From positions 2,808-66,807 of the forward strand of contig JAGGUN010000022.1 in assembly GCA_021158465.1 (NCBI GenBank): a DNA stretch of 64,000 nucleotides, read 5' to 3'. The translations under genes were made by a program, and so were the position numbers. The notes below the pieces were generated by a model. That model saw only the letters and a list, made by a program, of their open reading frames with translations, did no database searches and had not been told where the DNA came from. This document shows, piece after piece, positions 1-64,000 of the stretch (positions within the stretch are counted from its first letter, which is position 1; every line of letters begins with the position of its first letter). The DNA comes from a bacterium. Lineage in GTDB: Bacteria > UBP14 > UBA6098 > 4484-93.

Positions 1-317
1 ACGAGATAGCAGATGCTGCCGGTGTTATGATAACGCTCGATGAGAAGATGCTCCCGATAAGGGATGAGGTGCTCGGAGCGTGTGAGATATTCGGATTCGA
101 CCCGCTCTATCTGGCAAACGAGGGGAAGATAATCTTTATTGTCGAGAGAGAAGATAGAACGATATTCGAGGAGAGTTTATCCTCTTTACCCGAGGGGGAG
201 GGTTTTGCTATGATTGGTGAAGTGGGAGAGGGTAGGGGGGTGTATCTGAGAACCAGGCTTGGTGGTATGCGTCGCCTTCTAATGCTTGAGGGGATGCAGC
301 TGCCAAGGATATGTTAG
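1..317 (+). CDS. hypE: Hydrogenase maturation protein HypE, C-terminal part (5' end outside window)
   Basis: GACEIFGFDPLYLANEGK motif and the diagnostic C-terminal ...QLPRIC. Confidence 0.93.
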   Translation, partial: EIADAAGVMITLDEKMLPIRDEVLGACEIFGFDPLYLANEGKIIFIVEREDRTIFEESLSSLPEGEGFAMIGEVGEGRGVYLRTRLGGMRRLLMLEGMQLPRIC

Positions 318-328
318 GAGCGTGAATT

Positions 329-1297
329 ATGAAAGAGAAGCAGTTGGTCGGTCAGAGCATCTATCGGCGGTACCTTATTTCATTTATCTTAAGCTCCATC
401 TTGCCGATGCTTGCTGCAGTCTACCTGTTTTGGGGTTATGTGTTGCCGTATGCTCCGCTCGAGAGCTTTTCCGATGCATGGTTGAGGCTCTTCTTGGTAT
501 TTGTCGTTCTTGCAGCGGTGATTGGGCTGTACATCGGTGTTAGTATTGTGCGGTCGGTCATCAAGATTTCCAGAAGATCGGAGCTTTTCCGGAAACTCTC
601 TGAGGGGGAGACGCCGGAGGAATTGAGGAAGGAGATTATTGAGGAGGATGAGCTTGCCCGTCTCTCTGGTAATATGAACTTCGCCGTCGAGCTTATGAAA
701 GAGCAAGCAGAAAAGCTAAACAACCTTATCATCCAGTTGAACAGGCTCAACAAGGAGTTAAAGGCAGCGAACAAGCGGTTGGAGGAGATGACTATAATCG
801 ATGAGTTGACAGGGCTTTTCAACCGTAGGTATTTTAACAGGCGCCTCCTGTCTGAGCTGAAGCGAGCCGAACAGTATAACCACCCGCTTGCACTCTTTAT
901 GATAGACATAGACCATTTCAAGGTTTATAATGACATAAACGGGCATCTGTCGGGGGACAAGGTGCTGGAAGGTATTGCCGATATTCTGGAGCATGAATCG
1001 AGAGATATCGACATTGTGGCGCGTTTTGGTGGCGAGGAGTTCTGTATTATCCTGCCCGAGATAGAGGGAAAGGAAGCACAGGGTATCGCCGAGAGGATCC
1101 GGAAGGCAGTGGAGGATACCCGGTTCGAAAACGAGGAACTTCAGCCAAGTGGGAAGCTCACCGTGAGCATCGGTGTCGCCTCCTTCCCGCGAGATGCCAA
1201 GACCACTCAAGCCCTCATCGAGATGGCGGATAAGGCGATGTATCAGGCGAAGAAGATGAACCGCAACAAGGTGGTAGTCGCAGGGGAAATGGAATGA
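329..1297 (+). CDS. Membrane-bound diguanylate cyclase (2 TM, HAMP-like/coiled coil, GGDEF domain)
   Basis: DELTGLFNRR, DIDHFKVYND, ARFGGEEF active site; RxxD I-site (RDID) just upstream; two hydrophobic N-terminal segments. Confidence 0.93.
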   Translation: MKEKQLVGQSIYRRYLISFILSSILPMLAAVYLFWGYVLPYAPLESFSDAWLRLFLVFVVLAAVIGLYIGVSIVRSVIKISRRSELFRKLSEGETPEELRKEIIEEDELARLSGNMNFAVELMKEQAEKLNNLIIQLNRLNKELKAANKRLEEMTIIDELTGLFNRRYFNRRLLSELKRAEQYNHPLALFMIDIDHFKVYNDINGHLSGDKVLEGIADILEHESRDIDIVARFGGEEFCIILPEIEGKEAQGIAERIRKAVEDTRFENEELQPSGKLTVSIGVASFPRDAKTTQALIEMADKAMYQAKKMNRNKVVVAGEME

Positions 1298-3174
1298 GCC
1301 TCGTTATCCTTGACGGTGTTACAAAATATGTCGGGGATGAGCCGCTTCTCGATAATGTATCTTTGACCATCGGTGAAAGGGCTCGACTTGGACTTGTTGG
1401 TGCCAACGGCTCGGGGAAAACGACACTGTTTGATATCATCGCAGGTGAAACTGCTCCCGATAGGGGGAAACGGTTTATCCGCAGGGGGACAAAAATATCC
1501 TACCTACATCAGGAGGAGGAAATAGGTGGTAGAGAACCTCTTCTTGAAACGCTCTTGAACTCATTGGGGGAGCTATCTTTTGTGAGGAAGAAGATTCGGC
1601 GTATCGAGAGTGGACTTGCCACAGAGGAGGATGTATCGCTCGCCATCGAGCGCTTTCAAGCACTGGATGGGTTCAGGATTGAGTCGGAGGCGAAGGAGAT
1701 ATTGGCGGGGCTTGGATTCTCCGATGAGCTTCAGAAGATGCCGGTTAATCTCCTCTCCGGTGGTCAGAGAAATCGAGCTGCTATAGCAAAAGCAATTCTC
1801 ATGAAGCCTGACCTTTTGCTTATGGATGAGCCGACGAACTACCTTGATATTGCCGGAATCGACTGGCTGGCGGACCTGCTGGAAGAGATGTGTATCCCGT
1901 ACATCGTTGTCTCGCACGATAGATATTTCCTTGACAGGATTGCTAAAGGTATCCTTAACCTTGAGGGGGGTAAGCTATCGCTGTATGGAGGGAACTACTC
2001 TGCGTTTGAGAAAGCACGAAAGAGAGAACTTGAAGCCAGGAGGAAATCCTACAAACTTCAGCAGGTGTTCATCCGCAGGCAGGAGGAATTTATAAGGAGG
2101 AACCTCGGCACCCAGACCACGAAACAGGCGGAATACAGAAGACGCTTCCTGAAAAATATGGAACGGATCCCTCCGCCACCAGATGAGAAATTCTTCAAAT
2201 TTATCTTTCCAGATTCTCCGCGTGGCGGAGACGATGTCATCGTTGCAAAGGAGCTGACGAAGAGCTATGGTAGAAAGAGGGTATTCGAGCATTTCTCCAC
2301 CATCGTAAAGCGTGGGAAGCGGTATGCCGTTGTTGGTCCCAACGGTGCGGGCAAGACGACATTATTCAAACTGATCATAGGCGAGGAGAAGCCGACAAGG
2401 GGAGCGATCAGACTCGGTACGGGGGTAACTGTTGGTTACTTCGCTCAGGAGCCACAATTTGCTGTGACGGAGGAAACACCGTTCGATATGGTAAGAAACC
2501 TGCGTCCGTCCTTGACAGATAGCGAGATTCGAACATTCCTTGGTGCGTTTGGCTTCCGTGGGGAATCCGTCTTCCGGAAGGTAGGCTCGTTCTCCGGCGG
2601 AGAGAAGAGCAGGCTCGCTCTCATTCGACTCCTTCTTTTGAAGCATAACCTCCTGCTACTGGATGAGCCGACAAGCCATCTCGACATTACCTCCCGTATC
2701 TCCCTCGAGAGGGCGTTGAGAAACTACGACGGAACCATCCTCTTCATATCACACGATAGATACTTCTTGAGAAGCCTCGCGGAGGGTGTCTTTGAGATAG
2801 AAAACGGTAAGATAACATTTTTTGATGGCGATTTTGACCTCTATCTCTTGAGAAAACAGGGGAAAACCTCTGATTTTCAGCCAAGGAGAAAAGAAGCTGC
2901 AAAGCCAAAAGCTAAACCGTTGAAGAGGCGTTTTGGGAAGTTTACAGAGAAAAGATTGCATCAAGAGCTGCAAGAGCTTGAGGAAAGTATTGGGATGCTT
3001 GAGGAGGAGTTGTCGAAGATTGATACCCTTCTTTCCCATGGCTTCGTTGCTAGGAGTAAGGAAAGGAAGCTGCTTCTTTTGCGGGAGAAAGAGGAAAAGT
3101 CTAAACTCCTCGAAGAAAAGATGCGACGCTGGGAGGAGATTTATTCTTTCTTTGAATCCGTTAAGAGGGAGTAG
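1294..3174 (+). CDS. ABC-F family ATPase (ribosome-associated, two ABC domains, C-terminal coiled coil)
   Basis: Two Walker A motifs (GANGSGKT, GPNGAGKT), LSGGQ/FSGGE signatures, two DEPT and SHDRYFL motifs, no TM segments. Confidence 0.93.
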   Translation: MSLVILDGVTKYVGDEPLLDNVSLTIGERARLGLVGANGSGKTTLFDIIAGETAPDRGKRFIRRGTKISYLHQEEEIGGREPLLETLLNSLGELSFVRKKIRRIESGLATEEDVSLAIERFQALDGFRIESEAKEILAGLGFSDELQKMPVNLLSGGQRNRAAIAKAILMKPDLLLMDEPTNYLDIAGIDWLADLLEEMCIPYIVVSHDRYFLDRIAKGILNLEGGKLSLYGGNYSAFEKARKRELEARRKSYKLQQVFIRRQEEFIRRNLGTQTTKQAEYRRRFLKNMERIPPPPDEKFFKFIFPDSPRGGDDVIVAKELTKSYGRKRVFEHFSTIVKRGKRYAVVGPNGAGKTTLFKLIIGEEKPTRGAIRLGTGVTVGYFAQEPQFAVTEETPFDMVRNLRPSLTDSEIRTFLGAFGFRGESVFRKVGSFSGGEKSRLALIRLLLLKHNLLLLDEPTSHLDITSRISLERALRNYDGTILFISHDRYFLRSLAEGVFEIENGKITFFDGDFDLYLLRKQGKTSDFQPRRKEAAKPKAKPLKRRFGKFTEKRLHQELQELEESIGMLEEELSKIDTLLSHGFVARSKERKLLLLREKEEKSKLLEEKMRRWEEIYSFFESVKRE

Positions 3175-4004
3175 AAACCTTTCCGGTGGTCGAAATCAAG
3201 CTTCTTTATATCCTCCGATGTAAATATTCCGTCCTCTAAGATGAGCCCCGTTAAAAGCGAGATTTCCACGGCTTCAAGGTATGGGTTTTCAACCGTTACA
3301 CTCCGAGGAGGTGAGCCCCAAAGCTCAGAGGGAGAGCCAGATTTCAGGCAGGACGGCAGATTGTGAATATATTTCCTCTTTGTTCCGATTGCATAGAACG
3401 GCTTATTGTAGTGTTTCGCTGCCAAAGCAAGTAGTTTTGTCCCTGTTTTGTTTACGAACTTCCCGCTCGTGAAGCAGTCGACCCCGACGAGGAAAGCGTC
3501 TATCCTGTCGATGAATCTCCCGATGGCGTAATCGGTTGTAAAATGGACACTTACCCCGCTTTCGGCAAGGGAGATTGCGGTGAGTCTTCCCTCCAGTGCA
3601 GGTCGAGATTCCGGTATCCAGACGGATAGATCCAGCCCAGAGAGCGCCTTGATGACAAGATTGCTTTCGCTTATGGTCCCAACGGAGTTAAACCAGGAGA
3701 AGATTCCAGCCGCGTTTCTACAGCTTTTTTCCATCTCTTCACGAACGGAAGCTGATACCCCCTGTAAGATCTCCATTATGGGTAGCTTCCCCAAGGATGA
3801 ATAGATCTCTCCTAATGTGTTTATAATAACCGCCATTCCAGGGAAAGCAGATATGGTTCTTTGAGAGAGTGTAAGGAAGTTTCTCTTATTCTCGTAGAAC
3901 GAGCTGTTCTGTGCAATGTGTTCCAGCAACGCCTCGAGCAATCCGAGCGAGCCGGTGGTCCTGTTGGAGAGGATAGATAAGAGAGAGTTCTCGCGGTCCG
4001 TCAT
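3141..4004 (-). CDS. eIF-2B alpha/beta/delta (sugar-phosphate isomerase-like) family protein
   Basis: ESRPALEG, LVGVD, NKTGT..LALAA..Y.KPFY and NPYLE motifs of the IF-2B family; ATGA overlap with the upstream TonB receptor. Confidence 0.8.
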   Translation of the reverse strand: MTDRENSLLSILSNRTTGSLGLLEALLEHIAQNSSFYENKRNFLTLSQRTISAFPGMAVIINTLGEIYSSLGKLPIMEILQGVSASVREEMEKSCRNAAGIFSWFNSVGTISESNLVIKALSGLDLSVWIPESRPALEGRLTAISLAESGVSVHFTTDYAIGRFIDRIDAFLVGVDCFTSGKFVNKTGTKLLALAAKHYNKPFYAIGTKRKYIHNLPSCLKSGSPSELWGSPPRSVTVENPYLEAVEISLLTGLILEDGIFTSEDIKKLDFDHRKGFYSLLTDSKKE

Positions 4005-6148
4005 AGAATGTCATAGACAAGGCTTATAGTGAAGCTCCTCGGTGGGCGCATATTTCTCTCAATTTCACAGTAGTAGTACTGGAGCATGTTGGCAATCTTC
4101 CCGCTTAGTGTAAGCCTTTTGAACCTGTAGTTTGCTCTCGCGTCAAGAATCTTTGCTGGGACACGCCTGTCCTCTGTGTAATATTCCACCTTTTTGTATC
4201 GACTGGAATACCGATAGTCAATGCCTATGGTGTTATTACGGTAGTAGTTGAAGTCAAGAGAAAGTGTCAGCTGATGTTCGGGGCGGTAGGAGAGCCAGAC
4301 GACACTGTCGGGGTTGGTGTAGTCCTTGGCATCGGTGTAAACATAGTTGACATTTCCAGTGAACCGCCAGATATTGGTCCTCACACCAAGCTCTGCTCCC
4401 ATAATTCTGGCAGTGGAAAGGTTTACGAAGCGGAAGATATACATAGAATCTGGCTTCGGCTCAATCATATCCTTATAGTAGTTTGCGAAGAAAGCAGCGT
4501 CTATCGAGTGCTTCTTACCGTAGCTGTAATTGAGTCCAACCTCGGTGGAGATTGACTTCTCGGGACCGAGCGATGGGTTCGGTTCGACCCTCAGCCCGGA
4601 CTGGTACATATCGGTGAACATCTCTGCCATTGATGGAATTCTGAACCCTGTTCCCCCCGATGCCCTGGCTGCAATGTTTTCGGTTATGTGATACACAACC
4701 CCTGCCTTTGGGCTTATCTGCCAGTCACTGCCACTCTCATCTACATAGAAGTAATCAAACCTGGCACCAACATTGGTAACAAGCTTCTCGGAAAGCTTGA
4801 ATTCATCCTGTGCATAAAACGATGTCGACCAGCCAAAATGCTTACCGAAGGTCTGAGATTTGATGTCCGAATAGAAGTTATCGGTTCCGATACTCAAGGT
4901 GTGGTTACTGTGTGGCTTGTAGTTAAACTGTAATTCCAGTCCCATCCTGTTCGAGCGACTCCACATATTTCCATCAGCAAGCTCTGAATACCAATTGCCA
5001 TACATATTGTAAAGTTTGGCTGACCAGAAGTAGTTCTCATTAAGATGCCTGCTATTTAACCTTAACGAGGTTATGCCTTTCGTAGAGTTTGTCCTGTTGT
5101 TGATTTCCGATGGCTTTACCTCATACGGGTGTTCAGCCGACTCCCACATCGTGAATATCCCCCAATCCTCATAACTCCAGGATGTGAGAAAGTCGAGATT
5201 ATTCTCATCAGATAACCGATAATTGGCAGAGAGGAAGATCTTTTCCAGTTCATCGTCGCCTGGTATTCTGTACCCCTCATTGTACAGTCCAGAGATGGTT
5301 GCTCTGCCGCTGAGTTTGTCGTAATTAAAACCGTAGTTTAGGCTTACATCCCCGTATTTCTGGTAGTCGTCTGTCCACTGCCATTCCTTGTACAGTGGCT
5401 TGTCGTAAAATCCGCCAGAGAGCTTTAACCTGAGCTCCTGCTTCTTTCTTGTTCTCTTTGTTATGATGTTTACCACGCCACCTATCGCGTTCGAGCCGTA
5501 TAGGGCAGAGCTGGAGCCCTTCAGGATCTCGATGTGGTCTATGTCGTTTAGCGGAATGATGTCCCACTTTATCTCACCTGTATCGCCGGGAATCATAGGA
5601 ACCCCGTCTATCATAAAAAGCACCCTCGTACCGACGCCCCTCGTGTAGCCTGACGAGTTTCTAATACTCAGCTGGCCCTCGGTTATATTCACGCCGCCAG
5701 TGGTTCTCAAAACATCGCGCAGGTCGGTAACATTTTTCTTTAGAATATCGTCTCCAGGTATATATGTTACTGTCGTGGGTGAGTCCTGAATGTTCTGCTC
5801 GAACTTGCTCGCCGTCACCACAATAGGCTTTGCCCTGATTGCCTGCTCGGATAAGCGGAAATTGTATATGAGAGTGTCGTTATCCCCGAGTGCGATGGAT
5901 CTCTCCTCACTCTTATACCCAACAATGGATATCCTCAGCCTATACGAGCCAGCGGGAACACCGAAGATATAGTAATTCCCCTCGAGGTCACAGGAAGAGC
6001 CATAAGTAGTTCCATCAAGAATAACATTGGCGCCCATAAGCGGCTCGCCGGTCTCCTTATCGGTTACCTTCCCCTTTATCACACCAGAGTATGCTCCTGA
6101 TGTAAGCCACAGGATGAAAATTAGGGCAACTACTGAAGCTCTTCTCAT
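4001..6148 (-). CDS. TonB-dependent receptor with N-terminal carboxypeptidase-regulatory-like domain
   Basis: Signal peptide, IKGKVTDKETGEPLMGANV, plug motif IEILKGSSSALYGSNAIGGVVNIITK, NPSLGPEKS, barrel-type C-terminus. Confidence 0.93.
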   Translation of the reverse strand: MRRASVVALIFILWLTSGAYSGVIKGKVTDKETGEPLMGANVILDGTTYGSSCDLEGNYYIFGVPAGSYRLRISIVGYKSEERSIALGDNDTLIYNFRLSEQAIRAKPIVVTASKFEQNIQDSPTTVTYIPGDDILKKNVTDLRDVLRTTGGVNITEGQLSIRNSSGYTRGVGTRVLFMIDGVPMIPGDTGEIKWDIIPLNDIDHIEILKGSSSALYGSNAIGGVVNIITKRTRKKQELRLKLSGGFYDKPLYKEWQWTDDYQKYGDVSLNYGFNYDKLSGRATISGLYNEGYRIPGDDELEKIFLSANYRLSDENNLDFLTSWSYEDWGIFTMWESAEHPYEVKPSEINNRTNSTKGITSLRLNSRHLNENYFWSAKLYNMYGNWYSELADGNMWSRSNRMGLELQFNYKPHSNHTLSIGTDNFYSDIKSQTFGKHFGWSTSFYAQDEFKLSEKLVTNVGARFDYFYVDESGSDWQISPKAGVVYHITENIAARASGGTGFRIPSMAEMFTDMYQSGLRVEPNPSLGPEKSISTEVGLNYSYGKKHSIDAAFFANYYKDMIEPKPDSMYIFRFVNLSTARIMGAELGVRTNIWRFTGNVNYVYTDAKDYTNPDSVVWLSYRPEHQLTLSLDFNYYRNNTIGIDYRYSSRYKKVEYYTEDRRVPAKILDARANYRFKRLTLSGKIANMLQYYYCEIERNMRPPRSFTISLVYDIL

Positions 6149-6160
6149 CTTCCTCCTTTA

Positions 6161-6192
6161 CAAAATTGCCCCTCCAAAAATATAAGGGGCAA
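6161..6192 (-). terminator. Terminator/attenuator-like hairpin between the lipoprotein and TonB receptor genes
   Basis: Minus strand TTGCCCCT-N11-AGGGGCAA followed by TTTTG. Confidence 0.5.
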
Positions 6193-6224
6193 CGGTTAAC
6201 CTCCTTGTACATCTTGTGTCACAG

Positions 6225-6773
6225 CTACTGAACGAGACCAGGTACCTGGAGAATAGGTGGATTGTCGAAATCGACGATAATATCCACACCTTTTGCTGGT
6301 CTTCCTGCCGGAACATAGACAGGTAAAGGCTCGTTCGGATCCTCCGATGAGGCGTAAATTCCTTTCACCATATTGGGACCATACCATTCTCCTTCACAGA
6401 GAAGCCCGAACCCAACTATCGCAAACTCCTCATCCTCATCGTAATTGGAAAGCCGCAGAAAATACTCGCAGGAATCGGCAAAAAAGATGCCCGAATCAAG
6501 CTCTGTGTAGTAGTTGAGGATAATAAGCAGATTGGTTAGGGGGTACTCCGGGCTCGCAGCAACAAAAGCCTGTCTGGGGTTCTCTGGCCACTCCCCCCGA
6601 AAATATATCTTCCCCTGTATACCAGGGATAGTATCGCCTGGCTCGTATATGGTGGTATCAGGATTGCTCCTCCCAACCGACCTCACAGGACCTAAACCGT
6701 GGTCGATTTCGCAGGAGACAAAGAACAAGGCGCACAGAACCAAAAATATAGTCAGCCACCATAGGTTGCGCAT
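6225..6773 (-). CDS. Hypothetical lipoprotein
   Basis: MRNLWWLTIFLVLCALFFVS-C lipobox-like signal; start taken at ATG 6773 (ORF is open to 6782). Confidence 0.7.
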   Translation of the reverse strand: MRNLWWLTIFLVLCALFFVSCEIDHGLGPVRSVGRSNPDTTIYEPGDTIPGIQGKIYFRGEWPENPRQAFVAASPEYPLTNLLIILNYYTELDSGIFFADSCEYFLRLSNYDEDEEFAIVGFGLLCEGEWYGPNMVKGIYASSEDPNEPLPVYVPAGRPAKGVDIIVDFDNPPILQVPGLVQ

Positions 6774-6800
6774 AATAACCACCCCCTGTTATTGGCAACA

Positions 6801-6829
6801 AATATAACCATTTTAATCAGAATTGTCAA
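6801..6829 (-). promoter_or_regulatory. sigma70-type promoter for the lipoprotein-TonB receptor unit
   Basis: TTGACA-N17-TATATT on the minus strand. Confidence 0.65.
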
Positions 6830-6842
6830 GGATAAAATGGTG

Positions 6843-7628
6843 TTAGATAAGTTTTCCGAGGTAAACTGGTGTGACCATGCCTTCAAGGAAGTAGCGGTTA
6901 TCCTCATAGGTAATGAGGAGGTTCTCTGGCTTTCTGACAAGTATGATAGCGGGGAATTCTATCTTTCCAAGTTTTTGAGCTACAACCGCTGACGCAACTG
7001 CACCCGTGCCGCAAGCAAGGGTCTCATCCTCTATACCACGCTCATATGTCCTTATCGCGGCTGTGTGAGTATCTCTTATCTCCACGAAATCCACATTGAC
7101 CCCATCGGGTGCAAACTCCTTGTGGTTTCTGATGAGCCTGCCTACCCTCTTCACATCCACTGACCCGATATCTGCAACGAATACCACGGCATGGGGTACG
7201 CCCGTATTTATATAGAAGATGGTGAAACTTTCCTCCTCTATTGCAAGCTGAATGCCTGGACGGTAGTCCTTAGGCTCTGGCATCTCGACGCAAACCTTCT
7301 TTCCCTTTACTGTGGCAGATATGACGCCGGCGTCTGTCTCGACTGTAAGGCTGTTCGGAAAGCCACACTGGACAGCGAAGTAGGCAACTGCTCTCGCACC
7401 GTTTCCACACATAGGAGCCCTCGAACCGTCAGGATTGTAATAGAGCATACGGATGGTTGCGGTGTCTGCATTCTCGAGGAGGATGAGCCCATCAGCACCG
7501 ACTGAAAGCCGCCTCTTGCAGATTTTCCTTGCAGACTCTGATGGGTTGGAAACGATATTCCCCCGGTTATCGATGAGGATGAAATCGTTGCCGCTGGCAG
7601 AAAGCTTCATAAACTCAATTCCTTGCAT
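6843..7628 (-). CDS. dapF: Diaminopimelate epimerase
   Basis: SGNDF, GADG, MCGNGAR, TGVPH, NVDF, RTYERG and TLACGTG motifs; ATG at 7628. Confidence 0.95.
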   Translation of the reverse strand: MQGIEFMKLSASGNDFILIDNRGNIVSNPSESARKICKRRLSVGADGLILLENADTATIRMLYYNPDGSRAPMCGNGARAVAYFAVQCGFPNSLTVETDAGVISATVKGKKVCVEMPEPKDYRPGIQLAIEEESFTIFYINTGVPHAVVFVADIGSVDVKRVGRLIRNHKEFAPDGVNVDFVEIRDTHTAAIRTYERGIEDETLACGTGAVASAVVAQKLGKIEFPAIILVRKPENLLITYEDNRYFLEGMVTPVYLGKLI

Positions 7629-8115
7629 CGCATTCCCTCTTAAGTTCCACAAGTGAGACGGTTATGCTGTCGATATATCCGTCCTCTCCCACGGGGACGG
7701 TTCCTTCAGTCCGTTTCCCTTTGATAGTGACCCTTGCCAATTCGATTCCAAGAACAGATGAGATGTTTTCCCGCATTGCCGGGATATGCTCTCTGAGGAC
7801 AGGTTTATCGGTTATGACAACAGAGTCCAGATTTACAACATTCGCACCGCAGGAGAGAAGCATATCTTTTACCCTCTCAAGCAAAACGAGACTTCTTACC
7901 CCTTGGAGCAACTCATCGGTGTCAGGGAAGAGGGTTCCTATGTCGCCCAGATTTGCTGCTCCCAGAAGTGAATCTATTACCGAGTGGACGAGGCAGTCTC
8001 CGTCAGAATGCCCAAGAAGTCCATATCTGAACGGGATTTCTACCCCGCCCAAGATGAGCGGTTTTCCAGAAACGAAGCAGTGTCTGTCGAAGCCGATGCC
8101 AACTCTCAAATTCAT
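7615..8115 (-). CDS. ispF: 2-C-methyl-D-erythritol 2,4-cyclodiphosphate synthase
   Basis: RVGIGFDRH, LILGGV, GHSDGD, GDIGTLFPDTD. Confidence 0.95.
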   Translation of the reverse strand: MNLRVGIGFDRHCFVSGKPLILGGVEIPFRYGLLGHSDGDCLVHSVIDSLLGAANLGDIGTLFPDTDELLQGVRSLVLLERVKDMLLSCGANVVNLDSVVITDKPVLREHIPAMRENISSVLGIELARVTIKGKRTEGTVPVGEDGYIDSITVSLVELKRECDARN

Positions 8116-8123
8116 AGAGAAGT

Positions 8124-8152
8124 AATATAAAGGACAGGCTTGTAGTAGTCAA
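8124..8152 (-). promoter_or_regulatory. sigma70-type promoter for ispF-dapF (nearly leaderless)
   Basis: TTGACT-N17-TATATT ending 8 nt before the ispF ATG; no SD. Confidence 0.6.
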
Positions 8153-8187
8153 CAAAAAACCCCGCTGCCTCCAACGGCAACGGGGTC
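8152..8187 (-). terminator. Intrinsic terminator downstream of the helical-repeat protein gene
   Basis: Minus strand ACCCCGTTGCC-gttgga-GGCAGCGGGGT followed by a T-run. Confidence 0.8.
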
Positions 8188-8215
8188 TTGCGGTTTGCAA
8201 GAGGAAGAGATAAAC

Positions 8216-9271
8216 TTATCTGCCGCTACCCTCTACAATGCGCAGAGCCCGTGCTGCAAGCCTTCTGGCAACAAGCGCCTCAGCAACAGCACCACGATAG
8301 TTCCCCTCCTCGAAGAAGGAGTTTGCATTCTCCAGATGGGTGTTTGCCTCATCGAGAAGAGCAATTGCAGACTCATCTCCACTCTCTTCTATAACAGTAG
8401 TTGCCTCCTCGATGAACCCTGTCACCTCCTCGATAACACGGGCAGCCTCCTCCTCGGTTACCTCATGTGGACCAGAGTGGATAATCCTCAGGGCACGTCT
8501 TACCATCTCTCTGGCACGCATCGTGAGACCCATCGCTGCGCGGTAGTTCCCCTCATCGTAAGCCGAATGTGCGTTTTCCTGCATCTCTGTTGCACGCTCG
8601 AGAAGCGAGATCGCTTCCTCGTTGCCGCTTTCTGTTATCTCCTCGGTGGAACTCTCTATTATTTCATCGGTTCTCTCAAGAGCAGCAAGGACTCTATCAG
8701 GGTCAGGTTCTGCGGGATCCTCAACGAGTCTCAGAGCGCGGATGACAAGCTTACGAGCTCGTCTGGTAAGGGCAAATGCACGCTCGAACTGCTCATCCTC
8801 CAGCGCTTCCCTGGCATCTTCCTGAATCTCGACTGCTCGCTCGAGCATAGCCTGTGCATCCTCATTGTCGGACTCCGTTATCACAGGCTCAGCCCTCTCG
8901 ATGAGCCTGTCCGTTTCCCGAACAGCGCGAGCCGCCATCTCAGGTGTTACCCTGCCGTGATGATCGCCATCAAGAAACGCAACCACCCTGCGAACCATGT
9001 TGCGAGCCTGCATCGTCAGACGAAGAGCCGTCCTGCAATTGCCATCCTCGAGCATTTCCGCCGCTCGACCCTGCATATCGTTCGCACGCTCGAATATCTC
9101 GTGAACCATCCGCACATCTGACTCCTCAACACGAGGGGCAACTTCATCGATAAGCCCCTGCGTTACCTCGAGCTGTTCCTCTGCCTCACGACAGACATCA
9201 GGCGGGTCAGCAGAGGCAAATCCAACAAACAGGAAAGCGAACAGAACCGACAAAAGAACCAACCGCTTCAT
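8216..9271 (-). CDS. Secreted acidic all-helical protein with four ~80-aa repeats
   Basis: Signal peptide MKRLVLLSVLFAFLFVGFASA; repeats of type ..ESxNExAxxLLERAxEMQExA...EGNYRxAxxLTMRAR..VRRALR; AGGAGGT SD before ATG 9271. Confidence 0.8.
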   Translation of the reverse strand: MKRLVLLSVLFAFLFVGFASADPPDVCREAEEQLEVTQGLIDEVAPRVEESDVRMVHEIFERANDMQGRAAEMLEDGNCRTALRLTMQARNMVRRVVAFLDGDHHGRVTPEMAARAVRETDRLIERAEPVITESDNEDAQAMLERAVEIQEDAREALEDEQFERAFALTRRARKLVIRALRLVEDPAEPDPDRVLAALERTDEIIESSTEEITESGNEEAISLLERATEMQENAHSAYDEGNYRAAMGLTMRAREMVRRALRIIHSGPHEVTEEEAARVIEEVTGFIEEATTVIEESGDESAIALLDEANTHLENANSFFEEGNYRGAVAEALVARRLAARALRIVEGSGR

Positions 9272-9314
9272 CTTGCACCTCCTTTTTAAGTTTTCAACCG
9301 TCCACAGAACAAGG

Positions 9315-9331
9315 AACACAATCCGTGCCAA
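9315..9331 (-). promoter_or_regulatory. Probable sigma54 (-24/-12) promoter
   Basis: TTGGCACGGATTGTGTT: perfect -24 element TGGCACG; -12 reads GT instead of GC. Confidence 0.5.
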
Positions 9332-9417
9332 AGTATGGAATAGAGGTTTTTCTCTCTGATATTAAAGGAGTTACAAGGTTTAATTGTAACTTCCTATGGA
9401 TATTATTTGAAGGAGAT

Positions 9418-9454
9418 TGTACCGTATGGGACGGGTAGTGTACTTATAGGGACA
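9418..9454. promoter_or_regulatory. Tandem candidate upstream activator sequences for an enhancer-binding protein
   Basis: TGTACCGTATGGGACG (9418-9433) and TGTACTTATAGGGACA (9439-9454): TGT-N10-ACA type, 21 bp apart. Confidence 0.5.
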
Positions 9455-9842
9455 GGTGTGCCTTCAAGGTGGAGAGAAACTCTTCTGGGTTATCCGGTTT
9501 TACCCGGAGCAATTGCTTATCCGTGAGAATAGATATAGAGTTATCCTTTTGTAGTTCGGTTGAGCGGATGCTCGAATACAGGACAGTTTTCTTTCCGATG
9601 GATTTCCTGATCACGAGTTTATTGGTCTTCAGGGTGTATGAGCGGTCGAGTCGGATGTAATTGTAGAGCATGAGTGTGATATAGAGTATGAAGCTGACAC
9701 CTCTTACTATTGGGTCTGTGACGGTGAAAAGAAGGGCAAACAGTACCCCTGTCAGGATGATAGCTACAGAGACAAAGAGAACCTGGTCATGGAAGGAGAG
9801 GTATGCCCAAAACCTCTTATTTAAATCCTCTATTTCTTTCAT
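9444..9842 (-). CDS. Membrane protein with bacterial PH-like domain
   Basis: Two TM helices followed by YTLKTNKLVIRKSIG..V.YSSI..V-type and C-terminal PDNPEEFL pattern. Confidence 0.6.
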   Translation of the reverse strand: MKEIEDLNKRFWAYLSFHDQVLFVSVAIILTGVLFALLFTVTDPIVRGVSFILYITLMLYNYIRLDRSYTLKTNKLVIRKSIGKKTVLYSSIRSTELQKDNSISILTDKQLLRVKPDNPEEFLSTLKAHLSL

Positions 9843-11139
9843 ATCCTTTGATAAGCTCCCTCATTTTTTTCATTATGCCGTCTATATGGACTCGTATCTG
9901 TTCCATCGTGTCTCTATCTCTTATTGTTACGGTGTTATCCTTGAGTGTTTGGGAGTCGACGGTTATGCAGAACGGGGTTCCCAGTTCGTCCATTCGGCGG
10001 TATCGTCTCCCGATGGAGCCGGACTCATCGTAGAACGGGTAAGCGAATTCTCTCAAATTCTCTGTAATCCTTCTTGCGATCTCTGGCATACGCTCGCGTT
10101 TGACGAGTGGGAAGACCCCCATAGTGAGTGGTGCGATCTTTGGGTGGAGCTTTAGAACAACTCGTTCAGGTTCTTCCTCATAGGCGTCGAGCAGGAGGAC
10201 GAGGATTGTCCTGTCGACCCCGCCTGATGTCTCAATTATGTGCGGTATATATCGGCGCTTGTTCTGGGTGTCGAAGTATGAGAGCTCCTTGCCGGAGAAG
10301 GATGAATGCTGTTTTAGGTCGAAGTCTCCCCTGTTGTGGATGCCTTCGATCTCCTTCCAACCGAACGGAAAGCTATATTCGATATCCACAGCCCTTTTTG
10401 CATAATGGGCAAGCTCATCTTTGTTATGCTCGTGGAATCGGAGGTTGTCCGCCCTTATGCCAAGGGAAATATACCATTTCATTCGTTCCTGTTTCCAGTA
10501 TTCAAACATCTCCTCGGACTGCTCGGGCGGGACGAAGTACTGCATCTCCATCTGCTCGAACTCTCTTGTCCGGAAGATGAAGTTTCCGGGTGAGATTTCG
10601 TTTCTGAAGGCTTTTCCTATCTGCGCAACGCCGAACGGCGGTTTTACCCTCGCTGATTGGATGATATTCAGGAAGTTGAGGTATATCCCCTGTGCCGTTT
10701 CAGGGCGGAGGTATATAGTGGATGCCTCGTCCTCGATTGGTCCTATATGCGTTTTGAACATTAGATTGAATAGCCTTGGCTTGGTAAGTTCTCCGCCGCA
10801 ATCGGGGCAGACAGGACTGGTTAGAGTATCCTGCTTGAAGCGGTGGTGGCATTTCTTGCACTCCACGAGTGGGTCAGTGAAGTTCTCGAGGTGCCCTGAT
10901 GCACGCCAGACATCCGGGTGCATAAGTATTGCTGAATCAAATCCGATTATATTCGGGTGTAGCTGGGTCATCTCGTGCCACCAGATGTCCTTGATATTCT
11001 TCTTCAAAAGGACACCGTAGGGACCGTAATCCCAGCAGCTGTTTATGCCACCGTATATCTCGCTCGATTGAAATATATACCCCCTTCTTTTGCAAAGTGA
11101 GATGAGTTTATCCATCAGTTCACCTGTCGGCTTTTGCAT
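9817..11139 (-). CDS. glyQS: Glycine--tRNA ligase (homodimeric alpha2 type)
   Basis: SEIYGG, DYGPYG, WRASGH, YLRPETAQG, GKAFRNEI, FRTREFEQME, SIGRRYRRMDE. Confidence 0.96.
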   Translation of the reverse strand: MQKPTGELMDKLISLCKRRGYIFQSSEIYGGINSCWDYGPYGVLLKKNIKDIWWHEMTQLHPNIIGFDSAILMHPDVWRASGHLENFTDPLVECKKCHHRFKQDTLTSPVCPDCGGELTKPRLFNLMFKTHIGPIEDEASTIYLRPETAQGIYLNFLNIIQSARVKPPFGVAQIGKAFRNEISPGNFIFRTREFEQMEMQYFVPPEQSEEMFEYWKQERMKWYISLGIRADNLRFHEHNKDELAHYAKRAVDIEYSFPFGWKEIEGIHNRGDFDLKQHSSFSGKELSYFDTQNKRRYIPHIIETSGGVDRTILVLLLDAYEEEPERVVLKLHPKIAPLTMGVFPLVKRERMPEIARRITENLREFAYPFYDESGSIGRRYRRMDELGTPFCITVDSQTLKDNTVTIRDRDTMEQIRVHIDGIMKKMRELIKGYERNRGFK

Positions 11140-11150
11140 ATCTATCTCCT

Positions 11151-12698
11151 CTAATATCTTACCCCTATTGTTGCTGTGAAAAATGGAGTTCTTGCATCGC
11201 TTGGACAGAACATCTGCCAGATGTATATTCCTGGTAACACGAGCTTACCCTCCTTGTCTCTGCCGTCCCAGGGCTCATCGTTCCGGATGGTTGCTATGAG
11301 GTTCCCCTCCATGTCGAATATCTTGACCAGAGTGTTCAGGTTCGGTGTGAATGTGACATAGTCGTTATATCCGTCGCTGTTTGGGGTAATTATTCGGGTT
11401 GAGCTCTTTGCAGGATATGGGCATTCCTCCGGGCAGAGATAAGCTATCTGGTTGATGGAGATATTGTCTGTTGAATCGCAGTCATCTGTGGTGGGGAATA
11501 CCTCTGTCTTGCTTGTTAGCTTGTCGAACTCTTGGCAGGTTGCCTTTGTCGGCTCGCGGACGAGGAATATTTTCTCCTCGCCTGGAAGGATTGAGTCTGT
11601 GTGGAATGTGTGGGATGTTTCCCCGTCGATGATTGATCTCTCCAAAAACTTCTGGATGATTTCCACATCGTAGGCTGGGATATCGCCTTTGTTAAAGATA
11701 TGGATGAGCAGGGTTACCGTGTCCATTGTGGACAGTCTTGCTCCGTGGGTACCGGAGATTTCCTGTCTTATGGAGAGGTCGTAGCAGTTCGAATCAACCC
11801 CGCAGATGGTTGTAAGGAACGCGTGGTTATCGGAGTATGTTCTCTCGAGACTATCGGAGGTGATGGTTGCCACATCGAAGAAACTGTCTGGTAGAAGGTG
11901 TGAGTGTATTGTGGTAGATAGAACGATAGAATCCACCTGGTCTGGGATAAGTGCTGGGATCTCCCAGATGATGGAGCCTCCGGTGGAATCGATTATCGGA
12001 TATGACGAAGAAATGCTTGTTATTCCTATATTTCCACCGAGATTTTCACTTAAAAGTATGTTCTCCACAGGGGTTTCACCGTTATTTCCAAAGTGAATGG
12101 TGTAGCTGATGGTACCTGTTTCATCACAGCCATAGGAGGACTCGGATTTGCTTACCCAGAGGTTTGGGATGAATGTTGGTAGTGTATCCTTGCAGAATGT
12201 AGTGTTGTCGGTAAAGCTCTCGAACTCGGTGTGATTGTAGAGGCATGTGCCTGCCCGGAGGGTTATGCAGTTGGTGCCTGATGGTGTTGGGTCTGGGAGG
12301 GAAGTTACATCGATATTTGCCAGAATTGAGATAGAAAAGCTCTCACCTGATGGAATTCGCGGGATGGAGAATATGTATGTATTATCCGTATGTTCTGCAG
12401 GGTATACGCCGGGAGGTAATATAGGGGGCTCATCGTGGATTGGAAGAATGTAGTGGTCGGGCAACTGAACGATAAGCGTGCATGATGATGCTTCTGTGTT
12501 TCCGCTGTTCGAGCCGACGATGATATACTGGAGTGGAAAGAGTGAGTTTGTATCACTGACTGTGTATCTGTCGCAGGGGCCGGCAAGCTCCGACGGGTCG
12601 GTGTAGATTCTGACACCGAGCGCCTGGGAGCTTACGCCTCCGAGGGCAACGGTTGGAGTGAGGATGATTGCAAGTGTGATGAAGATATTCTTTCTCAT
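11151..12698 (-). CDS. Secreted protein with DUF11-like Ig domains and type B T9SS (gliding-motility-associated) C-terminal domain
   Basis: Signal peptide from ATG 12698 (MRKNIFITLAIIL...); NLWVSK..ISYTIHFGNNG and DLSIRQ..IFNKGD repeats; IITPNSDGYND...WDG...PGIY C-terminus. Confidence 0.8.
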   Translation of the reverse strand: MRKNIFITLAIILTPTVALGGVSSQALGVRIYTDPSELAGPCDRYTVSDTNSLFPLQYIIVGSNSGNTEASSCTLIVQLPDHYILPIHDEPPILPPGVYPAEHTDNTYIFSIPRIPSGESFSISILANIDVTSLPDPTPSGTNCITLRAGTCLYNHTEFESFTDNTTFCKDTLPTFIPNLWVSKSESSYGCDETGTISYTIHFGNNGETPVENILLSENLGGNIGITSISSSYPIIDSTGGSIIWEIPALIPDQVDSIVLSTTIHSHLLPDSFFDVATITSDSLERTYSDNHAFLTTICGVDSNCYDLSIRQEISGTHGARLSTMDTVTLLIHIFNKGDIPAYDVEIIQKFLERSIIDGETSHTFHTDSILPGEEKIFLVREPTKATCQEFDKLTSKTEVFPTTDDCDSTDNISINQIAYLCPEECPYPAKSSTRIITPNSDGYNDYVTFTPNLNTLVKIFDMEGNLIATIRNDEPWDGRDKEGKLVLPGIYIWQMFCPSDARTPFFTATIGVRY

Positions 12699-12709
12699 AA
12701 TATGTTGTT

Positions 12710-13852
12710 CTATTTCAGTAGTACAGCCTTTTGGGTGGTTCGTACGGGGCCGGATACGAACTCGACAATATAAACTCCCGATCTCGCCTCCTCCGGGTGC
12801 CAGATAACTGAGTTTTCTCTCTCGAACGATGCGATTTCCCTTCCTGTTATATCGTATATTCTGAAATCTCCTGGGTAATCTGCTCTTATGTGGACGGATG
12901 AGTTGAACGGGTTCGGGAAGATGGAAATCGAAATATCCTTCGGTGATAGAGGGATCTCGTTCACCGTGGATGTATCTCCTCGTGCCTCGTCGGTGGCGGC
13001 GCTGATTGTTTCGAGGTCCTCGCCGCAGACGAAGGCGAATGATATTGTGTCGGTTTCTCCGCCTGCAGGAATATCGTTCAGGATTATAACGGAGTACACG
13101 GCACAATCTGTATCCGAGATAGAACTATCCCAGGTGGGGGATATGATAAGCTCAAGGATATCCTCAGGGGAGTTTCCGTTTCCATACCAGTTGTTGAAGT
13201 TACCAAAGAGGACAGGGAGGGTGTCGGTGAGTATAGCGAACCCAGTCCAGATGGAGGAGGTAGGGTCATATTCGTATAGAAGAAGCCTTGTCGAGTCCAG
13301 CCCGCAGTAGTCGTTGTTGAAGTCGTATGCAGGAATGTCGGCGTCGTAGAAGAAGAGCAGCTTCCCACCTGTTAGATTCTCGGCTGAATTGTTGGAGAGC
13401 AATATATTGAGTTTTATCCAGTGCTCGTTTGACTTGTAGGATAACACCATCTGATAGATGGTGATGCCGATGGTTGTATCCTGGAATGAGAATGAGGATA
13501 CAGCTGATGTGGAGTCCTCGAACGCCTCGAGAGAATCCATTGTTGAGAATGTTCCAGAAGATAGTTCTCCCTCATCATTTGCTTGCCCGAAAGCGGTATG
13601 TTCAGGAAATTCTTCGAAGTAGAGGGCAAAGAATGCCCGCCAGAGATTGTCGGTGGAGGAGGTTCCGAGGTTGTGATAGACAAATCCGCCTGGTAGATGA
13701 TCATCCACGCGGAGCGAGGTTGCTCCGGTATTGTGCAGGAAGAGCGTCTTGGAAGAGGCAAGAGGTTTTGCGGTATATGAAAGGAAACCCCCACCGAGAA
13801 CAAGCATGATGGGGAGTGTCTTGCGTAAAGAAGGTATCGGAGCTAATAGCAC
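12710..13852 (-). CDS. Secreted protein with type A T9SS C-terminal sorting domain
   Basis: C-terminal IFPNPFNSS...IYDITGREI...W...SGVYIV...KAVLLK; exact start uncertain. Confidence 0.8.
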   Translation of the reverse strand: MLLAPIPSLRKTLPIMLVLGGGFLSYTAKPLASSKTLFLHNTGATSLRVDDHLPGGFVYHNLGTSSTDNLWRAFFALYFEEFPEHTAFGQANDEGELSSGTFSTMDSLEAFEDSTSAVSSFSFQDTTIGITIYQMVLSYKSNEHWIKLNILLSNNSAENLTGGKLLFFYDADIPAYDFNNDYCGLDSTRLLLYEYDPTSSIWTGFAILTDTLPVLFGNFNNWYGNGNSPEDILELIISPTWDSSISDTDCAVYSVIILNDIPAGGETDTISFAFVCGEDLETISAATDEARGDTSTVNEIPLSPKDISISIFPNPFNSSVHIRADYPGDFRIYDITGREIASFERENSVIWHPEEARSGVYIVEFVSGPVRTTQKAVLLK

Positions 13853-14205
13853 GCTTTTACCCTTTTGAAGAACTCATCAGCTTCTTCTTTGGTTATCTTA
13901 CCATCAGCAAGCATCTCCTTGACATACGGGATAAGGGTTACATCAGCCTTCGCCTTCCCATTATATATTGCTTCCTTGAACTCCCGTAATGTCCGCTTTG
14001 CCTTTTCTTTGTCGTACCCCTTGGGGAGGCGTTTGACAAGATGTGAGTCGAGGAATGCAAAGGCTGCCTCGATTTGTTCCTTCTTTTCCTTAATAGCCCG
14101 ACTGGCGGCTTGGTGTCTGAGTAGAAAGAATATCCCTATACCCACAGCAATGAGGAGGATTATTATAAGGAGTAGAAGGAATATTTTCCCTTGTTCTCTT
14201 TTCAT
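13843..14205 (-). CDS. Hypothetical membrane-anchored basic protein
   Basis: Single long N-terminal hydrophobic helix; ATGA overlap with the rplQ stop. Confidence 0.7.
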   Translation of the reverse strand: MKREQGKIFLLLLIIILLIAVGIGIFFLLRHQAASRAIKEKKEQIEAAFAFLDSHLVKRLPKGYDKEKAKRTLREFKEAIYNGKAKADVTLIPYVKEMLADGKITKEEADEFFKRVKACY

Positions 14206-14660
14206 TCTTTTTTCTCCGTTTGTTCCTCTTTGGTAGCGGTCTTGGTTTCCTTCTTGGTAGCGGTTCTTTTCTTTTTTGGTTTTTCCTCTGATTTCTCCTC
14301 GCTGGGGACGATTTCGAATATTGCCATTTCTGCTCCGTCGCCGAGCCGTCTTCCGAGCCTGAGTATCCTTGTGTATCCACCTTTCCTGGGGGTGTTCCTG
14401 AACATAGGGGCGACCTCATTGATCAGAGTGAAAGCAGAGAGCTCATCTCTGAGTGTGCTTATAATGTTCCGTTTATCGGCAAGTGTTGGTTCTATTGCCA
14501 GAGAGATGAGCTTGTCTGCCAGAGGTTTTGCTGCTTTTGCCTTTTGAAGCGTAGTTTTCACCCTCTTGTAGCGGAACAGGGAGCTAACAAGGTTTGCCAG
14601 CATCGCCCGCCTATGAGGGGTCTTGCGTCCCAGTTTTGGTACTTTCTTCCCGTGTCTCAT
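14202..14660 (-). CDS. rplQ: 50S ribosomal protein L17 (with Lys/Glu-rich tail)
   Basis: MRHGKKVPKLGR..HRRAMLANL, GGYTRI, R.GD.AEMA. Confidence 0.97.
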   Translation of the reverse strand: MRHGKKVPKLGRKTPHRRAMLANLVSSLFRYKRVKTTLQKAKAAKPLADKLISLAIEPTLADKRNIISTLRDELSAFTLINEVAPMFRNTPRKGGYTRILRLGRRLGDGAEMAIFEIVPSEEKSEEKPKKKRTATKKETKTATKEEQTEKKE

Positions 14661-15648
14661 AACTTGCTCCTGGCTGTTTTTTCATGTATTTTGATATATC
14701 CATTCCGAAGGAAAGTCCGAATTTTGCCAGTGTCTCGGTGAGTTCCTGCAGCGATTTCTTGCCGAAGTTCTTGTATCGTATCATTTCCTGTTCTGTCTTC
14801 TGGACGAGGTCTCCCAGAGTTCTTATATTTGCTGCTTTGAGGCAGTTGGACGAACGAACAGAGAGCTCGAGCTCCTCCACCGGTGTTTCGAACAGCTTGC
14901 GCATCCTGATGATGTTGGGGTCCTCCTCTTCTTCCTCGATTCCTTCTATCTCTGTTTCTGGTCTGACGAGGAGCTTGAAATGTTTTATCAGTATATGGGC
15001 TGCCTTGGCAATGGTGTCCTCAGGGGAGATGCTTCCGTCGGTGGTTACCTCGAGGAGTAGCTTGTCGTAATCTGTCTTCTGCCTGACCCTGGTAGGAACC
15101 ACATGAAAAACGACATTCTTGATAGGGGTAAATATCGAATCCACTGGGATAACACCAACGGGGTCCTTGGTTCTACGGTTTTCTTCGGCGAGGGCGTACC
15201 CTTTACCTATTCCCAGTTCAAACTCCATAACGAGCTTCCGTTTGGATGTTATTGTGCATATCTTGTGCTCTGGGTTAATTATTTCGATCCCTGGCGGGGT
15301 TTGTATTTCACCCGCTAAGACATCTCCTTCTTTTTCTACCTCGAGCCTGAGTGGTGGGAGGGTATCGGATGTGGAACGGAACCTTATTCCTTTTATGTTC
15401 AGAATGATTTCGGGGACATCTTCGAGTACCCCATCGATGGTAGAAAACTCATGGAGGACTCCATCTATTCGCACCCTTGTTATAGCGATCCCCTGAATGG
15501 ATGAGAGTATCACCCTTCTTAGGGCGTTTCCTATGGTGGTGCCGTATCCCTTTTCGAGGGGTTCGAGGATGAATCTGCCAAAATTTGGATTATCTGGGGA
15601 GGTCTCCTTGACCAGTTGCTTTGGCATCTGCATAGGTTTCCATTTCAT
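14611..15648 (-). CDS. rpoA: RNA polymerase alpha subunit
   Basis: EPLEKGYGTTIGNALRR, HEFSTI.GV.EDV, LELSVRSSNCL, NFGKKSL. Confidence 0.97.
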   Translation of the reverse strand: MKWKPMQMPKQLVKETSPDNPNFGRFILEPLEKGYGTTIGNALRRVILSSIQGIAITRVRIDGVLHEFSTIDGVLEDVPEIILNIKGIRFRSTSDTLPPLRLEVEKEGDVLAGEIQTPPGIEIINPEHKICTITSKRKLVMEFELGIGKGYALAEENRRTKDPVGVIPVDSIFTPIKNVVFHVVPTRVRQKTDYDKLLLEVTTDGSISPEDTIAKAAHILIKHFKLLVRPETEIEGIEEEEEDPNIIRMRKLFETPVEELELSVRSSNCLKAANIRTLGDLVQKTEQEMIRYKNFGKKSLQELTETLAKFGLSFGMDISKYMKKQPGASYETREESTKTGTQDPS

Positions 15649-15672
15649 ACAAAGATCCCCCTTTGTTTTGGT

Positions 15673-16302
15673 CTAACGGGAGTAGAACTCGACTACCAGC
15701 TGTTCGTTGAGAGGAAGAGGTATTTGGTCTCGTGTAGGAATGGCGAGCAGTTTCCCCTCAAGTTTTGCTTTGTCCACCTGGATCCAGGGAAGTTGCTCGA
15801 TCCTTCCGGCTTTACTCAGGCTATTGTGTATTATTTCAAGTCCTCTGGATTTCTCCTTGACCTTGACCACATCACCTGCTTTGAGGATATACGATGGGAT
15901 GTTTACTATCCTGCCGTTGACAGTGAAGTGTCTGTGGCTGACGAGTTGTCTTGCGGCTGCTCTTGATGGTGCGAACCCGCATCGAAAGACAAAATTATCG
16001 AGTCGTCTTTCCAGAAGGGCAAGGAGATTTTCGCCTGTTTTTCCAGGGAGGCGTTCTGCCCTGTGGAAGAATATCTTGAACTGTCTCTCGGATAGTCCGT
16101 AGTAGTATCTTATCTTCTGTTTTTCCCTGAGCCTAATTCCAAAATCCGACATCTTCCCGATGAACTTTGTATGCTTGTCCCCTGGTGGGTAGCTTTTGGT
16201 ATTGAATGGGCAGTGATCGGAGAAGCATTTATCCCCTTTGAGGAAGAGTTTAGTTCCTTCCCTTCGGCAGATTCGGCATCTTGGTCCTGTATATCTTCCC
16301 AT
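15673..16302 (-). CDS. rpsD: 30S ribosomal protein S4 (Zn-binding form)
   Basis: MGRYTGPRCRICRREG, LERRLDN, ARQLVSH, VVEFYSR; ATG 16302 with GGAGG SD. Confidence 0.97.
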   Translation of the reverse strand: MGRYTGPRCRICRREGTKLFLKGDKCFSDHCPFNTKSYPPGDKHTKFIGKMSDFGIRLREKQKIRYYYGLSERQFKIFFHRAERLPGKTGENLLALLERRLDNFVFRCGFAPSRAAARQLVSHRHFTVNGRIVNIPSYILKAGDVVKVKEKSRGLEIIHNSLSKAGRIEQLPWIQVDKAKLEGKLLAIPTRDQIPLPLNEQLVVEFYSR

Positions 16303-16315
16303 AATATCTTCCTCC

Positions 16316-16714
16316 TTATACCCTTCTTTTCCTCTTTGGTCGACACCCGTTGTGTGGGACGGGGGTAACATCCTTGATTCTCAAGACATTCAATCCAGCG
16401 CTCTGGAGTGAGCGGATAGCGGCTTCTCTGCCTGAGCCAGGTCCTTTGACCACAACATCTACCTTCTTGACTCCCATATTTATTGCTTCTCTGGCAACTT
16501 TTTGGGCGGCGAGCTGGGCGGCGTAGGGTGTGGACTTCTTGCTTCCCTTATATCCTATTGTTCCGCCGGAGCTCCAGGTTAGGATATTCCCGGAGCGGTC
16601 GCTCAGGGCGATTATCGTATTATTGAAGCTTGCCTTTATGTGTGCCACGGCGTAGTCATCAACTCTCCGGCTAAGCTTCTTTGTTCTGGCGCTCCTACCT
16701 CTCTGTTTTGCCAA
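16316..16714 (-). CDS. rpsK: 30S ribosomal protein S11
   Basis: [30 protein letters not shown]; TTG start. Confidence 0.97.
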
Positions 16715-16726
16715 GCTGTTTCCTCC

Positions 16727-17098
16727 CTATTTTTTCTTTTTTGTACCGATAGTTTTGCCTGGTCCCTTCCTTGTTCTTGCATTGGTTCGGGTTCTCTGGC
16801 CACGGACGGGCAATCCTCTCTTGTGCCGGATTCCGCGGTAGCAGTTGATGTCGATGAGCCGCTTGATATTCATTGCGATTTCCGTTCGTAGCGTACCCTC
16901 AACCTTGTAGTTGTTTTCTATCTCTTGCCGGATGCGGGTAATTTCCTCGTCTGTCAGCTCGGATACACGCTTTTGTGGGTCAACCCCTGTGGCTGCGAGT
17001 ATCTTTTCTGATGATGAGAATCCTATTCCGAAGATACGGGTTAGCGCTATTCTAACCTTCTTGTTCTTTGGTAGATCGATGCCAGCGATACGAGCCAT
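16727..17098 (-). CDS. rpsM: 30S ribosomal protein S13
   Basis: [34 protein letters not shown]. Confidence 0.97.
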
Positions 17099-17110
17099 CC
17101 TAAGCTCTCC

Positions 17111-17227
17111 TTACTTTCCTTGTCTTTGTTTGTGTTTTGGGTTCTCGCAGATCACATACACTGTTCCATGCCGCTTTATAATCTTGCATTTGGCACAGAT
17201 CTTCTTTACGCTTGCACGAACCTTCAT
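17111..17227 (-). CDS. rpmJ: 50S ribosomal protein L36 (Zn-binding form; absent from the ORF track)
   Basis: Manual translation [38 protein letters not shown]. Confidence 0.96.
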
Positions 17228-17241
17228 TATATCTCCTCCGT

Positions 17242-17460
17242 TTACTTATACCTATACACGATCCTGCCTTTTGTCAGGTCGTATGGTGAGAGTTCAATTC
17301 TCACCTTATCGCCTGGCAGAATGTGGATATAGTGCATCCTCATCTTGCCGGATACATATCCAAGAACAATGTGTCCGGTGTCGAGTTTCACCCTGAATGT
17401 GGTGTTAGGCAGAGCCTCGACAACCACTCCATCAACTGCTATGGCGTCCTTCTTAGCCAT
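17242..17460 (-). CDS. infA: Translation initiation factor IF-1
   Basis: [32 protein letters not shown]. Confidence 0.97.
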
Positions 17461-17494
17461 ATCTTTTCATCTTCTTATCGTCTCGCTTACCTGC

Positions 17495-17524
17495 ATTATA
17501 TATGCAAATTTTCAATATATTCAA
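17495..17524 (-). promoter_or_regulatory. Possible internal promoter upstream of infA
   Basis: TTGAAT-N18-TATAAT in the AT-rich map-infA gap. Confidence 0.45.
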
Positions 17525-18277
17525 CTATCTAAGGTCGGTTAGTATCGCTGGTCCTTCGGGCAGAACAGCGACCGTGTGCTCAAAGTGAGCAGCAAGTGAG
17601 CCGTCTCTGGTTACGATTGTCCAGCCATCATCTGCTTCCTCCACGTGCCAGTCCCCCTCTGTGACCATTGGTTCGATCGCTATAACCATTCCTTCCTTAA
17701 GAGGTCTGTCGCCGTTCTGGGAGACGAAGTTTGGGATCTGTGGGTCTTCGTGTAGGTTTCTTCCGACACCGTGCCCGACGAGGTCTCTGACAACGCCGAA
17801 CCCTCTTTTCTCGACTGTTGTCTGGATTGCTCGTGAGATGTCCGATATCATATTTCCGACCCTTGCTGCTTCTATTCCGTTGAAAAGAGCCCTCCTTGTT
17901 GTTTTAAGAAGCTCCTCCGCCCGTGCGGATGGGGGCTTTCCGACTATGTAGCTCTTTGCTGCATCCGAGTAGTAGCCGTTTTTCAGAACACCGAGGTCTA
18001 TCGATACCAGGTCTCCTTCCTTGATAACCCTTTTGCTGGGTATCCCATGCACCACTTCCTCGTTAATGGATACGCAGATTGCTCCAGGGAACCCCTTATA
18101 CCCCTTGAATGCGGGATACGCCTTGTACTTGCGTATAATATGTTCTGCCACCTCCGCAAGGTAGAGCGTGGTTATACCTGGCTTCAACACCTCCTCAATG
18201 CTAAATAGTGCCTGAGCGAGGATCTTACCTGCTTCGCGGATTAGCTCTATTTCTCTTCTTGACTTGTACCAGACCAA
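17525..18277 (-). CDS. map: Methionine aminopeptidase type I
   Basis: CVSINEEVVHGIP, DLG..GYYSD, GHGVG..LHEDP, IEPM, AHFEHT. Confidence 0.96.
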   Translation of the reverse strand: MVWYKSRREIELIREAGKILAQALFSIEEVLKPGITTLYLAEVAEHIIRKYKAYPAFKGYKGFPGAICVSINEEVVHGIPSKRVIKEGDLVSIDLGVLKNGYYSDAAKSYIVGKPPSARAEELLKTTRRALFNGIEAARVGNMISDISRAIQTTVEKRGFGVVRDLVGHGVGRNLHEDPQIPNFVSQNGDRPLKEGMVIAIEPMVTEGDWHVEEADDGWTIVTRDGSLAAHFEHTVAVLPEGPAILTDLR

Positions 18278-18909
18278 TTTATCCTTTCAAGGATGCTTTT
18301 GAAAACCGCATCGATCTCACCATCAGTGTTAACTGTCAGGAACCCTGGACGGTTTCGATAGTAATTTAGTATCTCCGAGTAGTTCTTTCGGTAGATCTCG
18401 AGGCGGTGTCTGACCACATCCTCGTTATCGTCCTCGCGGTGGACGAGTGGTGTCCCATCATTATCGCAGACCTTATCCCTCTTTGGAGGGGATGAGATGA
18501 GGTTGTAGACCCTCCCGCAGGTGGGACAGACCACTCTGTTCTTCAGCCGCTCGATTATAACTTCATCGTCGATGTCGCAGTTAATCACATAGTCGAGATT
18601 AATTTTCAGTTTTAGAGAGAGCTCGTCCAGCTTTTTGGCCTGCTTCATATTTCTCGGGTAGCCATCGAGGATCACTCCGTTTGGGTTCTCTTTTAGGATC
18701 TTTTCGATGTAATCTGCCATAATCTCATCAGAGACGAGCTCACCGTTAGTCAGGGTCTTTTCTATCTTCTTGCCCAGTTCAGTTTTCGATGCCACCTCGA
18801 GGCGGAGGAGGTCACCGGTGGATATATGTGGAATGCCGAGCGCTTCTTCAAGCTTCTTGGCATAGGTTCCTTTTCCTGCGCCAGGCGGTCCCAGAAGAAC
18901 GATGAGCAT
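18247..18909 (-). CDS. adk: Adenylate kinase
   Basis: GPPGAGKGT, HISTGD, LDGYPR, Zn-lid CPTC..CDND. Confidence 0.96.
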   Translation of the reverse strand: MLIVLLGPPGAGKGTYAKKLEEALGIPHISTGDLLRLEVASKTELGKKIEKTLTNGELVSDEIMADYIEKILKENPNGVILDGYPRNMKQAKKLDELSLKLKINLDYVINCDIDDEVIIERLKNRVVCPTCGRVYNLISSPPKRDKVCDNDGTPLVHREDDNEDVVRHRLEIYRKNYSEILNYYRNRPGFLTVNTDGEIDAVFKSILERINWSGTSQEEK

Positions 18910-18910
18910 T

Positions 18911-20230
18911 CTATCTTCTCCCCCTTATCTTTCCTCTCTTCAGGAAACCTTCGTAATGTCTCATCAGGAGATGGCTTTCTATCTGCTGGAGGGTGTCCAA
19001 TGCGACACCCACCACGATCAGAAGAGATGTTCCCCCGAAGAAGAGCGAGAAATTAGCCCTTCTTATGAGGATTGCGGGAAGGATAGCGATGAGAGCAAGT
19101 CCCACGGAGCCGGGGAAGGTAATTCTCGAGAGAACCCTATCGATATATCCGCTTGTTTGCTTGCCAGGGCGCCTCCCCGGGATGAAGCTGCCGTATTTCT
19201 TCATGTTCTCTGCGACATCCACAGGATTGAAAATAATCGCCGTATAGAAGTATGAGAAGAAGACGATGAGAGCGCCGTATATGATGTTATAGAGTGCAGT
19301 AGTTGGATTGAAGATTGTTGAGATGCTGCTGGCCAGAGCTGCTTCAGGGAAGAAGCTCAAAACGGTCTGAGGAAGGAACATGATTGCCTGTGCAAAGATA
19401 ATCGGGATGACACCAGCAGCGTTTATCCTCAGTGGGAGGTAGGATGTTTGTCCGCCGTAAATCCTTCTGCCAACCACCCTCTTTGCATACTGGACTGGTA
19501 TCCTTCTTGTTCCCTGGGTCAGGAGCACAGCAGCTGCCGTGAATAGGATAAATACAGCTATAATGAGCAGTTCTTCAACTAATCCTCTACCACCTGTTCT
19601 GATGAGCTCTATTTCCTGGAGGGCAGCGTTTGGAAACCTGGCGATGATACCGATAAAGATGAGTAGTGATATTCCGTTGCCGATCCCTTTGTCGCTTATA
19701 AGCTCGCCGAGCCACATTGTAAGGACGGCACCGGCAGTTAAGGCGATAACTGCCATCAGTTTGAATCCTATCCCTGGATGATAGACCACTGGACCCTGCG
19801 GGGTTGTAAGGCTCTCGATGTAGATGGAGATTCCGATCCCCTGCAGAAAGGATATGATTACTGTTCCATATCTTGTGAACTGGGTGATTTTCTTCCTTCC
19901 CTCTTCACCCTGTTTCTGGAGTTTCTGGAAATATGGGATAACTGCTCCCAGAAGCTGGAGGATAATCGATGCGGAGATATAGGGCATAATACCCATAGCG
20001 AATATCGTTGCTCTCCTAAACGCTCCACCAACGAACAGGTCATACAGGGCGAATAATCCACCGCCGGAGGGAGCCTGCATGAATGAGCCCCAGGTCTTGA
20101 CATTAACGCCAGGGATGGGTATGTGTCCCCCGATTCTATAAAGGAAGAAGATAAAGATTGTGAAGAGGACCTTCTTGCGGAGGTCAGGGATTTTGAATAT
20201 GTTTCGGAGGTTTTCTATAAACCTATTCAT
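18911..20230 (-). CDS. secY: Preprotein translocase SecY
   Basis: GIMPYISASII, WLGE.I..KGIGNGISL, AGVIPIIFA, FIPGRRPG, GGTSLLIVVGV. Confidence 0.97.
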   Translation of the reverse strand: MNRFIENLRNIFKIPDLRKKVLFTIFIFFLYRIGGHIPIPGVNVKTWGSFMQAPSGGGLFALYDLFVGGAFRRATIFAMGIMPYISASIILQLLGAVIPYFQKLQKQGEEGRKKITQFTRYGTVIISFLQGIGISIYIESLTTPQGPVVYHPGIGFKLMAVIALTAGAVLTMWLGELISDKGIGNGISLLIFIGIIARFPNAALQEIELIRTGGRGLVEELLIIAVFILFTAAAVLLTQGTRRIPVQYAKRVVGRRIYGGQTSYLPLRINAAGVIPIIFAQAIMFLPQTVLSFFPEAALASSISTIFNPTTALYNIIYGALIVFFSYFYTAIIFNPVDVAENMKKYGSFIPGRRPGKQTSGYIDRVLSRITFPGSVGLALIAILPAILIRRANFSLFFGGTSLLIVVGVALDTLQQIESHLLMRHYEGFLKRGKIRGRR

Positions 20231-20670
20231 ATGATTTCGACCCTTCCGCCTGCTGCTTCTATCTTCTGCTTTGCTGTGGAGGAGAAGCTATGTGCTGAGA
20301 CTGTGAGTGCGACCTTAAGTTCTCCTTCTCCAAGGATCTTAACGGGTGTTTTGCCGTTTATCAGCCCTTGGGATGCAAGAAGCTCGGGAGTAACCTTTTC
20401 CTGATCGGAGAACTTGTTGAGCTCCTTAACATTCACAATGGAATATCGGATGCGTTTTTTGCTTGTGAACCCCTTCTTGGGGATACGCCTGTAGATCGGC
20501 ATCTGCCCGCCCTCAAAGTATGGTTTCTTCTTGTTTCCTGAGCGAGACAATGCCCCTTTGTGTCCTCTGCCTGATGTCTTCCCGTGTCCTGATGCCTCGC
20601 CTCTGCCGACCCTTTTTCTCTTCTTGGTGGAGCCTGGTGCAGGTTTCAGCCCATCAAGTCTGAGTTTCAT
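20227..20670 (-). CDS. rplO: 50S ribosomal protein L15
   Basis: RVGRG.ASGHGKTSGRGHKG, FEGGQMP; ATG 20670. Confidence 0.96.
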   Translation of the reverse strand: MKLRLDGLKPAPGSTKKRKRVGRGEASGHGKTSGRGHKGALSRSGNKKKPYFEGGQMPIYRRIPKKGFTSKKRIRYSIVNVKELNKFSDQEKVTPELLASQGLINGKTPVKILGEGELKVALTVSAHSFSSTAKQKIEAAGGRVEII

Positions 20671-20857
20671 TCTCCTCTCCAATCTCTTCAAGCTTGATGA
20701 GGTGAGCAATCTTTCTCACCATCCCAAGGATTTCGGGTGTCATCTCCTTAACGACTGAATGATGCATCTTCTTTATCCCGAGCGCTTGTAGGGTTCTTTT
20801 CTGGTCTTTGGGGTGTCCTATACCACTCCTTATCTGTGTTATTCTTATCCTTCTCAT
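20654..20857 (-). CDS. rpmD: 50S ribosomal protein L30
   Basis: ITQIRSGIG, TL.ALG, GMVRKIAHL; position between rpsE and rplO. Confidence 0.95.
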   Translation of the reverse strand: MRRIRITQIRSGIGHPKDQKRTLQALGIKKMHHSVVKEMTPEILGMVRKIAHLIKLEEIGEENETQT

Positions 20858-21420
20858 TATTCTATCACCTTATTGTACGGTATGTTGCGTCTTACTGCGA
20901 CATCCTGGATATTCTCCAGGTCGCAGAGGGCAGTAAAGGTTGCTCTTGCGACATTCAGCTGATTGTTGGAGCCGAGGGATTTGGAGAGCACATCTTGGAT
21001 GCCAGCAACCTCGAGCACAGCTCGGACTGCTCCGCCTGCTATGACCCCTGTTCCTGGGGTGGCGGGTTTGAGTAGTACCTTTGCTGCTCCGAACTTGCCG
21101 ATAACTGAATGTGGAATGCTTGTTCCCTTGAGAGCTATCCGACGGATGTTCTTCTTAGCATCTTCTACCCCTTTGCGGATCGCCACTGCTACCTCAAGCC
21201 CCTTGCCGAGTCCAACGCCGACTCTACCCTTCTTATCTCCGACTGCCACGACCGCATTGAAGGATATATGTTTTCCGCCTTTTACTGCCTTGGCGACACG
21301 GTTTATGTGGATTACACGTTCCTCGAGCTCCTTTTCCTCGGGAGGTGTGATAAATCTTGGAGGTTTCTTTGCCTGACTCTCGTCTGTTGTATAAACCTCA
21401 ATCTTCTTGCTCTCTGCCAT
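20857..21420 (-). CDS. rpsE: 30S ribosomal protein S5
   Basis: [26 protein letters not shown]. Confidence 0.96.
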
Positions 21421-21443
21421 ATACTGGTGTTCCTCCTGTGTGT

Positions 21444-21803
21444 CTAAAATTTTAATCCTGCTTTTCTTGCGCCCTCTGCCAGTTCCTTTACCCTTCCGTG
21501 ATACTTGTGTCCGTGCCTGTCGAAGACTACCGTATTGATATCCCTTTCGATTAGTTTCTTTGCGATTAGCTTACCAACGATCGCTGCTTTCTCCTTTTTG
21601 GTTTTCCCTTTTCCCCTTGCTTCTTTGGAGAGTGACGATGCTGATGTTATAACCCTTCCGTTTTCGTCGTCCATTGCTATTGCGTATATATGTTTGAGGC
21701 TTCTCACCACGACGAGTCGCGGGCGAAGGGAGGTTCCTCTTATCTTTTTGCGTGTTCTCTTTGCCCTCCGAAGCCTTTTTTCGAGTTTATGGCTTTTTAT
21801 CAT
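21444..21803 (-). CDS. rplR: 50S ribosomal protein L18
   Basis: RPRL.V.RS.KHIYA, VVFDR.G.KYHGRV. Confidence 0.96.
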
Positions 21804-21818
21804 GACCCTTTTCCTTCC

Positions 21819-22361
21819 TTAGACTGAGCGAGCTGATTTACCTGGTTTCAGGTGAATTACCTCTCCTACATATCTTATCCCAATTCCCTTGTAGACATCT
21901 GGCGGTCTTATTGCTCTTATCTTTGCTGCCACTTGTCCGACCAACTGCTTGTCTACCCCGGAGACGGAGATAACATTCCCCTTGCCGACGGAGAAGTTTA
22001 TCCCTTCTGGTGGTGAGAAGAATATCTGATGTGAGAATCCGACATCGAGCATGAGCCCTTTTCCCCTGATTTCTGCGTGGTAGCCTGTTCCTTTTAGTTC
22101 CAGTTTCTTTTCGTATCCCTTATAGACTCCCTGAACGGCGTTAGCGATAAGGCTTCGATATAAACCATGGTATGCCCTGGATTGCCTATCTTCCCCTTTA
22201 CGGCTAACAACTATTGTGTTATCCTTCTTTTCTACCTTTACCCTACCCATGAACGGGACAACTGTTTCACCTTTTGGTCCTTTGATCCTGCATTTATTTC
22301 TTTCGAGTTTTACTTCTACCCCTTCGGGAAGGGGTATCGGTTTTTTACCTATCCTCGACAT
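21819..22361 (-). CDS. rplF: 50S ribosomal protein L6
   Basis: MSRIGKKPI, KGPKG, RPPDVYKGIGIRY. Confidence 0.96.
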   Translation of the reverse strand: MSRIGKKPIPLPEGVEVKLERNKCRIKGPKGETVVPFMGRVKVEKKDNTIVVSRKGEDRQSRAYHGLYRSLIANAVQGVYKGYEKKLELKGTGYHAEIRGKGLMLDVGFSHQIFFSPPEGINFSVGKGNVISVSGVDKQLVGQVAAKIRAIRPPDVYKGIGIRYVGEVIHLKPGKSARSV

Positions 22362-22376
22362 GTTGGCTCCTTTGCG

Positions 22377-22775
22377 TTACCAGACCTGGCAGATTACCTC
22401 TCCACCGATGCCTAAGACGCGTGCCTGGTGGTCCGTTAGGACGCCCTTAGATGTTGAGACAACCGCCATACCGAGATTATTTCGGACGCTGTGCAGTTCC
22501 TTCACCTTTTTGTAGACTCGTCTTCCGGGTTTGCTTATCCGTTCGATGTGGCAGATGACCGGCTCTCCTTTCTCGTTGTAGCGGAGATAGATTCTCAAGA
22601 TCTTCTTGCCTGAACCCAGGTCTATCACTTTGTATCCTCTGAGGTATGCCCTCTCCACAAGAAGTCTTATGATATCCCGCTTGAAGTAGGAGAACGGTAC
22701 CTCGACATACTTTTTGCGTGCCTTCTGCCCGTTTCTTATTCGGGTCAACATATCGGCTATGGGATCTGTCATCAT
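22377..22775 (-). CDS. rpsH: 30S ribosomal protein S8
   Basis: DPIADMLTRIRN, SKPGRRVY, STSKG, GGEVIC.VW. Confidence 0.96.
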   Translation of the reverse strand: MMTDPIADMLTRIRNGQKARKKYVEVPFSYFKRDIIRLLVERAYLRGYKVIDLGSGKKILRIYLRYNEKGEPVICHIERISKPGRRVYKKVKELHSVRNNLGMAVVSTSKGVLTDHQARVLGIGGEVICQVW

Positions 22776-22794
22776 ATTGTTGCCTCTTTTCGCC

Positions 22795-22980
22795 TTACCA
22801 GCTTGCCTTCTTCACACCGGGTATCATTCCGGCGTTTGCAAGTTCCCTAAAGCATATTCTACAGAGCCCAAAATCCCTCATGTATCCTCTTGGTCGTCCG
22901 CACCGCTTACAGCGGTTGCGTTGGCGGGTGCGGAACTTCGGGGTGCGCTTGCTCTTCTCGATCAGTGCTTTCCTTGCCAT
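22795..22980 (-). CDS. rpsN: 30S ribosomal protein S14 type Z (Zn-binding)
   Basis: 61 aa, [20 protein letters not shown]. Confidence 0.96.
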
Positions 22981-23523
22981 CTATTCCCTCCTGAATGGGA
23001 AGCCGATGCATTTTAATAACTCGAGAGCCTCCTCGTCAGTCTTCGCTGTGGTAACAATGGTTATGTTCATTCCTCGTATCGCATCTATGGTGTCATAATC
23101 TATCTCTGGGAAGATTATCTGCTCTCTTATACCGAGTGAGTAGTTTCCTCTTCCGTCGAAAGAGTTCGGGTTGAACCCTCTGAAGTCCCTGATACGTGGT
23201 GCTGCGATGTTCATAAACCTATCGAGGAAGTCGAACATCCTCTTACCGCGCAGGGTGACAGCGACCCCTATTGCATTCCCTTTACGGAGCTTGAAGTTCG
23301 CAACGGAGACCTTTGCTCGTCGTATGGTAGGTTTCTGTCCGGATATGATAGCCAGGTCTCTTGCTGCGTTTTCCAAGAACTTTATGTTTTGGGTTGCCTT
23401 TCCGACGCCGATGTTCAAAACGACCTTGTGGAATCTTGGCACCTGGAGCTTATTCTTGTAGCCGAAGCGCTCCATAAGTGCAGGCACGGCCTCTTCTTCG
23501 TATTTTTTCTTCAGTTCGGGCAT
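22981..23523 (-). CDS. rplE: 50S ribosomal protein L5
   Basis: [28 protein letters not shown]. Confidence 0.96.
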
Positions 23524-23536
23524 CTTTCGTTCCTTC

Positions 23537-23854
23537 TCACATATCTATCATTTCTTCGCAGTTCTTGCATATACGGACTCGTTTTCCGCCCTCGATTTCG
23601 CCTATCTTTACCTTGGTTCGTGTGTGACATTTCGGGCAGATAAGCGCAACATTGGAGATGTCGATCGGTGCTTCCCGCTCTACTATTCCGCCCTGAGGGT
23701 TCTTCTGATTCGGTCGGGTATGGCGCTTGATGAAGTTCACACCCTCGACGATCAACCGTCTCTTTTTAGGGAAGACTTTTAACACCTTCCCAGTGACTCC
23801 TCTGTAGTTGCCTGATATTACCTCGACCGTGTCTCCCTTTCTTATTTTGTTCAT
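23537..23854 (-). CDS. rplX: 50S ribosomal protein L24
   Basis: [29 protein letters not shown]; TGATG overlap with rplN. Confidence 0.96.
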
Positions 23855-24222
23855 CAAAGAACCTCCGGGGCAAGGGATACAATCTTCATGAAGTTATGTT
23901 CTCTGAGCTCTTTTGCCACAGGTCCAAAGACCCTTGTGCCGATCGGCTCGTTCTGGTTGTCAATAAGCACGACTGCATTGTCATCGAACCGGATGTATGT
24001 GCCGTTCTTCCGTCTCGTTGGAGCAGCTGTTCTGACAACCACCGCCCGGTTGATGCTCCCTTTCTTGATGTTGGAACCAGGGATAGCCTCCTTCACGCTT
24101 ACTACTATTATATCACCGACGCCGGCATAGCGTCTCTTGCTTCCTCCGTAGACATGGATACACATACACTTCTTGGCGCCGGAGTTGTCTGCCACATTCA
24201 GACGAGAGTATTTCTGAATCAT
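23854..24222 (-). CDS. rplN: 50S ribosomal protein L14
   Basis: [30 protein letters not shown]. Confidence 0.97.
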
Positions 24223-24231
24223 AGTCTATCC

Positions 24232-24486
24232 CTACCTTTTTGTCCTTCTTACTATATCGACGAGCCTCCATCTCTTTGTCCGCGAGAGGGGGCGAGTCTC
24301 CACGATGCGAACCCTATCTCCGATTCTGCACTTATTCTCAGGGTCGTGAGCTGTAAGCTTTGTTCGCCGTCGGATCGTCTTTTTCAAAAGCGGATGCTGG
24401 ACATAGGTCTCTACAAGCACCTTGATAGTCTTATCCATCTTGTTAGAAACGACAGTTCCCTCCCTTATTTTTCTTTTACCGTTCAT
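24232..24486 (-). CDS. rpsQ: 30S ribosomal protein S17
   Basis: [28 protein letters not shown]. Confidence 0.96.
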
Positions 24487-24538
24487 AGCCCCCTTAAGCC
24501 TCCGTAAGGTTTGTAACTAACTTTGGAAATAAGTTACT

Positions 24539-24566
24539 AAAATATAATGATCAAAAGAAATGTCAA
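24539..24566 (-). promoter_or_regulatory. Promoter heading the rpsQ-spc-alpha operon
   Basis: TTGACA-N16-TATTTT in the AT-rich gap upstream of rpsQ. Confidence 0.55.
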
Positions 24567-24597
24567 GATTTTTCTAAAAAATGTTCTATGGTTGTTT

Positions 24598-25260
24598 TCA
24601 GAAGCGGTGAACGAGAGATGCTGTGAATGAAGCCTCTCCTCTGTCGAGTTTGCTGGAAAGCTTAATCTCCGTTTTTGTGTATCCTCTGTATATTCTATAG
24701 GTGTTCAATGCAGAGATAACTCGCTCAAATGCAAGCACACCGAACGCTATCTTGATGTTGCGGTACTGCTCCTCATGCCGATTGCGGAGATTTCGATACC
24801 TGTTTCTATGCTTTTCGCTCTCCCATCTCCAGAAATACTCGTCCGTTTCTGGGTAGAGTGCTGAGAGGTCGCGCTCCTGTACGAGTTTCGAGCGGTTGTA
24901 TTCGTCTCTTGAATTATAGAAGGCGAGGTTCTTAAAGAAATCTTTGTTCTTTCCCTCGAGGTATGCTCCAGCGTACACACCGGCGTAAGATTTCATATCT
25001 TCGAATAGCCAGTCTGCCTTGACCTTAGAGAATACGATAAAGCCCCAAAGCGTTCCCTCCGTTATGAAGAAGGTGCTGGATGTGTTCTTGTCCTCGAGGT
25101 ATCTTTCGCCTGCACCGGGAAGGAGAAGCGACAGCCCGATCCCTTTCCAGAGGGAGGCTGCTCCCTTTTCTGTTTTTTCCTGCTTTTCCCAGGGAACATC
25201 TGCTATCCCACTCGATGCAAAAGCGAGGAGAAAAACTATAATGGTAAGTGATCTTTTCAT
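24598..25260 (-). CDS. Hypothetical exported/membrane protein (DUF5683-like), paralog A
   Basis: Signal peptide; SLLLPGAGE.Y motif followed by a hydrophobic F...E..LW segment; ISA..A/T motif near the C-terminus. Confidence 0.65.
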   Translation of the reverse strand: MKRSLTIIVFLLAFASSGIADVPWEKQEKTEKGAASLWKGIGLSLLLPGAGERYLEDKNTSSTFFITEGTLWGFIVFSKVKADWLFEDMKSYAGVYAGAYLEGKNKDFFKNLAFYNSRDEYNRSKLVQERDLSALYPETDEYFWRWESEKHRNRYRNLRNRHEEQYRNIKIAFGVLAFERVISALNTYRIYRGYTKTEIKLSSKLDRGEASFTASLVHRF

Positions 25261-25265
25261 ATCAC

Positions 25266-26099
25266 CTAATTAAAGTTAACCGTGAGGAAAACCGAGTGTG
25301 TAACCTCGTTGTTCTTGTAAGCCGTTTGTGTTCTTATAGTTGCATCCGTGAACCCCTTGAACATTTTCTCATTGCTTATTTTCGCCGTTATGGCGGCGTC
25401 GAGTGCGGATAGGAGATGGTTAACAATAACCCCTGCTACAGAGTATGTTGCCAGCTTCAGCATATCGTTCGATCTCTTGCGCATTCTGAGGTATTCTTCG
25501 CGCTTGTCTGTTGTGCGGTTTGGCTCCTCGATATTCGATACATCCGGATCGCCATACCAAGAGGAGTCCTGGGCATCGATCCAGCCCATAACAAACCAGT
25601 TGTATTTTCCTATCATCTCGTAGTACTGCTGGTTTTTTGTCGATGGTAGATGTTCCACAGCTGCGGAGGTATCCTCTCCGAGGGAATAATACCACTCCCA
25701 GTAGAGCGCTTCACTCCACCACCTATCTGCGAATTCTTTGTATTCCTTTTCCTTCTTTTTCCCCTGGCTGTGGTAGTAGAAGTGTCCTGTCCAGAGTCCA
25801 GCCTCGAGCAGGAGGAAACTGGCCGCCTGTATATATGATTTTGTGTAGAGCTCGCCTGCACCGGGAAGGAGCAGAGAATATCCGAGTGCTCTGGATATCG
25901 AGAGAGGCTTTTCCTCGGCAAATATTTTCCCCTCTGATAATGTATCTTTTCCCCACTGCTGTGTAAGGAGCATTTCATCCTGGACGGAAGGCGATAGGCT
26001 TTCTCTAAACTCTGAAAGGGTCATATCGGGAGAAGGGGAGATGTCCATCCCATAGACTGCCCCTGAAAGCAATATTAACAGTATCAATCCGTACCTCAT
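25266..26099 (-). CDS. Hypothetical exported/membrane protein (DUF5683-like), paralog B
   Basis: SLLLPGAGELY, QQYYEMIGKY..F..GW, NHLLSALDA; shares motifs with 24598-25260. Confidence 0.65.
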   Translation of the reverse strand: MRYGLILLILLSGAVYGMDISPSPDMTLSEFRESLSPSVQDEMLLTQQWGKDTLSEGKIFAEEKPLSISRALGYSLLLPGAGELYTKSYIQAASFLLLEAGLWTGHFYYHSQGKKKEKEYKEFADRWWSEALYWEWYYSLGEDTSAAVEHLPSTKNQQYYEMIGKYNWFVMGWIDAQDSSWYGDPDVSNIEEPNRTTDKREEYLRMRKRSNDMLKLATYSVAGVIVNHLLSALDAAITAKISNEKMFKGFTDATIRTQTAYKNNEVTHSVFLTVNFN

Positions 26100-26111
26100 T
26101 ATGCTTCCTCC

Positions 26112-29100
26112 TTATTTTACTATCGCTATTACAAATCTTTTTGTATCGATTTCGCCGTTTGTTCCTTCGGCAGAGACTGTGCAGATGTATGTACCTGCTG
26201 CTCTGTCTCGTGTTTGCCAAAGGATATCGTTTATCGCATGGGTTGTTCCTGCAAACCTGTCGATGAGCCTTCCGGAAAGGTCGAATATCCTCACAGTGAC
26301 ACGCTCAGCCGTTCCGATGCCTATCTCGTAGTGGATATATGTCTTGTCCGCTGTCGGATTGGGATAGTTGTAAGCCTTCGTTATAAGCGGTCTGGTTGGG
26401 ATTGTGTCGGCAGGCAGTTCCACATTGACGGAGTTGATGTTTCTTCCGAATCTATCAGGTTCCGATCCACCGGAGATAAGCCCTTTATATATATGGACGA
26501 AGCCGTCATCGGCAGCGAAGATAATCTTGTTTCTGTCGGTTCCGTCTATATTGCCCGATGACAGAGAATACCATATCCCTCCTGAGGATGAGACGGGAAA
26601 TGGAGGCACGATTTTTCCTGTCTGGTCGATGCAATATATCGCTTTCCCATGGACGGAGAAGAGGAGTCCTGTTTCCGTTATGAGTGGTGGCGTTGATATG
26701 GTTGAGTCCGCCTCAAACGGGAAATTCGGCAGGAGTGTCCCGTGCTCATCCACACAGAAGAGCTTGTTCTCCCCGGAGAATGCAATCTCGAATGTCTCGT
26801 TTCCGTCGATGTTGAGAGCAACAGGCTCGCTGAACGAGGAGAGGTTCATGTCTCTCGGGAAGCCGGGACAGATTTCCCCGTTCTCGTCGAGCATGTAAAG
26901 AACTCCATCCGCGAGAAAGGAGAGATAGAACCTCTCGCCTGTTGCCTCTATTTTCCTGATGCCTAAGAGGCGCGTATACTCTTCTTCTGGGAACTCGCGC
27001 AGGAATTCGAGCTTACCTGTCGCGGCGTTGTATCGGAATAACCTTCCTTTTGCTCGGGCGGAGAGTATATAGAGTATTGTATCGCTTGCTGGGACAACCC
27101 CCTTTATCTCTCCTCTTGTGTCTATCTCGGAGGCTATATCCCCTGAGAACGACACCATCCGGATCTTGCCGTTCTTGAACGGGACGGCTATTATCTCTCC
27201 CTCAAGTACAACAGGGTGATACACCGGATCATCCTCAAACGAGACGGGAAACCCGTGGAAGAAGTCGCATCTCCCGTCATAATTCTCATCGCTGAACCGG
27301 TAGGCGGCAAGTTCATTCCTCTGATTTGTCAGAAGCATCTCGTCTGTCCCGTCGCTATCCAGGTCGGCGAATATCAGAGGGGATACGGCATACCCAGGGC
27401 AATCCACAATAACAGGGAACGGGTAGTATGTGGTGTCAAAGGGGGTTATGTGCGCTATGTTATCATAGTTTGGGATCAACCTCGAGAGGTCATCGTCCCA
27501 TCCGAGTATGTACCCTTCGATGGCGAGGAATATCTCATCCTTGCCATCGTGATCGAAGTCGACAACGACGGGGTTGGCGAGCGGTGTAAACCCGAAGAAG
27601 AGGCTACCTGCCGCCATAACGAACTCACTCCCGACGGATATTACCATGCTGTCGCCTGGTGGTGTCAGGGTCTGTATAGTAATTCCTGTTCTGCCGCCTG
27701 TGTTCGAGTTCGAGTTCGGACAACTGGTAGGGGAGAAGGTAGTGCTTCCACCGATGAAGTATGCGTCATCGCTGTCACCGTAGGTGTAGTATACGCCTAT
27801 GTCCTGATAGCAGCTTGCCTCCTCCAGGTCAATAAATAGCCTATATTGGTCCCATTGGAGCGTGTTTTCCTCGAAGTTCGTCTTGCCGTTTCCTGTGTAG
27901 TCCATATACGCGACACGCTCATCTATGTGCCAGATGAGGACCCCGGACGCTGGCAGTAGGTAATCATACAAGCGGTTCGGCGTGTAATCCTCATATATCG
28001 GTCCAAGCACAACCCCTGTCTCTGGATCCTGGTGGAGGTAGATGACCGAATCTGTGCCGACTATCTCCTCGCGATTCTCGACGAGGAAATATTCGTAATC
28101 GTCTATAGGGATTTTATAGATTGTGTTCCTCCGTTCTCGTTCGAGTTCGGGGGCGTAGAGTTTGAGTGAATCCCTTGATTCTGTTATCTCGATGACATCC
28201 TCGAATCCGAGGTATGCGCGCTCCCATGCGGATGGGTACGCTGGTAAGAGAGCAGATGCAACTGTTCCATCTGCGTCTATCTGGACAGGTATCAATCCAC
28301 CGTGGTCCATAAGGGAGAAGTCACCGACTTCCGAGCGGAAGTCGTATGTGGAATAGAGGTCGACGAGACCGAGCGCGTGTCCGAACTCGTGGGCAAGGAT
28401 ACCGTTCAGGGCTGTAATCTGTCCATCCTGTGAAGCGAACTCAGGTATTATGAGCCCCTCTGAGATAACATCTCCGATCACTGGCTCATCGAAGGTGATG
28501 AAGGCTGTTGGCAGGTCATCCGGACTGGGGACGAATATATCGGGGAAGAGGTTCTGCTCCGGTGGTATGGTAGAGCCTATGTCGTTCTGCCAGTCGGCAC
28601 CAGCGTGGAACACGATAAAGACATCGTAATCTCCAATGGGGATCTCGTCGGAGGAAAGAGCGGTTTCCCAGGCATCAACAAAGAACTGCTCAAGACGGTC
28701 TCTCATATCACCGAGCCAGCCGTTTGGACCATAATAAGCCATACTGTCTGGGAGTCTGTAAGATGCATTCTCTTCTGTCGGGAATATATCCCAGGTTAGT
28801 ATTATATTCCCGTTGGATACTGCATACCAATAGTTGGCAAGCGCCTGGAGGTGAGCGTTGAAATACGACTTGTTGTGTGGAGGCGGGTCGATGATAACGG
28901 TTGTGTCTGTTGATAGATCGAACGTGCCGGGACCTGTGCTGTTGGTATTATTATCCGGCTGGAACTCAACCCTTATGGCGCATATACGAAGCCACACTGG
29001 CTCTTTCAGTCCCTCCTTTGGGAGACCATCCTTTTTTCTCTCTATACCGAGAAGGTTCTTTTTTGATACATCCGATTGGAAATGTCTCGGTTGGTATCTT

Positions 29101-29192
29101 TGCCTGCCGACCCTTATTATAGACAACTTACCAGAGAAGGCATGGGAAAAGAGAAGGATCAGGAACAGTATGCACGCAATCGGTTTTTTCAT
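26112..29192 (-). CDS. M6 family (immune inhibitor A-like) metalloprotease with FG-GAP-like repeats and T9SS CTD
   Basis: HEFGHALGLVDLY, FSLMD.G, EYFLVENR, GVLIWHIDE; DxDxDG repeats; YNYPNP..IFDLSG..W..GTY C-terminus. Confidence 0.88.
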   Translation of the reverse strand: MKKPIACILFLILLFSHAFSGKLSIIRVGRQRYQPRHFQSDVSKKNLLGIERKKDGLPKEGLKEPVWLRICAIRVEFQPDNNTNSTGPGTFDLSTDTTVIIDPPPHNKSYFNAHLQALANYWYAVSNGNIILTWDIFPTEENASYRLPDSMAYYGPNGWLGDMRDRLEQFFVDAWETALSSDEIPIGDYDVFIVFHAGADWQNDIGSTIPPEQNLFPDIFVPSPDDLPTAFITFDEPVIGDVISEGLIIPEFASQDGQITALNGILAHEFGHALGLVDLYSTYDFRSEVGDFSLMDHGGLIPVQIDADGTVASALLPAYPSAWERAYLGFEDVIEITESRDSLKLYAPELERERRNTIYKIPIDDYEYFLVENREEIVGTDSVIYLHQDPETGVVLGPIYEDYTPNRLYDYLLPASGVLIWHIDERVAYMDYTGNGKTNFEENTLQWDQYRLFIDLEEASCYQDIGVYYTYGDSDDAYFIGGSTTFSPTSCPNSNSNTGGRTGITIQTLTPPGDSMVISVGSEFVMAAGSLFFGFTPLANPVVVDFDHDGKDEIFLAIEGYILGWDDDLSRLIPNYDNIAHITPFDTTYYPFPVIVDCPGYAVSPLIFADLDSDGTDEMLLTNQRNELAAYRFSDENYDGRCDFFHGFPVSFEDDPVYHPVVLEGEIIAVPFKNGKIRMVSFSGDIASEIDTRGEIKGVVPASDTILYILSARAKGRLFRYNAATGKLEFLREFPEEEYTRLLGIRKIEATGERFYLSFLADGVLYMLDENGEICPGFPRDMNLSSFSEPVALNIDGNETFEIAFSGENKLFCVDEHGTLLPNFPFEADSTISTPPLITETGLLFSVHGKAIYCIDQTGKIVPPFPVSSSGGIWYSLSSGNIDGTDRNKIIFAADDGFVHIYKGLISGGSEPDRFGRNINSVNVELPADTIPTRPLITKAYNYPNPTADKTYIHYEIGIGTAERVTVRIFDLSGRLIDRFAGTTHAINDILWQTRDRAAGTYICTVSAEGTNGEIDTKRFVIAIVK

Positions 29193-31612
29193 TAGAACTG
29201 TAGGGTCATTGAGATTCGCTTAATACCGGACAGCACGACATCCTTCTGTTTGGGGATATATCCGAAATCGAAGCTGAAGTTTCGGTAGTGCAATCCGGCA
29301 CCGAATGTTGCGTACTTAAGGCAGCCCTCAGTATCCCAGACATAGCCGCCTCTCAGAGAGACGAAGTTCCCGTAGGAATACTCTACGCCGACGTTCTCGA
29401 TAACCTCTTTTAACTCCTCCTTAAAGATGCATGAGTAGTCTTTTTTCCCGGTGCTCGTAGTGCACTGTGGCTCATATCCGATGTCTATCAGGTCTTTGTT
29501 AAGGTCGGCGAGCACGGTCAGTTTGTTGTAAGATGAATTCAGGATATTATATGCTATACCGAACTTTGCGTTTCTCGGCAGCGGGTCAGCCTGTGCTGCA
29601 TCTATGTAGGCGATGTCTGGTCCGAGGTTTTGGATGGTAAGTCCGAGGTTTAGCCCACGGATAGGCGTTTTATAAAGGATACCGAGGTCCACGGCAGCAT
29701 CGTGAGCGATCCCTTTTCCTTGTTCACTTCCTGCTCCAACATCTGCAAGATGGCTGTAGATATACTTGAGTGTAACACCGGCGGAAAGTCCGTGGGTTAT
29801 CGGCAGTCCGTATGATAGCGCTATTGCCATATCGTAGGAGCTGAACACGCCGAGGCTATCCCCCTGTGGGTTTGTATGCACGTTCTTACCCATAGAGAGA
29901 AATGTAATGCTGCCACCAACTGTTCCCCATCCTTCCAGATAGTGAGTTCCAGCTAAGAACTCGTAATAGATGTCACTGGCGAGCTCGGGTAGCCACTGAA
30001 CATGCATAGCAGTTATTCCGCTTTTCCCCTTGGAATACACGACCACCTTATTCTGTGTAGCGAACCATATCTCGCCGCCGCGCTCGGTCATAGCAACGGT
30101 TGGGTCCCTATCGAGACCAGAATGGGAGTAGTAGCGGAACTTCCCCTTGGAATAGACCAAAACGCCGTACTCTGTTCCGAAATAGAGCTTACTGCCGGTA
30201 GCAACGACGGAGTATGCCTTTCCGCTCGTTGGACTTGATGGAATAGCTACAATATCACCAGGTGAGAGCTCCATCCGGTTGGAGCGGTTGAACTTCAGGA
30301 TATCGTCTCGCAGACGCATACGGGTGTTCTCGTCAAGAGACGGCCATCTCGCTTCGACGAAGTCTGATATCGTTGTTGCCTCTGTTACCTTGGCGAACTG
30401 ATAGCCGAAGAACTTCCAGGTATGCTCGGAAGACATCTTCTTTATTCCGTACCTTGTTCCAAACCAGAGATTTCTTGACCTATCTCTGGCGACCGAATAT
30501 ATCTCCCCTTCAAACACTGCAGAGTATGGTATCTTTACGCTTTCGAGACTGATTGTATCCGTTTCCGAGGCGTCTTGGATGTTATTGGTGACGGTGAGCT
30601 CAAGTAGCGTCATATCTCGTCTGTTTCCGAGCGGCTTGTCGAAGACGAGGTCAATGAGTTTGCCCCATGTGAGCCTCTTCCCTTCAAGCCGGAAGGTATA
30701 TTCTCTCGACCAGTTCATTCCTCGATACACTGCTACTCCGTTCTCTGTCGAGCACCAGACCTCTGAGGATGAGATTGGGAAGACCCCGGTGACCTTCTTA
30801 GAGGGCAATCCGTCCATGGGTGAGAACTGTCTCCACTTGGCGCCACGCTTCCTGTAGACGCCGTTGTCTGTGGCAACCCAGATACCTCCCGCATCATCCT
30901 CCGATATCATATTTACCCTTACATCCTTTGGAGAGGATTTTTCCCTTATCTTTACCATTCCGCTCTTCGAGTAGCGGTATAACCCGTTTTCTGTTCCTAT
31001 CCAGAGGTTCTTGGATTTGTCACCGTAGAGGCAGGTTATCTTCTCGGTTATCATTATCGAGTACGGTATCTTCAGTTCGAAGTCCACTGGCATAATATCG
31101 TTTTCTAAGGTTATCCCTGACAACTTGTTGTGGTTGACGATGCGAGAGAAGATACTGCTCTTTATCTGCTCCTCGGAAAGGGACGGGAAGAGCCGCTTGA
31201 GTATCTCGGTTAGATGCTCGTCCTCACCAGTCACATAGATTAGCTCCTTGTTCCACCCCTTCGATGTGTGTTTGTATAAGCTGTTTTCTGTGGCGACCCA
31301 CATATCATATTTTCTATAGTCTATTTCCACTCTTCCAGACTTGATGAGCGCCAGAGCGATAATCTGCTCTTCCGGGTGATCGAACTCGAACTCATACCAG
31401 GAACTGGAGAGGGGATACCTGCCGAGTCCTGCTGGGTTATAGTAGGTTGCCGTGGGGTCATCGGAGAGGGCTACAAATGACTCTCCCATACCGGTAGGTC
31501 GTGCTCCTGGATGTATCATCAGGAAGAGTACCGCTGACTGGCGGAGGTCGGCGGAGGCTGATGAAAAAAGCGCTGTCAAAACCACCAGCAGGATGACTAT
31601 CTTCCTTACCAT
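29192..31612 (-). CDS. porV: PorV-family T9SS outer-membrane protein with a large beta-propeller/LysM-like insertion
   Basis: N-terminal FLMIHPGARPTGMGE..DDPTATYYNPAGL and C-terminal WLPELASDIYY...LKYIYS.L...QNLGP.I.Y..A.QADPLP..LRGGY barrel; ~465-aa insert with WIGTENG/WVATDNG/WFGT repeats. Confidence 0.82.
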   Translation of the reverse strand: MVRKIVILLVVLTALFSSASADLRQSAVLFLMIHPGARPTGMGESFVALSDDPTATYYNPAGLGRYPLSSSWYEFEFDHPEEQIIALALIKSGRVEIDYRKYDMWVATENSLYKHTSKGWNKELIYVTGEDEHLTEILKRLFPSLSEEQIKSSIFSRIVNHNKLSGITLENDIMPVDFELKIPYSIMITEKITCLYGDKSKNLWIGTENGLYRYSKSGMVKIREKSSPKDVRVNMISEDDAGGIWVATDNGVYRKRGAKWRQFSPMDGLPSKKVTGVFPISSSEVWCSTENGVAVYRGMNWSREYTFRLEGKRLTWGKLIDLVFDKPLGNRRDMTLLELTVTNNIQDASETDTISLESVKIPYSAVFEGEIYSVARDRSRNLWFGTRYGIKKMSSEHTWKFFGYQFAKVTEATTISDFVEARWPSLDENTRMRLRDDILKFNRSNRMELSPGDIVAIPSSPTSGKAYSVVATGSKLYFGTEYGVLVYSKGKFRYYSHSGLDRDPTVAMTERGGEIWFATQNKVVVYSKGKSGITAMHVQWLPELASDIYYEFLAGTHYLEGWGTVGGSITFLSMGKNVHTNPQGDSLGVFSSYDMAIALSYGLPITHGLSAGVTLKYIYSHLADVGAGSEQGKGIAHDAAVDLGILYKTPIRGLNLGLTIQNLGPDIAYIDAAQADPLPRNAKFGIAYNILNSSYNKLTVLADLNKDLIDIGYEPQCTTSTGKKDYSCIFKEELKEVIENVGVEYSYGNFVSLRGGYVWDTEGCLKYATFGAGLHYRNFSFDFGYIPKQKDVVLSGIKRISMTLQF

Positions 31613-31624
31613 ATTCTTCCTCCC

Positions 31625-34600
31625 TTATTTTATCTTGCTCACCTTTTTGACGAATTCCTTCTTTGTATCATTCTTACGGACGACGAGCTTGTAAAGATAT
31701 GTTCCGTTCGGAACCTCTCTGCCGTTTTCATCCTTCCCATCCCAATATATCTTGTTGAACCCGTTTATGCAAATGTTATCTTTTAGCCTGCGAACAAGCC
31801 TCCCGGATAGGGTAAATATGCTGATATCTGCTTCCCCCTCGCCGTATAGTATGAATGTGAACCACACTCCGTCTGTGAACGGAGATGGATAGGGTAGGAT
31901 CTCCTTCACGGATATATTATCGTCGGCTACTTCAAAATGAACAGTTTCGAGCGTTGCATTGCCGAAGTTGTCCCAGACCTTGACTGCTGCCGTGTGTATC
32001 CCCGGTGAAAGCAGAGGTAAGGTGTATACTATTAGTCCATCTGTGGAGCTGTCGATGTTGTATCTGAAATATCCTGTTATATCGGTTGATTGCTCTATGT
32101 TTTCGTCTATTATAAGCGTTATTGTATGTCCGACCTGTCCTGTAGTGTTTATTCCAGATTCATCTGAGACCTCGGCATAGAGCACTGACCCGTTTGGGAC
32201 GAGGTCAAAGTCGCTGAACCCTTTGTTGCCGATGTAGATTTTTACCGACGGAGGGATTGTATCGAGTTCGGTAATCTCAGAGTGCGTCGATATGGGGATG
32301 GAGTCAAGCCCGCCAGCTGCGTCGAATGTGTCGTTGTAAGCGTATGCTGTAATCCTTGCACAGTTTGCTCCGTAACTTATCTCCCTCGGTAGGATAAAAC
32401 CTGCCTGAAACTCCCCTTTGGTAACGGTGAACTCACCCGAGAAGAGGATATTCCCAGGCTTTGTGTATTGAATGGTCGAGCCAGTTCCGTCTGCAAGCGT
32501 GTATGTCTTTATGTAGTCTGAATCGAATACCTTTATGTTGACCTTCCCATCGATCGGGAGCAGTTCTCCAGATGTATCTCGAACGCTTCCGTAGATTGTT
32601 ATCCGTGTGAGGGCAATGAATTCATCTGGTGTCATGGAGTCGATCACAACGGGGAGGTCAGGGTTGGCAAGGCGTGTTGCTGGGTCGCCGAATAGGAGAT
32701 ACTGGGCATCGTTGGAGCTATAAGTTCCCAGGATCTTTGCCGCCAGAAGTGCCTCGCCGAGATAAGGCTTTGGACGGTTCATAAATAGCAGGTTGAAAAG
32801 GTTGTAGTTTAGGCTGGCGTTCGGAGATGGTGTGGTTGGCCCCGTGGCTGCGATGGAGGCTATACTCCCCTTATCTGCTTCCCTCTGCATCCTCTCAGAT
32901 AGGCATTCGAACCCAGGAACGAAGAACTCTGACACAGCACAGGAAAATGAATTGACGAGTGGTAGCATTCTGCCGTTTGATAGCCGTGCAATGTCTGAGT
33001 TAGAGTCGAATAGATGCTCGTGCGCCCAGAGATGATAATTCCCATGCCCGATGAAGTTAACGACAACCGCTCCCTCGTTTATCCAGTTGATGAGGTCGGC
33101 GTTTGCCTCTGGCTTGAGCCTCTGTGAGTTCATCGGATACTCAACCATATAGAGCATCCTTCTCTCACCCCAGTAAGGTAGAAAGTTCTGCAGTTCGCTT
33201 GTCTGAGTTGTGTGCATACCCTCACTGTGGGATGTAGTTGTGTTCTCATCATCGCCGCAGAGGATGTACCTGTTCCGCCAGTTGCCAAAGTGTGGGTTAT
33301 ACTCGTAGTCTATGACCTTCGATGTGATGATATCGAGTTCTCGCTGACTGTTGGCACAGAACCTACCAGCTGCAACCTGTGGAACGAGCGATGCAGGGTC
33401 TGTCTTAAGGTACCAATCGTCAGAGAAGTAAACCCCCTCTCCTGCAGGTGGTAGCGGATTGGCGTTACGGGTTGTTATCTCCTTGTAATCGTAGTGTCCG
33501 TCGCCGACGAGCAGGACAAACTCTGGAGGAACACCCCAGTTCTCCAGGGCATATTTTATATAGTTTCTTATGGCACCAGGGTCGAAAACCCCCCAGGAGA
33601 ATTCGTTGTATATTTGCTGAAGGGTTGCTACCTTCACCCGAAACCCAGAGAATTTCTCCCTGAAATCCCTTATGTCTGTTATGTTGAACTCCTCATCGGC
33701 AATGATAATGTACTCTCCCCCCGATATATCTGCCCTGAGACCGAGGTCAGGTATGTAGTCTGCCATCTGAACACGCCTGAACGAGGACGGGGTTGTGGCA
33801 AAGTATATCCTGCGTACGCTGTCCACAGAATCGGTGACTGTCCCCCCTACCGAGTACCGGACAGAGAACCTATCTGTTACATCAAATATCCAGATGCTAT
33901 CTCCTTCTATGTTATACCGGTAAGTTCCAGCCTCCTTCGGAGATAGGAAGGTTAGGCTGTCGTCTGCCAAGGAGAGCCGTTTCTCGTATTCTACCTCAAA
34001 GTAATAGAAGAATGTTTCCCTCGAGTAGTGGAATGAAATATGATTTGTTCCAGGTGCAAGTGTGGAAACAGGAAACCCTCTATCGATCGGGTCATAACTG
34101 CTCGCTTCGCCGTTCACAACAATGTACGACGGCTGGGGATAAGCCCTGACGACCCCGTTGGAGGATGCGATCCGATCTTCTGTGAAGCTATAGGTTCTTG
34201 TTGTGAACCTGTCCCACCCCCAGTCTATGCCGGCATTGTATATACGCTTCTCCTCGAAATGGTCTAAGGCAAAGCCTGTTTCTTTCTCTTCGTATTTCGC
34301 ATACTTGGTGAACTGTTCCATACGGGCAGCTGGAGTTGAGAAATCTCCCCCTATGGCGATAAAGTAGCAGTTTTCCCTCGCATACGGATGATAGTTGAAG
34401 CTATAATTTGCTAAGTCTATTGTCTTAAGAAAGTTTATCCCGTTTCCCCAGAAGATGAAATACTCCTCAGGTTCAATAGATTTATCGTCATCGCCGAAGA
34501 ATAGGAGGGGGATTTCTTGTAGTTTTGGCTGTTCGAATGTTATGGCGGGCAGTTTCCTGCCTCCGCCGTTGAACAGGCGGACATCGTCAGGGCTTATTGT

Positions 34601-35365
34601 CTCTGGCTGGATGCCGAGGTTCGAGAGGAGGTTATAGTCAAGCTTGTATATTCCGTTGGAGTTGATGTAGAACTTATACCATCTATCCGATGGGGAGAAC
34701 GGGTTGTAGTATTCCTTTCTTTGCTTCCTCCTGCGTAGCCGGAGGGCTGATTTATAGTTGGAAAGCAGATTTTTCAGGATATGTTCGTATCTACCTTCGG
34801 GAACGGTTTTCCCTGATGGGTTGTGGAAGATAACGGAGACAGTGAGCTTCTTCACAAGCTCAATTTCACCTGTCTCTGGGTTAAACCTAACAGGATAGTA
34901 TCTTATTGCTGCGATATGCTGTGAGCGGAAGTCTCCCATATCGAGGAAGACTGCATCATCGTTTGGATAGAAGTCAGAGGTGGAGTAAACAGAGTCGTTT
35001 TCGGTGATTTTATATTCCCAGATGTCATTTCTAAGGTTCGGTGTTGGCACGGGCTTAACCCGTCCCTTGCCGTATGGAACAACTTCTTTCTCTGCACGGA
35101 TGGAAAAAGAATCGCTTATCCCTATTATTATCGACTGCGATGGTATATCAGGGAAGCCGGAAGGTTCCCTGTGAGAAAACCTTTCCGGCACGAGGATAGC
35201 GGTATAACCACCCGATTCGACGAGGGAAACAGAATCGGGTTCGAGGGAAAACTCAACGGAGAATCGAGAAGGAGAATCCTCGATTATTGTATAGGGGAAA
35301 CTCACAGCTGATAGGAAGAGGAGAGCCCCGGCAGATACCGTCAATATCTTCAGTATATACAACAT
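31625..35365 (-). CDS. porU: Type IX secretion sortase PorU (peptidase C25) with propeptide and FlgD-Ig/CTD
   Basis: IYNEFSWG..DP.AIR, LL.GDG.YDY, SDDWY, FIGHG and SFSC catalytic His/Cys, LFGDPA, D..PP..SDESGINTTG..GH, K.WD..GN; start at ATG 35365 because a promoter lies at 35407-35434. Confidence 0.88.
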   Translation of the reverse strand: MLYILKILTVSAGALLFLSAVSFPYTIIEDSPSRFSVEFSLEPDSVSLVESGGYTAILVPERFSHREPSGFPDIPSQSIIIGISDSFSIRAEKEVVPYGKGRVKPVPTPNLRNDIWEYKITENDSVYSTSDFYPNDDAVFLDMGDFRSQHIAAIRYYPVRFNPETGEIELVKKLTVSVIFHNPSGKTVPEGRYEHILKNLLSNYKSALRLRRRKQRKEYYNPFSPSDRWYKFYINSNGIYKLDYNLLSNLGIQPETISPDDVRLFNGGGRKLPAITFEQPKLQEIPLLFFGDDDKSIEPEEYFIFWGNGINFLKTIDLANYSFNYHPYARENCYFIAIGGDFSTPAARMEQFTKYAKYEEKETGFALDHFEEKRIYNAGIDWGWDRFTTRTYSFTEDRIASSNGVVRAYPQPSYIVVNGEASSYDPIDRGFPVSTLAPGTNHISFHYSRETFFYYFEVEYEKRLSLADDSLTFLSPKEAGTYRYNIEGDSIWIFDVTDRFSVRYSVGGTVTDSVDSVRRIYFATTPSSFRRVQMADYIPDLGLRADISGGEYIIIADEEFNITDIRDFREKFSGFRVKVATLQQIYNEFSWGVFDPGAIRNYIKYALENWGVPPEFVLLVGDGHYDYKEITTRNANPLPPAGEGVYFSDDWYLKTDPASLVPQVAAGRFCANSQRELDIITSKVIDYEYNPHFGNWRNRYILCGDDENTTTSHSEGMHTTQTSELQNFLPYWGERRMLYMVEYPMNSQRLKPEANADLINWINEGAVVVNFIGHGNYHLWAHEHLFDSNSDIARLSNGRMLPLVNSFSCAVSEFFVPGFECLSERMQREADKGSIASIAATGPTTPSPNASLNYNLFNLLFMNRPKPYLGEALLAAKILGTYSSNDAQYLLFGDPATRLANPDLPVVIDSMTPDEFIALTRITIYGSVRDTSGELLPIDGKVNIKVFDSDYIKTYTLADGTGSTIQYTKPGNILFSGEFTVTKGEFQAGFILPREISYGANCARITAYAYNDTFDAAGGLDSIPISTHSEITELDTIPPSVKIYIGNKGFSDFDLVPNGSVLYAEVSDESGINTTGQVGHTITLIIDENIEQSTDITGYFRYNIDSSTDGLIVYTLPLLSPGIHTAAVKVWDNFGNATLETVHFEVADDNISVKEILPYPSPFTDGVWFTFILYGEGEADISIFTLSGRLVRRLKDNICINGFNKIYWDGKDENGREVPNGTYLYKLVVRKNDTKKEFVKKVSKIK

Positions 35366-35406
35366 CCGCTTATAGAAGCTCCGGGCATCCTCCAGTTTTT
35401 GAGGGA

Positions 35407-35434
35407 AATATAAACGCATTGGTCTGTTTGTCAA
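35407..35434 (-). promoter_or_regulatory. sigma70-type promoter for the porU-porV operon
   Basis: TTGACA-N16-TATATT. Confidence 0.6.
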
Positions 35435-35439
35435 GAGTT

Positions 35440-36474
35440 TTAACCTATGAGCTTTGGAATGTTCTTTTTTAGAGGGTTCTCTATTATGCCTTTTTCGGTT
35501 ATGATCCCTGTTATGAGCTCTGCTGGAGTTACATCGAATGCATATGTGAGAGCATCGGCTTCCTTTGGAGCTATCCAGGTTCCACAGAACCTTTTTATCT
35601 CATCTTGAGAGCGTTTTTCGATGGGTATCTGTCTGCCTGTGGAGAGAGTGAGATCGAATGTTGTTGATGGGGCAGCGACATAGAACATAACATTGTGAGC
35701 CTTTGCTAGCACGGCGAGAGAGTATGTTCCTATCTTGTTTGCCACATCGCCGTTTGCTGCAATCCTGTCTGCCCCGACAATGACTATATCAACTCCCCTG
35801 CGAGCCATAAGGGCACCTGCCATACTGTCTGTTATAACCGTCGTCGGGATACCTTCGCTTACAAGCTCGAACGCTGTGAGGCGAGCCCCTTGGAGTAGGG
35901 GGCGGGTCTCGTCCGCGTACACGGATATCCTCTTTCCCTTTTCCCAGGCTTTGTATATGACGGCGAGGGCAGTTCCTATTCCGCCTGTTGCGAGTGCTCC
36001 AGCGTTGCAATGAGTAAGTATCCTGAACCCGTCTTTGATAAGCCCCTCGCCAGCTTCACCTATTGCCTCGCAGAGAGCCTCATCCTCCTTGTGGATCTTT
36101 ATTGCTTCCTCGAGCACAAGCTTTTTTATCTCCCGGGGGGGTAGTGAACTGTTCGACTTTATCAGATTGTCCATACGGTCGATTGTGTGGAACAGATTGA
36201 CCGCTGTCGGTCGTGAGGAACGCAGGAAATCCGCTACGGTCGTGAATCTGCTGTAGAAATCCTCGAATGTTCCTGTATCGTAGTGGCGGATGCCCAGATA
36301 TATCCCGTAGCCTGCCACTATCCCCAGAAGTGGTGCACCACGCACAGCGAGTGTGACGATTGCTTCTCGCAGCTCCATAACATCGTAAATGTCGAGCCAC
36401 ACGAGTTCGCCAGGGAGTTTCCGCTGGTCTATTGCTCGCAGGTGTTCCCCTCTCCACTCGATCGCTTTTATCAT
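35440..36474 (-). CDS. mtnA: S-methyl-5-thioribose-1-phosphate isomerase
   Basis: VRGAP, RPTAVNL, LTHCNAGALAT, DETRPLLQGARLT, GADRIAANGD.ANKIGTY, FDVTP. Confidence 0.96.
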   Translation of the reverse strand: MIKAIEWRGEHLRAIDQRKLPGELVWLDIYDVMELREAIVTLAVRGAPLLGIVAGYGIYLGIRHYDTGTFEDFYSRFTTVADFLRSSRPTAVNLFHTIDRMDNLIKSNSSLPPREIKKLVLEEAIKIHKEDEALCEAIGEAGEGLIKDGFRILTHCNAGALATGGIGTALAVIYKAWEKGKRISVYADETRPLLQGARLTAFELVSEGIPTTVITDSMAGALMARRGVDIVIVGADRIAANGDVANKIGTYSLAVLAKAHNVMFYVAAPSTTFDLTLSTGRQIPIEKRSQDEIKRFCGTWIAPKEADALTYAFDVTPAELITGIITEKGIIENPLKKNIPKLIG

Positions 36475-36481
36475 TCCTCTC

Positions 36482-39208
36482 CTATTTGATATAGATGAGC
36501 TTTGTGCTTATACTTTCCGCTCCGTCCTTCAGGATGGCAATGTAGGTCCCGGTGGGTGAGTTGCTCGCGTTCCAAGAGGCTGTTTGCCAGCCGGATGATG
36601 GTATGACAGGAACTGAGGCAACCTTCTCACCGGTGATATTGTAGATGGATAGACTGGGGGAGTTGCCCGTGGAGTAGAACCTTATTGAGACTGTCGAGTT
36701 GAACGGATTGGGGTATGCTGTTATAACGGGTGACGAGGGGATCATTGGGAAATCCACCTCTTTTATCTCTGAGAAATCGTATCCGACGAACTCGAGCATC
36801 TTCCTGACGAACATCCATCTCGGAGTGAACGAAGGAAGCTCATTGTGAATACATTCTATCCCGAACCCGAGATAGAATACCGTGTTGTTGAGTGTGATAT
36901 CGACATATCTCGTTGCGGCAAAGGAGCCAGAAGTGTCCCCTTCATAGGTGAGGATACCAACGGCACCGTCCGTTGGGGTGCATCCGGATGGACTATCTGG
37001 GGAATATGCTCCACCGGAGAGAACGATACGGATGCTATCTGTTACTGGGTCGCCCTCGATTCCCGACAGTATAACCCTGCCAGCATCGTCTACCGTGTGT
37101 TCGGCGTGGATTATATCTGAGAATAGGGAGGTCCCTCCCATATCCTCGCCGATGTTCTCTCCTGATAGTATTAGAACCTTGTTCCCTTCGTTGTAAAAGT
37201 TGGTGATAAGTGAGAGCTCTGTTTCCGTTATCGATGTGTCACGGACAGTTCCTGTGAACCAGATGACCGTGCGGTATTTGTTCAGCTCCTCCTGAGAGAT
37301 AGCCCCTTGGTTCTTGTTCCATATATCGTAGACTAACCTGTTGGTCAGAAGCGCCGTATTGTAATACGATATGTTTGTTGTATCGGTCTCAGAGCCGTTA
37401 TAGACGAGGATGTCCGGTCGTCCTATCATAAATGTGATATACCCATAGTTGATAGTTCCCTGCTCGGTTGTTAGCCGCCATCTAAAGCGAGCTTTATGTG
37501 CTGGCATATCGGACAGCATCCGAAAGCGTATAGGTGCAGAGTCATTCCTGGCAGTGTCACCGGGGGCGATATCCGGAAAGTCAACATCACCTGTTATGAT
37601 CTCCACGGTTGTGTCGGCTGTTGTCAGATGGAGCGTTGCACCTGTTCCCATCATCCAGCCAGGTTCGTTCGCGAATGAGAGGATTATTTCGCCTGTCTCC
37701 CCTGGGTCGACCCTACCATCGAGGTTACCGTCGATATCGGTGCTTTGATACCCTACGAATGAGAGTTCAGGGTATATCACCTGCCCGATAGCCTTGAATA
37801 CATTCACGCGTCCCCTGCCAAGTCTTCCCTCATATCCCGGGTTGAGGGAATCTATGGGGTCGGCAGAATCAAGCAGTCTGTTGTATACCCAATGGTTTGA
37901 TGAGTCGGGGAAATATGCTCGGACAAGTGCGCCACATCCCGCAGCAACAGGTGATGCCATGGATGTTCCGTCCCAGCTCGTGAAGGAGTCGACTGGGATG
38001 GTGCTGTATATCGAGACACCAGGTGCGGATAGTTCTATCCAGCTGCCATAGTTGGAGAAGTATGCCTTGTGGTCGTTCTCGTCGGTTGCGGCAACGGATA
38101 TGACATGATTAAAGTTAGCAGGATAGAATCGTGCTGAAACATCATCATTGCCAGCACCACCGACAAGTAGAACGCCTGCTGCCCAAGCGTCCTGACAAGC
38201 CTCGTTCTCGTCCGGGTCGGGGTGGGAGCTGCCGTAGCTCATGTTTATCACCTTTGCGCCCATATCGATTGCATACCTAAAACAGCGCAGAAGGGCGATT
38301 GTCTGCATACCACCAAGGGTGCCGTCGTTCGGGTAGTAGCCTGCTCGCAGGCACATAAGCTTCGAGCTCCAATTGCACCCTGCCATACCGTATCCGTTGT
38401 TCCCAAGCGCTGCCATAATCCCGTTTGTGTGTGTCCCGTGTCCGTCCAGTATAAAATCTGACGGGTCACTGTCGGGATCGTCGCCATCCTCGATAAGTAC
38501 ACCGTCGTTGTATGCGTCTGGGGCGTTATCGACGAAATCGTATCCGATGAGGTCGTCGATGACCCCGTTGAGGTCGTTGTCGAGCCCATCGAAATCATCG
38601 ACATCGAACGGGACACCATCACCATCCAAATCCTCGCCAGGGTTCACCCATATGTTCGGATAGAGGTCGGGATGACTCCAATTGACACCAGAGTCGATCC
38701 CCGTTATTATAACGGAGCTATCACCTGTTGTTGTCCCCCAGGCTCGATCAAGTCCGATTTTCGGTGCCCACCACTGCCGGGAATAACCAGGGTCATCGGG
38801 TGTTACCGGAAGATACAAAAGCGGGATAATATAGTCAGGAAGAGAATATTTTACGAACGGTAGCTTCTCAAACCGCTTTGCAACTTCCGCAGCATCAAAC
38901 CTATCAGGGAAGTGGAAAACAACCCTGTTTGACCAGTGAGCCCATTTCTCCTCGAACCTGCCCAGAGACCCGAGAAGCGGCTCCCAGTCGTATGCCTCAA
39001 TCTCTTCCAGGAGTCTATCCAGCTCGGGAATGCCTGAGCGAACCACACCATCCTGAACGGTCAGTTTCTCCTGAATATCGAGGGAATAGTCGAAAGCGAC
39101 GCGGACGACCCCCGGCGTGTATCTATCCGGCGGTGAGGGGTTATTGGCGTATATGGGTAAAGCAAGAAGCACCAAGGTTAGAACGGTGGCAGTGACGCTC
39201 TTTTGCAT
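36482..39208 (-). CDS. Secreted S8 (subtilisin-like) serine protease with T9SS CTD
   Basis: Catalytic triad GIDSG / GHGTH / GTSMASP; Ca-loop DxDxDG inserts; AYPNPFNS...KLIYIK CTD; ATG 39208. Confidence 0.92.
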   Translation of the reverse strand: MQKSVTATVLTLVLLALPIYANNPSPPDRYTPGVVRVAFDYSLDIQEKLTVQDGVVRSGIPELDRLLEEIEAYDWEPLLGSLGRFEEKWAHWSNRVVFHFPDRFDAAEVAKRFEKLPFVKYSLPDYIIPLLYLPVTPDDPGYSRQWWAPKIGLDRAWGTTTGDSSVIITGIDSGVNWSHPDLYPNIWVNPGEDLDGDGVPFDVDDFDGLDNDLNGVIDDLIGYDFVDNAPDAYNDGVLIEDGDDPDSDPSDFILDGHGTHTNGIMAALGNNGYGMAGCNWSSKLMCLRAGYYPNDGTLGGMQTIALLRCFRYAIDMGAKVINMSYGSSHPDPDENEACQDAWAAGVLLVGGAGNDDVSARFYPANFNHVISVAATDENDHKAYFSNYGSWIELSAPGVSIYSTIPVDSFTSWDGTSMASPVAAGCGALVRAYFPDSSNHWVYNRLLDSADPIDSLNPGYEGRLGRGRVNVFKAIGQVIYPELSFVGYQSTDIDGNLDGRVDPGETGEIILSFANEPGWMMGTGATLHLTTADTTVEIITGDVDFPDIAPGDTARNDSAPIRFRMLSDMPAHKARFRWRLTTEQGTINYGYITFMIGRPDILVYNGSETDTTNISYYNTALLTNRLVYDIWNKNQGAISQEELNKYRTVIWFTGTVRDTSITETELSLITNFYNEGNKVLILSGENIGEDMGGTSLFSDIIHAEHTVDDAGRVILSGIEGDPVTDSIRIVLSGGAYSPDSPSGCTPTDGAVGILTYEGDTSGSFAATRYVDITLNNTVFYLGFGIECIHNELPSFTPRWMFVRKMLEFVGYDFSEIKEVDFPMIPSSPVITAYPNPFNSTVSIRFYSTGNSPSLSIYNITGEKVASVPVIPSSGWQTASWNASNSPTGTYIAILKDGAESISTKLIYIK

Positions 39209-39244
39209 CTTCGCTCCTTCATTTCCGGGACACAATTTTGGTTA

Positions 39245-39272
39245 AAAATAGATATTTTTTCGTTTTTGTCAA
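39245..39272 (-). promoter_or_regulatory. Promoter for the S8 protease-mtnA unit
   Basis: TTGACA-N16-TATTTT. Confidence 0.5.
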
Positions 39273-39287
39273 ATCATAAATTTTGAC

Positions 39288-39316
39288 TTGACTTTTATTG
39301 GAATTGAAGGGATATT
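39288..39316 (+). promoter_or_regulatory. Possible promoter for thiL (leaderless)
   Basis: TTGACT-N17-GATATT ending 6 nt before the GTG start. Confidence 0.4.
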
Positions 39317-39322
39317 TCCGAT

Positions 39323-40294
39323 GTGGAGAGGACAATTGGAGATATTGGTGAGTTTGGTCTAATTGAGTTTATCAGGGATAGGCTCGGTGAACAGGGGCTT
39401 GTTGTCGATGTTGGGGATGATGCGGCGGTTGTTGCGACGAAGCCGGGTGATTTCGTTGTTGCGACGGTAGACGATATTGTCCAGGATGTTCACTTTACGC
39501 TTGATTATCCTCCTCGCTCTGTCGGGTGGCGGGCGGTTGCATCATCCTCGAGCGATATTGCCGCTATGGGTGGGAAGGCACGGTTCTTCCTCATCTCATT
39601 TGTCGCGCCGGAGGAAACGACATTTTCCTGGTTTCGTCGGTTTCTGAGCGGGGCAACCGATTTTGCCAGGAGGTTCAATCTTGCCCTTGTCGGTGGGAAT
39701 ATATCGAACGGAGGCAGCATCCGCATAAGCACAACGACGCTCGGGACAATCCCTCCGGGGCATATCAAGAGGCGATCTGGTGCGAAGGTCGGAGACATCA
39801 TCTATCTGACAGGTGCTATCGGTGGCTCGCAGGCAGGGAGGATTATTTTTTCCGAGACAAGGAATCCTCGCCTGCGACTTGCAAAAAGGCATCTTTTTCC
39901 TGTTCCACGCCTTGTCGAGGGCAAGATACTGGGAGCTGTATCCGCTGTCTCCGCGATGATAGACATCTCCGATGGTTTCCTGCAAGACCTCGGGCATATT
40001 CTTACCAGCTCCGATGTCGGAGCGTACATCGATATCGATAGTATACCTATATTCCCAGGGGTTGACCGGTTCTGCCGGGAGCGGGGGCTCGAACCGATTG
40101 AATTCGCTCTCTCATCCGGCGAGGAATATGAGCTGATATTCACAGCAGAGGAGAAATACGCCTCTGGTATCGAGGAGGAGATAGGGAGAGAGAAGGTTAT
40201 TCCCATTGGTGAGATAGTTGCAAAGAAAGGGATATTTGCGAAGCGAGGCGGCAAGCTGATAAAACTCTCACACGCAGGCTGGAGACATTTTTGA
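39323..40294 (+). CDS. thiL: Thiamine-phosphate kinase
   Basis: GEFGLI, GDDAA, SDIAAMG, LVGGN, RSGAKVGD, IDISDG, GEEYELIF, GWRHF. Confidence 0.94.
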   Translation: MERTIGDIGEFGLIEFIRDRLGEQGLVVDVGDDAAVVATKPGDFVVATVDDIVQDVHFTLDYPPRSVGWRAVASSSSDIAAMGGKARFFLISFVAPEETTFSWFRRFLSGATDFARRFNLALVGGNISNGGSIRISTTTLGTIPPGHIKRRSGAKVGDIIYLTGAIGGSQAGRIIFSETRNPRLRLAKRHLFPVPRLVEGKILGAVSAVSAMIDISDGFLQDLGHILTSSDVGAYIDIDSIPIFPGVDRFCRERGLEPIEFALSSGEEYELIFTAEEKYASGIEEEIGREKVIPIGEIVAKKGIFAKRGGKLIKLSHAGWRHF

Positions 40295-40344
40295 GCTATC
40301 CTTCTGCGCCGGTGAATTGGAAACCCCAGAATTCCGCTTTTATC

Positions 40345-40373
40345 TTGACAGAGCATCCGATGAACCATATCTT
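40345..40373 (+). promoter_or_regulatory. Promoter upstream of the cassette array (Pc-like position)
   Basis: TTGACA-N17-TATCTT, followed by a TACCTTT-ggaa-AAAGGTA inverted repeat at 40381-40398. Confidence 0.55.
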
Positions 40374-40470
40374 GAAGTCATACCTTTGGAAAAAGGTAAG
40401 TAGAATGCCTGCTGTCGCCTTGAAAAGATTTAAAATATCAAAACTCATTAGCCATTATAGGAGATGAAAA

Positions 40471-41409
40471 ATGGGAGAAAAATATATAAAAATGAAGGAA
40501 GTAACTCACAAAGATTATCTGGAATTTATCAAAGATAAAACATCTGTAATAATCGAAGATGTAGAGATAAAACTTCAAAAGAACTGGAACATAAAATCTT
40601 ATGCTCCACCTAACGATTATACTCCAGAACGAACAACGGTATGGAGCTTCCCTGATCGTGGTGATTGGGCAACCCATAAGGGGAATTATAGAGGGAACTG
40701 GTCTCCATATATACCCAGAAATCTTATTTTGAAATATACTCAGAAAGGGGATTGGGTTCTTGATCAGATGATGGGTAGTGGAACAACTTTGGTAGAAGCA
40801 AAGTTGTTGGAAAGAAATGCTATCGGAGTAGATATAAATCTTGATGCTGTTATGGTAGCGCGAGATCGTTTAAATTTCTCATATAACCCACTTTTCCCTG
40901 AATACAAAGAACCCATAATAAAAACATACTGGGGAGATGCAAGAAATTTAGATAAAATTGATGACGAAAGCATCGACCTCATCGCCGCACATCCACCATA
41001 TGCAAGTATAATATCGTATACAAAAAATAAAAAATTGAGCGATGACCTGTCGCAATTACCATTTGAAGAGTATCTTAAAGGAATGCGAAAAGTGGCTGAG
41101 GAGGTTTTTAGAGTATTAAAACCCGGTAAAATATGTGCAATCCTGATAGGAGATACAAGAAAACACAAGCACTATGTGCCTATTGCTTTTAGGGTTATGC
41201 AAGCATTTCTTGATGTAGGCTTTATTCTGAAAGAAGATCTTATTAAACTGCAGTGGAATATGAAAAGCACGAGAGAAAGGTGGCGCGCAAAGGAGTATGA
41301 GTTTTATCTCATCGCTCACGAGCATATCTTTGTTTTTAGAAAACCGGAGAGTGAGAAAGAATATAAAAAATACAAATTTAGCGTGAGGTGGAGGAATGGA
41401 AATAAATGA
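40471..41409 (+). CDS. SAM-dependent amino (N4-C/N6-A) DNA methyltransferase, TRM11-like family
   Basis: Motif I VLDQMMGSGTT precedes motif IV HPPY; ILIGDTR; HEHIFVFRK. Confidence 0.85.
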   Translation: MGEKYIKMKEVTHKDYLEFIKDKTSVIIEDVEIKLQKNWNIKSYAPPNDYTPERTTVWSFPDRGDWATHKGNYRGNWSPYIPRNLILKYTQKGDWVLDQMMGSGTTLVEAKLLERNAIGVDINLDAVMVARDRLNFSYNPLFPEYKEPIIKTYWGDARNLDKIDDESIDLIAAHPPYASIISYTKNKKLSDDLSQLPFEEYLKGMRKVAEEVFRVLKPGKICAILIGDTRKHKHYVPIAFRVMQAFLDVGFILKEDLIKLQWNMKSTRERWRAKEYEFYLIAHEHIFVFRKPESEKEYKKYKFSVRWRNGNK

Positions 41410-41959
41410 TCTCAAAGAGCTTATGACATTCAGAAGTCAAGGTGAAATTAGAAGACCTATAAGTGTAATAAAGGTGAATGATAATTTCATTTTGGCAATA
41501 TACAAGGGAAGAAAAGGACCAGCAGATATTCTAATCAGATATAGACAAAAGTTGAAAAATGGTGAATGGTCAAACATCAGAACGCCCAAGCATATTCATT
41601 GGACAGTAGATATTTTAATAAAAATGTTTCAAGAAGAGCATTTAACAAAACAATTCATAGACGAACTGATGAAAATTTGGAAAAAGGAAATCCAACCTAT
41701 GACTCAAAATGAGAGAGATAGACTTGAATTAGATGAATTGTTAAACTATGATAAAGAGACTCTTGAGCGATTTAGGGAGCTTAGTAAATATGGTGAATAT
41801 AATGTAAGATTTCTTTTATTGCTCGCAAAATTGCTAATGCTTCAGGAGAGAACAAATTATCCAGAAGGACAATTATTTCAAACCCTGTTAAAAAAGTTGA
41901 AACAAGGGGAAGATATTTTCAGTATTTTGCAAACAGCAACTCTAAGGAGGTTAAGATAA
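41396..41959 (+). CDS. Hypothetical protein coupled to the methyltransferase (candidate restriction/defence effector)
   Basis: 14-nt overlap with the MTase, GGAGG SD; RTPKHIHW and QERTNY motifs; no family recognised. Confidence 0.7.
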   Translation: MEINDLKELMTFRSQGEIRRPISVIKVNDNFILAIYKGRKGPADILIRYRQKLKNGEWSNIRTPKHIHWTVDILIKMFQEEHLTKQFIDELMKIWKKEIQPMTQNERDRLELDELLNYDKETLERFRELSKYGEYNVRFLLLLAKLLMLQERTNYPEGQLFQTLLKKLKQGEDIFSILQTATLRRLR

Positions 41960-42016
41960 GATGTTCGGCGATGGTAGGCACTCTGAGGTGCTTTGCACCT
42001 TGCCCCTATTCGGGTC

Positions 42017-42095
42017 ACTTAACACGGGCTATACGGTTCACTTCGTTCGCCCAAATCGGCTTACGCCGACTTCGTATAGCCCGATACCGTTATTT
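42017..42095 (+). repeat. attC site 1
   Basis: R'' ACTTAAC (fits RYYYAAC), 11-bp perfect stem CGGGCTATACG/CGTATAGCCCG, inner hairpin TCGGC-ttac-GCCGA, R' GTTATTT. Confidence 0.8.
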
Positions 42096-42129
42096 GCAAT
42101 GTGCATTATGATGAAAGAGATGTGAGATA

Positions 42130-42621
42130 ATGAAAACCGAGGTGGGAGAATATATTGTAGGTGCATACTTGAAGATCATCAAAGGATGTGATTTTGTCGA
42201 TTATAATGTTAGACCCCCAGGTGGTGGACTCGAAGGGTTAAATGAATTAGATGTTGTGGGATTAGATTTCAAAAATAGAATCGCTTATCTATGCGAGGTC
42301 ACTACTCATATAAGGGGGCTTCTATATAAAGATAACAAAACTACTGTCGAGAGAATAAAAACAAAATACGACAAACAGAAAAAATATGCCGATAAATACC
42401 TTTCGGATTTTCCTAATCGGTATTTCATGTTCTGGTCGCCAGTCGTCCCTAAAGGTTATATTACTAGCGAGCTCGAAAAAATTGATGGACTAGAGTTAGT
42501 CATTAATGAAAAATATGCACGATGCATAGATGAATTAAGAGAAAAAGCAAAAGAACTCACTAATGATGTTGGAAATCCATTTTTCAGGATGCTTCAAATA
42601 TTAGAACATTTGAGGAAATAA
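42130..42621 (+). CDS. Cassette-encoded hypothetical protein, probable PD-(D/E)XK nuclease-like fold
   Basis: N-terminal GE..V..YL helix, NELDVVG and LCEVTTH spacing like (P)D...ExK cores; flanked by attC sites. Confidence 0.6.
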   Translation: MKTEVGEYIVGAYLKIIKGCDFVDYNVRPPGGGLEGLNELDVVGLDFKNRIAYLCEVTTHIRGLLYKDNKTTVERIKTKYDKQKKYADKYLSDFPNRYFMFWSPVVPKGYITSELEKIDGLELVINEKYARCIDELREKAKELTNDVGNPFFRMLQILEHLRK

Positions 42622-42638
42622 TAGAGTATGCACACAGC

Positions 42639-42726
42639 AGATAACAGAGCGCATCTGGCTACGGTGCTTCGCATCTCTGCCCAAATCCTGCTTCGTAGGA
42701 CTTCAGATACGCTCGGAACGTTTGGT
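42639..42726 (+). repeat. attC site 2
   Basis: R'' AGATAAC, stem GAGCGCATCTG/CAGATACGCTC, GCCCAAATC..GACTTC core shared with site 1, R' GTTTGGT. Confidence 0.78.
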
Positions 42727-42773
42727 GGCATCGCGGTTTTGAGTTTAAAGGAAGAAATAAAAGGAGGAATAAA

Positions 42774-43346
42774 ATGGCTCTAAAGCCTCCCAGCAGATTG
42801 GTCAAGACCGTTCGGGAGCTGATATATTGGCTATATGCTGAACTTATAGCAAGAGCTGCAGGTTTTGAAGGTAACTATGGGTTTGTGATTTCCCGCTATA
42901 AGAAACTAAAATCTGGAGAAATGAAATGGTCATCGTCTATACGGGACCGTCAGAAGGAATGGGAGAAAGGCAAAGTGTGTGTATATTGTGGTGCAACGAA
43001 AAACCTTACTATAGACCATATAATCCCCGTCTCCAGGGCAGGTGTAGACCCAAGAGTAAGAAACCTTTTAGATTCGTCGGACAACTGCGTTTGGGCGTGT
43101 AAGAAATGCAATAGCAGCAAGGGCGATCGTGATATCTTTGAGTGGTATGGCAAGGAACGTGTAGACGAAATTCCCAAGCTTGTAATTTCAAAATTTTTAA
43201 AGATATCATACAAGTTGCATGAAACTCAAGGCACCCTTGATTTGGAGGATCCAAATATGGATGGCGTTCTGGATATCTACGATTTGGGGGTTGTAATCAC
43301 TCACTTGATTTCTAAATTATCTGTGGAACCGGGGAAAAAGGTTTAG
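42774..43346 (+). CDS. HNH endonuclease
   Basis: CVYCG...TIDHIIP.SRAG...N.VWACKKCNSSKG; AGGAGG SD. Confidence 0.88.
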   Translation: MALKPPSRLVKTVRELIYWLYAELIARAAGFEGNYGFVISRYKKLKSGEMKWSSSIRDRQKEWEKGKVCVYCGATKNLTIDHIIPVSRAGVDPRVRNLLDSSDNCVWACKKCNSSKGDRDIFEWYGKERVDEIPKLVISKFLKISYKLHETQGTLDLEDPNMDGVLDIYDLGVVITHLISKLSVEPGKKV

Positions 43347-43485
43347 ATTCTTTACGCACGACTTTCCAGCGTCTCCATGAGTGATTGCAATGAGTCAGTG
43401 TGAGGCTTTGTCTTTGTGAGACTGAAATTGAGAGATAGTGGCATCACCATCCGCACCGTGCGGAGATTACATCAATAAAAAAATT

Positions 43486-43558
43486 TGGAGCTTACGGGGT
43501 TCGAACCCGTGACCTCTTGTCTGCCAGACAAGTGCTCTCCCAGCTGAGCTAAAGCCCC
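43486..43558 (-). tRNA. tRNA-Ala (GGC)
   Basis: GGGGCTTTAGCTCAGCTGGGAGAGCA-CTTGT-CTGGCAG-ACAAG-AGGTCACGGGTTCGAACCCCGTAAGCTCCA; G3:U70 pair; CCA not encoded. Confidence 0.96.
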
Positions 43559-43571
43559 AAACCGAAAATTT

Positions 43572-43599
43572 AATATATCAATTTTTCGCAGAAAATCAA
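43572..43599 (-). promoter_or_regulatory. Promoter for tRNA-Ala
   Basis: TTGATT-N16-TATATT. Confidence 0.5.
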
Positions 43600-43608
43600 G
43601 AGGAAAAT

Positions 43609-44862
43609 TTATGTGTTCATCGACTGGAGGAACTGCTTGTTGTTCTTGGTCTTGGTTATCTTCTCGAGCAGGAACTCCATCGCCTCTACCGGGTTCATAT
43701 CGGATAGGATTTTTCTCAAAAGCCATACGCGTTTCAGCACATCCTTGGGTAGAAGGAGTTCTTCTTTTCTCGTTCCTGAGCGGTTGATATTGATTGCTGG
43801 GAATACCCTTCGGTCGGATAGTCTGCGGTCGAGTAGGATTTCCATATTCCCCGTTCCCTTGAACTCCTCGAATATTACCTCGTCCATTCGTGAGCCGGTC
43901 TCGATTAGTGCCGTTGCGATGATGGTAAGTGAGCCTCCTTGCTCGATATTTCTGGCAGCACCGAAGAACCGCTTTGGTCCGCGGAGTGCATTCGAATCGA
44001 TGCCGCCCGTCAGTATCTTCCCGCTGTGTGGAACGACAGTATTGTATGCCCTTGCAAGCCTGGTTATGCTGTCTAAGAGTATCACCACATCGAACCTCTG
44101 CTCGGTCAACCTCTTTGCCTTCTCAAGCACAATCTCCGCCACATGCACATGCCTGTCTGGTGGTTCGTCGAATGTTGATGATATAATCTCTGCGTCGACC
44201 GTTCGCTTCATATCAGTTACCTCCTCGGGGCGCTCGTCAATCAGAAGCACAATGAGGATAGCCTCCGGATGATTTTTTAGGATGCTGTTTGCTATCTTCT
44301 GGAGGAGCACGGTCTTCCCGGCTTTCGGCGGTGAGACGATGAGTCCACGCTGTCCGAACCCGATGGGTGTCAGGAGGTCCATAATCCGCATCGAAGGGTC
44401 GTTATTATCGCTCCGCTCAAGCTGTATCTTCCTCTGGGGATACAGTGGTGTTAGGTTATCGAACAATATCCTGTTTTTTGCCGCTTCGGGGTCAACGAAG
44501 TTCACCTTTTCTACATGGAGGAGTGCAAAGTACCGTTCTCCCTCCTTTGGTGGGCGGATGTTCCCGGATACTGTATCACCGACCTTCAGGTCGAAGCGCT
44601 TTATCTGCGATGGCGAGATGTATATATCATCAGGTCCGGGAAGGTAGTTGTAGAGTGGGGAACGCAGGAATCCATATCCTTCGGGCATAATGTCCAGTAC
44701 ACCTTCGCCGATAATCACCCCGTTGTTTTTCGTTTCTGCCTCAAGGATCCGGTAGATGAGGTCCTGCCTCGGGAGTGTGGATGGATTCTCCACTCCCAGC
44801 CCCTTTGCAAGCTCCATTAGTTCCTGGATACCCTTGGATTTGACCTCCGTCAGATTGATCAT
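43609..44862 (-). CDS. rho: Transcription termination factor Rho
   Basis: [68 protein letters not shown]. Confidence 0.97.
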
Positions 44863-45707
44863 TGATTAACCCCTTTTAAGATTTTAATTTCATTGAGTGC
44901 TTTCTCTGCAAGTTCCTTTGAGGGGGCTTTGCCGTGCCATTCTACTGCGTCCTCCATAAAGGAAACACCCTTGCCTTTTATCGTTTTTGCGATGATAGCA
45001 ACTGGCTTTCTCTCTATTCTCTTTGCTTTGTTGAATGCGGAGAGTATCTGTTCGTAGTTGTGCCCATCTATAGTTATCGTCTCCCATTGGAACGCCTTGA
45101 ACTTTTCATCGATTGGGTAGATATTCTTTACCTCTGGTAGGTGTCCGTCTATCTGGAGGTTGTTGTTGTCCACGATGGCATAGAGGTTATCGAGTTTGTA
45201 GTGTCCGGCGGTTGCGGCTGCCTCCCAAACCTGACCTTCCTCAAGCTCGCCATCTCCGAGGATGCAGAAGACCTGTGATGACTTCTTTCTAACATATTTT
45301 AGACCGATAGCGGCGCCTGTTGCAACTGATAGCCCTTGTCCGAGTGAGCCAGACGAAACCTCAATCCCGGGGAGCCCCTTGTCCTTTGCTGGATGCCCTT
45401 GGAGGCGAGAGCCAAGTTTACGAAGGGTCAAAAGTTCCTCCACGGGAAAGTATCCGCTCCTTGCAAGGACAGAGTAGAGCGCTGGACAGGCGTGTCCTTT
45501 GGATAGTATCACTATGTCCCTGTCCTCCCAGTTAGGGTTGTCCGGTTTGTGCCTCAGCACCGAGAAGTAAAGCACTACCAGAACATCTGTAATGGAGAGC
45601 GATCCTCCTGGATGTCCAGAACGGGCTTCTTTTGTCATGCGGATGATGTCCGATCGAACGGCTCGAGCAATTTGTTTTAGCTTACCGATGTCATTTATTC
45701 TTTCCAA
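44859..45707 (-). CDS. Transketolase N-terminal (TPP-binding) subunit
   Basis: [49 protein letters not shown]; 282 aa split form. Confidence 0.92.
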
Positions 45708-45716
45708 ATCTCCTCC

Positions 45717-48140
45717 TTACAGCAGGTTCACTGGATCGACATCCACCTTGATTTTTACCCGTCGAGGGGTATTCTTTACTGCGAGCTTAAGGATCTCGAG
45801 GGTTCCAAAGATTGAGCAGGTCTTAATAAGGAAGTTCCAGCGGAACTTCCCTCGCAGTTTCTCAATATGTGCCGGTGCTGGACCGATTATATTTAGCTGT
45901 ATGTTGCCTTCTTTGGCGAGTCGGTTAACCCTTTTCCTTATTTCCCAGATTGTGTCTCTCACGAGTGAGCTCTCTTTCCCTGACGCTATAACCCGTATTA
46001 TCCTGACGAACGGAGGATAGGATAGCTCCTTTCTTTCCTTTATTTCTCTTTTGTAGAACTGCTCGTAGTCTTGTTTGAGCGCAAACTGTATAGGAGATGC
46101 ATCTGGGTAATATGTCTGTATAATAACCTCGCCTTTGTTGTTTGTTCTGCCTGCTCTGCCTGCTACCTGTGTTAAGAGCTGGAATGTTCTCTCCGATGCC
46201 CGGAAGTCTGGGAAGTTCAGTCCTGTATCAGCGGAGATGACTCCGACAAGCGCGACATTGGGGATATCAAGCCCTTTTGATACCATCTGTGTTCCTATGA
46301 GCACCGCGCCTGGGGTCTCCATAAACTGTTTGAGAGACTCGGCGGGGGAGTTCTGCTCTCTTGAGGTGTCGTGGTCGAGCCTGATTACAGGAATGTCCTC
46401 GAGTAGACTCTGGAGGTCTCGCTCAACCCTCTCTGTTCCACGCCCCTTCAGCCGAATATTCTCATACCTACACTCAGGGCATCTTTCAGGTGCTTGCTTT
46501 TTGTATCCGCACCAATGACAAACGAGTTCGTAGTTCTTAATATGGTATGTCAGCGGTATGTCACAGTTGGGGCACTTGTCGGTCCAGCCGCAGTTGGGGC
46601 ACTGAATGTAGCTGGCGTATCCACGCCGGTTGAGAAGGAGAATGGTATTCTTCCCAGCCTTCCAGTTCTTGATGATCTTCTCCTTCAGGTAGGTCGAGAA
46701 TGAGTTGAAGTTTTTGTTCTCGCGCTCTGCCTTCATATCAACTATGGTCACATCCGGTAGTTTGCTTCCTGGCACCCTTTCCGGCAGGCGAAGCAGGGTA
46801 TACTTTCCTGTTTGGGCGTTGCGGAAGCTCTCGATAGATGGGGTAGCGGAGCCGAGGATAACGGTGGCGTTGGCGAATTTTCCCCTAACAACGGCGACAT
46901 CCCTTGCGTTATAGTATGGCTGAGGCTCCTCCTGCTTGTACGACGGTTCGTGTTCCTCATCGACTATGATAAGACCGAGCTTGTCGAGCGGTGCGAAGAT
47001 AGCCGAACGTGCGCCAAGAACTATTCTTGTATTCCCCTCGCGTATGCTCCTCCAGATGTCATACCTCTGTGAATCGGGCATCTGTGAGTGCCAGACAGCG
47101 ACATTCTCCCCAAACCTTGCACGAAGTCTGCCCCAAAGCTGAGGTGTCAGCGATATCTCTGGAACAAGTATCAACACACTTTTCCCCTTTACAAGAACCC
47201 TCTCCATAGCGCGGAGATATATCTCTGTCTTGCCGCTGCCAGTTATGCCGAAGAGTAAAAATGTCTCGAATCCACCCGAATCGATGCTCTCTGCTATCCT
47301 CTCGAGCGCCTTTTCCTGATGGGTAGTGAGCTTGAAATTCTGTTTCTTCTCTTCCAACCAGCCATTGGTTGGTATCCTCTGGACCTCAACAGGGACAACC
47401 GTTGCCAGTTTCTTCGCCAGAAGCCCTCTATAGGCTGAGTCTCCATACTCGGCGCTTATCTTTGTAAGCGGAAATTTCTCGTCGGGATGGGCATAGAGGA
47501 ATTCAAGAAGTTCCCTTCGCTTGCTCTTGCGCTTGAGGTGTGCCCGAATTATCTCCTCGAGCGGGGTTTCCTTTACCTCAGGCGAGATTGTTATATGTTT
47601 CTCTATATGTGGTTTTATCCGTTCCTTCTTCCGGATGGTTCTCTCGATGTATCCGTTGTCTATAAGAGCCTGTAGATTGAAGTTCAAGTTTGGCTTGTTT
47701 ACGAGTTTTCTTAACTCACTGAGGCTGATTTTTGCCCTGTTTGAGAGGATGTTGACAATCTTTTTCTGGATGCTATTGAGCTTCCCTTCAGGAACGGATA
47801 TGAGGCGGAGGGTTATCTCACTTTCGATATGCACAGATGCTGGCAGAGCAGATTTCAGCACTAGTCCAAGAGGTGTAAAGTAGTATCTTGCTACCCACTC
47901 AGATAAATTCATTATCTCCTCTGTGAAGGCAGGGAACGGTTCAACAATGTCCACGATGGATCGGAGCGGGATACCGATCTTTTTGTTTGATGTCCTGATG
48001 ACATATCCTATCCTATACCCTTTTCCGACCGGTACAAGGACGCGGGACCCTCTTTTTACAATTTCCCTTATCTGTCCGGGAATGCTGTAGGTGAAACTCT
48101 TGTCTACTGGAGCCAGTAGAACTACATCAGCATATTTCAT
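45717..48140 (-). CDS. priA: Primosomal protein N' (PriA helicase)
   Basis: GITGSGKTE.Y, LVPEISLTPQ, DEEHE.SYKQ, SATPS, four CxxC motifs, KGLD.P, QVAGRAGR. Confidence 0.96.
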   Translation of the reverse strand: MKYADVVLLAPVDKSFTYSIPGQIREIVKRGSRVLVPVGKGYRIGYVIRTSNKKIGIPLRSIVDIVEPFPAFTEEIMNLSEWVARYYFTPLGLVLKSALPASVHIESEITLRLISVPEGKLNSIQKKIVNILSNRAKISLSELRKLVNKPNLNFNLQALIDNGYIERTIRKKERIKPHIEKHITISPEVKETPLEEIIRAHLKRKSKRRELLEFLYAHPDEKFPLTKISAEYGDSAYRGLLAKKLATVVPVEVQRIPTNGWLEEKKQNFKLTTHQEKALERIAESIDSGGFETFLLFGITGSGKTEIYLRAMERVLVKGKSVLILVPEISLTPQLWGRLRARFGENVAVWHSQMPDSQRYDIWRSIREGNTRIVLGARSAIFAPLDKLGLIIVDEEHEPSYKQEEPQPYYNARDVAVVRGKFANATVILGSATPSIESFRNAQTGKYTLLRLPERVPGSKLPDVTIVDMKAERENKNFNSFSTYLKEKIIKNWKAGKNTILLLNRRGYASYIQCPNCGWTDKCPNCDIPLTYHIKNYELVCHWCGYKKQAPERCPECRYENIRLKGRGTERVERDLQSLLEDIPVIRLDHDTSREQNSPAESLKQFMETPGAVLIGTQMVSKGLDIPNVALVGVISADTGLNFPDFRASERTFQLLTQVAGRAGRTNNKGEVIIQTYYPDASPIQFALKQDYEQFYKREIKERKELSYPPFVRIIRVIASGKESSLVRDTIWEIRKRVNRLAKEGNIQLNIIGPAPAHIEKLRGKFRWNFLIKTCSIFGTLEILKLAVKNTPRRVKIKVDVDPVNLL

Positions 48141-48185
48141 ATCCTGCCGTTATGGGGTGTTGGGAGAACCAAAGGAGTTAAAGTA

Positions 48186-48213
48186 AGTATAACAAATTAT
48201 CTTCGATTGTCAA
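48186..48213 (-). promoter_or_regulatory. Promoter for priA-transketolase-rho
   Basis: TTGACA-N16-TATACT with extended TGn; the -35 overlaps the antiporter stop. Confidence 0.55.
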
Positions 48214-49445
48214 ACTGATTTTCCCACATTTTTTTGAAATCCCACAAAAGCTTTCGCGTACAGCCTGTCAAGAGGGGTTTTTTCCACGAGGAAGATGAGC
48301 AATGCGGAGATGAATATGCTCCAGAAGATGACGGCGTAGACGATGTTCTGTGCTGGTTCACTGCCAGGGATGCCCTGAAGTGGCAGGAGTGAAGCAAGGA
48401 CAGCAGCAGCGAGCCCTTTCGGAACTATGACGGACATAATGGTGGCGTCTCGTACGGATGTCGACTCAGGCATAAGATACCTTATCACAACTGACCTTCC
48501 GCAGTATATTACAATGGTTATGATAAGTCCCATAAGGATTGATGGGATATCGGTTATGTTCATCGAGATACCGATATACAGGAAGAAGAATGTCTTGAGC
48601 AGGAATGCGCCTGCGCTGAACGCCATCTTTTCTGTTTCGGAAAACTCTGAGGTTTTGTAGGAGTATTTTTTCAGGAAGCTGATATGCCTGATATTCACCA
48701 CTGTTAGACCGAATGCAAGCGATGCGATAGCCCCACTGTAGCCGAGGAACTCTGTTATCCCATACAATATAAATATGAATGCGAATGTAGTGAACAGGTT
48801 GTCTGGGAAGCGTCGGACGGTTCTTAGGATGAGTGACCATAGGAAGGCACCTACCGCGCCCAGGAAGGCTGCAACAACGAATGAAGCAAGTATCTGCCCG
48901 ATTATCTCCCCGGGGGCGATCTGCCCCTCCTTTACTGCGTTGAATATCCCGATGGTCAACACTACGCACAGCACATCTGTCAGGGCGGATTCCATCGTGA
49001 GAACGGTCTTCGGCACATCACCTATATTGAGCCCCGATATCATCGGCACAACGACAGCGGATGATGTTCCAGCAAGTATCACGCCGCAGAGTATAGCTAC
49101 AAGCAGATTTCCTGACAAGAAGAAATAGACGAGAAGCGATATTAGAACCGCTGAGAGGGCGAATGTTCCCAGTGTTACAGAAACCGTTTCCTTCAATGAT
49201 TTCTCAAGCGATTTGATAGAAAGCTCTGTCCCGGCATCGAAAAGTATCACGATGAGGGCAAGGGTGGCAAAAATACTCCCAAGCTTCCCGAGGTCAGCTG
49301 GGGAGACAATGTGAAACACAGGCCCCACCAAGATTCCGACGAGCATAAGTATGAGCACATCGGGAATCATAGTCTTCTCGAATAGAATAACAAGAAAGTG
49401 CGCAAGGAATATTGTGAGTCCGATGGAAAAGATTACTGTTGCCAA
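48210..49445 (-). CDS. Cation:proton antiporter (CPA1/NhaP-like)
   Basis: About 12-13 TM helices; ILF.AG, ESALTD, PKGLAAAVLA motifs; TTG start. Confidence 0.88.
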   Translation of the reverse strand: MATVIFSIGLTIFLAHFLVILFEKTMIPDVLILMLVGILVGPVFHIVSPADLGKLGSIFATLALIVILFDAGTELSIKSLEKSLKETVSVTLGTFALSAVLISLLVYFFLSGNLLVAILCGVILAGTSSAVVVPMISGLNIGDVPKTVLTMESALTDVLCVVLTIGIFNAVKEGQIAPGEIIGQILASFVVAAFLGAVGAFLWSLILRTVRRFPDNLFTTFAFIFILYGITEFLGYSGAIASLAFGLTVVNIRHISFLKKYSYKTSEFSETEKMAFSAGAFLLKTFFFLYIGISMNITDIPSILMGLIITIVIYCGRSVVIRYLMPESTSVRDATIMSVIVPKGLAAAVLASLLPLQGIPGSEPAQNIVYAVIFWSIFISALLIFLVEKTPLDRLYAKAFVGFQKNVGKSV

Positions 49446-49447
49446 AT

Positions 49448-50572
49448 CTATTCCTGAAAGGAGATGGAATCCTTCTTATCTGATATAGAGGAGTATTCCT
49501 TGGATGTTTGGGCAAACTTCTCGATAAGTTTCTTCGCTCTTTCGGTGTTTTTCTCCTCGAGAGCCTGCGAGAGTTTGTATGCGACCTTTGCCGCATCTGT
49601 TTTCCCGTTCTTCTGCAAGGTTATTGCAAACTCCTGCCATGCTGAATGGTTCGTTATATCCTTATTTATCAACTCCCACAGCACAGGTTCTGCCTCGCTG
49701 TATTTCTCCTGGCGTTCGAGGCAGATAGCGAGGTTATAGTGAGCTTCTGTCATATCTGGGTTGAGCTGCTTCGCTATACGGAAATATTCCTCCCCTTTGT
49801 CGAACCTCTGTATCTGGAACGCAATTATGCCGAACTCAAAGGCGAGATTTGGCTTGAGAGTGTCCGTATTCGGAGTGTATTCGAGTGCCTCATCCATATT
49901 TTTTACCGTTAGTTCTATCTCTCCAAGGGCAGCATATGCCCGTGCGAGAAACTTGTGCACAGTAGGATTCTTTGGCTCTGTAGATGTGAGCTTGTTCAGA
50001 ACATCGATAGCTTTCCTGGCATGTGTTGTATCGCCGGACGCAAGATACTCGCTTGCAAGTATAAGCCCCTGCTGTACATCCGTCGTGTCGAGAGCAAAAG
50101 CCTTTTCTGATTCTTCGAGAGCCTTTTCATCATCGCCGAGCTTGGAATAGAAGTAGGCAAGGTTCTTATGTGCCTCGATTCCGTCTGGTTTTATCTTCTC
50201 CGCAATGAGAGTATACTCGAAAGCCTTCTCGAACTCTTCTTTCTTCCCGTAGCTTATCCCTTTGTTTATGGCGTCAGAGTATTTGCTGTCTTTCCATTTT
50301 TCTATCTTTGGTATAAGGGATGAGTCGAGCTCAGCCGCCTTATTAAACTCTATCAACATAAGTTCGAATGAATCTTTTTCTGCATATATCTGCCCGAGCA
50401 AGAAATGAGCTTCAGCGTTCGCCGGGTTGTTTTCTATCTCAATTTTGAGTTGTTCAAGGGCTGCGTCGAAGTTGTGCTCCTGAATATATACCTTGGCAGA
50501 TGTCATCTCCTTGGACTGACAGGCGAGCATCAGAAGCGGAGCAAATAGCACAACCCACAGATGTCTTTTCAT
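49448..50572 (-). CDS. TPR-repeat lipoprotein
   Basis: LLMLA-C lipobox; repeated AEAHFLLG/EAHKNLA/EAHYNLA TPR motifs. Confidence 0.85.
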   Translation of the reverse strand: MKRHLWVVLFAPLLMLACQSKEMTSAKVYIQEHNFDAALEQLKIEIENNPANAEAHFLLGQIYAEKDSFELMLIEFNKAAELDSSLIPKIEKWKDSKYSDAINKGISYGKKEEFEKAFEYTLIAEKIKPDGIEAHKNLAYFYSKLGDDEKALEESEKAFALDTTDVQQGLILASEYLASGDTTHARKAIDVLNKLTSTEPKNPTVHKFLARAYAALGEIELTVKNMDEALEYTPNTDTLKPNLAFEFGIIAFQIQRFDKGEEYFRIAKQLNPDMTEAHYNLAICLERQEKYSEAEPVLWELINKDITNHSAWQEFAITLQKNGKTDAAKVAYKLSQALEEKNTERAKKLIEKFAQTSKEYSSISDKKDSISFQE

Positions 50573-50753
50573 TTTTTCCTCCTATCCTTTTACCTTGGGT
50601 GAAGTTTAGTTAAAAGCTAATTAAAAATCCCATCTTGGCAAGTATTTTTTCTTCCTATTCGATTTCGATTGACTTTTTTCTATAATGTATATATTTGATA
50701 AGGTTTGAGCAAAGCACTCTGAATAACAAATATATTAGGAGGTGGAGGGGACT

Positions 50754-52097
50754 ATGCGGAGAGTTCTTACCAGAGAGGAGGTTGCTTCCCTTGAGGCAAG
50801 GAGGGTGCACGAGATTATATCAAGCGTTATGCTTGCTGATGGGTTTGACCTTGTCTGCGACCTTTCGAAGAGCAAGGGAGTGTATCTCTATGATGCGAGG
50901 GAAAAGAAATGGTATTTAGATATGTTCAGTTTCTTTGCCTCGCAGGGTCTTGGGTTCAATCATCCGAAGATGAGGGAGCATGATTTCCTGGAGAAGCTCA
51001 CTCGTGCAGCAGTTATGAAACCGAGCAACTCTGACATCTACACGGTCGAAATGGCACAGTTCGTCGCAACATTCAACAGGGTTGCCCTTCCCAAGCATGG
51101 GAAGCATCTGTTCCTCATATCTGGAGGCGCACTTGCTGTTGAGAATGCGCTGAAGGCGGCGTTCGACTGGAAGGTTCAGAAAAACTATGAGAAAGGATAC
51201 AACGAGGAGCGTGGACACAAGGTTCTTCATTTCCGTGAGGCGTTTCATGGCAGAACAGGTTACACACTCTCCTTGACCAACACTGACCCTGTCAAGATAA
51301 GGTATTTCCCCAAGTTCGATTGGCCGAGAGTGGTAAACCCGAAGATAACATTCCCGCTCGAGGAGCATCTCGATGAGGTAAAAAAGCTTGAGGCACAGGC
51401 GATAGATGAGATACATTCTGCTTTCAAAGAGAACCCTGACGATATTGCGGCGATTATCATTGAGCCTATCCAATGTGAGGGGGGAGACAACCATTTCCGA
51501 GCGGAGTTCCTGCAAAAGCTCCGCGAGATAGCGGACGAGAATGAAGCGATGCTCATCTTTGATGAAGTTCAGACAGGTGGCGGGATAACGGGGACTATGT
51601 GGAGCTACGAGCAACTTGGTGTCGAGCCGGACATATTCGCCTTTGGGAAGAAGCTTCAGGTATGCGGGATAGTCTCAGGCTCACGGATTGATGAGGTTAC
51701 CGATAATGTTTTCACTGTCTCCAGTCGGATAAACTCCACCTGGGGTGGTAATCTTGTCGATATGGTTCGCTCCCAGCGGTTCTTGGAGATCGTCGAGGAG
51801 GAGAACCTGCTCGAGAACGCCAGGGTTATGGGAGAGTTCCTGCTTGATGGTTTGAGAGAGATAGAGACGGAGTTCCCGTTCGTTTCCAATGCAAGAGGCA
51901 GGGGGCTTTTGTGTTCCTTTGACCTCGATACCCCGGAAAGACGGGATGCAACAAAGCAAGAGGCGTATAGGCTCGGGATGATAATTCTCCCCTGTGGTGT
52001 TCGCTCCATCCGCTTCCGACCAGTGCTTGATGTTGAAAAGAGCGATATCGAACGCGCTCTCGCGATCCTTCGCGAGGCTCTAACAAGGGTAAAATAG
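50754..52097 (+). CDS. lat: L-lysine 6-transaminase
   Basis: KPSNSDIY, GGALAVENALKAAFDWK, FHGRTGYTLSLTNT, EGGDNH, DEVQTG, FGKK.Q, SSRINSTWGG. Confidence 0.92.
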   Translation: MRRVLTREEVASLEARRVHEIISSVMLADGFDLVCDLSKSKGVYLYDAREKKWYLDMFSFFASQGLGFNHPKMREHDFLEKLTRAAVMKPSNSDIYTVEMAQFVATFNRVALPKHGKHLFLISGGALAVENALKAAFDWKVQKNYEKGYNEERGHKVLHFREAFHGRTGYTLSLTNTDPVKIRYFPKFDWPRVVNPKITFPLEEHLDEVKKLEAQAIDEIHSAFKENPDDIAAIIIEPIQCEGGDNHFRAEFLQKLREIADENEAMLIFDEVQTGGGITGTMWSYEQLGVEPDIFAFGKKLQVCGIVSGSRIDEVTDNVFTVSSRINSTWGGNLVDMVRSQRFLEIVEEENLLENARVMGEFLLDGLREIETEFPFVSNARGRGLLCSFDLDTPERRDATKQEAYRLGMIILPCGVRSIRFRPVLDVEKSDIERALAILREALTRVK

Positions 52098-52148
52098 GTT
52101 TTGGAAATAGCGCCAAACTGTGTATTATTAAATAAAGGGGGATAGATT

Positions 52149-52346
52149 ATGGCGAGGAAGGTAACATCATTCAGGGACAAACTGAAGAAAGCAGCGAAAG
52201 AAAAGCATATTAAGTGCCCTGTCTGTGGTAGGGAGAAGAAGTTTGTAAAGGCGATAAGAGCGAGGAGGACCCAGAAAGGCTCGTACCGGTATGTTGAGGA
52301 GGTGGTAGCGGTTTGTGGTTGCAATGAGAAAGATGTGTTTGCATAG
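52149..52346 (+). CDS. Small basic Zn-finger protein, bL38/DUF4295-like ribosomal protein candidate
   Basis: 65 aa; CPVC and CGC; VKAIRARRTQKGSYRYVEEVV resembles the DUF4295 beta-hairpin; GGGGGA SD. Confidence 0.6.
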   Translation: MARKVTSFRDKLKKAAKEKHIKCPVCGREKKFVKAIRARRTQKGSYRYVEEVVAVCGCNEKDVFA

Positions 52347-52365
52347 GTGGGTGATAAGATTATGG

Positions 52366-52394
52366 TTGACAATCTGTCTGGCGATGTGTATATA
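52366..52394 (+). promoter_or_regulatory. Promoter for clpC
   Basis: TTGACA-N17-TATATA. Confidence 0.6.
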
Positions 52395-52427
52395 AAGGAT
52401 AGGGTCTAACTGTGGGGGTGTTTGGTT

Positions 52428-54899
52428 ATGAGTCTTGCATATTCTGACAGGTTTCGGCGGGTTTTACAGCACGCGCGGGAAGAGGCGTCCAGACTGGGAC
52501 ACAACTACATAAGCGTTGACCATCTTATCCTTGGATTCTTACAAGAGAAGAATTGTACTGCTGTTCGTGTTCTTCAGGGGATTGGCGTGAACACAGATGA
52601 GCTTCGTGCTGCTATCGAGGAGCGTATGGATGCGGGTGAGGTATCCTATTTCCTTGGGCACATTATAATGACATCGAAGGCGAATAAGGTAATTGAGCAG
52701 GCACGTGTGGAGGCGATAAACCTTAACTCGAAGGTTATAGGAACAGAGCATCTTCTTCTTGCGATTCTCTCGTCGGAGAATAAGGGAGGCTTGGGCAACC
52801 TTCTTGCCTCGTTTTCCATAACCTACAGGGATGTTCTTGAGTATATAGAGGATGAGTTAGCTCGCGGCGGAGCGAAGCCTGGGAGGAAGCCGAGGCGCAA
52901 GGTTCGGAAGGGAACACCAACGCTGGATCAGTTTGGCAGGGACCTAACCGAACTTGCTCGTCAGGGGAAGCTCGATCCGGTGATAGGGCGCGAGCCAGAG
53001 ATAGACCGGCTTGCTCAAATCCTCTGCCGGAGGAAGAAGAACAATCCGGTTCTTATAGGTGAGCCGGGTGTTGGGAAAACGGCTATTGTTGAAGGGCTTG
53101 CCCAGAAGGTGGTTAAAAAGGATGTTCCGTATCTTCTGCAGAATAAGCGGATAGTTGCGCTCGACCTTGCGGCTCTTGTGGCAGGGACGAAATATCGTGG
53201 ACAGTTCGAGGAGCGGATAAAGGGTGTTATGCGAGAGATAACCGAAGCGGAGAATGTGATCATATTTATTGATGAGTTCCACACGATTGTGGGGGCAGGT
53301 AGTGCTGAGGGTGCGCTCGATGCCTCGAATATCTTTAAGCCGGCTTTGGCAAGTGGTGAGATACAGTGTATAGGTGCCACCACGATGACAGAGTATCGGA
53401 AGTATATCGAGAAGGATGGGGCGTTGGAGCGCAGGTTCCAGAAGATAATGGTTGAGCCGCCGACATATCGCGAGACGATTCAGATATTGATGGGGCTTCG
53501 TGAAAAGTATGAGGAGCATCACAAGGTAAAGATACTGGATTCGGCGATAGAGGCAGCGGTTAGGCTATCGGATAGATATATTCAAGGGTATTTCCAGCCA
53601 GACAAGGCTATCGACCTGATAGATGAGGCTTCCGCCCGTGTGAACCTCGATAGCTACATTAAATCTCCTGAGATACTCGAGGTAGAGGGGAAGATAGAAA
53701 AGCTGGAGTTAGAGAAAGCAGAGGCGATAGCGAATCAGGACTTCGAGCTTGCTGCCAGAAAGAGGGATGAAATAAGGGCGCAGAAACTTGTTTTGGAAAC
53801 TCTCGAGGAGAATTGGAAAGAGTTGATGAAGAAGAATATCCCCGAGGTCACATCTGAGGATGTTGCCAGGGTTGTTTCCAGAATTACAGGGATTCCGCTC
53901 TCCCGCCTGGAGAAAGACGATTCCCGGCGTCTGCTCAGCCTCGAGGAGAGAATAAAAAAGCGCCTTGTCGGTCAGGACGAGGCGGTTGAGAAGGTTGCCA
54001 GGGCTATCCGTCGTTCAAGGGCAGGGCTTTCTGACCCAAAAAGACCGATAGGTTCTTTCCTCTTCCTTGGACCGTCTGGTGTCGGTAAGACGGAGCTTGC
54101 AAAGGTGGTCGCAGATGAGTTGTTTGACACCAAATCTGCATTCATAAAGATAGATATGTCCGAATATTCTGAGCGGTTCTCTCTCTCTCGCCTCATTGGT
54201 GCTCCTCCTGGGTATGTTGGGTATGAAGAGGGGGGACAGCTAACAGAAGCTGTCAGACGGCATCCATATTCGGTAGTCCTGTTTGATGAGATAGAAAAGG
54301 CTCATCCGGACATATACAATATCCTCCTTCAGATACTGGATGAGGGTGTTCTAACCGATAGCTTCGGCAGAAAGGTGGATTTCAGGAACTGCATTGTCAT
54401 TATTACAAGCAATGTTGGAACAAGGAAATTTTCATCTACCCAAATGGGGTTTGGTGTCCCCGATACGATGAGCTTCGAGGAGATGAAGGGAATGCTTCTC
54501 AAAGAGATTAAAGACTATATGCGCCCTGAGTTTTTGAATAGGGTGGATGAGATAATTGTCTTCAGACCGCTCGACTTCGATAGCATTTTGAAGATAGTTG
54601 ACATCCAGATGGAAGAGGTGAATCGGCGTATTGCCCACAAGGAACTCACAATCCATCTGACCCCCGAGGCTAAGGAGTGGGTGGCGCGCAAAGGGTTCGA
54701 CAAGGAGATGGGAGCACGACCACTCAAGCGGACAATCCAGAAATGTATCGAGGATGCAATATCAGAGCGTATACTGGATGGCAGGATCAAATGGGAATCC
54801 GATGTTGTGGTGCTTGTGGAGAATGACCATCTGGTGTTCAAGAACATCGTCGATAAGGAAGACCATCCTCTTGAAGAGGAGCCTATAAAGAGCGATTAG
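52428..54899 (+). CDS. clpC: ATP-dependent Clp protease ATPase subunit ClpC
   Basis: Clp N repeats, [11 protein letters not shown]-type M domain ([11 protein letters not shown]), [11 protein letters not shown] ClpP-binding loop, GARPL. Confidence 0.94.
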
Positions 54900-54923
54900 T
54901 TGAAAGCTTCCCCTTGTAGATTT

Positions 54924-57900
54924 TTACCTTACCAGAAGCATTCTCTTTGAAATCCTGTAGTTTGATGTCTTCAGTTGGTAGATGTATATCCCGGATGGGA
55001 GATCCTTTGCGTTCCAGCTGAGCCTGTGGAAGCCGGCGGATACCCGTCCTGACGCAAGGGTGGAGAGCTTCTGTCCGTTTATGTTAAACACGGCAAGCTC
55101 GATCTCATCCTCCTCGGGAAGCCCGAATACTATCTCAGTTATCGGGTTAAACGGGTTCGGGCGGTTTTGGAAGAGGACAGGGGTTCTCGGAATTGCTCCT
55201 GACTGTTCCCATATATCGTAGATTACAACATCCTGACAGAGTGTGTATGGTTCGTGGTGCCCGAAATCACAGAAAGACTCTATTGTCACGCAGACGGTAA
55301 TATCACAGGAATCAGCCGTGCAACCCCAAATGTAGTCTGCATCACCAGAGTTGAATCTGATTGTTCTTGTCTCTGCGTCGACGGAGATTCCTGGGCTGTC
55401 TACCGTAAAGGTATCATCACCTATGCTCAGCTCGGTCGTATAGAAATCGAGCTCGCCTCCTGCTAACACGATTGTTATGTCTGACAATGTATCAGGGCGT
55501 GTGCTTTCAGGGTCTCCAGGTATGACCTCAAACTCAGCTATGTATGCTGTATCCGGGTTGACAAAGAACCGGATGCACACGGGCTCGGGCAACCAGCTGC
55601 CGGTTGTATTATAGCATCTGTCAACACAAACCTCCACCGTATCCCCCTCTATCCAGGGGGTATGAGTGAGGGTTGCAATCCCCTCGGAGAATGAGAGTTC
55701 AGGATCATCTATTGTATAGGAGAAATCCCCATCCGATGTGTGCATAGAGATAAGGAGTGAATCTTCTTCTATACCGCTTGCATCGTATAGTTCTATCTCA
55801 ACAGGCAGCTCCGGGTCGCAGACGATAGAGTTGCTTGTGGGGGTGGTAAAAAGCACACTCGGATAGTCGCTGTAGGTTCTGAATGAGAAGCTGTATGGTT
55901 CCATAACATTCGGGTCGCCTATATCGGGTAGATCACCTGCGTTAACTACAACATTCACGGTGGAAAACATAGGGAAATAGATTCCCGCTTCCTCTGGGTT
56001 AAATATGAGGGTGTCCCCAGTAAGGCTAAGTCCTGGCTCAGATAGGGAATATGTTACTCCGTTGACTGTCATCGTTATCAGTTCTGGATTGAGCCTCCCG
56101 CATTCATCGCCGAGTATCACATAGATTATCTGGTGCATATCCTCGGATGTATCGCCATCCTCTGGGAAGGTTGAGACAACATAGGGTGGTGTCAGGTCTA
56201 CAACAAAAGCGAAATTGAGAGGTGACTCCAGTTCTGTGCCGAGTGTGTCCATAGCCGAGATAACACCAACGGTGACTACCTCGCAGTTCTCCCAGGGTGA
56301 GGGAGGTGTATAAACAAGCAGAGAATCTTCTTCCAGGGGTGTGGCTGTCATTGTATCGTCGTTGACATACCATACGATGGATGAAGGGACAACCTCGTTC
56401 CCATCGAAAAGGGAGACAGTTATTACCTGATTAGGGTTGGATGTTATATGGTCTGGCATAGGTTCGATCGGATGCGCCCTTGGACCGTGGGAGTTCACTG
56501 TGAAGAACCAGCAGAGTTCCCCTCCTTCCAGATGGTTTGGTTCGCCATAATCGGGATGGTCGGTGACATCGAGGAGACAAACCTCGGTGTAGCCATCCTC
56601 AAGGATTGTCTCACCATCAGGGGTCAATGAGAGACTATCCTCGTCGGGATCATAGGAGATAAGCGGTGATGGATAGCTGATAGAGTCGTCATTTATGCTG
56701 AAGACGACGGACGGTAGGTAGATCTTCCCTTGGAGCGCATCGTGGACAAAGACTACAATGGTCTCAAGTGAATCGGTGATGAGGTCATCATCATAAGGGT
56801 AATAGTCTGTCCATACAGGACCGGAGAGGTCTATCCAACAGTCGTATACCCCCGATGTATCAGCACTGCAGCCATCGTAGTCAGCTGCAGATACTATCTT
56901 GAAGATGACATGGGTACCGTCCAGGAAAGGTTCTGGCGGGTTGAAGAAGAGGGTATCTCCTGAGAAGTGCATCGTTCCAGATGAGTATGGATACACAGCT
57001 GTTGAGCCGATCAGTCCGGCTGAAATCTTGATAGAGCTTGTATCTACCCCCTCATCGTCGGTTATGGTAAAGATGATTCCCTGAAATTCGTTGCTGGAGA
57101 AAAGGTCTCTTGTTGGTTCATCCGATACGGGTTCAAGAACCTCGATCTCCGGTGGAATGTAACTGGAATACTCCACGAAGACATCGAGAGCAGCCTCGGA
57201 AACCAAGCCGGGATATGTGGATGTAGTAGCCTCGATAACATATGTCAAATACACATCGGACTCCGCTGGTGGGTCGACATGCACCCTCCAGTTTACAGGA
57301 ACGGTCCTGTATGGTAGGAATGTGGATATAATCGCAGCGGTCTCTGGGGTTGCTGGGTCACAGTGAAGCCCCTCGGGTAGTCTCAACCGTATCACAACAT
57401 CGCTGAGGGTATCAGGCATTGAGTTGGTAGCAACGGCGTTTATGGAAAACGGATTAGGGCGTAGCTCACAGTTAACCACTCGTATCTCACGGATCTGCCT
57501 CATCAGTCTGAAGCTTACGAACCCCGGATAGAATGCTGCCCCTCCTGCCTCTCCATAGATTATATTGGTGTAGAATGTCTCACCAGGGTTCCTCGTCACG
57601 GGGTTCCAGCGCATAAGAACCCCGCTATCGGTGATAAGAGAGTCGCTATGCATTTCGCAATCAAAGTCGTCCCAGTGTGTGATTGCCAATCTTCGCCAGT
57701 TCCCAAGAACAAGAAAATTCGGTGGGGTGATACTCATATCCATATGGGCTGCAATACCCGAATCCGAAAAGGGCATATCAAACTCGTACGCTATCCATTC
57801 CAGTGGAACATAATCTATTGTATCGGATGGGAAGCAGGTAACATGGTCAGAATACCCTGCCGAGGTCCAGAAGGGTGCATCGTCTCTACCGTTGATGTCT

Positions 57901-58394
57901 GTGTCGATAATCTCCAGTATCCCTACGATGTGCGGATTGATTGGGTCAACGTTTTGGAAATAGTACTGAATGGAGACAGCACCGGCAGTATCGATACCGA
58001 TAGAATCTCCAACGGAATCGTAAACCGTGTAAGTGAAATCAAACGGAGAGAGAAGCTCGGTTAGTGTCAGATGGAGCCCAATATCCCAGTCGAAGAATAT
58101 CGCTGTTGAATCGGATGTAATCCCTGAGCGAACAGGGAAGCCGATGTAAGGTAGCTCTGTTGATCCAGGGTACATTCCGTAAATCTCGCCGTCTATGAAG
58201 AAGTTAGCGAAGCTCGTGTATCCCGGGTGGATAAGGCACATTGAGCTATCTCCCTCGATGAGCTCGATGTAATATAGTCCGGTTGCTCTGTCAGCCTCGA
58301 CGGCTATTCTCGATGTCTCGAGCCTATACTGACCAAAGGCTACTGTAGCTGTTGCCAGTATCAGCAACAAAGCTATCATCCAAACCTTTCTCAT
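54924..58394 (-). CDS. Large acidic secreted protein with about six tandem Ig-like repeats and type A T9SS CTD
   Basis: Signal peptide; ~105-aa repeats starting (P/G)P....P...Q.I...(L/I).D...V/I...S; QNRPNPFNP...SGIYIY...KRMLLVR. Confidence 0.82.
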   Translation of the reverse strand: MRKVWMIALLLILATATVAFGQYRLETSRIAVEADRATGLYYIELIEGDSSMCLIHPGYTSFANFFIDGEIYGMYPGSTELPYIGFPVRSGITSDSTAIFFDWDIGLHLTLTELLSPFDFTYTVYDSVGDSIGIDTAGAVSIQYYFQNVDPINPHIVGILEIIDTDINGRDDAPFWTSAGYSDHVTCFPSDTIDYVPLEWIAYEFDMPFSDSGIAAHMDMSITPPNFLVLGNWRRLAITHWDDFDCEMHSDSLITDSGVLMRWNPVTRNPGETFYTNIIYGEAGGAAFYPGFVSFRLMRQIREIRVVNCELRPNPFSINAVATNSMPDTLSDVVIRLRLPEGLHCDPATPETAAIISTFLPYRTVPVNWRVHVDPPAESDVYLTYVIEATTSTYPGLVSEAALDVFVEYSSYIPPEIEVLEPVSDEPTRDLFSSNEFQGIIFTITDDEGVDTSSIKISAGLIGSTAVYPYSSGTMHFSGDTLFFNPPEPFLDGTHVIFKIVSAADYDGCSADTSGVYDCWIDLSGPVWTDYYPYDDDLITDSLETIVVFVHDALQGKIYLPSVVFSINDDSISYPSPLISYDPDEDSLSLTPDGETILEDGYTEVCLLDVTDHPDYGEPNHLEGGELCWFFTVNSHGPRAHPIEPMPDHITSNPNQVITVSLFDGNEVVPSSIVWYVNDDTMTATPLEEDSLLVYTPPSPWENCEVVTVGVISAMDTLGTELESPLNFAFVVDLTPPYVVSTFPEDGDTSEDMHQIIYVILGDECGRLNPELITMTVNGVTYSLSEPGLSLTGDTLIFNPEEAGIYFPMFSTVNVVVNAGDLPDIGDPNVMEPYSFSFRTYSDYPSVLFTTPTSNSIVCDPELPVEIELYDASGIEEDSLLISMHTSDGDFSYTIDDPELSFSEGIATLTHTPWIEGDTVEVCVDRCYNTTGSWLPEPVCIRFFVNPDTAYIAEFEVIPGDPESTRPDTLSDITIVLAGGELDFYTTELSIGDDTFTVDSPGISVDAETRTIRFNSGDADYIWGCTADSCDITVCVTIESFCDFGHHEPYTLCQDVVIYDIWEQSGAIPRTPVLFQNRPNPFNPITEIVFGLPEEDEIELAVFNINGQKLSTLASGRVSAGFHRLSWNAKDLPSGIYIYQLKTSNYRISKRMLLVR

Positions 58395-58422
58395 CTCCTC
58401 CTCCTTTGGTAGTCTATTTTCG

Positions 58423-59298
58423 TCAATCTATCAGCTTAAAATGGAGTCTAACAAACCCTTTGTATATTTTGCCATCCAGAAGCAAGATTTCCTCATAGTA
58501 CCTTCCTACTTCACCTGCGTTCTCAGGAACATTGAGCGTTATCTTTAGCTCTTTTCCTTCGCCGTTTCTCACGCTCAGTCTTTTCTTGTAGGAGAACCAG
58601 TCGGGATCTTTTACCCTCTGGTAGGGCTGGTTGATAAGGATGGTAAGCTTTGCCACATCTGATTCTGGGTCAAGAGGGTGGATCTCCATGTGCATAGTTG
58701 GTTCGACTTTCTGATAGACGGTCATTGTTTTCTGGTATTTTTCTCCATGCCTTACCTTGCCGAAATCGAGAACCGATGGCACAGTGATTATCTCTTCTCC
58801 GATTGTCTCGGGTACAACCTCATCCGATGGTTCAGTCTCCAGGCGGTACAGGAGATATGCCCCCATAATGATAGCCTGTCCTGGTAGTGATTTTCCTGTT
58901 GTGTCCTCGGAAACATCGATGCCGACGAGCCAGTGCCTGTTGTACCAGGATGGATTATCTGGAATGTGCACTCTCATACCTATCTCGGCAGTGTCTTTTG
59001 GTGGAACGATGACGGAGTTTGTGTCGAGCGAGAACCAGGAGGGGTCAAAGATATCGAAGTATCCTGTAACGGTGGTGTTCATCTCACCTGGTCGGTTGGG
59101 GGAAAGCAGGTATCTCTTTGGATAGTCATCGGTGTTGTATATCTTGATGGTGAGCCCCTGCTCATCGAAGAAATCGAACTGTTTCCCCACCGGGATATTT
59201 TGAATGAGAATAGTTCCTGGTGTTATCTTTATGCCAGAGCAGAAGGCGGAATGAACCGCAAAAAGCAGTAAAATAAGAATAATCAACTCCCTTCTCAT
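58423..59298 (-). CDS. Exported hypothetical protein with two internal PapD/Ig-like repeats
   Basis: Signal peptide; duplicated DPSWFS / DPDWFS and (I/V)P(D/E)N...R(H/Y) pattern. Confidence 0.65.
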   Translation of the reverse strand: MRRELIILILLLFAVHSAFCSGIKITPGTILIQNIPVGKQFDFFDEQGLTIKIYNTDDYPKRYLLSPNRPGEMNTTVTGYFDIFDPSWFSLDTNSVIVPPKDTAEIGMRVHIPDNPSWYNRHWLVGIDVSEDTTGKSLPGQAIIMGAYLLYRLETEPSDEVVPETIGEEIITVPSVLDFGKVRHGEKYQKTMTVYQKVEPTMHMEIHPLDPESDVAKLTILINQPYQRVKDPDWFSYKKRLSVRNGEGKELKITLNVPENAGEVGRYYEEILLLDGKIYKGFVRLHFKLID

Positions 59299-59323
59299 AA
59301 CTTCGTTCCTCCTTTATTATCCT

Positions 59324-59352
59324 AATTTACACTTTCAATCATTAAAAATCAA
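59324..59352 (-). promoter_or_regulatory. Promoter for the 59298-54924 unit
   Basis: TTGATT-N17-TAAATT overlapping the miaB stop. Confidence 0.45.
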
Positions 59353-60626
59353 GAGTTATTTTCCATTTTCCCTCTTAGGCTCCAGGTGGATGCGGCTGTT
59401 ATTCTCACAGGTACTATCCTTCCGATAAGCTCTTTTTCTCCCTCGAATGTAACTACCCTTCCGCAGGAGATCCTTCCCCTCAGTTCCTTTGGTCTTTTAT
59501 TGACCCTCTCTTCAACCAGCACCTTCTGGGTAGTTCCTATAAGCTCCTTACTTTTTTTCTCGGCAAGTTCCTGTCCGATGTTAATAATGATATTGAGTCG
59601 GCGGATCTTTTCCTCGTATGTGATATCGTCTTTCATCCTCGAGGCTGCTGTGCCTGGTCTGACGGAGTAGTAGAAGAAGAACCCGCCGGCAAACCCGACC
59701 TGCTGGTATAATTTTACCGTTTGTTTGAAATCGTCTATGCTTTCTGTTGGAAAGCCGACCATTACATCCGTTGTTATATGGATATCTGGGATGTTTCTGG
59801 AGAGTTTCTCGACGAGGGTGAGGTAATCTTCTCTCGAGTATCCGCGCCTCATGAGTTTAAGGACCCTGTTCGAGCCCGACTGAACTGGCAGGTGGATGTG
59901 GTGCGCAACCTTCGGAAGTGATGAGATTGCCTCGATTATGCTGTCGGAGAGGTCCTTCGGATGGTTTGTGGTGAAGCGGATGCGCTCTATCCCTTCTACA
60001 TTCGATACCATCTTCAAAAGCTCTGCGAATCCTGTTTCTCCATAGCGATAGCTGTTAACGTTCTGCCCGATGAGGGTTACCTCACGCACTCCCTCGGAGG
60101 CAAGTAGTTTCACCTCCTGAATTATCTCGTTGGGTTTCCTGTGTCGGAGTGGACCCCTGACATACGGAACGATGCAGTATGAGCAGAAGTTACTGCACCC
60201 CCGTGTTATGGCGACATATGAGGTCGGCTTCTTGCCCGTTTTTGGGGGAGAGCTGAGCCCTGTGAAGACCTTGGGAGGAGTAATCTTCTTACCAGTTACA
60301 ATCTCCTCTATCTGCCATAGTTTGTTTGCTCCGATAGCATAGTCTGCCCCGTATTCGCTGATGAGTTTGTCGCTGAGCCTGCTCGCCATACAGCCTATCA
60401 CAACAAGTGTTAGCTTGCGTCTTTTCTTCTGTGATGCGATCTGTCGGATCTGTCCAAGAGCCCTTTTCTCTGCATGCTCGCGCACCGAGCAGGTGTTAAC
60501 TATCACGAGCTCTGCATCATCGATGGAGCCTGCCCGCCTATGCCCCAGCTCAATGAGCCTTCTCTCGATTACCTTCGAATCGTAGATGTTCATCTGGCAA
60601 CCGTATGTCCTGATGAAAAACCTCAT
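59349..60626 (-). CDS. miaB: tRNA-2-methylthio-N6-dimethylallyladenosine synthase MiaB
   Basis: TYGCQMN..DS, NTCSVRE.AE, GCMA, GC..FCSYCIVPY.RG, GQNVNSY, HLPVQSGS, TRAM domain. Confidence 0.93.
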   Translation of the reverse strand: MRFFIRTYGCQMNIYDSKVIERRLIELGHRRAGSIDDAELVIVNTCSVREHAEKRALGQIRQIASQKKRRKLTLVVIGCMASRLSDKLISEYGADYAIGANKLWQIEEIVTGKKITPPKVFTGLSSPPKTGKKPTSYVAITRGCSNFCSYCIVPYVRGPLRHRKPNEIIQEVKLLASEGVREVTLIGQNVNSYRYGETGFAELLKMVSNVEGIERIRFTTNHPKDLSDSIIEAISSLPKVAHHIHLPVQSGSNRVLKLMRRGYSREDYLTLVEKLSRNIPDIHITTDVMVGFPTESIDDFKQTVKLYQQVGFAGGFFFYYSVRPGTAASRMKDDITYEEKIRRLNIIINIGQELAEKKSKELIGTTQKVLVEERVNKRPKELRGRISCGRVVTFEGEKELIGRIVPVRITAASTWSLRGKMENNS

Positions 60627-61897
60627 CCTGCTTTTCTAAATCTGACAGCAAAGCAACCATCAAAGCCGTCCTCACCGGGAACTGTTTGGAAGAAATTCTT
60701 CAGTCGGAAACGCTCTAACACCTTTGGGTAAGATTTGTCGATGGATAGTCCCAGCCTCTCTGCGAACAGGATCTTGTCCGTGTTTTCCATTTTTGTCAAG
60801 GTGCAAGTGGAAAAGACCAGAATTCCATCCTTTTTCAACACCCTCACTCCCTCACGGAGGAGTTTCTCCTGGATTCGAGCCAGTCTTTCCATCTCTCTCT
60901 TGGTTTTTTTGTACCTTGCCATTGGGAACTTGGATAGCACTCCTAAACCGCTACAGGGAGCGTCGATGAGCAGTCGCTCAATGCTTCTGTCGGGAAACGG
61001 GAGGGATGCGCCATCGGCGAGGACAAGGGAGATATCTTTAAGCCCGAGCCTTGCAAGATTTTTCCTGGTTATGTTAAGTTTGTGCACGGATATGTCGATA
61101 CCGATGATTTTTGCATCTTCTTCCACCATCTCTGCAATGAGTGAAAGTTTGCCTCCCGGGGCTGTTCCCACCTCGACGATGAGTTCTCCCTTTTGTGGTT
61201 CGAGGAGTAGAACAGGTATGGCAAATGCTGGGTTCTGAACAGTGAATGCTCCCTCGGCAAATCCTGGCAGGAGGTTTGGTGCCACATTCGGCGAGACAGT
61301 GAAATACTCGCTAAACCACTTGTGGAAGCTAATGGAAAGTCTTTCTTTCGCCTTTTCGATAAACCTCTCTTTTTCCTTGTGCAGCTTATTTATGCGGAAG
61401 AATGTCGGGTGTGGTTTGTTGTTTGCCTCAAGCACCTTCGATGCCTGCTTTCTACCAAGATATTCGACGAGTGATTCGACAACGAACTTCGGGTGTGAGA
61501 ACCGAATGCTCATCTCATTTGGTGGTTGGAGTTTTCCCGCTGCTTCTGCAAGCCGATGGAGGGCGGTGTTGACAAATCGGCACCTGCTTTCAGGGAAGCC
61601 AAGTTCTCTTGCTGACTCTACCCCTTCGGAGACGATAGCGTAATCAGGCACGCGGGACAGGAACAGCATCTGGTAGAGGGCGACTCTCGCAATGTTACGG
61701 GTTGTTGTATCCAGTTTGTTTCTGGCAAGGACAGAGTTTATATAATAATCGAGCAGGTATAGGTTCTTTGCCACGCCGACGAGGATATTCTCGAGGAGCC
61801 TTGCATCCTTATGAGATAGGTTATCCCGTTCGAGGATTACCTCTCCTTTTCTTAGCGATTCCTCCAGCAGTTTAACTGCTTTGGTTCTTAATCTCAT
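60623..61897 (-). CDS. rsmB: 16S rRNA m5C967 methyltransferase RsmB (Sun), with NusB-like N-domain
   Basis: VP.YA.VSE.VE, FVN..L, FSHP, APGGK, DAPCSGLG, FSTCT, DG.F; start uncertain (61897 or 61927). Confidence 0.87.
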   Translation of the reverse strand: MRLRTKAVKLLEESLRKGEVILERDNLSHKDARLLENILVGVAKNLYLLDYYINSVLARNKLDTTTRNIARVALYQMLFLSRVPDYAIVSEGVESARELGFPESRCRFVNTALHRLAEAAGKLQPPNEMSIRFSHPKFVVESLVEYLGRKQASKVLEANNKPHPTFFRINKLHKEKERFIEKAKERLSISFHKWFSEYFTVSPNVAPNLLPGFAEGAFTVQNPAFAIPVLLLEPQKGELIVEVGTAPGGKLSLIAEMVEEDAKIIGIDISVHKLNITRKNLARLGLKDISLVLADGASLPFPDRSIERLLIDAPCSGLGVLSKFPMARYKKTKREMERLARIQEKLLREGVRVLKKDGILVFSTCTLTKMENTDKILFAERLGLSIDKSYPKVLERFRLKNFFQTVPGEDGFDGCFAVRFRKAG

Positions 61898-64000
61898 CGA
61901 TTGTTTTCCAGGTATTTCCGTTTGCATCGAGTAGCGCATCTCCTCTGAGGAGGAAGAGCCCATCACGGTGGAAGTGTATCTTCCGGATGATCTCACGAGG
62001 CACGCCAACACCTCTTAGGAACTCATCCGGTCTGGTGGAGCCGTTCGCTGTGTTCCTGACGACCATCACTACAGAGTATCTTTCGTTTTCCTCCTTGATT
62101 GCGACATCGTCTATGAACCTTCTTATATCGATGTTTTTACCTCTTCTTGCGACGATGAGAACCTCTCTGGATAACCATTCCTTTATCCTTTCGGTGATAT
62201 CCGGTATGAGCTCCTTCGGGATGTGGAACGAATATACTGCTGTATCGAGCAGTTTTGAGAGAGATGGTGCATTTCCCATTATCGGCTTTATCTCGAGTAT
62301 ATGTATTCCGTCGGGCAGTTGGTGCCCTAACTTCTTTACCTGAAGCTCGCTTACAGGTTTGTCAAAGAATATATCCAGGTATTCTCTATCTCCGGTGTAG
62401 CCCAGCGGCAGTGGAGGGGAGTATGCAATCTTTTGGCGCTTGTGGAACCCCTCCGTAACTGCAACGGGAATATCTGCTCTTCTTATCGCTCTGTCGAATA
62501 GGCGCATAAGGTCGAGGTGGCTCAACCATCGGAGCTTCCATCTCTTCTGGTATACTATCCTGGCACCTGTCCTGAGCATTCTTGTTGCCCGGATATGCCT
62601 GATAGTTTTGCCATATCCTGTTTCTTGAGCAACCTCTTCTTTGCTTTGGACTGTTATCATTTGCTCGAATTCGCAGAATGGGCATCTGTCGCATCCGCGT
62701 GCCCGACAATCGGGGGTAGTTTCCCCTGCAAGTGCCTTTTTATATTCGGATAAGAGATACTCCCTCTTGCACCCTTTGTATATGTGCTCCCATGGCAGGG
62801 TCTTTTCTATATCCTTTTCTGCCGTGCATATATTGTAATCTATACCTGCGTCCTTGAACGCTTCTTCCCAGCTGGAGAAGTCGAACATATCGGACCATCC
62901 GGAGAAGACCGCTCCGTTCCTCCAGGCAGACTCTACAACCTTGAACATTCGCCTGTCGCCCCGTGAAAGGATCGCTTCCAGGAGGGATATTTGGGGGTTT
63001 TTTAACTCCAGTTCGACATTCTTCCCTCTTATCTTTCCTTGGATTCGCGAGAAGATTTCTTTTATTCTTTCCGTGGGTGTGAGCTGTGTCCACTGGAAAG
63101 GTGTCTGGGGTTTTGGGATAAATTGTCCTATGCTTGGCTTGATCCTTGCGCCGAACCGTGATGCCATGCGGGCGAGCGAGTTTATCATATCGATTATCCC
63201 GTCGATGTCCTCGTCTGTTTCCGTGGGCAGTCCGACCATAAAGTAAAGTTTGATGAACTTCCAGCCCTCTCTAAAAGCGGTCAATGCAAGCGAGAAGAAC
63301 TGCTCTATATCCTGCTCCTTGTTAATCACTCGCCTCAGTCTCTCTGTGCCTGCCTCGGGTGCAAATGTCAAGCTTGATTTACGCACGCTCCTCAGGGCAT
63401 CGATTATTGTCTCGCTGAGTGCATCGGTTCTAATCGATGGCAACGCAATAGAGACTGTATGTTCTTCTGTAAATGGTCTTATCTTCTTGAACACTGCTTC
63501 AAGCCCCGAGTAGTCGGTGGTGGAGAGCGAGAGGAGCGATACCGCGTCCTGCCCTGTTGCTTTTATCCCTCTTTTTATATCGGATACAACAGATTTGGGC
63601 TCCCGTTCCCGCATAGGTCGATACACGAATCCGGCAGAGCAAAACCGGCAGCCTCTCGGACAGCCTCGCATAACCTCGATATTGAGCTTGTCATGCACCG
63701 TCTCTACCCATGGAACCACAAAATTCGTTGGATACTCCAGCTCATTCAGGTCGGGAACATAATGCGACCTCACAGGTAGCGGTGCTTCCTCTTTTGCGGT
63801 AATCTTCTCTACATACCCATCCTTTGTGTAGATTACATCGTAGAAACTCGGTATGTAAACTCCGTCAGGGAACCTCCGGAGAATAAGTTTCAACAGCTCC
63901 TTTTTAGCAAGGTTCTTGTTTTCCTTTATAAAGGTGAGCAGAGGCACGATGGTGTCGTCCGCCTCGCCTACCCAGATGAGGTCAAATACCTCTGCCACAG
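61872..64000 (-). CDS. TIGR03960-type radical SAM protein fused to a C-terminal TIGR03936/DUF2344 domain (5' end outside window)
   Basis: RGCPRGCRFCSAG, TFAPEAG.ERLR, KLYFMVGLPTET, PKP.TPFQW; then W.SHLDL.R.F.RA.RRA..P...GFH. Confidence 0.9.
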   Translation of the reverse strand, partial: VAEVFDLIWVGEADDTIVPLLTFIKENKNLAKKELLKLILRRFPDGVYIPSFYDVIYTKDGYVEKITAKEEAPLPVRSHYVPDLNELEYPTNFVVPWVETVHDKLNIEVMRGCPRGCRFCSAGFVYRPMREREPKSVVSDIKRGIKATGQDAVSLLSLSTTDYSGLEAVFKKIRPFTEEHTVSIALPSIRTDALSETIIDALRSVRKSSLTFAPEAGTERLRRVINKEQDIEQFFSLALTAFREGWKFIKLYFMVGLPTETDEDIDGIIDMINSLARMASRFGARIKPSIGQFIPKPQTPFQWTQLTPTERIKEIFSRIQGKIRGKNVELELKNPQISLLEAILSRGDRRMFKVVESAWRNGAVFSGWSDMFDFSSWEEAFKDAGIDYNICTAEKDIEKTLPWEHIYKGCKREYLLSEYKKALAGETTPDCRARGCDRCPFCEFEQMITVQSKEEVAQETGYGKTIRHIRATRMLRTGARIVYQKRWKLRWLSHLDLMRLFDRAIRRADIPVAVTEGFHKRQKIAYSPPLPLGYTGDREYLDIFFDKPVSELQVKKLGHQLPDGIHILEIKPIMGNAPSLSKLLDTAVYSFHIPKELIPDITERIKEWLSREVLIVARRGKNIDIRRFIDDVAIKEENERYSVVMVVRNTANGSTRPDEFLRGVGVPREIIRKIHFHRDGLFLLRGDALLDANGNTWKTIDEIKNQSS

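Follow-up and report, generated by a model that had tools for sequence, protein, structure and literature searches.

A probable integrase-less array of two integron cassettes carrying a restriction-modification pair and a small nuclease between housekeeping genes of a vent bacterium

Clusters of attC sites lacking an integron-integrase (CALINs) were defined for IntegronFinder; a CALIN comprises two or more attC sites spaced by less than 4 kb and no intI, and the reported mean is almost 6 sites (PMC9024848). Sedentary and mobile integrons carry defence cassettes that include compact nucleases and restriction-modification (R-M) genes (bioRxiv 10.1101/2024.07.02.601686; 10.1101/2024.07.02.601719), and the locus described here resembles them in content. 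Those cassettes were challenged with phage in Vibrio and E. coli, whereas the present array is known from sequence. A study of archaeal integrons covered 75 MAGs, and the cross-domain cassette transfer treated there (bioRxiv 10.1101/2022.02.06.479319; PMC9668308) has a parallel here, in that homologues of the cassettes occur in Bacteria and in archaeal MAGs. CALINs, R-M cassettes and cross-domain cassette sharing are already published, and our results leave the knowledge of integrons unchanged; they add a clean, clearly bounded case of cassettes that lie outside an integron in a scarcely sampled lineage of vent bacteria.

The element lies in the window, by which we mean the whole 64-kb stretch of DNA analyzed, and very probably consists of two integron cassettes that lack an integrase, carry an R-M pair and a small nuclease, and sit between housekeeping genes. 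An earlier note, made from the letters alone, had proposed an integrase-less cassette array loaded with methylase and nuclease genes, and every test that we ran supported this core reading. As in a CALIN, two co-oriented attC-type sites each close a promoterless ORF unit, no intI was found in the replicon as assembled, and the cassettes occur elsewhere with other neighbours. Since the sites are 544 nt apart and no intI was found, the pair falls within the published definition; this status holds for a draft genome, with sites scored by covariance models built here. The locus differs from a typical CALIN in having two sites instead of the larger reported mean, and from known CALINs in belonging to a little-sampled small class of vent bacteria and in the lopsided spacer of its attC sites.

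Two attC sites and their family

Site 1 (42017–42095, forward strand) extends from the R'' core ACTTAAC (42017–42023) to the R' core GTTATTT (42089–42095), and site 2 (42639–42726, forward strand) from AGATAAC (42639–42645) to GTTTGGT (42720–42726). Compared with the published RYYYAAC/GTTRRRY cores, ACTTAAC fits fully, and the other three each deviate at 1–2 degenerate positions and keep AAC or GTT. Folding placed AAC...GTT at the closed base of an imperfect hairpin in both sites, with energies that were unremarkable on their own (z of -2.6 to -2.8 for site 1 and ~0 for site 2). A covariance search of the 64-kb window with model R2 detected site 1 at 72.9 bits (E 8.4e-15) and site 2 at 83.8 bits (E 2e-17) and nothing else, thereby bearing out the two attC-like sites of the earlier note. 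The 21 seed sites of R2 all came from outside the window, but the search was not fully blind, because they were gathered with model R1, which had been seeded with the window's own sites. Rfam gave no attC match at 39000–45000, the part of the window scanned. The 15/18 reverse-complement match on which the note had relied is present between 42089–42106 and 42628–42645; a stretch of 3.4 kb holds 77 inverted pairs, and this one alone lies within chance, so that its weight rests on its position and on the comparisons between loci.

Both sites are members of a repeat family common to other genomes. Seven sites from five genomes aligned with TAAC...GTT ends that never varied and with compensatory changes at 11 of the 20 alifold pairs. 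Among the 21 sites from outside the window, 18/24 modelled pairs and 10/12 L-stem pairs were changed on both sides, and 87.8% of cells paired, versus 27–44% when the partners were slid by 1–3 columns; fitting of the underlying alignment (A5) to the model structure favours these counts. None of 500 shuffles reached any of five pairing measures, and the AAC and GTT cores were nearly invariant (18–19 of 20 distinct rows). The family therefore possesses the conserved imperfect-hairpin structure with L boxes that is a feature of attC. Within it, the L-box stem of site 1 deviates from the consensus through compensatory changes, and site 2 shares 80–84% identity with sites in the genomes G023, G003 and G027. 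A typical attC also has extrahelical bases in L'' and a central spacer that stays unpaired (PMC5027507). In the family, the unpaired spacer is lopsided, with 1–2 nt on the R''/L'' arm versus 5–6 nt on the L'/R' arm, and an extra L'' base is found in some members (e.g. G014:C101) and absent from the two sites of the window; in these respects the family departs from textbook attC anatomy.

Family sites were found in 11 of the 26 genomes of the class, at 1–4 copies per genome, and at all loci examined the site was located 3' of an ORF and co-oriented with it. Co-oriented sites followed ORFs at G027:C29 (3 sites), G003:C38 (3) and G023:C24 (2); G003 and G023, which are congeneric with each other, have flanking genes in common and different cassettes. 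The check for further attC copies in the source genome, which the note had suggested, yielded a site at C33:10062–10146 of a 10279-nt contig and a decayed copy at about 1085–1200 of C15, near the contig end, adjoined by a type II restriction endonuclease gene (PADLOC, 6.7e-84). Elsewhere, the cargo of the family included type II methylases, a weak Mrr-like nuclease match and ParE.

Boundaries and genes of the cassettes

Cassette 1 (40396–42089, about 1694 nt, forward strand) comprises a methylase gene, ORF2 and attC site 1. Its left end is marked by a residual R' core, GGTAAGT (40395–40401, forward strand), one base off GTTAAGT, the complement of the R'' core of site 1; the boundary thus reads GGT rather than GTT, and elsewhere an intact GTT-AAGT core stands before the methylase cassette. 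Similarity to independent copies starts at ~40398 in metagenome locus L058 and ~40414 in L050, and a contig of run X5 passes from an attC-end GTT directly into AAGTAGAAT, which corresponds to window positions 40398–40406 (joint 42722->40412). The methylase-ORF2 unit is followed by a family attC in L048 and L050 as well, and in L066, L067 and L075 only the 3' part of ORF2 precedes such a site. Cassette 2 (42090–42720, 631 nt, forward strand) comprises ORF3 and attC site 2. Similarity to it starts at 42089 in G025:C93 (91% DNA identity) and at 42088 in a contig of run X5, and in L036 an attC stands on either side of it, its start and R'' end being those of the window. The start is GTTAT in the window, G025:C93 and L036, and the upstream sequence is unrelated each time. 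This common GTT start in three contexts, together with the R'' end in L036, supports the once-circular cassette that had been proposed at 42090–42720. At the level of sequence, comparison with other contexts confirms the boundaries of the cassettes, and the sites behave as attC sites do: they stand 3' of a co-oriented ORF, the cassette recurs in other arrays, and exchange occurs at G|TT. Each cassette would once have circularized through its own attC, the circle later being cut open by an integron integrase at G|TT in the R' core.

The first gene of cassette 1 (40471–41409, forward strand) encodes a 312-aa type II DNA methyltransferase of the permuted N6_N4 class. It matched PF01555 (5.4e-30; 105 bits, cut-off 26.7), the C-terminal part of the profile aligning with the N-terminal part of the protein, and PADLOC MTase_II (PDLC03376, 6.8e-77) over its full length; its sequence matches in the PDB were N4-C and N6-A DNA methylases. 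ORF2 (41396–41959, forward strand; 187 aa) overlaps the methylase gene by 14 nt and matched no family in Pfam, NCBIfam or PADLOC. Its 282 homologues, from Bacteria and Archaea, are all unnamed, and its AF2 model (pLDDT 90.8) found no convincing fold match in the PDB. By tblastn, a DNA methylase gene adjoined the ORF2 homologue in 27/80 loci, and a Pfam check of 10 further loci revealed a methylase beside all 10 (seven of the N6_N4 and three of the D12 class). Since every ORF2 context with an identified neighbouring gene had a DNA methylase alongside, ORF2 is probably the cognate restriction endonuclease of the cassette-1 methylase, and the balance tilts towards its founding a restriction-enzyme family with a fold still unsolved. 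In the DpnII-type arrangement, type II R-M is served by adenine methylases of both the D12 and the N6_N4 class. ORF2 recalls this arrangement as a small conserved ORF beside a methylase of permuted N6_N4, standard N6_N4 or D12 class, but, unlike the DpnII-type systems, it matches no restriction-enzyme model in Pfam or PADLOC and has no solved fold. The pair would cut unmethylated DNA while the methylase, probably m6A-forming, shields the host. The same pair occurs in G010 (78% DNA identity) without an attC of the family, indicating that the R-M genes also travel by other routes.

ORF3 (42130–42621, forward strand) encodes a predicted stand-alone nuclease of 163 aa with the PD-(D/E)xK fold. It matched no family in Pfam, NCBIfam or PADLOC and has 1561 homologues, the 120 listed being 69–90% identical and from Bacteria and Archaea. 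The best Foldseek matches of its AF2 model (pLDDT 82.8) in the PDB were Cdn1, NucS/EndoMS, Card1, SfsA and Nt.BspD6I (E 1e-3 to 0.1), the top matches all being PD-(D/E)xK nucleases; the first six had a probability of 1.00, but their E-values were weak (1e-3 to 7e-3). In this fold an alpha-beta-beta-beta-alpha-beta core carries acidic residues on strands 2 and 3, and the Foldseek matches and the conserved acidic residues of ORF3 agree with it: E39, D41 and K79 are invariant and E56 is nearly so. The canonical (D/E)xK lysine is absent from its expected place, which reads E56-V57-T58, with T nearly invariant at position 58 across 26 sequences, and the invariant K79 might stand in for it. ORF3 may be a modification-dependent or otherwise minimal defence nuclease, and the likely benefit of the array would be restriction of incoming DNA. 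The 187-aa ORF2, as a probable new restriction enzyme, and the 163-aa nuclease cassette offer two leads for enzyme discovery.

Flanking regions, the HNH gene and the integrase

The array is carried by an 85.6-kb contig with housekeeping genes on both sides, and its surroundings comprise thiL, tRNA-Ala and rho. The left flank, outside the element, is a conserved thiL-like gene of the AIR synthase family (39323–40294, forward strand; Pfam AIRS 1.7e-23, AIRS_C 1.1e-11). In G001, the sole genome of the same genus, thiL shows 95% DNA identity up to the stop codon, where similarity ceases, and the gene behind it is another one, with no counterpart in the source genome. This comparison, of the kind suggested in the note for the thiL-tRNA-Ala interval, gives no support to the note's view of the array as fixed; the intergenic similarity to G001 was marginal, its score being reached by 76/2000 shuffles. 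The tRNA-Ala(GGC) gene placed beside the array by the note forms the right flank (43485–43559, reverse strand; ARAGORN; Rfam tRNA, 67.2 bits). The four co-oriented genes between the flanks are indeed AT-rich, with a GC content of 31–44% versus about 52% in the flanks. The proposed TTGACA-N17-TATCTT promoter stands as a sequence at 40345–40373 (forward strand), outside cassette 1 and 22 nt upstream of it, and with 10/12 matches is the best such site of the region. Sites of this kind are no commoner there than in shuffles (10 observed versus 10.2 expected), and its designation as a promoter gains nothing from the count; transcription of the array would most likely start from it. No RNA run was found to contain this stretch, and the expression and defence role named in the note are therefore given here as likelihoods.

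The fourth gene (42774–43346, forward strand) encodes a 190-aa HNH endonuclease (Pfam HNH 1.9e-10; PF01844, 41.2 bits with a cut-off of 21.4, residues 69–119). Weak PADLOC matches of this protein to PtuB and PDC-M01B were, with the generic MTase_II, the only sequence matches of the locus to named defence systems. No attC was detected downstream of the gene in a covariance-model search with filters off, nor beside its close homologues in two other contexts, a viral contig and G008, where an 80% identical homologue stands alone between purL and tRNA-Asp. The 399 homologues include sequences from Asgard archaea. Because the HNH gene has no attC, the demonstrated array consists of two cassettes with three genes; of the four-gene array envisaged in the note, the HNH gene is not borne out as a member, while the methylase (PF01555) and nuclease (PD-(D/E)xK-fold ORF3, PF01844 HNH) content, with ORF2 coupled to the methylase, was found as described. 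The HNH gene is a further horizontally mobile gene and may be either a third cassette whose attC was lost or a resident gene into whose leader the cassettes were inserted.

No integron integrase was detected in the window, as the note had stated, or in the 97.6%-complete genome, a draft of 54 contigs, with TIGR02249 at its 265-bit cut-off; the only matches were two Xer-like recombinases on contig C48, below the cut-off. Likewise, 25 of the 26 class genomes had no IntI over the cut-off, and the remaining one (G007) has no site of the attC family. The four contigs with true IntI (L005–L008) bear no family site either, and tblastn with four true IntI proteins yielded nothing full-length beside any site-bearing locus. 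A C-terminal tyrosine-recombinase remnant adjoins the ORF3 cassette in G025. In the loci examined, no integrase linked to family sites was found.

An integrase, perhaps with a larger array, could be present on DNA that escaped assembly or binning, in which case the cassettes could still shuffle. The draft state of the genome is compatible with this, as are the C33 and C15 sites at or near contig ends, which suggest assembly breaks at repeats, the location of the four true IntI genes of other genomes on ~3-kb contigs, easily lost in binning, and the remnant in G025; draft genomes are, moreover, stated in PMC9024848 to overestimate CALINs. The housekeeping genes on both sides leave no adjacent intI, nearly all class genomes are without IntI, and no excision joint was seen in the contigs of runs X1–X3, although contigs miss rare variants; on balance we consider such an integrase unlikely. 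Turnover of the family without a canonical integron integrase, by another enzyme such as a Xer-type tyrosine recombinase, seems very unlikely. Bearing on that reading are the sites in 11 of 26 class genomes and their absence from the sole IntI genome, the 0/4 IntI-bearing contigs with a site, the differing cassettes of the congeneric pair, and the make-up of the family, whose spacer is lopsided, whose inner hairpins are conserved and whose copies are few in each genome. The least probable reading, to which we give hardly any credence, takes the sites as a lineage-specific palindromic repeat (REP/MITE-like or a terminator) in a tRNA-adjacent island moved by an ordinary integrase. The 3' end of a tRNA gene is a classic island target, and the island does abut that of tRNA-Ala; the unusual spacer, the missing link to an integrase and the blank Rfam result for the sites (39000–45000) also fit. 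Against it, the island and its surroundings contain no integrase gene, the 20 largest of 34 direct-repeat families include none that repeats the 3' end of the tRNA on the opposite side (D9, the closest candidate, is situated past the tRNA 5' end), and the repeats are few and consistently 3' of co-oriented ORFs. The same gene also occurs elsewhere behind a different repeat copy with the switch exactly at GTT, as expected from site-specific cassette exchange but not from a REP element.

The history of the HNH gene leaves more room for an alternative, in which this gene and the promoter are a resident unit downstream of thiL and a two-cassette circle entered its leader at a GTT. Both the missing HNH attC and the promoter just upstream of the array would then be accounted for; with 40396–42720 removed, the promoter-like site comes to lie some 70 nt before the HNH start, GTT being at the junction, and integrase action at genomic sites other than attI (attG) is mentioned in PMC12901181. 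The lack of attC at the gene in all three contexts agrees with it, as does contig depth: over the HNH gene it matches the genomic value, whereas the ORF3 cassette in run X5 and, in each of the four runs, the attC segments stand far above it. We nevertheless regard it as doubtful, because the HNH gene is itself low in GC (40–43%) and sporadic (3/26 class genomes), thiL-HNH adjacency was found in no relative, the left junction is GGT, and the intergenic similarity to G001 is marginal. Under the preferred reading of two integrase-less cassettes, the pair now lies outside any attI, probably through GTT-type secondary-site insertion; the inserting integrase would since have been lost from the genome, and the array would be unable to rearrange without an integrase in the cell.

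Abundance and spread of the cassettes

The summed contig depth of the attC segments in runs X1–X3 was 169–370, versus about 8–13 for neighbouring genes, and in one vent metagenome the ORF3 cassette stood at about 650. The runs that confirm the assembly may themselves be its source samples, and the contigs of X1–X3, in which no cassette-excision joint was present, cannot reveal rare variants. Homologues of 72–94% identity exist for each of the three cassette proteins and for the HNH protein, some of them in archaeal MAGs, and the same cassettes circulate in vent and sediment communities among phyla of both Bacteria and Archaea. For ORF3, homologues in this identity range came from MAGs labelled Elusimicrobia, Atribacterota, Omnitrophota, Actinomycetota and Dehalococcoidales. 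Fragments of ORF3 homologues were also detected in Methanosarcinales, where, on two MAG contigs, the fragment is flanked by sites of the attC family.

Two attC-type sites in a low-GC interval

The source genome is a 2.04-Mb draft of 54 contigs (97.6% complete), and the window lies within an 85.6-kb contig. In a neighbourhood of about 52% GC, a stretch of 31–44% GC is located between a thiL-like gene (39323–40294) and a tRNA-Ala(GGC) gene on the minus strand (43485–43559). It carries four co-oriented genes: a DNA methyltransferase gene (40471–41409), ORF2 (187 aa; 41396–41959), which overlaps the methyltransferase gene by 14 nt, ORF3 (163 aa; 42130–42621) and an HNH endonuclease gene (42774–43346). 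Two intergenic gaps richer in GC than the genes of the stretch are occupied by site 1 (42017–42095) and site 2 (42639–42726), each running from a core that ends in AAC to a core that starts with GTT, with an imperfect stem in between.

When 40 related genomes were searched at the DNA level, four of them were found to contain sequences 76–84% identical to site 2. The TAAC and GTT ends were invariant in an alignment of seven sites, for which RNAalifold gave 20 pairs and compensatory changes in 11 of these, and a covariance model (R1) was built from these aligned sites. A second model (R2) was built from 21 sites with those of the window left out. In a scan of all 64 kb of the window with E up to 1, R2 detected only sites 1 (72.9 bits) and 2 (83.8 bits). 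The two attC-like sites described in an earlier note are confirmed. In the 21-site alignment, which was fitted to the model and whose seeds were gathered with a model first seeded from the window, 87.8% of cells were paired, as compared with 27–44% when the partners were slid; both sides had changed in 18 of 24 pairs, and the observed pairing values were reached by none of 500 shuffles. In the AAC/GTT box all four pairs were nearly constant, whereas 10 of the 12 L-stem pairs covaried, which is the attC pattern of a structure kept while the sequence is free. The family differs from the textbook attC, as its spacer and extrahelical bases are described in PMC5027507: the R cores fit the consensus at degenerate positions only partly, the unpaired spacer is lopsided (1–2 nt in one arm, 5–6 nt in the other) and the extrahelical bases of the '' arm are irregular. 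A model search with filters off found no third attC 3′ of the HNH gene or 5′ of the methylase gene. Rfam, searched at E up to 10 over 39000–45000, returned no attC family match, the tRNA alone being real.

In three runs of a single study, metagenome contigs cover the locus. One X2 contig links thiL to the methylase gene (39300–40713) and a second covers 41915–44900 with one difference; because these runs are possibly those of the source samples, the contigs are not independent proof of the assembly. Summed depth was about 8–13 over the genes versus 169–370 over the attC segments, indicating that many other community contigs share the sites. Transcription may start from a promoter-like site upstream of the array; no RNA run containing 40300–43480 was listed. 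An ancestral origin of this promoter region was considered by comparing the source genome with G001, the only same-genus genome, past thiL, and the local score of 12 was matched by 76 of 2000 shuffles, a likeness too weak for the region to be called ancestral. An AT-rich direct repeat (15/17; 40425–40441 and 43565–43581) brackets the four genes and the tRNA, but is probably due to chance, because the conserved leader of cassette 1 contains one of the copies.

Cassette boundaries and the search for an integrase

The complementarity (15/18) between the start of the ORF3 unit and the sequence that runs to its own R'', which had been read as the signature of a cassette at 42090–42720, is present (inverted pair I7). 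As the region contains 77 inverted pairs, this one is not decisive alone; the boundaries were decided by comparisons. In the related genome G025 (contig C93), 91% DNA identity to the window starts at 42089, the G of GTTAT, with unrelated sequence before it. In L036, a contig from a metagenome-assembled genome (MAG), the ORF3 gene has a family site on either side; the unit starts with the same GTTATCTGCA and ends with the same ...GCAGATAAC, and the R' behind the gene's own attC, again GTTATCTGC, is a 9/9 complement of its R''. The match of a 582-nt X5 contig (depth about 650) starts at 42088 and is preceded by a different attC end. For the methylase–ORF2 unit, likeness to independent copies starts at about 40398 (L058) and 40414 (L050), and in X5 an attC end, ...GTT, is joined straight to AAGTAGAAT, corresponding to 40398–40406 of the window. 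GGTAAGT at 40395–40401 is one base off GTTAAGT, the exact complement of the site 1 R'', ACTTAAC. These comparisons therefore place cassette 1 (methylase, ORF2 and site 1) at about 40396–42089 and cassette 2 (ORF3 and site 2) at 42090–42720. No joint skipping a cassette, indicative of excision, was found in the X1–X3 contigs, which cannot reveal rare forms.

No intI was found, as the earlier note had stated for the window: TIGR02249 picked up two Xer-like genes and nothing else, both on another contig and below the cut-off, and all 14 control genomes likewise had Xer-like genes below it. Among 40 relatives, true IntI was present in four (G039, G032, G037 and G007). G007 is the sole class member among them and has no site of the family, nor do the four fetched IntI-bearing contigs; 11 of the 26 class genomes carry 1–4 sites each. 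Since sites 1 and 2 are 544 nt apart and no IntI was found in the draft genome, the locus falls within the published definition of a CALIN (an attC cluster without integron integrase), as set out in PMC9024848 and bioRxiv 10.1101/2022.02.06.479319. For the two cassettes, this classification has good support.

When the four IntI proteins were compared by tblastn with the loci fetched before that search, only a 53-residue C-terminal remnant was detected, beside the ORF3 cassette of G025. It belongs to a 126-aa ORF (G025:C93 623–1000; L014/L035) that combines an unrelated N-terminus with approximately 53 residues from the end of a tyrosine recombinase; these share 57% identity with the C-terminus of a true IntI. 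Because this ORF lies directly 5′ of the ORF3 cassette in the same orientation, it may be a remnant of an integron integrase.

The thiL/tRNA-Ala interval is not conserved. In G001 (80% complete) thiL is 95% identical, and behind its stop codon lie a different gene, absent from the source genome, and then the contig end. The G001, G010 and HNH comparisons do not show the four genes in this order as core genes, the pattern that the earlier note had named as a refutation of its reading. The proposal of a four-gene array holds for the methylase–ORF2 and ORF3 cassettes; the HNH gene has no attC and would be a putative member. Its product has an HNH domain above the Pfam threshold and 399 homologues, Asgard archaea included. 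The gene occurs in 3 of 26 class genomes, and in G008 (L129, G008:C4) an 80%-identical copy stands alone between purL and tRNA-Asp. No attC was observed beside it in any of the three contexts seen: the window, G008 and the one locus in viral contigs. In both the window and G008, the HNH gene follows an AIR-synthase family gene (thiL or purL) and precedes an opposite-strand tRNA (Ala or Asp), a shared setting that may reflect coincidence or target preference.

Putative enzymes of the two cassettes

The methylase is a type II enzyme (PF01555; PADLOC MTase_II, 6.8e-77). In G010, from another family of the class, the methylase–ORF2 pair is found at 78% DNA identity between other genes, with no attC of the family at the locus. 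There, a 201-aa gene on the minus strand (L029, G010:C5 7504–8109) overlaps the pair at its 5′ side; it occurred in none of 80 metagenome loci and belongs to no PADLOC or NCBIfam family.

ORF2 could not be placed in any Pfam, NCBIfam or PADLOC family, and its 282 homologues are unnamed, some being labelled Archaea. Its predicted model (pLDDT 90.8) matched no solved fold (Foldseek against PDB, best E 0.2), and ESM Atlas gave no usable match. The best wide VIA-align score (Z 6.1) covered the helical half only, within noise for helical models, and a likeness to the restriction glycosylase R.CcoLI (Z 4.5) carries no weight. Full-length close homologues (at least 69% identity) were present in 13 of the 80 metagenome loci (L048–L060), all 13 with the cassette 1 methylase family directly 5′; overall, this family adjoins the ORF2 homologue in 27 of the 80. 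From the 53 loci without an adjacent cassette 1-type methylase, ten with room on both sides were picked, and in all ten a DNA methylase lay immediately 5′ (seven standard N6_N4, three D12-class). Because one small protein accompanies three methylase architectures, we consider it fairly probable, from gene context, that ORF2 is a restriction enzyme. The D12-class partners suggest that adenine is the base methylated. In five metagenome contigs (L066, L067, L075, L099 and L124), only the last approximately 112 ORF2 residues are present (82–93% identical), with no methylase 5′, and three of these contigs have a family attC 3′ of the fragment; the units look like truncated restriction-modification cassettes.

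ORF3 has 1561 homologues, the 120 listed being 69–90% identical, and copies occur in MAGs whose labels name five bacterial phyla and several groups of archaea. Its predicted model (pLDDT 82.8) resembles PD-(D/E)xK nucleases such as Cdn1, NucS/EndoMS and Card1, with T where the (D/E)xK lysine usually stands. An ORF3 fragment (residues 1–83) lies between two family attC sites in Methanosarcinales-binned contigs (L047 1940–2319; L045 1–313), and an 81%-identical homologue in a Dehalococcoidales MAG (L042 8001–8492) has one in-frame stop codon. The array as a whole may have a defence role. Elements of this type have been described before, both with restriction-modification genes on board and as shared by Bacteria and Archaea; the present one offers two useful enzyme leads.

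Other sites of the family and their cargo

The source genome carries two further sites, C33:10062–10146 (R1 59.8 bits, R2 79.7 bits; L033), located 130 nt from the end of its contig, and C36:77079–77163 (R1 32.4 bits, R2 57.1 bits; L034). They have the same L boxes, and each lies behind a small uncharacterized ORF. In addition, C36:1624–1707 gave a marginal fifth match.

R1 also detected co-oriented arrays of three sites in G027:C29 and G003:C38 and of two in G023:C24. The G027 cargo includes two type II methylase cassettes. G003 and G023 belong to one genus, and neither has an IntI over the cut-off. Their arrays (L024, G003:C38 6317–8889; L023, G023:C24 620–2767) have the same flanks, 146-aa and 429-aa genes, but different cassettes: beyond a common ParE cassette, G003 has 201-aa and 168-aa genes, whereas G023 has a 309-aa Mrr-like gene (weak match).

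In the source genome, the product of a low-GC gene at a contig start (C15:1–1200; L133) is a full-length type II restriction enzyme (PADLOC REase_II, 6.7e-84). Behind the gene stands a decayed attC copy, which kept its 3′ half and lost the L'' partner and GTT, and after that a glutamine-dependent NAD synthetase gene. A methylase partner of this restriction enzyme, if any, would lie past the contig end.
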